This document shows positions 1 to 49,192 of a DNA stretch of 49,192 bases, piece by piece (position 1 is the stretch's first letter; the number at the start of each line of letters is the position of its first letter). Where the stretch lies: the NCBI GenBank assembly GCA_039190745.1, contig JBCCXZ010000025.1, positions 1 to 49,192 of the forward strand, written 5' to 3'. This DNA comes from Planctomycetota bacterium (GTDB lineage: Bacteria > Planctomycetota > Planctomycetia > Pirellulales > Lacipirellulaceae). Made by a program: the position numbers and the translations under genes. Under the pieces are notes generated by a model. The model searched no databases, was not told where the DNA came from, and worked only from the letters and a program-made list of their open reading frames with translations.

Positions 1-273
1 CTGGCTTCGGGCCTGGAGGTGGCCGATTGCAGCGGCAACTACCGCCTCTACCGCACCGAGGCCGCCGCGAAGATCGATTGGGGCCGGGTTCGGGCTTCGG
101 GCTACTCGTTCCTGGAAGAGGTCCTCGCCGAACTCCGTCGGCAAGGGGCGGGGATGGTCGAAACCCCCATCACCTTCCGTGAACGCCGTGCGGGGGCCTC
201 GAAGGCCGGCCTGGGCGAGGCCGCGGGCAAGCTGCGATCGCTCGTGAGGTTGTCGCTCGACCGGCTCCGCTGA
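1..273 (+). CDS. GT2 glycosyltransferase (polyprenol-phosphate mannose synthase-like), C-terminal part, truncated by window edge
   Basis: Frame open from base 1; DCSGNYRLYR, SGYSFLEEVL and ETPITFRERRAGASK are typical DPM1-like C-terminal motifs. Confidence 0.8.
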   Translation: MASGLEVADCSGNYRLYRTEAAAKIDWGRVRASGYSFLEEVLAELRRQGAGMVETPITFRERRAGASKAGLGEAAGKLRSLVRLSLDRLR

Positions 274-459
274 GCGCCGGGTCGGTCCGCCTGAAACGGT
301 TGTGCTGCTCGGGATGCCGTCTCGCGTGCCCGCTGAGCGGCTCGATGAGCCCGGCTCTTCTGTGAGCGCCGTACGCTTTCGGGGTCTCTTTCCCTGGATG
401 TTTCTTGAGCCCGCGGCTTGCGGCGTCTCTTTTCAAACTAACTGTGAGTGGGTGACGGC

Positions 460-1695
460 ATGGCACGCGGCAACGACAAGCGGATCGGCGTACTGACCAG
501 CGGCGGGGACTGCCCGGGGCTCAACGCGGTGATCCGCGGCGTGGTGAAGTCGTCGTGGCAGATGGGGTACGACTGTGTCGGCTTCCTCAAGGGGTACGAG
601 GGGCTCTACGACCCCGTGCAGTACATCACCCTGACGAAGAAGAACACCACGGGCATCCTGAACCGGGGCGGGACGATCCTGGGTTCGAACAACAAGGGCC
701 GGTTCGCGGCGACCGTCGGCGTGCAGGACCGAGTCGACATCGACCCGGAACTGCTCGACGGCGTGGCCGACACGGTCGAGCAGCTGGGCATTTCTGGCCT
801 GGTGTGCGTGGGCGGCGACGGTTCACTCGCCATTGCCCAGCAGTTTCACGAGCACGGCATCCCGGTCGTGGGCGTGCCGAAGACGATCGACAACGACCTC
901 TCGGCGACCGCGTTTACCTTTGGGTTCGACAGCGCCGTCGAGTGTGCGACCAACGCCCTCGACCGGCTGCACACAACCGCCGCGAGCCACGAGCGGGTGA
1001 TGGTGCTGGAGGTGATGGGCCGGCACGCGGGCTGGATCGCCCTGCACGCGGGCATCGCGGGCGGCGGGGACGTGATCCTGATCCCCGAGATCGGTTGGGA
1101 CTACGAGGCTGTGTGCCACAAAATCCTGGACCGCGAGGCGAACGGCAAGCGGTTCACGCTGGTGGTGGTTGCCGAAGGGGCGGAGCTACCCGGCGGCGAT
1201 TTGGTCGGACAGGATCAGCACGGCGGGCAGGCACGGCTGGGCGGCATCGGGGAGATCGTCGCCAAAGAGATCGAGCGGCGGCTGCACCGCGAGACGCGGG
1301 TCTCGGTGCTCGGCCACCTGCAGCGGGGCGGTTCGCCGACGACCTTCGACCGCGTGCTTGCCACGCAGTACGGCGCCCACGCGGCACGGCTGATCCACGA
1401 GGAGCGCTTCGGCGAAATGGTGTGCTACCACCCGCCGGAGATTTCGAGCGTGCCGATCATGGAAGCGGTCAACCAGATCCGACAAGTAGACCCCAACGGC
1501 TCGGCGGTCCAAGCCGCACGGGCGCTGGGCATTTCGTTCGGCGATGCGTTGCACGACCAAAACCCGTTCGAGCTCAAGAGTGGCGGCTCGTTTGGGTTGA
1601 ACGACGTGGCGGACGCGGCGGACGTTGCCGAGGACGCCGAGTTCACTCTCGACATGGCCGAGGCGGCGGCGGAAGAGGCCCTGAGCGAGAGCTGA
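460..1695 (+). CDS. pfkA: 6-phosphofructokinase (PfkA family)
   Basis: TSGGDCPGLN, GGDGS, PKTIDND, EVMGRHAGW and LGHLQRGG motifs; ATG at 460. Confidence 0.93.
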   Translation: MARGNDKRIGVLTSGGDCPGLNAVIRGVVKSSWQMGYDCVGFLKGYEGLYDPVQYITLTKKNTTGILNRGGTILGSNNKGRFAATVGVQDRVDIDPELLDGVADTVEQLGISGLVCVGGDGSLAIAQQFHEHGIPVVGVPKTIDNDLSATAFTFGFDSAVECATNALDRLHTTAASHERVMVLEVMGRHAGWIALHAGIAGGGDVILIPEIGWDYEAVCHKILDREANGKRFTLVVVAEGAELPGGDLVGQDQHGGQARLGGIGEIVAKEIERRLHRETRVSVLGHLQRGGSPTTFDRVLATQYGAHAARLIHEERFGEMVCYHPPEISSVPIMEAVNQIRQVDPNGSAVQAARALGISFGDALHDQNPFELKSGGSFGLNDVADAADVAEDAEFTLDMAEAAAEEALSES

Positions 1696-1740
1696 GCCGG
1701 GGCGGTTGCGGACCGGGCGGGGGGCGTCGACAATCCCCGG

Positions 1741-2934
1741 ATGCAATACCGACGATTCGGCCGTACCGAGCTGCAGATGCCCGTGTTTAGCTGCGGGGGC
1801 ATGCGCTATCAGCACCAGTGGGACGACCTCCCGCTTTCGGAGGTGCCGCCCGAGGGGCAGGCGAACCTCGAAGCGACGATTCGTCGGTCGCTTGAGCTGG
1901 GCATCAACCACATCGAGACCGCCCGGGGTTACGGCAGCAGCGAGCGTCAGCTCGGGGTGATCCTGCCTACGATTCCACGCGACGAGTTGATCGTTCAGAC
2001 GAAGATTGCGCCAACCAAAGACCCGGGCGAGTTCGTCGAACACTTTCGGGAGTCGCTCGAGCGGCTGCGTCTGGATTATGTCGACCTGCTGGGCCTGCAC
2101 GGGATCAACACGCACGAGATCCTGTGGTGGTCGACGCGCCCCGGGGGCTGCCTGGCGGCGGCCCGGCAGCTGCAAGCGGAAGGGCTCGTCCGGCACGTCG
2201 GGTTCTCGACGCACGGTTCGACCGACCTGATCCTCGACGCGATCCGTCACGAGGGCGACGGCGGGTTCGACTACGTGAACCTTCACTGGTACTACATCTT
2301 CCAGCGGAACTGGCCGGCAGTGCAGGCAGCCAACGAACGCGACATGGGCGTGTTCATCATCAGCCCCAGCGACAAGGGCGGGATGCTGTACAAGCCGCCG
2401 GCGAAGCTGGTCGAGCTGTGCCAACCGTTGCACCCGCTGGTGTTCAACTGCGTGTTCTGCTTGAGCCGGCCGGAGGTGCACACGCTGAGCCTGGGCGCCT
2501 CGTGCCGTAGCGACTTCGACCTGCAGGTCTCGTCGCTGCCGCACTTGGACGGTGCTTCGGAGGTGCTGCCTCGGATTGTGGAGCGGCTTGAATCGGTGAT
2601 GCACCAGGCGGTCGACCCCGAGTTGGCCAAGCGGTTTGCGGAGGGTTTGCCGGACTGGGAATCGGCTCCCGGGTACATGAACTTGGCGATCATACTCTGG
2701 CTGCGCAACCTGGCACTCGCTTACGACATGGTCGACTACGGCAAGATGCGGTACGGCCTGCTTGGCAACGGCGGGCACTGGTTCCCGGGGCTCAACGCGG
2801 CCCACGTCAGCGAACTCGACCTGGAGAAGGCCGTGGCGAAGTCACCGTTCGCCAAAGAGATTCCCGGCTGGCTGCGCGAAGCGCACGAGCTCCTCTGGGA
2901 AGCGCCGAAAAAGCGGCTCAGCGAGGGCGGCTGA
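1741..2934 (+). CDS. Aldo/keto reductase
   Basis: MQYRRFGRT start, [39 protein letters not shown]. Confidence 0.88.
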
Positions 2935-3051
2935 TGCTGTTTGTGGCCCGCCGCTTTTATGCGTGCCGCGGAGCCGATAGAATCCCGCCGTGCGATGCAC
3001 TCTTCTGGTTTCTACTCCACACCGGCTTCTTTTAACTCCGGAGCTTTGCAG

Positions 3052-5007
3052 ATGGCCGACCACGGCGGACAGATCGATACGGTAATGCACGAGGATCGGT
3101 TGTTCCCGCCGAGCGACGAATTCTCTTCCGGGGCCCGCATCAAATCGCTGGACGAGTACCAGGAGCTTTGGGACCGAGCGAAGGCCGACCCGCCGGCGTT
3201 CTGGGCCGAACTCGCCCGGGAAGAGCTGCACTGGTTCGAACCCTTCACCGAGACGCTGCAGTGGGAAGAGCCGTTCGCCAAGTGGTTCGTCGGGGGCAAG
3301 ACGAATGCGTGCTACAACTGCGTCGACCGCAACATCGACATGGGCCGCGGCGACAAGCCGGCAATCGTCTGGGAGGGCGAGCCGGGCGACAGCCGGACGC
3401 TGACCTACAACGAGCTGCGTGAGGAGGTCTGCAAGTTCGCCAACTGCCTGAAGTACCTCGGCATCCGGCAGGGCGACGTGGTGTCGATCTACATGCCGAT
3501 GACGCCTGAGCTGGCGATCGCGATGCTCGCCTGCGCGCGGATCGGGGCGGTCCACTCGGTGATCTTCGCAGGTTTCTCCGCCGAGGCGATCGCCGACCGG
3601 AACAACGACGCCCAGGCCAAGCTGCAGATCACCGCCGACGCGGGCTGGCGCCGCGGCAAGGCGCTGCCGCTCAAGCAAACGGTGGACGAGGCGCTCGAGA
3701 AGTCGCCGACCGTCGAGCACTGCGTGGTGCTCGACCGGGTGAACGAAGCGATCAACATGAAGAAGGGCCGCGACCACTGGTGGCACGAACTGATGGACGA
3801 GGCCTCGTCCGAGTGCCCCGCCGAGCCGCTCGACAGCGAGACGCCGCTTTTCATCCTCTACACCAGCGGTTCGACCGGCAAACCGAAGGGGATCAAGCAC
3901 ACGACGGCCGGGTACAACCTGTATGCGAAGAAGACCTTCCAGTGGGTGTTCGACCACCGTGACGACGACATCTATTGGTGCACCGCCGATTGCGGGTGGA
4001 TCACCGGGCACAGCTATATCGTGTACGGCCCGCTGGCGTCGGGGGCTACGTGCGTGATGTACGAGGGCGCCCCGAACTTTCCGGACGAGGGGCGGTTCTG
4101 GGAGATCGTCGAGAAGTACCGGGTGACGCTGTTCTACACGGCGCCAACCGCTATACGGGCCTTCATCAAGTGGGGCGATCACCACGTGGACAAAGCCGAC
4201 CTGACGAGCCTGCGGCTCTTGGGCACGGTTGGCGAGGGCATCAACCCCGAGGCATGGATGTGGTACCACGAGAAGATCGGCGGCGGGCGTTGCCCGATTG
4301 TCGACACGTGGTGGCAGACCGAGACGGGCGGCATCATGATGAGCCCGCTGCCGGGCGCGATCCCGACAAAGCCGGGGAGCTGCACCAAGCCGCTGCCGGG
4401 TATCATTCCAGAGATCGTCGACGAGGACGGCGGGGTCGTCGACGACAACCACGGCGGGTGGCTGACGATCGCGCACCCGTGGCCGGGGATGCTCCGGGGC
4501 ATCTGGGGCGACGACGAGCGCTACCAGGACGTTTATTGGAGCAAGGTCCCCGGCAAGTACCTCGCCGGCGACAACGCCCGCCGCGACGGGGACGGCTACT
4601 ACTGGATCATGGGCCGGATCGACGACGTGCTGAACGTCTCCGGCCATCGGCTGAGCACGATCGAGATCGAGAGCGCGTTGGTCTCGCACCCGAACGTGGC
4701 CGAGGCCGCGGCGGTGGGTCGGCCGGACGAGTTGAAGGGCGAGGCGGTCGCGGTGTTCGTCACCCTCTGCGACGCGGAGGCGGGCGACGACTTGCGGGCG
4801 TCGCTAACGCAGCACGTCCGCAAAGAGATCGGGGCTCTGGCCCAGCCGGACGACATCCGCTTTACCAGCTCTCTGCCGAAGACGCGCAGCGGCAAGATCA
4901 TGCGGCGTCTGCTGCGGGACATCGCCGCGGGGAAAGAGACCGTTGGCGACACCACCACGCTCGAGGACTACACCGTGCTGGCGAACTTGCGGGAAGACGA
5001 GGAGTAG
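3052..5007 (+). CDS. acs: Acetyl-CoA synthetase (acetate-CoA ligase)
   Basis: [49 protein letters not shown] 3052 preferred to TTG 2941. Confidence 0.96.
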
Positions 5008-5088
5008 CCGCCAGAGGCTCGCAGGAATTCACCCCCGCATTCTAGTTGAGCGAGGCCGCGGAGAACCTCTCAGTTCACGTCCGAGCCG

Positions 5089-5463
5089 ATGAGCGAGTAC
5101 CCAACGCATACGATCCTGTGGCGCGGCATGGACGAGAATGAGCGAGCCCTGGATCCCGTTACGCTCAGCCAGTGGCGTCAAGCCACGAAGAACTTCCCGT
5201 CGTTCCACGTGACCGACAGGCTCCGGCAGCAGAACCCGTTCACGCACGAGTTCCTCGAATTCCGGAGCGAGGGCAGCGGGTACTGGGAGTGCAAGGCGCT
5301 GGAAGGCCCTGTCTGGTCTGAGGACGACCTGGTGTGGTTCCGCTACACGGGCGCGGCCGTTCTCTTCATCTTGTTCAACAATCGGGAAGACCCGGAGTTG
5401 TTTTCCTTGGCCAACAGCCTCAATGCGTGGTTGTCGCCCTATCAGATCGGCGAGCCAGACTGA
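5089..5463 (+). CDS. Hypothetical protein (124 aa)
   Basis: ATG-started ORF with protein-like composition; no family recognised. Confidence 0.6.
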   Translation: MSEYPTHTILWRGMDENERALDPVTLSQWRQATKNFPSFHVTDRLRQQNPFTHEFLEFRSEGSGYWECKALEGPVWSEDDLVWFRYTGAAVLFILFNNREDPELFSLANSLNAWLSPYQIGEPD

Positions 5464-6152
5464 AGGCAACCAACGGTTCGCCGCCATCAACGGAGCGGGC
5501 CGGGGTCTATGTGGGGTTGCCCAGCGACTCGTAGAGCCGCGGCTGCTCTCGCAGTGACAGAATCATGTCCGTTTTGGGTCAAGGGCGGTTGCAGAAGTCA
5601 CTCGGCTGCGACTTCGGCGGTCGGCGCAATTCTTTGTTGTTGCTCACGTTGCGGGCTTGTGGGCCGGGCGGGCTCGGGGGTGTTTTACACACGGTCTGCG
5701 AGCGGCCACGAACGGAATGGGTTCTCGCAGAGGCGCGGAGACGCAAAGAGGGTAGAGGCCGCGGGCCCCTCTGATTGAGGCTTAACAGCCGATTGCGAAC
5801 GGCTCGGTTGCCAAAGAACGGGGCTTGGGCGGGTATACTGCACATCTGATAACGTGGCCTTTTTCGAGGAAGATGAGAGAGAGCCGCCGAAGGACGCAGA
5901 TGGGCGGCCTTCACTTGCTGGGTTCTGAAGCGAGGCGCCAGGAGTCAGCCTGCTCAGGTACTTCGCTCGTTGATGCCGGCAGACCCAGGTGGCAGGCGTT
6001 CGTTGATGCCGCGCGTAGGCTTGTGATGACCTGTTACGCGATGGGCAAGAACAGCGTGCATGGGAGGGCGGACGCTTGGCCGGCACGACTGCCGCTGCTA
6101 TGCGACAGTTTCACCGTGTTGTAACGGCTGTCTTACCGTGCAAGAACATCTG

Positions 6153-6181
6153 CATGCCCACGCGAGCGTGGGCATGGCACC
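6153..6181 (-). repeat. REP-like palindrome CATGCCCACGC-GA-GCGTGGGCATG with GCACC tail
   Basis: Perfect 11-bp inverted repeat in an intergenic position. Confidence 0.7.
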
Positions 6182-6462
6182 GGGCGAGGAGTTGGGCGTC
6201 CGGTCGCTGATCAACCCCAACCACGGTCGGCCGGCCGACAAGGAACCCGCCGGCCATTACCGACGCCAGATGAAGCGTCACCTGCCCGAGAGCCGCTACG
6301 GTCAGCGGTGGCAGGTCGAGACCGTCTTCCCAATGATCAAACGCTGCTCCGGAGAGGTCGTCGACGCACGCACCTACTGAAGAAGGTCACGCCTGCTCCC
6401 TCCTCAAGACGCTTACACACAACATCGCGATCCTCTAGCTGCGCTGAGGTTTTCTACTGAGC
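6182..6462 (+). pseudogene. C-terminal remnant of an IS4/IS5-like DDE transposase with a probable right terminal repeat
   Basis: YGQRWQVETVFPMIKR fits the Y-x2-R-x3-E-x6-K (YREK) signature. Premature stop at 6378-6380, no N-terminus, followed by GGTTTTCTACTGAGC. Confidence 0.75.
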
Positions 6463-6742
6463 AGTCGCAAGTCCTTTCCAATAAGCCACTTGCGCCCTGC
6501 AAGGCAATCGCGTTCAAGCTGTCGGGAAAACAGTGGGCCGGAGGCTCTCGACGATTAGCTCGACGTTGCCGAGTACGTCGGCAGCAATCGGGCTAGCCCT
6601 GCAAAGTAGAGGTTATTGCCTTAAGTCACTGTAAACGTTAGACTTACTACAGAAGTCCGTACAGGCCTGCCGACAGGTGTACGCAAGCACACCAGAAAGC
6701 GATGGGCAGGCGGAAATCCAAGGATGATTACGGAGCTCAGCT

Positions 6743-7717
6743 ATGGCAACGGTAGCAGTTGACAGATTCAGACTAGACAGCTTGATCCACGGCACTGTTA
6801 AGGATTTAGTCAGACAGACTATTGAGTCTGAGATCAGCCTTGAGGTTGAGTACGACAATGAAGCGTTGGATCAAATCTATATGTGCAATCGACGACTACT
6901 CGATTGCTTGCACTACAGGTATTGGCTATCGCTGAACGACGATAATAAGTGGACAAGTGACCAAGAAGAATACCTGCTAGAGCTTAGCAAGACGAGGTTC
7001 TCCGAGCAGCCCTCTTTTAGCTACGAGAAGACGTTTACAAGGTTGCAAACACCCGCGATTACACAGCCAATCAAAGAGTTCAAGATACTGCTTGTGGAGT
7101 TACGCGACCGCGGGCTTGCACCTAAGGTTGCCTGCGGTAACTCCCGCTTGTTGAGATACGAAGTCGTATGCGAGTGTTTACTGAGCGACTCACTAAGAAT
7201 TAAGCCGATTCTCGCAGATAGCCTCTCTGCTCTCCGAAACGTTGCTGAAAGGTTATCTGCTTCAGTAGGTCGAGAGAAACTGTATGTACGAAACATTCGA
7301 ACTCGTCGCGACAGCATTCAAGACTTATTTTCTTGGCGATTCCTTAAGTATGGGGACGACCCTGCACTAGGAAGCATTGAACCGCACGAGGATGAGCCTG
7401 AGAACGTTACATCAGAAACATGCGACAATATTGAGAACGGTATTGACAGCTTTGTAGAGACACTCGCATCGTATAGAACTCAGCAGGAACTGCGTCGTCA
7501 ATCGCTGACAGAGTTCACGAATGTACTCCAAAGAGTCAAAAAGCAGATATCTGATGATGTTGAACTAATGAAGGCGAGGTCGGAGAGACTGGAGCCAGCA
7601 CAGCGAAAACTGTCAGGTTCGCTTGATAGTCTCGAAGATGCGATTCGCAGTGCGAAAGAGATCTCGAATGGACTGAAAGTTAGCCGATTCAACGGATCAC
7701 GTTTTACGAGTCGTTAA
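6743..7717 (+). CDS. Hypothetical protein, low GC, C-terminal coiled coil (324 aa)
   Basis: Long ORF in visibly AT-richer DNA; heptad-like E/K/R/L-rich C-terminus. Confidence 0.7.
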   Translation: MATVAVDRFRLDSLIHGTVKDLVRQTIESEISLEVEYDNEALDQIYMCNRRLLDCLHYRYWLSLNDDNKWTSDQEEYLLELSKTRFSEQPSFSYEKTFTRLQTPAITQPIKEFKILLVELRDRGLAPKVACGNSRLLRYEVVCECLLSDSLRIKPILADSLSALRNVAERLSASVGREKLYVRNIRTRRDSIQDLFSWRFLKYGDDPALGSIEPHEDEPENVTSETCDNIENGIDSFVETLASYRTQQELRRQSLTEFTNVLQRVKKQISDDVELMKARSERLEPAQRKLSGSLDSLEDAIRSAKEISNGLKVSRFNGSRFTSR

Positions 7718-7776
7718 CTTACCCCTCGTCTAATGCTGCTCAGCGAATAGCTGATCAATTCGCAAAAGGATTTCGC

Positions 7777-8289
7777 ATGTCGCAGGATGTGAATCGAAGG
7801 TTGCACGATATTGAACGACGCCTGGACCGAATGCATTCTGAGTTTACTCGTGTCGTCAATCCGAAAGGCCAACGCAATCACGATGTGAAAACGGATGAGA
7901 TATTATCTGATCTCGGGGGCGAATTGCGTGATCTCACAGAAGCAATCGCTGGCCTTTCCGATCAAGTTGAGAGTGCCAACAGCCTCGGCGTCGAAAACGC
8001 CGACAGGCTGGATGAGCAGATACCAGAAGTCCAAAAGCTGTTGAGCGAAGCTTTTGAGCACCTGGCGGTGTTGGACCAAGAGTTGCAACGACAGCAAAGT
8101 GCTGACGACAATGTTGCAGGTCAACTTCGCAGCATGCTCGGCAAAGATATGTCAGAAGCGGATGCCCTGGAAGTCATAAAGTCCTTTATGCGAGTGATTG
8201 CCGATAGGTTAGATAGAGGCCAGACACCTCCCCTAAATAATCGAGAGATAGCGGAAAAAGATGCTGCCTCTGATAATGGCAGCGCCTAA
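7777..8289 (+). CDS. Hypothetical coiled-coil protein, low GC (170 aa)
   Basis: AAAGGA RBS upstream; helical acidic composition. Confidence 0.72.
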   Translation: MSQDVNRRLHDIERRLDRMHSEFTRVVNPKGQRNHDVKTDEILSDLGGELRDLTEAIAGLSDQVESANSLGVENADRLDEQIPEVQKLLSEAFEHLAVLDQELQRQQSADDNVAGQLRSMLGKDMSEADALEVIKSFMRVIADRLDRGQTPPLNNREIAEKDAASDNGSA

Positions 8290-8419
8290 GGCGAAGCAAC
8301 TCCTGCAAGCCTCCCGTGCTTTGGGGACAGAAGAACGGCAGAAGAACGGGGACGCAGCTCGTTTTTTGGGCTCCCCGCCGCAGGCTAGAAACAGCTTCGC
8401 CCCCCTTTAATTTCTGTTT

Positions 8420-8836
8420 CTAACGCACCTTGGTCATCTTGAAGTAGCCCACGTGGTCGTCCGTGTTGTAGCGGGCGAAGAAGGTGCAGCCGTCGGACGA
8501 GCCGCGGACCCAGTACCAGTCCCAGATCGGGAGCTTCTTCTTCATGCGGAAGTGGTACTTGCCCGTTTGGGCGTTGTAGCACGCCTTGAAGTGCATGGTG
8601 TAGACGTACGGCATAACCTTGAATGCCCGACCGGAGAACACGGCTTTGTAGCAGTTGGGGCCGGTCTTGGTGATGCGGGCGTTGCAGGTGCCTTTCAGAC
8701 CGTCGGTGCAGCCGTGCCAGACGCCTTTCCACTTGCCGCAGAGGTCCGCCGCATCGGCGGTCTGCGGGCTGAGGAAGAAGAGAGACAACACGAGTGCCGA
8801 CGCGGCGGTGATGGTCCGTGGGGAGGTTCTGGACAT
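8420..8836 (-). CDS. Small secreted basic, Cys/aromatic-rich beta-strand protein
   Basis: Signal peptide ending TADA; GKWKGVWHGC...HVGYFKMTK; ATG at 8836. Confidence 0.75.
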   Translation of the reverse strand: MSRTSPRTITAASALVLSLFFLSPQTADAADLCGKWKGVWHGCTDGLKGTCNARITKTGPNCYKAVFSGRAFKVMPYVYTMHFKACYNAQTGKYHFRMKKKLPIWDWYWVRGSSDGCTFFARYNTDDHVGYFKMTKVR

Positions 8837-8918
8837 GTCGCCGCTCCGGCTTGCGGGGTGATAGAAAGTAGGGACTCGTAAACAGTCAGAGTTAGGAGTG
8901 CACAACCCGGTCGGACGG

Positions 8919-9971
8919 CTACTTCGCCGCGGGGGCCGGCGTCGCGGCCACCGCCGCTTCGGACTCTTCCGCTTCGAGAGACGCCTCTTCGGCTTCTGCA
9001 GCGGCGATTGATTGTTCGAAGCGGTCGACCTCCTCACGGCGCGAGAGCTGGATCGCTGGCCCGAGGGCTTCCAAGGCGCGGTCGAGGGCGGGCCGTAGCA
9101 TCATCACGTCGACCAGCATGTGCTGCACACGGCCGATCGTGCCCTCGGCACGGAGGACTCCCGCACGCAGGTCGAGCAGCCCGGCGAGGGCCGTGGAGGC
9201 TTCCGGCAGGTCATCCGTACCAGCGATGATGCCCTCTTTCAGGTCCACGAGTCGGTCGAGGCGGGCCATCGAGGCGTCGGCTTGCTGGGCTTCCCGGGCG
9301 ACGCGGCCGCAGAACTCGGCGAAGCTGTCAGCGGCCAGCTCGGCTTGCCGGACCACGATCTGGTCGTCGACGATGTCTTGCTGCAGCGTCGCGGAACGCT
9401 CGGCGGCGGCCTCCGCGGCGGCAATCAGCGGCATCGCGTCGCTCAAGCGAGAGATCAGGCCCTGCACGCGGGCCAGCACCGGGGTCGATCCGGTCAGGCG
9501 GAGTTGGGCGTCGATCAGCTTGCACTGGAGGTCGTCTAGCTGCGAAAGAGAATGCTCAGCGATAGCCGCCGACTGCTGGGATGCGCTCGAAGCCGCGGCC
9601 AGCGACAATTCCGCGCTCCGCGTCGCGTGGGCCAGCTGCTCGGCCTGCTCGACAATCTGGCGACGGAGCACGTCGATGTGGCTCACCGCCTGCTGGGCCT
9701 GGATGGCGTGCTGTCCCTGCTGATCGATCAACTCCATGACGCTCGCTGCGCGTTCAACCGAGACGCACTTTACGGTGAGCTGGTCGACGGTTTCAGCGAG
9801 GCGGTTGCAGGTGCGTTCCAGCTGCCGGATGTGCTGCTGGGCGGGGCGGACGAACCAGAAGAAGACGATCGAGAGCGTCGCCGCGGACGCGAGCAGTACG
9901 GACGTCCAGTTTGTCCCGTTGTGGGACGTTTCCTGGATAGCGTGATCCTCAGCGTGACTCGTGGGAGCCAT
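8919..9971 (-). CDS. Single-TM, long coiled-coil hypothetical protein
   Basis: AGGAGG RBS; TM segment VLLASAATLSIVFFWFV followed by about 300 aa of Ala/Gln/Leu helical sequence. Confidence 0.78.
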   Translation of the reverse strand: MAPTSHAEDHAIQETSHNGTNWTSVLLASAATLSIVFFWFVRPAQQHIRQLERTCNRLAETVDQLTVKCVSVERAASVMELIDQQGQHAIQAQQAVSHIDVLRRQIVEQAEQLAHATRSAELSLAAASSASQQSAAIAEHSLSQLDDLQCKLIDAQLRLTGSTPVLARVQGLISRLSDAMPLIAAAEAAAERSATLQQDIVDDQIVVRQAELAADSFAEFCGRVAREAQQADASMARLDRLVDLKEGIIAGTDDLPEASTALAGLLDLRAGVLRAEGTIGRVQHMLVDVMMLRPALDRALEALGPAIQLSRREEVDRFEQSIAAAEAEEASLEAEESEAAVAATPAPAAK

Positions 9972-9995
9972 GGTACCGGACCTCCTGTTCGGGCG

Positions 9996-10023
9996 AAAAA
10001 AGACCACCCAAGCGGGGCGGTCT
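9996..10023 (-). terminator. Intrinsic terminator-like hairpin downstream of cheB
   Basis: Minus strand AGACCGCCC-CGCTT-GGGTGGTCT followed by T-run. Confidence 0.65.
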
Positions 10024-10165
10024 GCGCGTTCCATTCGCTTTACGTGATCGGCCGGCTTTGCCTCGACGCGTCGGCGAATCCCCCGCAGACCGGATCGTCT
10101 CGGCTGTTCCGATCAGTCGGGTCGCCCGCGAGGGAGCGGTTCGGCCGGTGCTGCGCTCGGAAGAA

Positions 10166-11317
10166 TCAGGCCGGGGCGTTTGCCGCCTGCTTGGCGGAGC
10201 GGGCGATGCGGCGGCGGATTGTGGGCCCGATGGACTTGAGCGTGAGGACCTCGTGCGCGAGGCCGGCCTCTTGCACGGAGCGCGGCATGCCCCAGACGGT
10301 GCTCGACTCGTGGTCTTGCACAAGCACCTTACCGCCCGCTGCCCGGACAGCTCGGGCGCCTTCGGTGCCGTCCTGCCCCATGCCTGTGAGCACGACCGCA
10401 GTCACTTGAGCGCCGTAGTACCTGGCGGCCGCGCGGAACATCACGTCGACCGCCGGGCGGCACGAGTTCTCAAGCGGGGCTTTGGTTAGGTTGGTGACTA
10501 CCTCGCCGTCGACCACGGCCAGGTCGAGGTGGTAGTCGCCCGGGGCTATCAGGATGTCGCCGGCTTGCGGCGGCGTGCCGGGGCGGGCTTCCTTCACCGC
10601 GGCGGGCGCGTACCGGGAGAGCGATTCGGCCAAGGCCCCGGTGAAGGACTTGGTCATGTGCTGTGTAATCAGGATCGGCAGCGGCTGGGGCGACAGCAGT
10701 CCTTCAAGCACGACCCCTAGCGCCGCAGGCCCGCCGGTGGACGCTCCGATCACAACAATGCCGGGCGTGGCCGTGCGGTAGTCGGCAGACTGCTCTTGGG
10801 TGTCTGCCTGGACGGCTTCTTGGCCTTCTCGATGGTTGGCACTCGGTTCGGTCTTGCGCTCGCGTGCTGGTTTGGAGGCGGACTCCTCGTAGACGCCGTG
10901 GGTCCAGCTGTGGCTGAGGATCTCCCGCATCTTGCCGAGCAGTTCCCTGCGGAGGTAGTCGGCGGTGTTCAGTCCTGTATCCGGCGGCGGTTTCTTGCAG
11001 ATAAAGTCTGTGGCGCCGGCCATCAGAGCGTCGAGCGTCTTCCGGGCTCCCTTCTCAGCGTGGCCGCTGCAGACCAGCACAGGCAAGCGGCCGTAGCGTT
11101 TGCGGACTCGGTGGAGGACCTCGATGCCGTCGACGTGGGGCATCTCCAGGTCGAGCGTGATAATGTCGGGCCGGTGCTCTTCGATCGCGTCGAGCACCTC
11201 CTCGCCGTGAGCCGATTCGCCGACGACCCTGAAACCAGGGTCGCCGGCGATGAGCTTCTTAAGCAAGCGTCGGATCGCGACGCTGTCGTCTACAACTAGC
11301 ACGCCGTAGGTTGGCAT
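10166..11317 (-). CDS. cheB: Chemotaxis response regulator/methylesterase CheB
   Basis: Receiver domain (VVDDS, TLDLEMP) plus GASTGGP, TQHM, RPAVD, LTGMGQDG. Confidence 0.95.
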   Translation of the reverse strand: MPTYGVLVVDDSVAIRRLLKKLIAGDPGFRVVGESAHGEEVLDAIEEHRPDIITLDLEMPHVDGIEVLHRVRKRYGRLPVLVCSGHAEKGARKTLDALMAGATDFICKKPPPDTGLNTADYLRRELLGKMREILSHSWTHGVYEESASKPARERKTEPSANHREGQEAVQADTQEQSADYRTATPGIVVIGASTGGPAALGVVLEGLLSPQPLPILITQHMTKSFTGALAESLSRYAPAAVKEARPGTPPQAGDILIAPGDYHLDLAVVDGEVVTNLTKAPLENSCRPAVDVMFRAAARYYGAQVTAVVLTGMGQDGTEGARAVRAAGGKVLVQDHESSTVWGMPRSVQEAGLAHEVLTLKSIGPTIRRRIARSAKQAANAPA

Positions 11318-11370
11318 GGTTTCACCGTATCGAGTTCGACTTCGTGTGAGTGCTCTCGATACTCTAGCTC

Positions 11371-13194
11371 TCAGATGCGGAATCGGCCGATCAGGCTTTG
11401 GAGTTGTGAACCAAGTCGTGCCAAGTCGTTGGCCGCTTCCTTGGTGTTACCGACAACACCGAGCGTTTCCTGCGCGGCCGTTTCCACCGACGTAATGTGG
11501 TCGGTGATCTGCCCCGTGCCGCTGGCAGCGTTCTCGACGTTGCGAGAGATCTCGCGGGTCATCGCGGTCTGCTCTTCGACGGCCCCGGCGATGGTGGTCG
11601 AGATCTCGTTGATCTGGTTGATCACCCCGGCGATCTGGCCGATCGCGTCGACGGCCCCGCGACTGTCGGACTGGATCGCCTCGATCTTCTGACCGATGTC
11701 TTCGGTGGCCCGGCCGGTGGCCTTGGCGAGTTCTTTGACCTCGTTCGCCACCACGGCGAAGCCCTTGCCTGCCTCTCCGGCGCGGGCCGCCTCGATCGTC
11801 GCGTTGAGGGCCAGCAGGTTGGTCTGCTCGGCGATCGAGTTGATCACCTTGATGACCTTGCCGATCTCGGTGCTGCTCTCGCCGAGCTTGCTGATGGTGG
11901 TGTTGGTCTGTTCGGCGGCGGTAACCGCTTCGCCGGCGACCTGGGCCGCGGAGTGGGCGTTGGAGGCGATCTCCTGGATGGTGGTGTTCATCTCCTGGAC
12001 GCTGGTGGTGACCGTTTGGACGTTCGAATCGACTTCCTTCGATACGCGGCTGCTGTTGGCGGCCATCTCGGAAGTGGATTCAGCGTTGGTGCCCATCTGC
12101 TCGCTGGCAGCGGTCAGTTCCTCCGCGGCTCCGGCCAGCGTGACGGCGGTGTCGGCCATCTTGGCGATACTCTCCCGCAGGCTGTTGAAGAGTTGCTTGA
12201 GCCCGCTTCCCACTTGACCGATGGCGTCGTCGCCCTCGACGGTGATCTCCTGCGTCAGGTCGCCGTCGGCCGCGGCATTCACGACGCTCAGCAGGGAATC
12301 CACCTTCTCTTTGAGTTCCTCCGCCTCTTTCTGTTCGCGGACCTTCCGCTCATCGGCCTCACGCCGCATCTGCACCTGCTCGGTGATGTCGCTCGCGTAC
12401 TTTACGACCTTGTAGAGCTTGCCGTCTTGGTCGGCGAGGGGGCTGTAGCGCGCCTGAATCCAGATCTCGGCGTTGCCCTTCCCGAAACGGCGGTACTCTC
12501 CGGCGTCCGCCTCGCCACGGTTTAGTTTCGCCCAGAACTCTGCGTACTCGGGGCCTGCAGCCTCTTCGGGGTCGCAGAAAATCCTGTGGTGCTTCCCGCG
12601 GATCTCGTCAAGCGAGTACCCCGTCGCCCCGAGGAAGTTCTCGTTCGCGGTGAGGATGGTGCCGTCGAGTTCGAACTCGATCACGGCTTGGGCGGCGCTG
12701 ATCGCATTAATCTGATTGGTGTAGTCGAGGTTTTTTTCTTCCAAGATCAACCGCTCGGTGATGACGTTCCATGTGACCATGGCGCCAACGTAGTCGCCGG
12801 AGTCGTCGTAGATCGCGCTGACAAGCAGGTCGAGGGTCTCGTCGCCGAGCTTGATATTGGTGCGGTGCGGCAGGTTGCTTGGGTCGGCGAGCAACCGACG
12901 CTGCGTTTCAGGTTTTTTGTGGAACGTGTCGATCGACTGCCCGAGGATCTCGTCGGCGGGTATCGGCAGCAGGTGCTCGATCGCGCGGAGCTGCTTCACC
13001 GAAGCGGGGTTGATGTAGCGGATCACGCAGTCGAGGTCGGCGAAGATGACGTTGATCGGCGCGTTCTCGAGCATCGCCATCGCCCGCTGGCCGATGTGCA
13101 ACTGCTCGTCTTGCTCGCCAGCCGAAGGGGCGGCTTCGGCCTTGGACTTCTTCTTGGCTCTCTTTGCGGCCGGGGCTTGGGCAGTGGCGGGCAT
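11371..13194 (-). CDS. Cytoplasmic methyl-accepting chemotaxis protein with two PAS domains and a HAMP-like segment
   Basis: [37 protein letters not shown]; no TM segment; PAS motifs. Confidence 0.93.
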
Positions 13195-13234
13195 GTTCGA
13201 TTCTCCTTGGGCGGGTAGCGGTGTGTACGGTGCG

Positions 13235-13750
13235 TTAGCTCGCGAGAGCGGCAGGGTCTTCGTGAGTCCGGGCGGGGCGTTTCCACGCGCGGCGTTCGTC
13301 GATCAAGAAATCTAGAAGTCGGTCCACGTCCAACTGGAGCAGCAGCCGGCCGGGTAGTTGGTAGGCCCCCGCAAGCAGAGGACGGATGTCTTCCGCAACG
13401 GTGGCCGGCGTGGGTTCGATGCTCGCGGTGTCGAGGGTCAGCACGTCGCCGATCTCATCGACCTTCAGGCTGTAGGCGGAGGAACCCCGGCGGACCACGA
13501 CGCTCTTGGGCGAGGCGTCCTCGCCCTGTGGGTCTGGTGTGGAGCCGATCGCGTCGAGCCGGAGCCGCTCCCGCAGGTCGACCTCGAGCACGATCTCCCC
13601 GCGGAGATTGATCAAGCCCGAAACCAACGGGGGAGACCCCGGCACTTCGGTGACGTCCTGGCAGAAGATCACCTCCTGGACACGCCCCACCTCAAGACCG
13701 AGCAACAGGTCGTCGAGATGGAAGGTGCAGATCTGGCATTCATCGTGCAT
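13235..13750 (-). CDS. cheW: CheW coupling protein
   Basis: VQEVI...[21 protein letters not shown]. Confidence 0.92.
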
Positions 13751-13784
13751 CGTGGTTTCCTTGTGCTGGCGTCCTCTAAGACGT

Positions 13785-16094
13785 TCAGGCTCCGGTCCAT
13801 TGGCCTATGCGGCTGTCGAGGTCGACGACCTCGATGGTGCGTCCGTCGACAACCGCGATGCTGGGGGCGGATTCGCCATCGACGCCTCCCAGCGGACGCT
13901 TTGCGACCTCGGTAGAGTCGCAGATTCTGCTGACCACCAGTCCGACGTGGCCATGGTCTGTCCGGAACACCACCACCGGGAGGTCAACCTCCTCGTCGGG
14001 CTCCTCAGAGAGCTCGGCGAGTAACGATCCTGCTCGCCGGTCCGACGTCAGCTCCGTGAGATTGACCAGCGGCAGAACGTCTTCGCGGTACTGCACCACG
14101 TCGCGGCCGCTGCACTGTTCGACCTTCTCGCGGGCGATCTGCTCCAGCCGCACCACGTGCTCCATGGGCACGGCAATGCGCTGCCCTTCTCCTGCTTCGA
14201 CCACGAGGACTTGTTCCAGGTCTTCGTCGACGGGGCTGGCTTGCTGCTCGGGTTCGGCCTGCTTGCCCCCCTCTTGGAGCAGGGCTTCCGACTTCGCGAT
14301 GCCGCTCGCGTCGAGGATCAGGCCGACCGACCCGTCGCCGAAGATCGTCGACCCCGCGTAGACGCCGAGGGGCTTCAACTGATCGCAGAGGCTCTTCACG
14401 ACGATCTCTTCGGTGTCGCGGACGCCGTCGACAACCAGGCCGAAACGCTGTTGGTCTGCCTGCAAGACGACGATGCTTACCGAGTCGGTCTTCAGCCGCG
14501 CTGCGTAGTCGGAGCGTTCGCCCCGGAGCACGTCGCCCAACACGGCAAGCGGCAACAGCTTGCCCCTGAGTCGGCAGACGGGGGCGCCGTGGTAGAAATC
14601 AATCCGGTTGTCGATCTCTTCTCCTTCGAGGCGGAGCAGCTCGACCAGGTTGAGCTGGGGGATCGCGTAGTCGTTGTCGTCGGCCCGCACAATCAGAGCG
14701 GGGATGATCGCGAGGGTGAGGGGCATTTTGATGGTGAGCTTCGTGCCGCGGCCCTGCTTGCTGTCGATCTCGACCGTGCCGCCGATCTTCTGGATGCTTG
14801 TGCGGACGACGTCCATGCCGACGCCCCTGCCGGAGATATTCGTTACCTGCTCTGCTGTAGAGAAACCGGCGGCGAAGATCAGTTGCGTGAGGTCGCGCTG
14901 ACTCATCTGATCGACTTGGGTGCGGGTCACGATCCCTTTGCTGATGGCCTTCTCAGCAACCCGCTGCGTATTGACGCCGGCTCCGTCGTCGGCGATTTCG
15001 ATGTAGACCTGGCCGCCCTCATGGTAGGCACGCAAAGAAAGGCACCCCTCGGCGGGCTTCCCCGCCGCCAACCGCTCCTCGGGACTCTCGATCCCGTGAT
15101 CGGCAGAGTTGCGTACGATGTGCGTCAGCGGGTCTTTCAGGGCCTCGACCAACGTCTTGTCGAGCTCGGTCTCCTGACCGTCCATCTCGACGCGTATCTG
15201 CTTCTCGAACGAAACCGAAAGGTCTCGTACGATCCGGGGGACTTTGTCCCAAATGGTTCTGATCGGCTGCATGCGGGTCTTCATCAGCCCCTGCTGCAGC
15301 TCGGTGGTGATCACGTTCAGCCGCTGTGTGGTGGTAATGAACGAAGAGTCGCCGTTCTGATCGGCGAGCATCACGAGCTGGTTTCTGGTGAGAACCAGCT
15401 CCCCAACCAGATTCATCAGTTCGTCGAGAAGGTCCACGCACACCCGGATCGTGCTGTCGCCCGACCGCGCGGCGTTCGACTTGGCGGCCGCGTTCGCCTC
15501 GGCCTTGGCGGGTTGCTGGGTTGCTTCCTGAGACGGCTCGGCAGGCTTCGCGGACTGTTGTTGCTCGGCATCCTCCACGGGGGGCGGGTCGGCCGCGGCC
15601 TCCTGGGAAGCCGCCTCTTCACGCTTCAGCCGGAGCTGCTCTTCGATGGCCGCGTCGAGATCGTCGAGGTCGGCCGCCGCCTGGAGCTCGCTCGGTTCGG
15701 CGGCAGCGGCCTCGCCCGGGTTGCGGAGCGTTTCGAGCTTGCTAATCAGGCCCGAGTAGTCCAAGCGGCTCTCGTACTGACCGTCGCGCACCTCGTCGAC
15801 TAGTTCCCGGAGTGAGTCGTTGAGTTCGAGCAGCACGGAGATGATCTCCGTGGAAACATCGAGGTCTCCGTCCCTGATGTCGGACAGGAGGTTCTCGCCT
15901 GCGTGCGCAACCTCTCCCAGAGTCAGTAACTCTAGGAATCCGCTGGTCCCCTTCATCGTGTGGACGCAGCGGAAGATGCGGCTGACGATTTCGGGATCGT
16001 CGGACGAACGTTCGAGCTCGATGAGGTCGAGGTCGAGTTGGTCGATCGCCTCCGCCGACTCGGTGAGGAACTCGTCGAGCAACTGCATGTCCAT
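13785..16094 (-). CDS. cheA: CheA histidine kinase with two CheW-like domains
   Basis: Hpt IFRCVHTMKG, HIVRNSADHGIE, DDGAG, GFSTA, SGRGVGMDVV; start taken as MDMQLLDEF (uncertain). Confidence 0.94.
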   Translation of the reverse strand: MDMQLLDEFLTESAEAIDQLDLDLIELERSSDDPEIVSRIFRCVHTMKGTSGFLELLTLGEVAHAGENLLSDIRDGDLDVSTEIISVLLELNDSLRELVDEVRDGQYESRLDYSGLISKLETLRNPGEAAAAEPSELQAAADLDDLDAAIEEQLRLKREEAASQEAAADPPPVEDAEQQQSAKPAEPSQEATQQPAKAEANAAAKSNAARSGDSTIRVCVDLLDELMNLVGELVLTRNQLVMLADQNGDSSFITTTQRLNVITTELQQGLMKTRMQPIRTIWDKVPRIVRDLSVSFEKQIRVEMDGQETELDKTLVEALKDPLTHIVRNSADHGIESPEERLAAGKPAEGCLSLRAYHEGGQVYIEIADDGAGVNTQRVAEKAISKGIVTRTQVDQMSQRDLTQLIFAAGFSTAEQVTNISGRGVGMDVVRTSIQKIGGTVEIDSKQGRGTKLTIKMPLTLAIIPALIVRADDNDYAIPQLNLVELLRLEGEEIDNRIDFYHGAPVCRLRGKLLPLAVLGDVLRGERSDYAARLKTDSVSIVVLQADQQRFGLVVDGVRDTEEIVVKSLCDQLKPLGVYAGSTIFGDGSVGLILDASGIAKSEALLQEGGKQAEPEQQASPVDEDLEQVLVVEAGEGQRIAVPMEHVVRLEQIAREKVEQCSGRDVVQYREDVLPLVNLTELTSDRRAGSLLAELSEEPDEEVDLPVVVFRTDHGHVGLVVSRICDSTEVAKRPLGGVDGESAPSIAVVDGRTIEVVDLDSRIGQWTGA

Positions 16095-16774
16095 GGATGA
16101 CCCCGCAGGTGGTAGGCTGATCGCTGGTACGCTGCGCACGCGGCGTACTGCGGGTTGAACTTGGGGCGCCGCATAAGACGACTGTTTCAACGGCGACCGG
16201 AAAAACTTGGTCACGCCTCGCTGCTAGGCAAGTCGTTGCAAATACGAATCACGAACAATCGATAAGAAACGTCGACCCAGAGTTGGGATGTGCAATCAGC
16301 ACTCCGGGCGTGCAGATTCGGTTTTGCAAACCGCAGGAAGCCGGTGCAGATTTATGCACGCCTGATCGGCGCTTGTTTCCGTTGCATCTGGCGTGGGGCT
16401 CAACGCACCACAGGAGAGTGCGGAGACACGATCGGCCAGGCGCTGCTTCGGAGAGTGTCGACCGCAAGAAGGAAGCCTTCTTTTGGAACGTTCGAACCGA
16501 CTTTAATGTGGGCTGCTGGCCGTCAGCAGCCAACTTCGATGCCTGCCACAGCCTCACGAACCGGGTTCCGCGGGAGTTTCTCTTCCGAACCTCAATAACT
16601 CGAGTTCTATGGTGAGTTGCCGCAAACCCTTGGTCTGTCCCGCTCAATTGTGGCCTGCACCCCGGGGATCCGAAATGAGATACGGCCGATTGCTTTCGCT
16701 TCACACCGCAATCAGCGATAATCCGGGTTTGGCGGGGAACTCGTCTAGCGGAAGCTACTTTGAGGAGGCAATCC

Positions 16775-18560
16775 ATGCGCTCTGCTGCGCTCGCTCTATC
16801 GTTCGGAACCGCTGCGTTGCTGGCGGCAAACTGTGTTTACGCCGACCTGCCGTCGGGCAACCCGATCCCTGGCAATGTCTCGACGGCGTTCTGGTCAATC
16901 GAGCTCGAAGAGGTCGTGTCGATCCCCGACAGCGGCGGTACCTTCGCACGGCTGGAGTTTCTCACCGGGGGCGGGGCGCCGGGGCAGGCCTATGTGATCG
17001 ACCAGCGAGGAGAGATCTACTCGTTCGACCCGAGCAGCCCGAACCCGACGCCGACGGTGTTCCTCGACCTGTCGACGGCGGTGCCGAATTTCAATTTCCA
17101 GTTCCAGACCGGCGTCCGAGGAATGGCGTTCCACCCGGACTTCAACAACCAGGGGACGGACGGCTACCGAAAGTTCTATACCTCTCATAGCCGGAATGCA
17201 TTTGCTCCTACGGTTCCAGGAACGGTAAACCCGACGTTCTTCAACGCACCGAACCCTCCGGGTCTGGATCACGACTCAGTCGTTGGAGAGTGGACGGTTA
17301 ACGCAAACGGAACCGTGAACACATCGTCTTACAGAGAGTTGGTGCGAGTTGGTCAACCGTTTACTCAAGCCGGTCAACCAGGGAGCGACCACAACATCGG
17401 TTCGATCGGATTCAACCCCAACGCGGGACCGGGAGACGACGATTACGGGAATCTCTACATTGCATTGGGCGATGGGGGCGGCCCGAACGACCCGAACGAC
17501 CTCGCGCAGAATATCAACACCAACCAGCCGGGCGGGGCGACAGGTTTCCCGCACGGTTCGATCCTGCGGATCGACCCGATCCAATCGGGGGGCAACCCCT
17601 ACACCATCCCGACCGACAACCCGTTTGCTGGGCAGTCAGGCATCATCCAGGAAATCTGGGCCTACGGCCTACGGAACCCCCACAAGTTTTCGTTTGACAC
17701 CGCGGGCGACGGCAAGATGCTCATCTCCGACATCGGCCAGGTCAATGTCGAGGAGATCAACCTCGGCGCTCCGGGCGCCAACTACGGCTGGGTGGAGCGG
17801 GAGGGCACGTTCCTCAAACCGGGCACGAGTTCGAGTCTCGACCCGCTGCCGGCGGGTCACCCGACAGACGGCTTCACCTACCCGGTCGCCCAGTACGACC
17901 GGAACAACGGGCTAGGTTCCGGCAGTTGGGCCGTGGTTGGCGGCTCGGTTTACCGGGGGACGAACGTGCCGCAGCTGACCGGCATGTACCTGTTTGGCGA
18001 TTTCGCGACGAACTCTGGGCCGATCCTGGCGGTGGACGTCGATGAGTTGATTCAGCGCGAAGACTTCGGCGATCTGAACAACCTCAGCGGCGGCAACATC
18101 GCTCCGTACGAGCGTCTCCGCTTGATCGACGGCTCCGACGGCGTGGAGAAGACCCTGCTTGAAATCATCCAGGAAACCAACCCCGGCACGAACCGGACCG
18201 ACCTCCGCTTCGGGGTCGGGCCGGACGACGAGATCTACATCCTTAACAAGCGGGACGGCATCGTGCGGCGGATCGCTTCAGCTTCGGGGCTGGCCGACGG
18301 CGACACCGACCGCGACGGCGACGTCGACCTCGCAGACCTGCTCACGCTGCAGCGCAACTTCGGCGGGGCGGGCGACTGGAGCGACGGCGACGTCAACGGC
18401 GACGCGGTGGTCGACGGGACTGACCTCGCCTTGCTGGAAGCGGCGCTGGGCAGCGGGTCGGCCGTGTCGGGCGGGGCTGTGAGTATCCCCGAGCCGGGTG
18501 CGGTTTCGCTGGTTGTTGCGTGGTGCGTCGTGCTTGCCGCTGATGGTCGCCGGCGGGCGT

Positions 18561-18574
<14 letters not shown>
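16775..18574 (+). CDS. Exported PQQ-dependent glucose/sorbosone dehydrogenase-family beta-propeller with dockerin-like repeats and PEP-CTERM
   Basis: GAGGAGG RBS, signal peptide, GMAFHPDF, LYIALGDGG, IWAYGLRNPH, EEIN..GANYGW, DGDTDRDGDVD, IPEPG-TM-RRR. Confidence 0.85.
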
Positions 18575-20429
<1,855 letters not shown>

Positions 20430-20563
20430 AGCTGAAAGTACTCTGTGGTTGCTGAGTTGCTAACGCCGGTTAGGTTTGGAGCAAGGGCTCGGCCCGCTTG
20501 CGGGAATCCTACCAGCCGGCCCCCAAACGGGCCATCTCAGGAGCCGCCGGCGGGGCATAACGC

Positions 20564-20579
20564 TGGCACGCCGACTGCT
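20564..20579 (+). promoter_or_regulatory. Putative sigma54 (-24/-12) promoter upstream of kdsB
   Basis: TGGCACG-CCGA-CTGCT versus consensus TGGCACG-N4-TTGCW, correct GG-N10-GC spacing. Confidence 0.45.
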
Positions 20580-20668
20580 ATGGGGCGGAGCAGGCGGATC
20601 GGTTATTTACACTCCTTTGGCTTGGAGCTTGCCCCGCGATTGCGAATCTGTGACTGCCTGGGACTCTA

Positions 20669-21439
20669 ATGTTTGAATCGATCGGTTACGGCCCGTGTGT
20701 ATTGGTGATCCCCGCCCGTCGGCGGTCGCAGCGGCTGCCGGGCAAGATGCTGCTGCGCGAGACGGGCCGGACGGTGGTGCAGCACACGTATGAGGCGGCC
20801 TGCCGGGCGGAGCTGCCGGACGCGGTGGTGGTGGCGACGGACGATGCGGAGATCGCCGATGAGGCCCGCGGGTTTGGGGCGCCGGTGGTGATGACGAACC
20901 CGGATTGCCCGAGCGGCACCGACCGCGTGGCCGAGGCCGTGGGCAAGATGCCGGCGGCGGAGTTGGTCGTGAACCTGCAGGGAGACGAACCGGAGATCGA
21001 CCCGTGTGCGATCGACCGGCTGATCGAATCGCTGCGTGAGTCTCCTGAAAGTTCAATGGCCACGCTTGCGGCTCCGATCCGCGAGCGGGCGAAGCTGTTC
21101 GACCCTTCCTGCGTGAAGGTGGTTTTCGACGAGTCTGGCAAAGCGATCTACTTCAGCCGCAGCCCGGTGCCGCACCCGCGGGAGTGGCACGACAAGCTGC
21201 TGACGGCGGAACCGCCGGCGTTCTTTCAGCACATCGGCGTCTATGCGTACCGGCGTGAGCTGCTGCTGGGGCTCTCGAAGCTGCCGGTCGGGCGGCTTGA
21301 GAAGCTCGAGAAGCTTGAGCAGCTGCGCGTGCTAGAGAGCGGCCGGACGATCGAGGTGGTGGAGATCGACCACGCGGTGGCGGGGATCGACACGCCGGAG
21401 GACTACGCAGAGTTCGTGGAGCGTCGTCGGGCGGGTTGA
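20669..21439 (+). CDS. kdsB: 3-deoxy-manno-octulosonate cytidylyltransferase
   Basis: IPARRRSQRLPGK, SGTDR, VNLQGDEP, YFSRSP, HIGVYAY, EKLEQLR. Confidence 0.93.
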   Translation: MFESIGYGPCVLVIPARRRSQRLPGKMLLRETGRTVVQHTYEAACRAELPDAVVVATDDAEIADEARGFGAPVVMTNPDCPSGTDRVAEAVGKMPAAELVVNLQGDEPEIDPCAIDRLIESLRESPESSMATLAAPIRERAKLFDPSCVKVVFDESGKAIYFSRSPVPHPREWHDKLLTAEPPAFFQHIGVYAYRRELLLGLSKLPVGRLEKLEKLEQLRVLESGRTIEVVEIDHAVAGIDTPEDYAEFVERRRAG

Positions 21440-21548
21440 TGGCTCGTGCTTTGGCGGCTCGTGCTTTCTGCGATTGGGGGCTCGTTGACCTGCCCCGCGG
21501 GCACACTTAGACTTCGAGGGTCTGAACCTCTTTAGGTCCCGCCTCCCC

Positions 21549-22115
21549 ATGCTCCGGCGTTCATCTCTCAGGGCTTTCTCCCGCAAGGCTGTTGCTGTGG
21601 CAATGGCTGTGGTGTTGGCGGTTTGCAGTCTGGGCATCCCTTTGCCGGGTCCGGCCAAGGAGACGGAAGAAGCCTTCCCCTGCATGGACTGCCCATGCGC
21701 CTGTGCCGAAGCCAAGACTTGCTGGGAGAATTGCTGCTGCATGACCGACGCCCAGAAGCTGGTTTGGGCGGCCCGGAATGGGGTGGTCCCGCCTAGTTTT
21801 GTAGTGGCGAGGGCGCGGTCGTGCTCAGAGCCGGTCGCGCGGAGCTGTTGTTCGAAAGGCCCGGCGGCGGGGAGCCCGGCGAATGAAGTCGCCGGGCCGG
21901 ATGACGGACCTGTCGGCGTTTTGGTTTGGAAGGCTCTTGAGTGCCGGGGGTTGTCGATGGGGTGGCTGGTTGCGATCCCGACGCTCTCGGCAGACGAATC
22001 CGGTTCACTCGTCCCCGCGGAGACGCCGCCGGCGCCAGTCTGCGTGCGGTCTCCGCTCTTCTCGGTCGTGCTGTACGACCACGACACGCCGCCCCCGCAG
22101 GCTTCTGCCGCGTGA
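21549..22115 (+). CDS. Cys-rich exported protein with Pro-rich C-terminus
   Basis: Signal-like N-terminus; FPCMDCPCAC...CWENCCC, SCC; ends TPPPQASAA. Confidence 0.75.
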   Translation: MLRRSSLRAFSRKAVAVAMAVVLAVCSLGIPLPGPAKETEEAFPCMDCPCACAEAKTCWENCCCMTDAQKLVWAARNGVVPPSFVVARARSCSEPVARSCCSKGPAAGSPANEVAGPDDGPVGVLVWKALECRGLSMGWLVAIPTLSADESGSLVPAETPPAPVCVRSPLFSVVLYDHDTPPPQASAA

Positions 22116-22173
22116 CATCGCCTCTCGAGATTGGGTTTTGACTGCGTACGCCGTGTGCGCAGAGCAACGGCTT

Positions 22174-22246
22174 TGTGGGAGGGCTCTCTGAGCCCGATTA
22201 CGCTCCGCGATGGATGCGGTAATCGGCCCCGGAGAGGCCTCCCACA
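22174..22246. repeat. REPIN (inverted pair of GTGG-type REPs)
   Basis: TGTGGGAGGGCTCTCTGAGCCCGATTAC ... GTAATCGGCCCCGGAGAGGCCTCCCACA. Confidence 0.8.
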
Positions 22247-22358
22247 GGAGAAGTCTTGCCTCGACCAATGAGAGGCGCCTCTACCTCTCTAATGCCTGCT
22301 CCGGTTGCTCACCGTTCGTTGGTGATAGCCGACGCGGGTCTCGATTAGGAACCAACCC

Positions 22359-23069
22359 ATGCGCTGGCGGCGTGGATTCACGCTCGTCGAGCTGCTGGTG
22401 GTGGTCGCGGTGATCGGAGCGCTGATAGCGCTCTTGTTGCCCGCGGTCCAGGCGTCGCGTGCGGGCGCAAGGCGGACGCAGTGCGCGAACCACCTGAAGC
22501 AGATCGGCCTGGCGTTCCATATGTACCTGGACTCGCACGGCGGCGAGTTCCCGCGGAGTTCGCACTCGGCGAACATGTTCGGCGAGGCTCCGTGGGGTTA
22601 CGCCGTGGGGCCGTACCTCGACCCGGCGACCAGCCCGGACCCACAGAACCCGGTAATGCCCGGCGCTCTGAAGGGCGGCGTCTACCGCTGCCCCGACGAC
22701 ACGCGCGACGACTGGGAGGAGCGCGGGCTGTGGAGCTACGGGCAGAACGTGTGGCTCGAGCTGCGCGCCAACGAGACGGGCGGCGTGTTCGGGCAGCTTG
22801 AGGGCCCGACGTTCCGGCGTCTCAAGCAGGTGCGCTGCACGTCGCGGACGGTGTTGGTCTCTGAGCTGGAAAGCGGCTCGTCGGCGGACCACGTGATGGC
22901 GCACTTCTGGCACTTTGGCGGCGCGCCGGAGGTGGCGCGCGACCGCCACAGCGGGGTGTCGCACTACCTCTGGGTCGACGGCCGCGTCAGCAGCGAGCGG
23001 TTCGAGGATACGTTCGATAGAGAAGCCGGAGTGGACCTGTGGAACCCCGATACGGCGGGCGATCCGTGA
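22359..23069 (+). CDS. DUF1559-type protein with prepilin N-terminal cleavage/methylation motif and H-X9-DG motif
   Basis: [57 protein letters not shown]. Confidence 0.92.
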
Positions 23070-23138
23070 GCCTGTCTCTTTTGGGCTTGCCAGCAGTTAC
23101 CGTTTTTTGAACCAAGCAATTGCATTGGATAAGAACCG

Positions 23139-24686
23139 ATGAAACTGATTCGTACTAGTTTGTTGCTCGCGGTTGCGGCGGCGATCGCTCCGCGGTGTTA
23201 CGCGGCGACGCCCCCGATACCAGGGATGACCAGCGGCAGCGGGAGCAATGGGATGAAGCACGTGTTGCTTTCTCAGCCGGGTCTTGGCACTGCCTTGTCG
23301 GTGCACATCGAAGACCCGCCGCCGACGCCGGTGGTGATGATGAGCGGGCACGGCACGGACTACACGTACACGCCCATGGGCGGTGAGGCGTTCCCCAACC
23401 CGGGCAAGTTCGACGTGCTGGAGGGCGTGTTCTTCAACGCCCAGCACGGCTGGCTGCCCGACGGGCCTTTCAACCTGCCGTCGGGCGGTCTGGTCTGGAT
23501 CGAACGGACAGGCGTGACGCAGCCGGCGGGGTCGGAATTAAAGGTGTATGAAGGGGGCAACGGGGCCGAGGGCATGGGCGCTTGGTCGATGGCGGAGGTC
23601 TACGCCGCGGACGGCGACATCTGGCAGTGGGACGGTGCGATGCAGCACGACTACTTCACCGCCGACACGTTGGGCGACTATTCGATGTCGTTCAACATAT
23701 ACGTGGGCGACGCGTCCGGGGTTCCGATTTCGGGATTCGCGTCGACGAGCACGACGCTCGACTTCCGGGTGGTGCCGGAACCAGGGTCGGCCGGGCTCGT
23801 TGTGCTGGGGGCCGCTGTGGTCTTCGGTCGGCGGCGTCGCGGGGCTTTCCCCGCGGCGTTGGCCGTGGTCCTTCTGCTAGGAGTGCCGAGCGGTGAATCC
23901 ACGGCCGGCTACGTGCTGCCCCAGCTGGGCGGGGGGCAGGCCGCCTGGGGCGCGGTTGCGATGAAGCACATCGACGTGTCGTTCGACGGGGTGAAACTCT
24001 CGGCGCAGATCGACGGCAGCGTGGCCACTCCGGTGCTCACACCGCTGGAAGACCCGGACGAATTCAACCCGGCCATGCCCTTCGCGGTGCTTGAGGGTAA
24101 GGCCTACAACCTGCAGTACGGCTGGAACCCCAGCGGTTTCTGGGCCCCGCCCGTGGGGACGGCCGTCTGGGTGAAGCGGCTGGCGGGGCCGGCGGAGATC
24201 GAAACCTACTTTGTTGATGGCTGGCCGTCGCTCACGCCGTACTCGCCGATCATGGGGACCGACGGGAGCTCGGACATCTGGAAGTGGGGGCTTTCGATGA
24301 CCCACAACGCCTACGCGGTTCTGAACCCGACGCAGTCGAGCTACGAAGTGGAGTACGAGCTGTATATCGGCGATGCGGTGACCGGGGCGGCCGTGCCGGG
24401 GTACGGCAGTGCGCTGAGGACGCTTGTGTTCGACGCGACGCCCGTGTTGGGTGCGGACTTTGATGGCGACGGCGACGTCGACCAGCAGGACCTGCAACGG
24501 TGGCGGGGGGACTTCGGCCTCAACGGCGACTCGGATTCCGACACCGACGGGGATTCTGATGTGGCCGATATCCTCGCTTGGCAGCGGGAGTCCAACGCCC
24601 AGGCGTCGATTGTTGCCGTGCCTGAGCCGGGTACGCTGGCGGCGGTGTTGGTTGCACTGGGGTGTTTCTTACAGCGGGCACGCTAG
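23139..24686 (+). CDS. Double PEP-CTERM surface protein with two paralogous Met/His domains and a dockerin-like repeat
   Basis: Signal peptide; internal VPEPG-TM-RRRR; terminal VPEPG-TM-QRAR; ADFDGDGDVD. Confidence 0.85.
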   Translation: MKLIRTSLLLAVAAAIAPRCYAATPPIPGMTSGSGSNGMKHVLLSQPGLGTALSVHIEDPPPTPVVMMSGHGTDYTYTPMGGEAFPNPGKFDVLEGVFFNAQHGWLPDGPFNLPSGGLVWIERTGVTQPAGSELKVYEGGNGAEGMGAWSMAEVYAADGDIWQWDGAMQHDYFTADTLGDYSMSFNIYVGDASGVPISGFASTSTTLDFRVVPEPGSAGLVVLGAAVVFGRRRRGAFPAALAVVLLLGVPSGESTAGYVLPQLGGGQAAWGAVAMKHIDVSFDGVKLSAQIDGSVATPVLTPLEDPDEFNPAMPFAVLEGKAYNLQYGWNPSGFWAPPVGTAVWVKRLAGPAEIETYFVDGWPSLTPYSPIMGTDGSSDIWKWGLSMTHNAYAVLNPTQSSYEVEYELYIGDAVTGAAVPGYGSALRTLVFDATPVLGADFDGDGDVDQQDLQRWRGDFGLNGDSDSDTDGDSDVADILAWQRESNAQASIVAVPEPGTLAAVLVALGCFLQRAR

Positions 24687-24747
24687 TGCCACTCGCCTAC
24701 TTGGCCCCTGGCCACTGGCCGGGGGCTAAATGAAACGCCAAGGCGCT

Positions 24748-25995
24748 TTACTTGAAACGGTCCTGGACGCGGTCGACGATCAGCTCGCCGATGTTGAGCG
24801 ACGCCGTTGCGGCCGGGGAGGGGGCGTTGACGACGTTCACCACGCGGTCGGTCTGGGCGATGTGGAAGTCGTCGACCATCGCGCCGTCGGGCGTGACGGC
24901 CTGGGCGCGGACGCCCGCGGGGACGGCCTTGAGGTGCTCTTCGCGGATGTCGGGCAGCAGGCGGGCCAGGGCTTTGACAAAGGCCCGCTTGCTGACGCTC
25001 CGCCACATCTCGCCGGCGCCGATCTTCCAGTACTTCACGGCGAGCTTGAGGAAGCCGGGGTAGGTGAGCGACTCGACCAGGTCGCGGGGGTCGACGTCGG
25101 TCTTCTCGTAGCCCTCGCGTGCCCAGGCGAGCACGGCGTTGGGGCCGCACTCGACGCCGCCGTGGATCATCCGCGTGAAGTGGACGCCGAGGAAGGGGAA
25201 CTCGGGGTCGGGGACGGGGTAGATGAGGTTGCGGACCAGGTGCTCGGCGTCGGGGACGAGCTCGAAGTACTCGCCGCGGAAGGGGATGATCTTGGCGCCG
25301 GTGTCCTGGCCGCTGAGTTTCGCGACGCGGTCGCTGTGCAGGCCGGCGCAGTTGACGACCTGTTTCGCTTGCAGCTCGCCGATGGCGGTTTGGAGGACGA
25401 CGCCCCACTTCTCGGTGCGGATGTTGGAGACGGCGGCTCCGAGCCAGACCTCGCCGCCGCGCTCGCGGATGAGTTCGCCGAGGCGGAGGCAGACTTGCTT
25501 GTAGTCGACGATGCCCGACTCGGGGACGTGGATCGCCTGGATGCCGGCGGCGTGGGGTTCGAGCTCGCGGAGCGTATCGCGGTCGACCATGCGGCAGTTG
25601 ACGCCGTTCTCCTGGCCGCGGCTGTAGATGTTCTCCAGCGCGGGGAGCTCGGTTTCGTCGAGGGCGACGATCGCCTTGCCGCAGTTCTCGTAGGGGATGT
25701 CTTGCTCTGCGCAGAAGGCTTCCATGGCCTTCTTGCCGAGTCGGCAGTTGACGGCCTTGAGCGAGCCGGGCTTGTAGTAGATGCCGGAGTGGAGCACGCC
25801 GGAGTTGTGGCCGGTTTGGTGGGCGGCGAGGGCGGGCTCCTTTTCGACGATGGCGACCGTCGCGTCGGGGAAGCGCTGCTGGAAGCGGTAGGCGGTGGCG
25901 AGGCCGACGATGCCGCCGCCGACGACGGCGAGGTCGAAAAACTTGGTCGGGGCGTCGCCCGTGACGGTTGCTCCGGTAGGAATCATGGCTGTCAT
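24748..25995 (-). CDS. lhgO: L-2-hydroxyglutarate oxidase
   Basis: [58 protein letters not shown]. Confidence 0.9.
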
Positions 25996-25998
25996 AGA

Positions 25999-26496
25999 CT
26001 AGTAGTGGCTGCCGGACTTGCGGGTGTGGGTCATGGGGGGGCGGTCTTCGATCAGGCGGCCGCGGACGACGCGGGCGAGGAAGACGCGGTGGTCGCCGGA
26101 GTCGGCGTGGGAGGTTGGTTCGCACTCGAGGTGGCCGACGCAGTCGTCGAGCACCGGCACGCCGCGGGCGCAGAGGGTGGTGGCGACGCCCTCGAAGGCG
26201 GGCTCGTCGGGCTCGAATCCGGCTCCGAAGTGCTTGAGCAGGTCGAACTGCTTTTCGGCGACGACGTTGAGGACGAAGGGCTCGCCGGCGGTGAGCCAGT
26301 CGCAGAGGTACCGGCCCTGCTTGACGGCAACGGAGACCATCGGCGGGTCGAAGCCGGCCTGCATGACCCAGCTAGCGAGCATGCCGGTGGCGCGGTCGCC
26401 GGTGCCGGCGGTGAGGATGTAGATGCCGCTGGCGACGCGGCCGAGGACGGCGTCGTGCTCGGGCTTGGGTTCGTTCTCTTGAGATTCCTCGGGCAT
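25999..26496 (-). CDS. Flavin reductase-like protein
   Basis: SGIYILT, MLASWVMQAGFDPP, GDHRVFLARV. Confidence 0.88.
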   Translation of the reverse strand: MPEESQENEPKPEHDAVLGRVASGIYILTAGTGDRATGMLASWVMQAGFDPPMVSVAVKQGRYLCDWLTAGEPFVLNVVAEKQFDLLKHFGAGFEPDEPAFEGVATTLCARGVPVLDDCVGHLECEPTSHADSGDHRVFLARVVRGRLIEDRPPMTHTRKSGSHY

Positions 26497-26507
26497 CTGG
26501 CGTTTCC

Positions 26508-26810
26508 TTACTTGGTGTCAGCGAGCTTCTCTTGCACGCTCTGCACTTTGGACTTGAGGCGCCCCGAGTGGCCGGGGCGGTAGTCGAGCTTGGCGGCGCA
26601 AGACACCCGGCCGGCGGATTGGGCGGTGTGCTCCATGCAGCGGCGCATCAGTTCGAGCACCTGGTCGAGCTCCCCCTCGACGATGGTGCCCATCGAGTGC
26701 AGCTCGTAATCGAGCCCGCTCTGGTCGACGAGCCGGACGCACTCGGCGACGTGGCGGCTGACGCTCTCGCCGGCGCCGAGCGGGGTGATGCTCATTTCGA
26801 GGAGGACCAT
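26508..26810 (-). CDS. MTH1187/thiamine-binding family protein
   Basis: LEMSITPLG.GESVS..VA, SGLDYELHSMGTIVEG, KLDYR. Confidence 0.88.
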   Translation of the reverse strand: MVLLEMSITPLGAGESVSRHVAECVRLVDQSGLDYELHSMGTIVEGELDQVLELMRRCMEHTAQSAGRVSCAAKLDYRPGHSGRLKSKVQSVQEKLADTK

Positions 26811-27033
26811 GAGGGAAGCTAGTGGGAGTGGGAGTTGTGAGGGTTTTGGCTTTGGGCACGAAAACGGCTACACGCGGCGATATGCCTAAACTCTGTTGTT
26901 TTGTCCGCTTCTATGGTTGGTCCGCGCTTGGTTACTCGAGAAACCGTGTGGATGGGGCGGTCTTAATAATTCGAGTTTGCGTCATTCGAGGTCGAGTTTT
27001 CGGTGACGGAACTTGGCGGCTGCTCTGGTTACG

Positions 27034-27064
27034 GGGTTCCGGCCGGCCTTAGGCCGGCGGCTAC
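27034..27064 (-). repeat. GTAG-type REP-like hairpin
   Basis: Minus strand GTAGCCG-CCGGCCT-A-AGGCCGG-CCGG; a related CTAGCCGCCGAG hairpin lies at about 42250-42276. Confidence 0.45.
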
Positions 27065-27185
27065 TGGGGGTTTGAGGGGAGGGCTGAGAAACCTCTTATT
27101 TAGCAGGAAAAGTGGCCACTCGCTACGACGGGCTGATCGCTTGCGGGGAGTGACGAGTCAGCCGGCACGGCTCTACAATGCCGGC

Positions 27186-27842
27186 ATGTCAAGACTGCGG
27201 GAATACTCGCTGTTTCTGAAGGAGTACCGGGCGTCGTTCCACGACACGGGGTCGCTGGTGCCCAGCGGGCGGGCGTTGTGCCGGGAGCTGGCGAGCCGGT
27301 TGGCGGCGGACGGGCATTCGGGACGGCGGATCCTGGAAGCGGGGCCGGGCACCGGGGTCGTTACGCGGCAGTTGTTGCCGCTGCTGCGGGAGGGCGACCG
27401 GCTGACGATCGTGGAGCTAAACCCGAAGTTCGTCGCGCTGCTGCGGGAGAAGTTCGCCTCCGGCGGGGAGTGGGAACGGCACGCCGACGCTGTGGAAGTG
27501 CTCGAGATGCCGATCCAGGAGCTCAACGGCGAACCGCGGTTCGATTACGTGGTGTCGAGCCTGCCGCTGAGCAACTTTGCTTGCGAGCTGATCGAGACGA
27601 TCTTCGCTACGTTCCACCAGGTGGCGGCCGAAGGGGCGGAGCTGAGCTTCTTCGAGTACGCCGGGCTGAGGCGGGTGAAGGGGCTGTTCGTCGACCGCGC
27701 CGAGCGGCTGCGGCTGTCGGGGGTCGACCGGGTGTTCGCCGAGGAGTTTGCGCGGAGCGAGTTCGGGCGTCAGCTGGTGCTGGCGAACTTCCCGCCGGCG
27801 TTCGTGCACCACTTGAGCCTCGGAAAACAAAGCACGGATTAG
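27186..27842 (+). CDS. Class I SAM-dependent methyltransferase, phospholipid/ornithine-lipid N-methyltransferase-like
   Basis: TGSLVPSGRAL, ILEAGPGTG, VELNP.F, VVSSLP, FFEY, NFPPAFV. Confidence 0.8.
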   Translation: MSRLREYSLFLKEYRASFHDTGSLVPSGRALCRELASRLAADGHSGRRILEAGPGTGVVTRQLLPLLREGDRLTIVELNPKFVALLREKFASGGEWERHADAVEVLEMPIQELNGEPRFDYVVSSLPLSNFACELIETIFATFHQVAAEGAELSFFEYAGLRRVKGLFVDRAERLRLSGVDRVFAEEFARSEFGRQLVLANFPPAFVHHLSLGKQSTD

Positions 27843-27907
27843 GAACACTAATTGACGCTAATCTGCGCTAATCCGGATTAGTGATGATTAGAGGTGATTA
27901 GTGTTCC
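27842..27907. repeat. GGAACACTAAT...ATTAGTGTTCC palindromic element, copy 1
   Basis: Long hairpin centred on CTAATCCGGATTAG; second copy at 40920-40975. Confidence 0.8.
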
Positions 27908-27931
27908 CTCTTGCTGGCAGTTCAAGAAAGT

Positions 27932-28972
27932 ATGGGTTTGGTTCGCATCCTGGCCATTGAGACGACGTGCGATGAGACCGCTGCGGCGGTGGTGACGGAC
28001 GGGTTGGAGGTGCTCTCGTCGGTCGTCGCTTCGCAGCACGAGCTGCATCAGCGGTTTGGCGGGGTGGTGCCGGAAATTGCTTCGCGGGCGCACGTGGAGC
28101 GGATTGTGCCGGCGATCGACGCGGCGATGCGCGAAGCGGGCGTGGAGTTCGACCAGTTGGACGCGGTGGCGGTGGCCAACCGGCCGGGGCTGGCCGGGTC
28201 GCTGCTGGTGGGGCTGATGGCCGCCAAGACGCTGTGCCTGGTGCACGGGCTGCCGCTGGTGGCGGTGAACCATTTGCAGTCGCACATCTATGCCTGCCGG
28301 ATGGCGACGGGGCGGGACGTGTTCCCGTGCGTGGGGCTGATTGTGAGCGGCGGGCACTCGAACCTGTACGTGTGCGAGACGCCGACCGACTTCCGGCCGC
28401 TGGGCGGGACGATCGACGACGCTGCGGGGGAGGCATTCGACAAAGTGGCGTCGATGCTGGGTCTGCCGTACCCGGGCGGGCCGGCGATCGAAGCGGCTGC
28501 GGAGAACGGCGACGCAACGCGGTACCTGCTGCCGCGCCCGCTGGTGGACGACCGGGAACGGCTGGACTTCAGTTTCAGCGGGCTGAAGACGGCGGTGCGC
28601 TATCAACTCTTCGGGCCGGGTCGTCCACCGACAGGCGAGCAGGCCGGACTCGGCAAACAGACCGTGGCGGACATGGCGGCGAGCTTCCAGGCGGCGGTGG
28701 CCGGCTGTTTGGCGGCGAAGTCGGTGTTGGCCTTAGAGCGGACGGGCTTCGATCGGTTGTGCGTGGGCGGCGGCGTTGCGGCCAATAACGCGGTGCGAAC
28801 GGCGCTGGAGGCTGCGTGCAATACACGCGGCGCGGAGTTGATCGTGCCGCCGCTGGAGTTCTGCACCGACAACGCGATGATGCACGCGATTGCTGTGGAG
28901 AGGTTCCAGGCAGGATTGTTTGAGGAGTTGGACCTGGATATCTCGGCGGGGGTGGAGCGGCCGGCTTCCTAG
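27932..28972 (+). CDS. tsaD: tRNA N6-adenosine threonylcarbamoyltransferase
   Basis: ILAIETTCDETAAA, GGVVPEIASRAH, NHLQSH, VSGGHS, TIDDAAGEAFDK, FSFSGLKT, CTDNA. Confidence 0.95.
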   Translation: MGLVRILAIETTCDETAAAVVTDGLEVLSSVVASQHELHQRFGGVVPEIASRAHVERIVPAIDAAMREAGVEFDQLDAVAVANRPGLAGSLLVGLMAAKTLCLVHGLPLVAVNHLQSHIYACRMATGRDVFPCVGLIVSGGHSNLYVCETPTDFRPLGGTIDDAAGEAFDKVASMLGLPYPGGPAIEAAAENGDATRYLLPRPLVDDRERLDFSFSGLKTAVRYQLFGPGRPPTGEQAGLGKQTVADMAASFQAAVAGCLAAKSVLALERTGFDRLCVGGGVAANNAVRTALEAACNTRGAELIVPPLEFCTDNAMMHAIAVERFQAGLFEELDLDISAGVERPAS

Positions 28973-28976
28973 TGTT

Positions 28977-29051
28977 CTGTAGGGTGCCTCTCTAGGACCG
29001 ACCAAAGATCGGGTTGGCGAACGGAATCGGCCTCGGAGAGGCCTCCTACAG
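28977..29051. repeat. REPIN with degenerate left arm
   Basis: CTGTAGGGTGCCTCTCTAGGACCGA ... TCGGCCTCGGAGAGGCCTCCTACAG. Confidence 0.7.
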
Positions 29052-29080
29052 AGCTGTTGAATGGCTGCAACGCACGCACG

Positions 29081-29115
29081 AAAAAGGCGGTGCGGGCTGC
29101 GGGGCCCGCACCGCC
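29081..29115 (-). terminator. Rho-independent terminator
   Basis: Minus strand GGCGGTGCGGGC-loop-GCCCGCACCGCC-TTTTT (12-bp perfect stem). Confidence 0.85.
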
Positions 29116-29190
29116 AGGTTGCTTCTGCGGCGGCTCGATGGTGTCGTGCTTAGGTGTTGCGCAGGAAGCGGATCGCTCTCGCGGCCGACG

Positions 29191-29736
29191 CTACTGCTGG
29201 GCGTTGCGTTGGCACGAAGGGCAGTAGGACGGGCTGCTGACCGAGGCGCTGCCGCCACGGTAGAAGGCAGTCTGTGTGACCGCGGTGTCGCTCTCGCCGG
29301 TCTTGAACTTGGCGAGGGTGGCGTCCCACTCTTCGTCGGTCGTCTCGCCGGCCTTCTTGTGGAGGATGATCGACCCGGTCTTGTCGATGATCGCGCTGAA
29401 GGGGAACTGCTGGGCGCCGAACGCCTTGGCGACGCGCTGGCCGTACTCGGTCGTGGCGTCGATGCGGCAGAGCTGATACTGCTTGAGCAGGTCGGCTTCG
29501 ACGTGGTCGACGGTGGCGTCTACGGCTTCGGCAGCCTCGGACGGTTCTTCGGCCTTCTCTACGGCCTTCTCTTCAGCGGGCATCTCAAGGACGACCAGCA
29601 GCGGGCGGTCATCGTTGCGGGTGGCCTCGAGGGCCTTGCCGTAGTCGGCCTGCCAGACGACCTTCTTCGCGGGGCCGGCCTCGGCGGTGAGCGAGGTGCA
29701 GGCGATCAGTACAGCAACAATTAGAAATCGAGCCAC
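29191..29736 (-). CDS. Exported thioredoxin-like fold protein with C-terminal CPSC
   Basis: AGGAG RBS + GTG; signal peptide; WQADYGKAL..RPLLVVL; FGAQQFPFSAIIDKTG. Confidence 0.7.
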   Translation of the reverse strand: MARFLIVAVLIACTSLTAEAGPAKKVVWQADYGKALEATRNDDRPLLVVLEMPAEEKAVEKAEEPSEAAEAVDATVDHVEADLLKQYQLCRIDATTEYGQRVAKAFGAQQFPFSAIIDKTGSIILHKKAGETTDEEWDATLAKFKTGESDTAVTQTAFYRGGSASVSSPSYCPSCQRNAQQ

Positions 29737-30173
29737 GTGGTAACTCCTGGTTGGGGCCGCTCGCGAACCATTCGACCGGGCCACGGGAGGGCCATCGGGC
29801 GAGTGCATCCTGCAGGGTAAGTGTCCTGTGCGGTCAGCGGGGCCTGTCGTGAGGGGCGTTCCTAGCGGCCGCGACCTGGCGTGCGAAGGAGCACGCGACT
29901 GGGTGGGGGGAACGCCCTGCAGCGAGGTGGGAAATCCGTTTGCGGGCGCGGCCGAGGAGGAGACGTGTTTTCTGTGCGTCTCGTTCTCCGATTAGGGCGA
30001 AATCCTAGAGGGCGCTCCGACCGATGACAACCGTCTGGCCAAACGGCGCAAGACTTAGGGCTTGGTTTCGCCGATGAGCCAATCGCGATCCGCACCGTAA
30101 ACCACATGAATTCATGTACTTACGGCCTGTGTTGCCCAGCTTACGGAAACCGTAAGTCGATAGCAGATTGCCG

Positions 30174-31337
30174 CTATTCTGTGCCCAAACGGACCTGCAC
30201 TTCCATTTCGCGGCCCTCGCGGAGGATGGTGAGGCTGACGGTGTCGCCGGGTTCGCACTCCAAGATTTTGTCGCGGAACTGGACGCCAGAGCGCATGGGT
30301 TGCCCGTCGACCGAGAGGATGCGGTCGGCGTAGGAGCGGTCGACCTTGGGCGGCAGTTCGTAGATGACGCCGCCGCGTTGGACGCGTTGCTTGATGACGC
30401 GGAAGCCCCGCAGGCCGGCCTCGTCGGCGGGTCCCCCGGGCACGAGTCGGCGGAGCACAAGCCCTTCTGCGGTCTGTACGACGTCGACGATGCCGAGGCT
30501 GGCTCGGACGACCCTGCCGTGCTCGATCAGGTCGGGGAGCATATTCTTGATGCGGTCGACGGGGATGGCGAATCCGATGCCGGCGCTATCGCCGGAGCGG
30601 GTAGCGATGGCGACGCACATGCCGATCATGCGGCCGGCGGTGTCGAGGAGCGGCCCGCCGGAGTTGCCGGGGTTCATCGCGGCGTCGGTCTGGATGATCG
30701 ATCGCATCTCGAAGTCTTCCACACGGCTGGGCAGGTTGCGGTTGAGGCTGGAAATGATGCCTGTGGTGAGCGTGCCCTCTAGCCCGAAAGGGTTTCCGAG
30801 GACGTAGGCGCGTTGGCCGACGCGGAGGTTGCTCGACGTGCCGACGGTGATGGGGACGAGCCGATCGGGGGGGGCGTCGATCCGCAAGACGGCAACGTCC
30901 TGCTCCTTGTCGACGCCAACCACTTGGGCGGGGAAGGACTCGTCGCCCATGGTGACCTCGATCGCCTCGGCGTCTTCGACGACGTGGAAGTTGGTAACGA
31001 TATGGCCCTGGCGGTCGATGACTGCCCCGGAGCCGGAGCCCTCGGCCTGGCGAGCGATGCGGAAGAAGTTGTCGACGATCTGGGTGGTGCGGGTGTTGAT
31101 GTTCACCACGCTGGGGTTGGCGATCTGGTAAACCCGGATGTTGGTCTCTTCCTCCGGAGTGGCGGGGGCAGGGCCGAGAGCCTGGCCAGACGCTGCATCC
31201 GCGGTGAGGTAGGGCGACGGGATGACCGTGGACTGGGCTAGGGCGGAAGGCGTGACGCCATCGTCAGTCAGCAGGTGGCGGCCTGCGAAGGCGCCAAGCA
31301 GGACGCAGGCGAGGCAGAGGGGTGCGGTGCGTTTCAT
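30174..31337 (-). CDS. HtrA/DegP-like S1C serine protease with PDZ domain
   Basis: IVTNFHVV, DVAVLRI, IQTDAAMNPGNSGGPL, PGGPADEAGL. Confidence 0.93.
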   Translation of the reverse strand: MKRTAPLCLACVLLGAFAGRHLLTDDGVTPSALAQSTVIPSPYLTADAASGQALGPAPATPEEETNIRVYQIANPSVVNINTRTTQIVDNFFRIARQAEGSGSGAVIDRQGHIVTNFHVVEDAEAIEVTMGDESFPAQVVGVDKEQDVAVLRIDAPPDRLVPITVGTSSNLRVGQRAYVLGNPFGLEGTLTTGIISSLNRNLPSRVEDFEMRSIIQTDAAMNPGNSGGPLLDTAGRMIGMCVAIATRSGDSAGIGFAIPVDRIKNMLPDLIEHGRVVRASLGIVDVVQTAEGLVLRRLVPGGPADEAGLRGFRVIKQRVQRGGVIYELPPKVDRSYADRILSVDGQPMRSGVQFRDKILECEPGDTVSLTILREGREMEVQVRLGTE

Positions 31338-31473
31338 GACGTCGCGGCGGTTTTTCGCAAGGTTTTTGTTATCAATTGGTTAGGACCACTTCAGGCGTCC
31401 GCGAACCGAGCCCGCTGACGACTAGTCAGTACGATTTTCGGGCGGTCGTGGTTCTTCGGCAAGAGAAACCGTC

Positions 31474-31498
31474 ATCGGCCTGGAGAGGCCTCCCACAG
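31474..31498 (-). repeat. Single REP
   Basis: ATCGGCCTGGAGAGGCCTCCCACAG. Confidence 0.75.
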
Positions 31499-31527
31499 AC
31501 GGGCAGACTGCGAACAGGCCGCAGCGT

Positions 31528-33429
31528 TTAGCCCGAGAAGGGGAACGCCAGCGGGATGAGCACCATCGCGGCGATAGTGAGTAGCAGCGCTAGCGGCCAG
31601 CCGGCCCGCCAATAGTCGAGGGGCTGGTAACCGCCGGGGCCCATCACCATGAGGTTGGTCTGGTAGCCGATGGGCGTGACGAAGCTGAGGCTGGCGGCCA
31701 GCGTGACGGCCACGATAAACGGCCGCGGGTCGTAGCCGGCCAGGGTCGCGATGCTGGCGGCGACGGTGATCATGATGCTGGCGACCGCGACGTTGGTGAC
31801 AACCTCGGTGAGGATTTGCGATACGACGTAAACGATCGCTAGCAGGACGAGCGGTTTGAGGCCCGGGCCGACGTGCAGCAAGTCGACCGAGGAGACGAGG
31901 GAGTTCGCAAGAAAAGCCGCGGCTCCGCTGACGCTGAGGGCCTGACCGAGGCCCAGGGCGGCGGCGATGGTGATGAGCACCTGGAGGTCGATCGCGGAGC
32001 GGGCCTCGGAGGTGTTCATGCAACGGGCTCCGACCATGGCCACCACGACGGCGACCGCAGCAATGGCCTGCACTCCCGGTGCGGCGAGGTTGCCCCATTC
32101 GGCCCACGCGCCGGGCAGCAGGCTGGCGATGGTGAGCCAGAGGATCAGCCCGGCGAACAGCAGGCTGGCCATGAGGGCCCGGTCGTGGCGGCGGGCGGTA
32201 GTTTGGCCGACGCGGCTCACTAGGTAGAAGTCGCTGGAGTGGCGGTGCGACTCGGCGAACTCGTTGCGGGTTTGCAGCAGCAGGGTGTCGCCGGCTTCGA
32301 GGGCGATGGTGCCGATTTTGTTGGTGAGTCGCTCGCCGTTGCGGTGCACGGCGACCACCGCGGCGTTGTAGCGGCGGCGGAATTGGGCGTCGCGGATGGT
32401 CTTGCCGATCAACGGCGAGGTGCGGGAGAGCACCGCTTCGGTGAGCGTGCGGCGGATGCGGTCTTTGGGGGCGGTTTCGTAGGTGTTGTCGACCGCGGGG
32501 ACGAGGCCGGGGATGCGCTCGAGGTCGGCGATGGTGGTCACTACGCCGGTAAAGACGAGCCGGTCGCCGGCATGGAGCACGTCTCTGGGGCTGACCGGTG
32601 TGATGGCGTCGTTGTCGCGATCGATCTCGATGAGGAACAACCCGGGGAGGTTCCGCAGTCCGGCCTCTTGGACGGTCTTGCCGATAAGCGGGCAGGTGGA
32701 AAGGACCTGCATCTCGACGAGGTACTCGCGGCGGCGTTCGCCAAAATCTTCGATGAGGTCGGTGCGGTTCGGGAGCCGGCGGGGCATGGCGGCGATGACG
32801 TACACCGCGCCCAGCAGCGCGATCGGCACGCCGACCATGCTGATCTCGAAGAACGAAAGTTCGCGGAGGCTGAGCTTGCTGAGCTGGCCGTTGATGACCA
32901 GCGTGGTGCTGGTGCCGATGACGGTAGCGACGCCGCCGCAGATGGTGAGGTAACTGAGCGGGATCAGCACCCGCGAAGGCGAGATACTCCGTTTGCGGCA
33001 CCAGTCGACGACCACGGGGGCCATCATCGCGACCAGCGGGGTGTTGAGAACAAAAGCGGAAGAAGGCACGACGGCTGCAGCCAGACGGACGAGGGCGCCG
33101 CGTTCGGTCTCGGCGCTACCCAGCAGCTTGTTGCCGACCCAGTCGAGGGCCCCGGTGGTGCGAAGCCCGGCCGAGGCGGCGAAAAGAGCCCCGATGAGGA
33201 CGACCGCCTTGCTGGCGAATCCGGCGAGGGCCTCCTCTGGCGAGATGACGCCGGCCAGGGTCACCACGGTCAGCCCAGCCACAAAGAGGAAGTCGACGGG
33301 CGTGTTGCGGCGGAACATGCCGGCCAAGACGAGCCCGGTGGTGACCAGTGCGACCCAGCCGTGGAACGTGAGTTCGGCCGCCGGGGCGTCCTGGATCACC
33401 GACTGCAGCAGCGGCGGCGGGGTGTCCAA
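31528..33429 (-). CDS. SLC13-family permease with two TrkA-C domains
   Basis: Multi-TM; SAFVLNTP, IGTSTTL, SFVTPIGYQTNLMV; LIGKTV/LIGKTI repeats. Confidence 0.88.
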   Translation of the reverse strand: MDTPPPLLQSVIQDAPAAELTFHGWVALVTTGLVLAGMFRRNTPVDFLFVAGLTVVTLAGVISPEEALAGFASKAVVLIGALFAASAGLRTTGALDWVGNKLLGSAETERGALVRLAAAVVPSSAFVLNTPLVAMMAPVVVDWCRKRSISPSRVLIPLSYLTICGGVATVIGTSTTLVINGQLSKLSLRELSFFEISMVGVPIALLGAVYVIAAMPRRLPNRTDLIEDFGERRREYLVEMQVLSTCPLIGKTVQEAGLRNLPGLFLIEIDRDNDAITPVSPRDVLHAGDRLVFTGVVTTIADLERIPGLVPAVDNTYETAPKDRIRRTLTEAVLSRTSPLIGKTIRDAQFRRRYNAAVVAVHRNGERLTNKIGTIALEAGDTLLLQTRNEFAESHRHSSDFYLVSRVGQTTARRHDRALMASLLFAGLILWLTIASLLPGAWAEWGNLAAPGVQAIAAVAVVVAMVGARCMNTSEARSAIDLQVLITIAAALGLGQALSVSGAAAFLANSLVSSVDLLHVGPGLKPLVLLAIVYVVSQILTEVVTNVAVASIMITVAASIATLAGYDPRPFIVAVTLAASLSFVTPIGYQTNLMVMGPGGYQPLDYWRAGWPLALLLTIAAMVLIPLAFPFSG

Positions 33430-33773
33430 CGGCGTTCCTGTGTCGTCGCTACGGGGACCGGTTTGGCGGTGACGGGTTGTCGGCGGCCGCCGAGGCGGTT
33501 GGCGGAGTCCGTCTGCGGGCGGGTCGTGCCGGCTGCGACGCCTGCGACGGGCGGCGGCCCGCCAGGCGCTGGTATTGCGGGCTCGAACGGCACGCTGCAG
33601 GGGTCGAATCTAACCAGAAAAAGTTGGCGGGTTCACCCCCGAGTGCTTAAACTAGGCGTACTCGGTGATTTACACGAATTTTCGAGGCAGCGATAGGCCA
33701 TCCCGCCGCTGCTCGGCCCCCCTGCATCCGGAACAGACCGGGGCGCCCCCGTGGAACTCTAGGGAGTCCTCCC

Positions 33774-36700
33774 ATGCGGATTGTTGTTCAGTTTACGCTC
33801 GTCGTTAGCTTGACCCTGGTAGCCGCCATCGGCGGGACCGAGGCGGTCGGCGAGGACGGCGGCTCGCGGATGATCACGTTTAGCCGCGGCGGCGATACTT
33901 ACTACGGCATCAGCCTGATGCCGGGCAGCGAGGTGAAGGCGACTGCGGCGCCGGTGGTGTCGGTGGTGTTCGACACCTCGGCGACCCAGCAGGGCGTTTA
34001 CCGAACAACGGCCCGGGCGGCCCTTGGCGAGTTGCTCGCCTCGGTGGACGGCGACGCGACCGTGCAGCTGTTCGCCGCGGACCTCGACGCCGTGCCGATG
34101 GGCGGGGCGTTCGCGGCCTCAGACGCGGCGTCGGCCGGAGCGGCCTTGGCCGCGTTGGACCAGCGAGTGCCGCTGGGCTCGACCGACTTCACGAAGTCGC
34201 TGCGGACAGTGATGGCCAGCGCGCCGACCGTCGACGACCGGCAGCACGTGCTGGTGTACATCGGCGACGGCCTGAGCGTGGCGAATCTGCTAGACGACGC
34301 AACGCTCCGCGGGGTGGTGGACGACCTGACGGCTCGCCGGATCGCGGTGAGCAGCTACGTCATCGGCCCCGGCACCGACGCGGAGACGCTGGCGGTGCTC
34401 GCCAACCAAACCGGCGGCAACCTCTACGTAGCCGAGCCGCTCGCTAGAGCGGACGAGGCGGCGGGGGTCTCGGTACAACGGGCTGTCGCAGAAAACCAGC
34501 GCCTGGGCCGGCTGGCCGGGAAGCGTCTGGCCGAGTGGGCCGAGGCCACGGTTTACTGGCCGACGGCGGTCGACATCGGCGGGGTCTTCGGGCAGGTGCT
34601 GCCAGAAGGCTGCCCGCCGCTGCGTTCGGACCGCGACACGATCCTGATCGGTTTCACGCCGGAATCGCTGCCGACCGAGGCCTCGGTGGGCGTCGAGACC
34701 GAGGTGGTCGGGCACAGCGGGACGGTCGCGCACACTTGGTCGGTCCGGCCGGAAGCGCCGAGCGACGACCATGCGTTCCTCCTTCAATTAGTCGACAAGA
34801 ACTTGTTCTCTGGCGGGCTGCGGCTGCCGACGGTTGGATCGGCGGGGCTCGCGGAGAGCGCCAGGCTGATCGGGGCGCGGCTCGACCAGCTCACGGGGCT
34901 GGCACAGCGGGCAGCGGCCTCGGGCGACCGGCGCTCAGCCGAGCGGATCGTTCAAACGGTGCTGCAAGCCGACCCGGGCAACGTGCAGGCCGAGCTGGTG
35001 CAGAATGTCGTGGAAGAGATGCCTTCACTGACCCTGCCGGGCGGCGGATTCGACGACGCGGTGGTCATTGAGAACGACTCGCTGCTCGGCCGGGTGGCGG
35101 ACGGCGGCGAGTTTCTGGACGAAGTCGAGCAAGAGCGTCGCGTCTACGCGGAGCTGCTGGCGAAAGAGGTGCAGAACACGATCCTCGGCGCCCGTGCGAT
35201 CATGAAGAGCGCCCCGCAGCAGGCGATGCAGGACCTGAAGCTCTCGCTGGAGGGTGTCCGGACCGCGGCGGACCTCGAAGAAGGTAAGCGGGCCGAGCTG
35301 GCCGACAAGCTGCAGGCGGCGCTGAAAGAAGCCCGCTACCAGGCCTCGGTCAAGGCGGAGCTCGACCGGCAGAGGGACCAGGAGCTGGCGACCCTCCGCG
35401 AAGTAAAGCTGCTGAACGAGCAGCTGACGCGGAAGATCGAGCGGACCGACCAGCTCGTGGACCGATTCGAAGCCCTGATGGAGGAACGCCGGTACGCAGA
35501 GGCGATCGAAGTAGCCGCGGTGGTCGACCTGAACGAACAGGACGACGGCCCGGAGAGCGTGATCGCACGGTCGACCGTGTTGAACTCCCGGATGAGCCGC
35601 AACAATTACCTGCAGCAAGTGGCCCGCGCGGCGCGTTGGCAGGGCTTCTTCGATACGATGTACACGGTTGAGCTTTCATCGATCCCGTTTCCGGATGATC
35701 CTCCGATCGTGTACCCGGACGCGGACGTTTGGGAGGAACTCTCCAATATGCGGAAAGACCGCTACGCATCGATGGATCTCAGCGCGAGCAGCCCGGCGGA
35801 AGAGAAGATCAACAGCACGCTCCGCGACCAGATCCGCGGAGCGCTGACGTACATCGAGCTGCCACTGAGCGAGGTGATGGACAACCTCGAAAACGAGTAC
35901 GAGATTCAGATCGAGTTCGACGAGGCGGCCCTCGAAGAGATCGGGGCCAGCTCGGACACCGAGGTGACCATCAACATCCGCAATGTGTCGCTGCGGTCGG
36001 CGTTGAATCTGATCCTCCGCTCGCCGGGCTTGGAGGACCTCACCTACGTGGTCGAGGATGAGGTTCTGCTGATCACGACCGAAGAACGCGCCAACGAGAC
36101 GCTGAAGGTGAAGGTCTACCCCGTTGCTGACTTGGTGCTGCCTGTGCAGACCCTTGGGATCGGCGGCGGGGGCGGCGGCCTCGGCGGCGGCGGAGGCGGG
36201 CAAGGCGGCGGCGGCTTGGGCGGCGGCGGAGGCGGCGGCCTCGGCGGCGGCGGAGGCGGCTTCGGCGGAGGAGGCGGCGGTCAAGGCGGCGGGGGCGGCG
36301 GCGGATTCTTTAGCGTCGCGGACGATCCGGCCGACGGCGCGGAGGCTATCGAGAAAGACAGCCGGCAAGAAGAACCCGAGAGCACCGCGCCGGCTTCGCA
36401 GTCGGAGAGCTCGGAACCTCGCACGGATTGGGACGCCCGGTTCGCTGCGTCGGTGCTCCCGCCAGAGGAAGTGCGGCAGACGGCCCGCGACCTCATGAAA
36501 GGTCGCCAGGCCGCGGAGTTGATCGACCTGATCCTCGCCGCGCTGCGGCACGGCCAGGCCCAATCGTGGATGTACGAGTCGCTCGGCATCGCGATGGAGC
36601 TAGACGGCAGACCCAAGAGCGAGATCGAACGGGCGATCATGAGCGCGTGCGACTTCAGCACGACGCCGGACGAGCTGATGATGATCGCCCGCTACCTGCA

Positions 36701-37754
36701 GCACCTCGGGTTGGACGAACGGGCCGTGGAGGTCTACCGGCAGGTGACGAAGACCACGCCGTTGAATCACGAGGCGTATGCGTTGGCCTTGAAGGTGGCC
36801 GAGCGCACGGGCGAACTGGACCAGATCCGCTGGGCGACGCTCGGCGTGCTGCGTCACGGTTGGACAGACGACCAAGCCTCGATCCGCGAGGCGGCCTCCC
36901 GGCTGGCCCGTTCGACACTGGCGCGGCTCTCCGAGGAGGGCGAGGCTGCCGAGGCCGAGTCGTTCCGCCGCGAGTTGGACGAGGCGGTGGTTCGTGATTG
37001 CCTGGTGAAGGTCACCTGGGCGGGCAACGCCGATGTCGACCTGATCGTCGAAGAGCCGGGTGGGACGGTCTGCTCGCACAGCAACCCCCGCACGACCGGC
37101 GGCGGCGTGAGCCTGGGGGATGCCTACGCGACGCCGGGCGAGAGCTTCTCGGACGGCCTGAGCGAGACTTACATGTGCGCCCGGGGCTACGCGGGCGAGT
37201 ACCGGGCCCGCATCCGTCGGGTTTCCGGCAAGGTCGTGGCGGGCCGGGTGACGGTCGACGTCTACCTGAACTACCGCAGCGGCGCCCAGCTGCACGAGCG
37301 GCAGCGGATTGAGCTGCCGGCCGAGGAAGACGCGATGGTGGTGTTTACGCTCCCGGTCGGGCGGCGTCAGGCGCCGATTGAAGAAGAGCAGCTCGCCACG
37401 GCGGTTCGCCGCCAGCACGAGACGAGCCGGGCGGCACTCGCGCAGCAGCTCGTGGGTATCTCCGACCCTTCGGCATTTGGCGGTCGCGACGGCTTGGCAG
37501 CCGACGCACGGCGCGGCGGCGGCGGGCTCGCGGCGTTGCTCCGAGGCGGCGGCGCGGTGGGCTTCCAGCCGATCATCACCACGCTGCCCGAGGGCACGCA
37601 GATGGTCACGACGGGCGTGATCTCCGCCGACCGGCGTTATGTGCGGATCTCGGCGGCTCCGTCGTTCACGGGCATTGGCGCGGTCACGACGTTCACGTTC
37701 GCCGGTGCGGCCGCTCCAGCGGGCGGGGGCGGCGCTCCGCCGGCAGGGACATAA
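33774..37754 (+). CDS. Large exported multidomain protein (vWA-like, secretin-N-like, poly-Gly, TPR-like)
   Basis: Signal peptide; VVFDTSATQ, YIGDG; LRSALNLIL...VYPVADLV; VISADRRYVR. Confidence 0.8.
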   Translation: MRIVVQFTLVVSLTLVAAIGGTEAVGEDGGSRMITFSRGGDTYYGISLMPGSEVKATAAPVVSVVFDTSATQQGVYRTTARAALGELLASVDGDATVQLFAADLDAVPMGGAFAASDAASAGAALAALDQRVPLGSTDFTKSLRTVMASAPTVDDRQHVLVYIGDGLSVANLLDDATLRGVVDDLTARRIAVSSYVIGPGTDAETLAVLANQTGGNLYVAEPLARADEAAGVSVQRAVAENQRLGRLAGKRLAEWAEATVYWPTAVDIGGVFGQVLPEGCPPLRSDRDTILIGFTPESLPTEASVGVETEVVGHSGTVAHTWSVRPEAPSDDHAFLLQLVDKNLFSGGLRLPTVGSAGLAESARLIGARLDQLTGLAQRAAASGDRRSAERIVQTVLQADPGNVQAELVQNVVEEMPSLTLPGGGFDDAVVIENDSLLGRVADGGEFLDEVEQERRVYAELLAKEVQNTILGARAIMKSAPQQAMQDLKLSLEGVRTAADLEEGKRAELADKLQAALKEARYQASVKAELDRQRDQELATLREVKLLNEQLTRKIERTDQLVDRFEALMEERRYAEAIEVAAVVDLNEQDDGPESVIARSTVLNSRMSRNNYLQQVARAARWQGFFDTMYTVELSSIPFPDDPPIVYPDADVWEELSNMRKDRYASMDLSASSPAEEKINSTLRDQIRGALTYIELPLSEVMDNLENEYEIQIEFDEAALEEIGASSDTEVTINIRNVSLRSALNLILRSPGLEDLTYVVEDEVLLITTEERANETLKVKVYPVADLVLPVQTLGIGGGGGGLGGGGGGQGGGGLGGGGGGGLGGGGGGFGGGGGGQGGGGGGGFFSVADDPADGAEAIEKDSRQEEPESTAPASQSESSEPRTDWDARFAASVLPPEEVRQTARDLMKGRQAAELIDLILAALRHGQAQSWMYESLGIAMELDGRPKSEIERAIMSACDFSTTPDELMMIARYLQHLGLDERAVEVYRQVTKTTPLNHEAYALALKVAERTGELDQIRWATLGVLRHGWTDDQASIREAASRLARSTLARLSEEGEAAEAESFRRELDEAVVRDCLVKVTWAGNADVDLIVEEPGGTVCSHSNPRTTGGGVSLGDAYATPGESFSDGLSETYMCARGYAGEYRARIRRVSGKVVAGRVTVDVYLNYRSGAQLHERQRIELPAEEDAMVVFTLPVGRRQAPIEEEQLATAVRRQHETSRAALAQQLVGISDPSAFGGRDGLAADARRGGGGLAALLRGGGAVGFQPIITTLPEGTQMVTTGVISADRRYVRISAAPSFTGIGAVTTFTFAGAAAPAGGGGAPPAGT
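36162..36305 (+). repeat. (GGC)n coding repeat encoding a 48-residue Gly-rich tract
   Basis: GGGGGGLGGGGGGQGGGGLGGG..., in frame. Confidence 0.9.
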
Positions 37755-37815
37755 CCAAGCGGCGTAAGCGACTTTGTCGCCCGATCTGACGGCGTCCGCC
37801 TATAGGGTGCTCGCC

Positions 37816-38535
37816 TCAGAGAGGCCAGCGCTCGCCTAGTGTGCGTTTCTGCAGCGCCGTCAGTTGCTCGATGCCCACGCCGGCTAGTTCGAGCATGCCG
37901 TCGAGCTGGCCGCGGCTGAAGGTGGCGCCCTCGCCCGTGCCCTGAACTTCGATGAACTCTCCCTCGCCGGTGGTGACGACGTTCATGTCGACCTCGGCCC
38001 GGACGTCTTCGGGGTAGTCGAGGTCGAGCACCGGCGTGCCGTCCACGACCCCCACGCTGACCGCGGCCACGCTGGAGGTGATCGCGGCGGAGGCGGCCCC
38101 TACGGTGTCGAGGGCGCGGACCAGCGCGACGAACGCCCCGGTGATGCTCGCGGTGCGGGTGCCGCCGTCCGCACGGAGCACGTCGCAGTCGACGGTGACG
38201 GTCCGCTCGCCGAGGCCTTCCAGGTTTACCGCGGCGCGGAGGCTGCGGCCGATGAGCCGTTGGATCTCGCTGGTGCGGCCGTCGAGCTTGGGGCCGCGAT
38301 CACGGCGCTTGCGGTCGCCTGTGCTGCCGGGGAGCATGCTGTACTCGGCGGTGACCCAGCCGCGGCCGCGGCCGGCCATCCAGGGGGGCACGTCGTCGTC
38401 GATCGAGGCGGTGCAGAGCACGACGGTGTTGCCGGCGGAGATCATGGCCTTGCCTGCGGCCGAGCTGGGCGGGTCGAGGTCGATCGCCACGGGTCGGAGG
38501 GTGTCGGGGGCGCGGCCGTCGTGGCGGGTGGGCAT
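37816..38535 (-). CDS. rph: Ribonuclease PH
   Basis: GWVTAEYSMLP, EIQRLIGRSLR, DCDVLRADGGTRTASITG, IEVQGTGE. Confidence 0.95.
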   Translation of the reverse strand: MPTRHDGRAPDTLRPVAIDLDPPSSAAGKAMISAGNTVVLCTASIDDDVPPWMAGRGRGWVTAEYSMLPGSTGDRKRRDRGPKLDGRTSEIQRLIGRSLRAAVNLEGLGERTVTVDCDVLRADGGTRTASITGAFVALVRALDTVGAASAAITSSVAAVSVGVVDGTPVLDLDYPEDVRAEVDMNVVTTGEGEFIEVQGTGEGATFSRGQLDGMLELAGVGIEQLTALQKRTLGERWPL

Positions 38536-38574
38536 GGCGGATTGAGTGGGAGCGGGAGTGGGGAGTGGGAGAGT

Positions 38575-39492
38575 TTAGCCTTTGGCTCCTAGGAGCCAGG
38601 TGAGGACGCCTTTTTGGACGTGCATGCGGTTGGCGGCCTGCTCGACGATGACGCTGCCCGGGCTGTCCATGACGCCGTCGGTCACTTCTTCGCCGCGGCG
38701 GGCCGGGAGGCAGTGCATGAAGACTGCGTCGTCGGGGGCGGAGGCCATCAGCGCCTCGTTCACCTGGAAGGCGGCGAAATCTTGTTTGCGTTGCTGCTGC
38801 TCTTTCTCTTGTCCCATGCTGGCCCAGACGTCGGTGTAGACGGCGCTGGCGCCGTCGACGGCCTGGGCTGGGTTTTCGGTCACTTCGGGCTTCCAGTCGG
38901 GGAAGCGGGCGGCGAGCAGACGGAGGAAGCCCTCGTCGAAGCGGTAGCCCGCCGGGCTGGCGACCGAGAGCCGGGCGCCCATCAGTGCGCAACCAATGGG
39001 GAGGCTGCGGGCGACGTTGTTGCCGTCGCCGATCCAGGCGATCTTGGTTTCGCTGAGGTCGCCGAAACGCTCGTGGACGGTGTAGAGGTCGGCGAGCGCC
39101 TGGCAGGGGTGGGCGAGGTCGGTGAGCCCGTTGATCACGGCGCAGGTGGCGTGCTCGGCGATGCTCTCGACCGTTGCATGCTGCTTGGAGCGGACGACGA
39201 TGACGTCGACCAGCTCGCTGAGCACGCGGGTGAAGTCGTCGACGCGTTCGCGTTTGCCGAAACCGACGTCGTCGCCGAGCATCATGCTGGTGCCGCCGAG
39301 GTGGGCCATGCCCGACTGGAAGCTCACCCGCGTGCGGAGCGAGGGCTTCTCGAACATCAGGGCCATCACCCGGCCCGGCAGCAAGGGCTCGCGGACGCCC
39401 TGCTTGAATTTGGACTTCAGGTCTTTGGTGAGGGCGAAGATCGTGCCGAGTTCTTCGGCCGAGATATCGAAGAGCGTAACCAGGTGTCGCAT
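38575..39492 (-). CDS. argF: Ornithine carbamoyltransferase
   Basis: FEKPSLRTRVSF, HPCQALAD, DVWASMG, HCLPA. Confidence 0.95.
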   Translation of the reverse strand: MRHLVTLFDISAEELGTIFALTKDLKSKFKQGVREPLLPGRVMALMFEKPSLRTRVSFQSGMAHLGGTSMMLGDDVGFGKRERVDDFTRVLSELVDVIVVRSKQHATVESIAEHATCAVINGLTDLAHPCQALADLYTVHERFGDLSETKIAWIGDGNNVARSLPIGCALMGARLSVASPAGYRFDEGFLRLLAARFPDWKPEVTENPAQAVDGASAVYTDVWASMGQEKEQQQRKQDFAAFQVNEALMASAPDDAVFMHCLPARRGEEVTDGVMDSPGSVIVEQAANRMHVQKGVLTWLLGAKG

Positions 39493-39561
39493 GGCGGCAG
39501 AGGATTTTGACAGGATGACAGGATTGTCAGAGCGATGAACAGGATGGCTGCACGGGGCTGT

Positions 39562-39634
39562 TGTGGGAGGCCTCTCTGAGGCCGATTACGTTTTCCATTG
39601 CAAGGCGGAATCGGGCTCGGAGAGCCCTCCCACA
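39562..39634. repeat. REPIN
   Basis: TGTGGGAGGCCTCTCTGAGGCCGATT ... AATCGGGCTCGGAGAGCCCTCCCACA. Confidence 0.8.
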
Positions 39635-39648
39635 GATTTTTCTGCTAC

Positions 39649-40845
39649 CTAAACGGCTCCGCGGACGGCGGCGGTGAGGATTTCGCAGCCCTCTTCGAGC
39701 TCTTGGTCGGTGAGCGTCATGGCGGGCAGCAGGCGGATTACTCGGCCCTGGGTGCAGTTGACGAGCAGGCCGTCCTGCATGCACTTTTCGAGTACCGGCG
39801 TGCCGTCGATAGTGAGCTCAAGCCCGACCATCAGGCCGCGGACGCGGAGCTCGGCGACATGGGGCAACTCGTCGACCAGCGGGCCGAGCTTCTGCGTGAA
39901 TAATTCGCCGAGCTGGGTGGCTCGCTCCAGGAGGTTGCCCTCTTCGATTGCTTCGATGGTGGCGATCCCCGCGCGGGCGGCGAGCGGGTTGCCGCCGAAG
40001 GTGGCGGCGTGCATACCGGGGCGGAGGCTGGGGGCCACTTCGTGCGTGGCGAGCAGGGCCGCGCCGGCGACGCCGCCGCAGAGACTCTTCGCAAGGGTCA
40101 TCACGTCGGGGGTGACGCCCTCGTGCTGGTGGGCAAACCACTTGCCGGTGCGTCCGCAGCCGGCTTGGACTTCGTCGAAGATGAGCAGGGCGCCGCGTTC
40201 GTCGCAGAGATCGCGGAGCCCCTGGAGGAACCCGGCGGGCGGGATGCGGATGCCGCCCTCGCCCTGGACGGGCTCGATCAGCACCGCGGCGGTTTGGTCG
40301 TCGATCAGCTCGGCCGCGGCTTCCAGGTCGCCGAAGGGGGCGTACTTGAAGCCGGGCAGCACGGGGCCGATGCCCTCGTGGTACTTGGGCTGGGCGGTAG
40401 CGGTGACCGCGGCGTAAGTGCGGCCGTGGAAGCCGCCCTCGAAGGTGACGATGTGGTGACGGCTGCCGTCGGCGTGGAGCCGGGCGAGCTTGATGGCGGC
40501 CTCGTTGGCCTCAGCGCCGGAATTGCAGAAGAAGGCCTGCCCGCCGAAGCTGCGGTCGCTGAGCATCTGTGCCCAGCGGCCTTGGGCCTCGATGTACCAC
40601 GTGTTAGGGACGTGGATCAGCTTGCCGAGCTGCTCGCGGACGGCCTCGACGACCTTCTCGGGACAGTGTCCCAGGAGGTTGCAGCCCCAGCCGGGGAAGA
40701 AGTCTAGGTAGCGCTTGCCCGACTCGTCCCAGACCCAGGAGCCCTCGCCGCGGTCGAGCGTCACCGGGAAGCGGCGGTAGTTCGGCACGACGTACTGGTC
40801 GAAGAGGCCGATGGTGTCGCTGGCGGGCGGGGCTTGGGTAGACAC
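39649..40845 (-). CDS. argD: Acetylornithine aminotransferase
   Basis: [44 protein letters not shown]; lies between argB and argF; GTG start estimated. Confidence 0.9.
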
Positions 40846-40879
40846 GGTTGGGGGATCCTTTTCTTTCGGGTTCGGTAAG

Positions 40880-41130
40880 TTCACCACGGAGGCACGGAGG
40901 TCACGGAGCAGAGAGAAGGGGAACACTAATCTTCGCTAATCCGGATTAGTGACGATTAGCGAGGATTAGTGTTCCACATCACTTCTCTTACCTTTCGCTC
41001 TTCTTGGTGCTTTAGTGTCTTCGCCGATTTTGGATTCGCAGCTAAGCGAAATCGGGCTCGGAGAGCCCTCCCACAAACAGCTTCAGATTCTTCACTCGTT
41101 CCTCCGTGTCCTCCGTGTTTCTGTGGTGAA
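40880..41130. repeat. Composite nested repeat: outer CACGGAG inverted repeats enclosing a CTAAT palindrome (40920-40975) and a REP (41050-41075)
   Basis: TTCACCACGGAGGCACGGAGGTCACGGAG ... CTCCGTGTCCTCCGTGTTTCTGTGGTGAA. Confidence 0.75.
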
Positions 41131-41169
41131 ACAATCAGCGAATCGAACTCCGCTTGGACAGCGATAGCG

Positions 41170-42147
41170 TCATTCGGGTTCGGCCATGATTTGGGTGCCG
41201 ACGCCTTTATTGGTGTAGATCTCCAGCAGGAGCGAGTGGCGGAGGCGGCCGTCGATGACGTGGATCTTCTGCACCCCGCGACGGAGCGTTTCGAGGCACG
41301 CCTGCACCTTGGGGATCATGCCCGATTCGATCTGGCCGCCGTCGATCAGGGTTTCCGCCTCGCCGGCTGTGAGCGAGTGGATGAGCGTCTCGGGGTCGTC
41401 CTTGTCGCGGCGGACGCCGTTGATGTCGCTGAGGAACACGAGCTTCTCGGCCCCGACGGCCTGGGCGACGGCGGTGGCGGCGGTATCGGCGTTGACGTTC
41501 AGGCGGCTGCCGTCTTCGGTCTCGCAGACCGAGGGGATCACGGGCACCTGGCCGGCGAAGGTGAGGTTGTCCAGCACCGAGCGGTCGACGCGGGTGACGC
41601 GGCCGACGTGCCCGAGGTCGACGGGCTGGCCGTCGTCGCCGGTGAGCTGGAGCTTCTCGCCGAAGAGGACGTTGTTGTTGGTCTCGCCCACGGGGCTGAG
41701 GGCCATGGCCCGGCCGCCCCAGGCCTCGATGCGTTCGGTGATGTACTGGTTCACCTCACCGGCGAGGACGCGCTCGACAATCTTGAGTGTGGCGTCGTCG
41801 GTGTAGCGTCGGCCCTGGACGAAGCGGGGTTCGAGCGAGGCGGCCTCCATGGCGCGGCTGATCGCGGCGCCGCCGCCGTGTACGAGGATCGGCCGCATGC
41901 CGACGGTTTCCATAAAGACGATATCCACCAGCAGGTGCCGGAGGGCCTCCTCGTCTTCCATGACGCTGCCGCCGAGCTTGATGACGGTGATCTTGTCGCG
42001 GAAGCGGCGGATCCAGCCCATGGCCTCGATGAGGACGTCGGCCTTCTGGATGGCGTCTTGCAAGAATCCGCTCCGGTGCGGGGTGGCGGGAGATCGTTGG
42101 GCGGCTTTGTCGCCGGGCGTTGTGACGGGTGCGGCGGCGGTGCTCAC
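41170..42147 (-). CDS. argB: Acetylglutamate kinase
   Basis: [39 protein letters not shown]. Confidence 0.94.
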
Positions 42148-42299
42148 GGGACGGCTCTAGTAGACGAAAGGGGTCGGGGCGCGGCCAATCCCGGATTATA
42201 GGGCCGGTTCTGGGGCGGCGGTAGAGGGCGTAGAAGCCCGCTGCGGGGGGCCGCCGAAGCGAAGCTCGGCGGCTAGGAAGAGAAGCGCTGTGGCTCGGC

Positions 42300-43751
42300 C
42301 TACGCGAGGATTTGCTTGACGACGCGGCCGTGGACATCGGTGAGGCGAAAGTCGCGGCCCTGGTAGCGGTAGGTGAGCCGCTCGTGGTCGATGCCGAGGA
42401 GGTGGAGCATTGTGGCGTGGAAGTCGTGGACGTGGACGACGTCTTCGACGGCGTTGTAGCCGAGGTCGTCGGTGGCGCCGTGGCTGTGGCCGGGGCGGAT
42501 GCCGGCGCCGGCGAGCATCATGCTGAAGCCTTTGATGTGGTGATCGCGTCCGCGGAACCGCTCTTCGGCTCCCTGAGCCATCGGGGTGCGGCCGAATTCG
42601 CCGCCCCAGACGACGAGGGTGTCTTCGAGCATGCCGCGTTGTTTGAGGTCGCGGATAAGGGCGGCGGTGGGTTGGTCGACCGACTTTGCGGACGTGCCCA
42701 TGTGGAATTTGAGGCTGTCGTGGTGGTCCCAGCCGCGGTGGTAGAGGTGCACGAAGCGGACGCCGCGTTCGGCGAGCCGCCGTGCGAGCAAGCAGTTGTA
42801 AGCAAAGGTGCCGTCGGCGCCTTCGACGCCGTAGGCGTCGAGCACGCTCTGGGGCTCGTCTGCGATGTCGGTCAGGCCGGGGACGCTGAGCTGCATCTTG
42901 GCGGCGAGCTCGTACTGGGCAATCCGGGTGCGGATCTCGGGGTTGTCGACCTCTGCGTCACGCATACGGTTGAGGCGGTTGACGGCGTCGACCACGTCGG
43001 TCTGCCGCTGGCGGTCGACGCCCTCGGGGTTGGCGATGTAGTGGACGGGGTCGCCTGTGCTGTGGAAGGGGACGCCCTGGTGCTTGCTGGGCAGAAAGCC
43101 GCTGTGCCACTGCCGGGAGGAGATCGGCTGGGGGTTGCGGCCGCTGCGGCTGGTGAGGACGACGAAGCCGGGGAGGTCGTCGCACTCGGAGCCGAGTCCG
43201 TAGTTGACCCAGGCGCCCATGCTTGGCCGGCCGGAGATGCTGGTGCCGGTGTTCATAAACGTGTGGGCGGGGTCGTGGTTGATCTGCTCGGTGACCATCG
43301 AGCGGACGATGCAGAGTTCGTCGGCGACCGACGCGATGTTGGGGAGGTAGTCGCTGACGGCCAGGCCGGACTGGCCGTGGCGGGCGAACTTGGCGCGGGG
43401 TCCCCAGCAAAGGAGCTCCTTGCCCTGGAGCTGGGCGATGGGCTGGCCCTCGGTGTAGGAGGCGGGCATCGGCTGGCCGTCGAGGCGGGCGAGCTCGGGC
43501 TTCTCGTCGAAGGTTTCGAGGTGCGAGGGCCCGCCGGCCATGCACAGGAAAATCACTCGCTTGGCCTTGGCTGGGAAATGGAGCGGGTTGACGACTCCGA
43601 GGGGATCGGGCCGAGCGGCGGAGCCGGCGGTGGAGCCGAAAACGCTCGGCTGGAACATGCCCGCGAGCGCCACCGAACCGAGGCCGAAGGAGGCGTTGCC
43701 GAGAAAGGTGCGGCGGAGCATCGGGTCGGCGGGCGTTTCGCGGCGGGGCAT
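42300..43751 (-). CDS. DUF1501 protein (sulfatase-like fold), Tat signal
   Basis: RRTFLG; HFPAKAKRVIFL.MAGGPSHLETFD.KP; ARRLAERGVRF; GEFGRTP; RLTDVHG. Confidence 0.92.
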   Translation of the reverse strand: MPRRETPADPMLRRTFLGNASFGLGSVALAGMFQPSVFGSTAGSAARPDPLGVVNPLHFPAKAKRVIFLCMAGGPSHLETFDEKPELARLDGQPMPASYTEGQPIAQLQGKELLCWGPRAKFARHGQSGLAVSDYLPNIASVADELCIVRSMVTEQINHDPAHTFMNTGTSISGRPSMGAWVNYGLGSECDDLPGFVVLTSRSGRNPQPISSRQWHSGFLPSKHQGVPFHSTGDPVHYIANPEGVDRQRQTDVVDAVNRLNRMRDAEVDNPEIRTRIAQYELAAKMQLSVPGLTDIADEPQSVLDAYGVEGADGTFAYNCLLARRLAERGVRFVHLYHRGWDHHDSLKFHMGTSAKSVDQPTAALIRDLKQRGMLEDTLVVWGGEFGRTPMAQGAEERFRGRDHHIKGFSMMLAGAGIRPGHSHGATDDLGYNAVEDVVHVHDFHATMLHLLGIDHERLTYRYQGRDFRLTDVHGRVVKQILA

Positions 43752-43813
43752 GGCGTGGTGGCCTTCAGATAGCGGATGAATCGCGGGTGAGGCGTTGAAT
43801 CGCGGGCGCAGGT

Positions 43814-46222
43814 TCAGTTGCGGGTGATGGTCTCGCTGAGGTTCAGGACCACCCGTGCGACGGAGGTCCATGCGGCGAGCTCGTCGGCGGCGATGCCCGC
43901 GGCAGCCGGTGCTTGGCCGATGGCGACCAGCTTGGCGGCTGCCTCGGGGTCTGAGGAAAAGTGCCCGCGGTGCTCGGCGAGCAACGCGGCGAGCTGCTGA
44001 ACCTCGGGGGTGGTCGGCGGGCGGCCGGTGGCTTCACGCCAAGCCCAGCGGAGCCGGCCGTCGTCATTGACTGGGCTCTCTTGCAAGATGCGTGCGGCGA
44101 AGACGCGCGCGGCCTCTGCGTAGGTGGGGTCGTTCAGCAGCACGAGTGCCGCGGAGGGAGTGTTGGAGATCGTCCGGCCGGCGGTGCACTCCTCGCGGGT
44201 GGGGGCGTCGAAGGCGAGTAGCCAGGGGTGGAGGAACTGCCGCTGCCAGTGGGTGTAAACGCCGCGGCGGTACTGTTGGCTTCCCACGGAATGGCCGTAG
44301 GTGCGTTCAGGGAAATTGAGCTGCCCGTAGTAGCCGGTGGGCTGGTAGGGCTTTGCGAACCCGCCGCCGAGTTGGTGGGTGAGCAGCCCCGCGGCCTGGA
44401 GGGCGCCGTCGCGCACTTGCTCGGCTTCGAGTCGGTAGCGGTTCTGGCGGGCTAGCAGCCGGTTCTCGGGGTCGGACTCTTCGAGCTCCGGATGCGGCAG
44501 TGACGCCTGGCGGTAGGCGCGGCTGGTGACCATCAGGCGAACCATGTGTCGGACGTCCCAGCCGCTCTCGATAAACTCGGCGGCGAGCCAATCGAGCAGC
44601 TGGGGGTGGGACGGCGATTCGCCCTGGGCGCCGACGTCGAGCATCTCTTTCGAGAGGCCCGCCCCGAAGTAGAGCCGCCAGAGCCGGTTGGTCGTGACCC
44701 TAGAGGTGAGGGGGTTCTCGGGGCTGGTGATCCAGTGGGCCAAATCGAGCCGCGTGAGGCGTGCGTCGCTGGGGCTTTGCGAGCTGGCGAAGAAGGCGGG
44801 CACGGCCGGCTGGACTTCCTCGCCGGAGTTGTCCATCCAGTTGCCGCGGGGCAGGACGCGGATGGTTTGCGGCTCGACGGCGCGGGTGACCATGACGGGC
44901 TGGAACTTGCGTTCCATGTCGATGAGCCGCTTCTTGAGTTGGATGAAGTCGGTGTGCCGCTGCTGGTAGTTGGAGGGGAGGGTGCCGACGAGGTCTTTCT
45001 CAACTTCTGCGATGCTCCGCTGGATTTTCTGCATCTTTTCGTAGAGAGGGAGCGTCCAGGCGAGGATCTCAGGCGGGCGCCGCGTGGGGAGGGTGTTCTT
45101 GCCGATGGCCTCGAACGACCCGTGCTGGTCGACGTCGGCGAAGAAGGCCCCCATGCGGTAGAAGTCGGCCTGAGTGATCGGGTCGAACTTGTGGTCGTGG
45201 CACTCGGCGCAGCCCATCGAGCTGCCGAGCCAAGCCTCGGAGACGTTCCGCACGCGGTCGGCGAGCATCTTGGCTCGGTACTCGCCGTCTTGGATGCCGC
45301 CCTCGTGCGAGCTCTGCAGGATGCGGTTGTAGCAGGTGGCCACGAGCCGCCAGAGGTCGACGGAGCGGTCTCCGGTCGGCGTCAGGAGGTCGCCGGCGAG
45401 CTGCTCGACCGTGAATTGGTCGAACGGCATGTTCTCGTGGAACGCCTTGAGCACGTAGTCGCGGTAGGGGGCCACGGCCTGGTCTTGGTCGCCGTGGTAG
45501 CCGACGGTGGTGGCGAAGCGGACGAGGTCGAACCACCAAGTGGCCATCCGCTCGGCGTGGCGGGGCGAAGCGAGCAGCTCGTCCACGAGCCGCTCGTAGG
45601 CGTCGCCCGAGTAGTCTTGCAGGAAGGTGTCGATCTGAGGCTGCGTGGGCGGCAGGCCGGTCAGGTCGAGGTACAGCCGGCGGACGAGAGTGGCTTTGTC
45701 GGCCCGCGGCGAGGGTTCGACGCCTTCGGCCTCGAGTCGTGCGAGGAGGAAACGGTCGATCGGGTTGAGCGGCCAGCCCTTGTTCTCGACAGTGGGCGGC
45801 TCGGGGCGGGTGACCGGTCGGTAAGACCAGTGCGGCTGGTACTCGGCGCCCTCGTCGATCCACCGGCGGAGCGTGTCGACCTCCTCGGGCGAGAGGCTCG
45901 GTTTGTTCGCCTCTTCGGGCGGCATCCGGTAGCCGGGCTCGTCGCTGAGGACGCGCGCGAGTACCTCGCTGCTTTCGGCGTCGTGCGGGACGATCGCCCA
46001 CTCGGTGGCGGACTCGAAGTTGTCGAGCCGGAGTTCGCTCTGCTGTTCGCCGGGGCCGTGGCAGGCGTAGCAGCGGTCGGCGAGGATCGGCCGGATGTCT
46101 TCGTTGAAGCTGACCGCAATGCCGTCGGTTTGGTCTGCCGCGAGAGGCTGGCAGCATGCGGCAAAAAACAGCAACGCATTGAGCTTTGGCAACCAACCCA
46201 TGGGTTTGGCGTTCTCTCTCAT
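43814..46222 (-). CDS. Planctomycete cytochrome c / DUF1549 / DUF1553 (PSD1) protein
   Basis: CYACHG and CAECHDHKFDP haem motifs, NPIDRF, RRLYLDLTGLPPT, PSHPQLLDWLA; start uncertain (46201-46270). Confidence 0.9.
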   Translation of the reverse strand: MRENAKPMGWLPKLNALLFFAACCQPLAADQTDGIAVSFNEDIRPILADRCYACHGPGEQQSELRLDNFESATEWAIVPHDAESSEVLARVLSDEPGYRMPPEEANKPSLSPEEVDTLRRWIDEGAEYQPHWSYRPVTRPEPPTVENKGWPLNPIDRFLLARLEAEGVEPSPRADKATLVRRLYLDLTGLPPTQPQIDTFLQDYSGDAYERLVDELLASPRHAERMATWWFDLVRFATTVGYHGDQDQAVAPYRDYVLKAFHENMPFDQFTVEQLAGDLLTPTGDRSVDLWRLVATCYNRILQSSHEGGIQDGEYRAKMLADRVRNVSEAWLGSSMGCAECHDHKFDPITQADFYRMGAFFADVDQHGSFEAIGKNTLPTRRPPEILAWTLPLYEKMQKIQRSIAEVEKDLVGTLPSNYQQRHTDFIQLKKRLIDMERKFQPVMVTRAVEPQTIRVLPRGNWMDNSGEEVQPAVPAFFASSQSPSDARLTRLDLAHWITSPENPLTSRVTTNRLWRLYFGAGLSKEMLDVGAQGESPSHPQLLDWLAAEFIESGWDVRHMVRLMVTSRAYRQASLPHPELEESDPENRLLARQNRYRLEAEQVRDGALQAAGLLTHQLGGGFAKPYQPTGYYGQLNFPERTYGHSVGSQQYRRGVYTHWQRQFLHPWLLAFDAPTREECTAGRTISNTPSAALVLLNDPTYAEAARVFAARILQESPVNDDGRLRWAWREATGRPPTTPEVQQLAALLAEHRGHFSSDPEAAAKLVAIGQAPAAAGIAADELAAWTSVARVVLNLSETITRN

Positions 46223-46609
46223 TGTCTTCGAGGGCATTGTCTTGGGGGCCGGCCGTGAAGGTCGGGGCACGTGGTGGGCGGAAAACGTGCGGGAATCGAT
46301 CCGGACAGAACGTGCGGGCTTCGACCGCGCCGTGAGAATCTCGGCACTGAAAAGACAGCTGCTAGGCTAATCGATTATACAATTCGGGCTACTCGCAAGC
46401 AAGAAATCTCCGGAGCGACGGCTTGCTCCGACTATATCTTACCTCGGTCGTCCCAAGGCGTGAAACGCGATCGGCCCGTGAGGCCGCTAAAGCCGCGCCG
46501 TCCGGCTGCCCGCACAGCCCCTGGAACACGGACTGCCCGCATGGCAAGATAGGCGGCCCGCGGGTTGGCAACCGAGGTCGATCGAAACCGCCGTCGGCTG
46601 ATCCCCAAA

Positions 46610-47371
46610 ATGCAGGTGGCTGATATCTCTACCGAATCGATGGCCGTGGTGCTCGCCGCCGGCAAGGGCACACGGATGAAGTCGGAGCTGCCGAAGGTGC
46701 TGGTGCCCGTGGCCGGCCGGCCGATGCTGCGTTACGTGATCGACGCGCTGCGGGGTGCGGGCGTCTCACGGATTGTGGTGGTTGTGGGCTACCGGGCCGA
46801 CCTGGTCCGTGAAGAGCTGGCCGGCGAAACGGGCGTGGAGTTTGCGGACCAGACCGAGCAGCTCGGCACCGGCCACGCGGTGATGATGGCCCGCGAGGCG
46901 ATCCAATCCGCACGGGGCCCCGTGCTTGTCGTGGCCGGCGATTCGCCGATGCTGCAGGCCTCGTCGCTGAAAAAGCTGCTCGACGCGTTCGACGGCGACG
47001 CCTGCCTGCTGGGCACGGTCGAACGGCACGACCCAACCGGCTACGGCCGGATCGTGCGGTCTGAGGCCGGCGAGTTCACGGGCATCGTCGAGCACAAGGA
47101 CGCCACGCCCGAACAGTTGGCCATTAAAGAAGTCAACGTGAGCACCTACGTCTTCGCCCCGCAGCAGCTGTTGGGGTCGCTCGCTAAGCTGACCGACAAC
47201 AACGCCCAGGGCGAGTACTACGTGACCGACTGCCCCGGGATTCTGCTGGGCGAGGGCAAGCCCGTGCGGGCGCTGAAGGTGCTCGAGCCGTGCGAGTCGC
47301 TGAGCATCAACAACCGCGAGGAGCTTGCTGAGGTCGAGGCCGAACTGGCGAAGCAGCAGGCAAACGCATGA
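46610..47371 (+). CDS. glmU: GlmU N-terminal (uridyltransferase) domain only
   Basis: LAAGKGTRMKSELPKVL, QLGTGHAV, PTGYGRIVR, NAQGEYYVTD; ends before the left-handed beta-helix. Confidence 0.8.
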   Translation: MQVADISTESMAVVLAAGKGTRMKSELPKVLVPVAGRPMLRYVIDALRGAGVSRIVVVVGYRADLVREELAGETGVEFADQTEQLGTGHAVMMAREAIQSARGPVLVVAGDSPMLQASSLKKLLDAFDGDACLLGTVERHDPTGYGRIVRSEAGEFTGIVEHKDATPEQLAIKEVNVSTYVFAPQQLLGSLAKLTDNNAQGEYYVTDCPGILLGEGKPVRALKVLEPCESLSINNREELAEVEAELAKQQANA

Positions 47372-48312
47372 CGGACTTGAAACTCTTCAGCGGGCAAGGC
47401 AACCCTCAGCTGGGCGAGAAGATCGCGCAATACCTGGGGGTGCCGCCGGGGAAGGTGACCCTGGGGGCGTTCCCCGACGGGGAGACCTCGTGCAAGATCG
47501 ACGAGGACATCCGCGGCCGAGACGTGTACCTGATGCAGCCGACGTGCCCGCCGGCGAACGACAACCTGATGCAGCTGCTGGTGATGATCGACAGCTGCAA
47601 GCGGGCGAGCGCCGAGCGGATCACCGCGGTTCTGCCCTACTTCGGCTACGCTCGGCAGGACCGCAAGGACGAGGGGCGGGTGCCGATCACGGCGAAGCTG
47701 GTGGCGAACATCATCACGCGGGCCGGCGCCGACCGGGTGCTGACGATGGACCTGCACGCGGCCCAGATCCAGGGCTTCTTCGACGTGCCGGTGGACCACC
47801 TCTACGCGGCTCCGGTGCTGAACGAGCACTTCATCAAAAAGCAACTGCCGATGGACGAGGTGGTGATCGTCTCGCCGGACGAGGGGAGCATCAAGCGGGC
47901 GTTGGGCCACGCGAAGCGTTTGGGCGGCTCGGTGGCGATCGTCGACAAGCGGCGGACCAGCGCCGAGAAGACGATCCAGGCGAACGTTATCGGCGGGCCG
48001 GTTGACGGGAAGATCGTGCTGATGTTTGACGATATGATCAGCACGGCGGGGTCGATCTGCGGGGCGGCCAAGGTGCTGCACGAGCGGGGCGCCCGGGAGA
48101 TCCACGTGGCGGTGACGCACGCGGTACTCTGCGGCCCGGCGGTCGAGCGGCTGCAGTCGGCGGGCTTGGCGAGCCTGGTCTGCACGGATTCGATCCAGCT
48201 GACGCCCGAGCAGACGCTGCCCCAAACGGAGGTGCTGAGCGTGGCGCCGCTGCTGGGCGAGGCGATCAAGCGGATCCATCGGAACGAGTCGGTGAGCCGA
48301 CTGTTCCAGTAG
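47368..48312 (+). CDS. prs: Ribose-phosphate pyrophosphokinase
   Basis: FPDGE, PYFGYARQDRK, DLHAAQIQGFF, DDMISTAGS. Confidence 0.96.
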   Translation: MTDLKLFSGQGNPQLGEKIAQYLGVPPGKVTLGAFPDGETSCKIDEDIRGRDVYLMQPTCPPANDNLMQLLVMIDSCKRASAERITAVLPYFGYARQDRKDEGRVPITAKLVANIITRAGADRVLTMDLHAAQIQGFFDVPVDHLYAAPVLNEHFIKKQLPMDEVVIVSPDEGSIKRALGHAKRLGGSVAIVDKRRTSAEKTIQANVIGGPVDGKIVLMFDDMISTAGSICGAAKVLHERGAREIHVAVTHAVLCGPAVERLQSAGLASLVCTDSIQLTPEQTLPQTEVLSVAPLLGEAIKRIHRNESVSRLFQ

Positions 48313-48514
48313 CGGGGACTCTGCGGGGCGTTTCTGGGTCCCTGCCGGGAAGGCGATCCTCGGCTGTCGGCTAGCCGCCCAGCCCCTTGCAATCCGGCGG
48401 TAATCCGCCATATTGAGGGGCTTCCGGTCCAGCACCGGTGACGGGCTACGCAGGCGGGCTGCCCGAGAAAAACCATACACCCACAAGCTCTCCGCCAAGG
48501 CCGCGAGGCGACGG

Positions 48515-49156
48515 ATGTCGGAAACAGACACGATTACAGTTGAGAAGCGCGAGAAGCTGGGCAAGCTCAACTCGCGGCGGCTCCGGGCCGAGGGGATTGT
48601 CCCCGCGGTGCTGTACGGCCACGGCGAAGAGCCGGTGAGCCTGAAGATGGACGCCAAGCCCCTGCGTGCGTCGCTGCGGCACGGCGCGAAGCTGGTCGAG
48701 TTGACCGGCGCCGCGAAGGGCTCGGCTCTGCTGCAGGACGTGCAGTGGGACACGTTCGAGCAGCACATCTTGCACGTCGACCTGCTGCGCGTGGACGCCA
48801 AAGAGAAGGTGGTCGTCGAGGTTCCGCTTCTCATCCGCGGCCAGGCGCCTGGCGAGAGCGAGGGCGGCGTGGTCGATCACTTGGTGCACCACATCGAGAT
48901 CGAGACGACCGCGGGTTCGATCCCCGAGCAGTTGCACGTGAGCGTGAACGACCTGCACCTGGGCGGTTCGCTGCTGCCGAAAGACATCGAAGACATGCCC
49001 GCAGGGGCGAAGGCGGTCGCCGGCGAGGATCTGGTTCTGGTGAGCTGCCACGAACCGAAGGTTGTCGTCGAGGAAGAAGCCGATGGCGTTGAAGGTTCCG
49101 CCGAACCTGAGGTGATCGGTGGCAAGAAGGACGACGAGGAAGCGACGGGGGGCTGA
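48515..49156 (+). CDS. rplY: 50S ribosomal protein L25/Ctc
   Basis: RRLRAEG.VPAVLYG, ILHVDL; long form with acidic tail; prs-rplY-pth order. Confidence 0.92.
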   Translation: MSETDTITVEKREKLGKLNSRRLRAEGIVPAVLYGHGEEPVSLKMDAKPLRASLRHGAKLVELTGAAKGSALLQDVQWDTFEQHILHVDLLRVDAKEKVVVEVPLLIRGQAPGESEGGVVDHLVHHIEIETTAGSIPEQLHVSVNDLHLGGSLLPKDIEDMPAGAKAVAGEDLVLVSCHEPKVVVEEEADGVEGSAEPEVIGGKKDDEEATGG

Positions 49157-49192
49157 TGAAGCTGCTCATCGGGCTGGGCAACATCGGCCGGC
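49156..49192 (+). CDS. pth: Peptidyl-tRNA hydrolase, N-terminus (truncated by window edge)
   Basis: MKLLIGLGNIGR overlapping the rplY stop (TGATG); canonical gene order. Confidence 0.8.
   Translation, partial: MKLLIGLGNIGR

Follow-up and report, generated by a model that had tools for sequence, protein, structure and literature searches.

A probable secretory polyprotein with an internal PEP-CTERM signal in a planctomycete of the Lacipirellulaceae

We analysed a window of DNA (the whole stretch of 49,192 nucleotides) from a Planctomycetota bacterium of the Lacipirellulaceae. Comparison with the genes of relatives showed that two once-separate PEP-CTERM genes, here called A and B, are genuinely fused in one stop-free frame of 515 amino acids on the plus strand (23139..24686). 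We consider it probable that the A-B gene works as a secretory polyprotein, cleavage of which would give two exported proteins; these are predicted to pair as an A-B heterodimer. With somewhat less confidence, we propose that Planctomycetes, and above all the Lacipirellulaceae, use a general polyprotein strategy, in which a cassette of about 47 residues (PEP and helix, the shared Arg cluster, then a signal peptide with A-x-A) links between two and ten exported proteins in each ORF. Such chains would have arisen by recurrent short deletions between neighbour genes, and signal peptidase I and exosortase would resolve them; in the present case, the two subunits of a new heterodimer, metal-binding through Met/His, would be supplied at 1:1. 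If this is true, the definition of PEP-CTERM changes, the signal being not strictly C-terminal, exosortase or signal peptidase I must be able to act mid-chain, and many planctomycete ORF annotations need correcting. The arrangement would then offer a compact means of secreting several proteins in fixed proportion, an operon of exported proteins having become one chain. The question is directly testable, since fused and unfused versions of one pair exist among relatives.

Architecture and products of the A-B gene

The frame opens with a predicted signal peptide (residues 1-22; 23139..23204; predicted cut CYA|A), which was clear by eye and from the N-termini of homologues. It is followed by domain A (23205..23771), which carries the invariant motifs MKH and W.W...M.H, a possible metal site. 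The first PEP-CTERM signal (23772..23840) consists of VPEP, a hydrophobic helix, and RRRR (23829-23840). This Arg cluster is shared with an internal signal-peptide-like segment (23829..23906), in which it would form the n-region, followed by an h-region and a c-region leading to S-T-A; the assignment drew on the sequence itself, a second species of the same genus, and free B homologues. This second hydrophobic stretch ends with ESTA at 23906, and G257 occupies 23907-23909. In three free B homologues (P0005, P0006, and P0009), VQA|GYVLPQ stands right after the signal peptide, and from this register the signal peptidase I cut was predicted at 23906|23907. Domain B (23907..24446) accordingly has GYVLPQ as its mature start. 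The chain continues with a dockerin-like repeat of the Ca-binding type and a linker (24447..24617), and is closed by the second PEP-CTERM signal (24618..24683), in which VPEPG from 24618 and a helix lead to QRAR and the stop codon. All of these features lie on the plus strand.

This order of parts, with its coordinates, had been given in a preliminary description of the DNA and held good throughout. The paralogy of A and B claimed there was also confirmed: the two domains share 30% identity across 199 columns (E 2e-17), and an alignment of 30 homologues showed MKH, VL, N.Q.GW, and W.W...M.H without variation. The dockerin-like repeat fared less evenly: a Pfam scan of the 515-residue protein gave no match on it, but PF00404 was detected on 8 of the 14 homologues among the matches listed. 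Two TIGR02595 stretches, as the preliminary description had anticipated, were found in the protein (whole-protein score 24.3 bits; cut-off 16), and PF07589 likewise matched two stretches (24.5; cut-off 20.7). With both profiles, the best-scoring stretch was the internal one (residues 212-234). The second signal lies at the extreme C-terminus, and the first has 304 residues behind its start; the predicted cut would be needed to bring the first into a terminal-like position. When the genome was scanned for PEP-plus-hydrophobic sites with an open frame upstream, 139 of 157 ended within 46 residues; the A-B frame continues for 304, and hence the join is not a product of chance. The genome also encodes an exosortase (PF09721; G000:C2; E 1.3e-56) and a signal peptidase I that scored above the cut-off.

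Both domains were predicted as beta-sandwiches, with a pLDDT of 86.5 for A and 77.8 for B. Prediction of the A-B complex gave a score of 0.79, against 0.00 for the best of three controls; the runs had at least 96% of contacts in common, and the pLDDT of the partners was at least 90. Of 157 solved complexes, 116 reach the mark passed here, as do 2 of 215 mismatched pairs; for alignments of our own, these counts are a rough guide. The predicted interface takes in the invariant Met17, His19, and Met146 of A and Met19, His21, and Met131 of B. These models support a heterodimer of A and B, which would give a reason for 1:1 output; the pass may, however, reflect an interface common to the family, since the partners are paralogues. 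Structure searches with A and B gave generic beta-sandwiches as the best hits (Z 6.3 and 6.5) and no specific match, and searches of the cargo domains against NCBIfam and the sequences of the PDB returned neither a family nor a solved homologue. An Atlas search gave two results that serve as leads only, namely 0.87 to a cluster named MbnP and, for domain A, TM 0.58-0.60 to choice-of-anchor M clusters. From the invariant Met and His residues, the cargo might be an extracellular metal-binding pair, copper being a guess; Met/His sites such as these suggest Cu(I).

A DUF1559 prepilin-type gene (22359..23069, plus strand) lies directly upstream and is conserved in relatives. The conserved first gene of the cluster (21549..22115, plus strand) encodes a Cys-rich predicted secreted protein, for which TIGR02595/NCBIfam-type and Pfam scans gave no family match. 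These two genes precede the A-B pair across the family, and the genes of 21549-23069 together with the pair may form a metal-uptake module. An Rfam scan of ten homologous loci detected no family. Elsewhere in the window, 16760-18574 encodes a Glucose/sorbosone dehydrogenase-family protein with a dockerin and a canonical-looking C-terminal PEP tail.

The fusion among relatives and related junctions

In the second species of the genus (G001), the same 515-residue layout was found, with 88% identity and zero indels. The two genes differ by 78 synonymous and 62 amino-acid changes; over the 22 codons of the junction, 5 changes are synonymous and 5 alter the amino acid, and the segment is still hydrophobic and ends with A-T-A. 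A contig of sequencing run X1 spans the stretch with two differences and no gaps, although that run is possibly the source of the present DNA, and the contig is thus not independent. A contig of run X2 also spans the stretch without gaps; it comes from a relative at about 89% and adds no further independent case. According to the preliminary description, its reading would be overturned if the junction held a stop and a new start in the reads or in close relatives. This was not borne out: the fusion is intact in the second species and has arisen again in another genus.

A match to domain A was found in 16 of 120 genomes of the family, and the pair is fused in three of these (the present genome, G000, the second species, and G044). 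The remaining 13 have a first gene that stops after its PEP-CTERM signal; wherever the contig reaches, the next gene is an unfused B that has a Met and signal peptide of its own. G044 belongs to a different genus, and its junction sequence is unrelated to those of the other two fusions. In a tree of the 13 genomes with both domains (G089, G081, and G019, in which one half or an A-type first gene is missing, were omitted), G044 was nested among unfused relatives with support of 100/100, and a single fused clade was rejected (p-AU 6e-77). The unrelated junction and this placement show two independent fusions. The residues at positions -3 to -1 of the three junctions are S-T-A, A-T-A, and A-T-A.

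Between VPEP and the start motif of B, the fusions have 138-147 nt and unfused pairs 164-282 nt, the latter range being that of ten pairs (A-B or paralogue) that each gave a single clear match (G081, with two matches, was omitted). Because the fused spacing lies below any unfused spacing, we infer that a deletion removed the stop codon, the spacer, and the start codon, leaving one Arg cluster, and that this happened twice. The double role proposed earlier for the Arg cluster, as tail of the anchor and n-region of the next signal, fits such an origin. In G004 (L006 / L040), the frame of A overruns the ribosome-binding site and start of B, an overlapping, near-fusion state.

An open frame of 506 residues in G533 was considered as a third fusion and rejected, since it holds one domain only. 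Where the motif was readable, no fusion was detected in 17 matching genomes of the family of G533 and 15 metagenome loci; A ends at a stop codon in 6 of these 15 loci and is fused in none. As most relatives lack the fusion (13 of 16 genomes, besides the metagenome loci), any selective gain from it is hypothetical. Frameshifting programmed to bring in a stop behind RRRR was also rejected: the out-of-frame TAG of the present genome is missing in the second species. A domain-alignment search for longer proteins of 549-2000 residues found nothing, which is weak evidence.

The genome holds a second PEP-CTERM polyprotein, a frame of 932 residues on another contig (C35; G000:C35:22586-25384; L025, L048), the second half of which is an M14 zinc carboxypeptidase with a dockerin-like repeat. 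Traced by domain homology only, this family is fused in ten genomes of five genera and split in others. Its junctions vary in length and have low identity, with Ala at -1 in all ten and Ala or Ser at -3 in all ten. On a further contig, PEP-CTERM sites at G000:C8:33484 and 34610 run in frame into a leader that appears to resemble the planctomycete extracellular motif more than a Sec signal; stops and shifts of frame interrupt this region.

A first profile, built from 12 junctions with the cleavage region included, was run over the family genomes. From its best 150 matches, those that were stop-free and reached profile position 44 or beyond gave at least 81 distinct junctions with a median length of about 47 residues. 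In 71 of the 81, the second hydrophobic stretch was followed by A-x-A, compared with 33.6 ± 3.8 in shuffles, a figure that is biased by the profile. Since the first profile had covered the cleavage region, a second profile was trimmed before it. Among held-out junctions found with the trimmed profile (two candidates without a basic cluster were dropped), A-x-A was present in 11 of 18, compared with 6.3 ± 1.7 in shuffles, and 10 of 2000 shuffles reached 11. A looser small-x-A rule on the same set gave 17 of 18 against 14.5 ± 1.5, which is not above chance. All of these counts overstate the significance, since kin are not independent. When all loci were pooled, there were at least 102 distinct junctions in about 59 genomes or records. 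The invariant PEP and the small residues at -3 and -1 were kept in junctions of 20-33% identity.

Joins of this kind occur in many proteins unrelated to one another, and a junction search of a protein library returned 276 proteins at E 0.001 or better. Among the matches listed, 139 of 149 new proteins had at least one internal junction and 75 had two or more. The protein P0079 is a chain of 2,500 residues with ten TIGR02595 stretches, with PEP and cleavage features at every join, and multi-unit ORFs in genomes (L238, L243, and L244) hold three and at least four PEP-CTERM units. With the trimmed profile, 300 genomes of the phylum (up to 25 candidates scored in each) gave few long matches, and junctions were confirmed outside the family at L182 and L242. 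Hence, the junction appears to be rare outside the family in the genomes searched.

Proposed processing and alternative explanations

In the processing that we propose, signal peptide 1 would direct domain A through Sec, and helix 1 would act as a stop-transfer segment. RRRR would remain in the cytoplasm, as the tail of anchor 1 and the n-region of signal 2 at once. The positive-inside rule has been applied to PEP-CTERM by Haft et al. 2006 (PMC1569441). By this rule, with RRRR cytoplasmic, helix 1 would run out-to-in and the next hydrophobic stretch in-to-out, so that translocation would restart and domain B would be exported. Cleavage behind ESTA would fall to signal peptidase I, and cleavage at each PEP to exosortase. 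One junction cut, by either enzyme, would be enough to part A from B, and since one translation yields both, their amounts would be equal. The internal signal peptide and the cleavage sites are likely, as predicted by pattern and homology. Whether an exosortase substrate ends up anchored or released is unsettled according to PMC12188702; ZepA occurs in the exoproteome (PMC10957091).

B could instead be made by an internal restart. An in-frame GTG at 23817 stands four codons ahead of RRRR and behind a Shine-Dalgarno (SD)-like GGGGG (23807-23811; the whole site at 23807..23819, plus strand), and would yield a normal B precursor of the form M-V-F-G-RRRR-...-ESTA; on this reading, the making of such a product would be the reason why the signal peptide has been retained. 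An SD-pairing analysis gave -8.4 kcal/mol for this site, the strongest (tied) of 50 in-frame start-type codons and better than the median of -5.6 for 91 putative real starts in the genome, and GTG and its SD-like site are unchanged in the second species. The gene is, however, rich in GGG (26 of 65 Gly codons) and GTG (31 of 45 Val codons), and such a motif therefore arises easily; a predicted hairpin over the GTG was no stronger than in shuffles. Across junctions, start-plus-SD sites showed a modest excess, with 13 of 81 against 10 of 152 controls (p 0.036) and 19 of 102 against 49 of 478 coding windows, but with controls from the same loci the difference was not significant (18 of 102 against 14 of 137, p 0.12). 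A start with SD pairing of -5 kcal/mol or better is missing in 83 of the 102 junctions, whereas 52 of the 91 putative real starts have one; 20 of the 102 have no start-type codon at all, and neither the G044 fusion nor the C35 family has a comparable site (best -3.7). Nor would restart be exclusive of the long chain, as A is only producible within it. It may add B at the A-B locus and does not explain the class as a whole, and we regard it as unlikely to be the main source of B.

The protein might also stay uncleaved, as a three-helix membrane protein in which signal 1 is removed, the junction hairpin tethers A and B in the periplasm, and the internal PEP is a relic. The topology works without cleavage, and a tether would also hold the predicted heterodimer together. 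Haft et al. 2006 (PMC1569441) treat a C-terminal position as part of the definition of PEP-CTERM and suggest that cases with long tails may lack function. A permanent hairpin, however, requires neither PEP nor small residues at -3 and -1, and both are kept at the low identity of the junctions; the ten-unit chain even repeats them at each join. We therefore judge a permanent tether to be quite improbable.

A tolerated accident, in which short deletions between Arg-rich stretches join adjacent PEP-CTERM genes to give a processed product of no benefit, would agree with the patchy occurrence of the fusion (3 of 16 genomes) and with the near-fusion state in G004. Such a reading addresses why rather than how and is compatible with cleavage. 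Against it, the fusion survived 160 nucleotide changes between two species, the A-B pair was fused twice, and the C35 fusion was kept across its five genera, which leaves it a highly doubtful account. A sequencing or assembly error that deleted a stop codon, conceivable in a metagenome-type assembly of 125 contigs, is refuted by the same frame in the second species, the gap-free contigs of the two runs tell against it as well, and a whole intergenic spacer rather than one base is missing at the junction; its chance is negligible.

Taken together, these findings support the polyprotein interpretation of the preliminary description, in which cleavage is a predicted step. That description had overlooked the possible start at GTG 23817 and the wide occurrence of such junctions.

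Comparison with known systems

The A-B protein resembles PEP-CTERM/exosortase substrates in its predicted N-terminal signal peptide, its PEP-helix-basic cluster, the exosortase in the genome, and cargo of no known family. It differs in that its first signal lies mid-chain, 304 residues short of the end, and continues directly into another signal peptide and another cargo, whereas Haft et al. 2006 found 87% of PEP-CTERM signals within ten residues of the end (PMC1569441). Our literature search, with partial coverage and supplements excluded, found no account of an internal PEP-CTERM signal joined to a signal peptide, and the words 'polyprotein' and 'internal' are absent from the text available of PMC1569441 and from 10.1101/2023.06.07.544157. 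ZepA (All3515), a zinc-scavenging protein, is likewise an exported PEP-CTERM protein with conserved His (PMC10957091). The choice-of-anchor M / TIGR03773-associated surface proteins are similar in the predicted structure of domain A, as a lead only. Unlike A-B, however, ZepA and the choice-of-anchor M proteins are single proteins with another Met/His motif, and they gave no sequence match.

Processed polyproteins, a standard device of viruses, are seldom found in bacteria, where operons take their place. In the envelope polyproteins of flaviviruses and pestiviruses, an anchor is followed by an internal signal, and the host signal peptidase releases equimolar partners. Those systems belong to viruses and the eukaryotic ER, whereas A-B is a gene of a bacterial chromosome with exosortase signals. 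In Bradyrhizobium japonicum, one gene, fbcH, reportedly gives rise to cytochromes b and c1, as Thony-Meyer et al. are said to have described in 1991; an internal signal sequence behind the membrane part is said to be cut at Ala-X-Ala. FbcH is like A-B in that two proteins come from one bacterial ORF. In A-B, too, two stand-alone proteins share one frame, A and B being separate genes in relatives, and the small residues found at -3 and -1 of its internal n-h-c signal agree in register with the predicted mature start. FbcH differs in being a single case in a respiratory complex with a polytopic first half, and it is not known to have a sorting tag, repeated independent origins, or multi-unit chains. 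Bradyrhizobium FbcH is the nearest bacterial precedent for the A-B gene.
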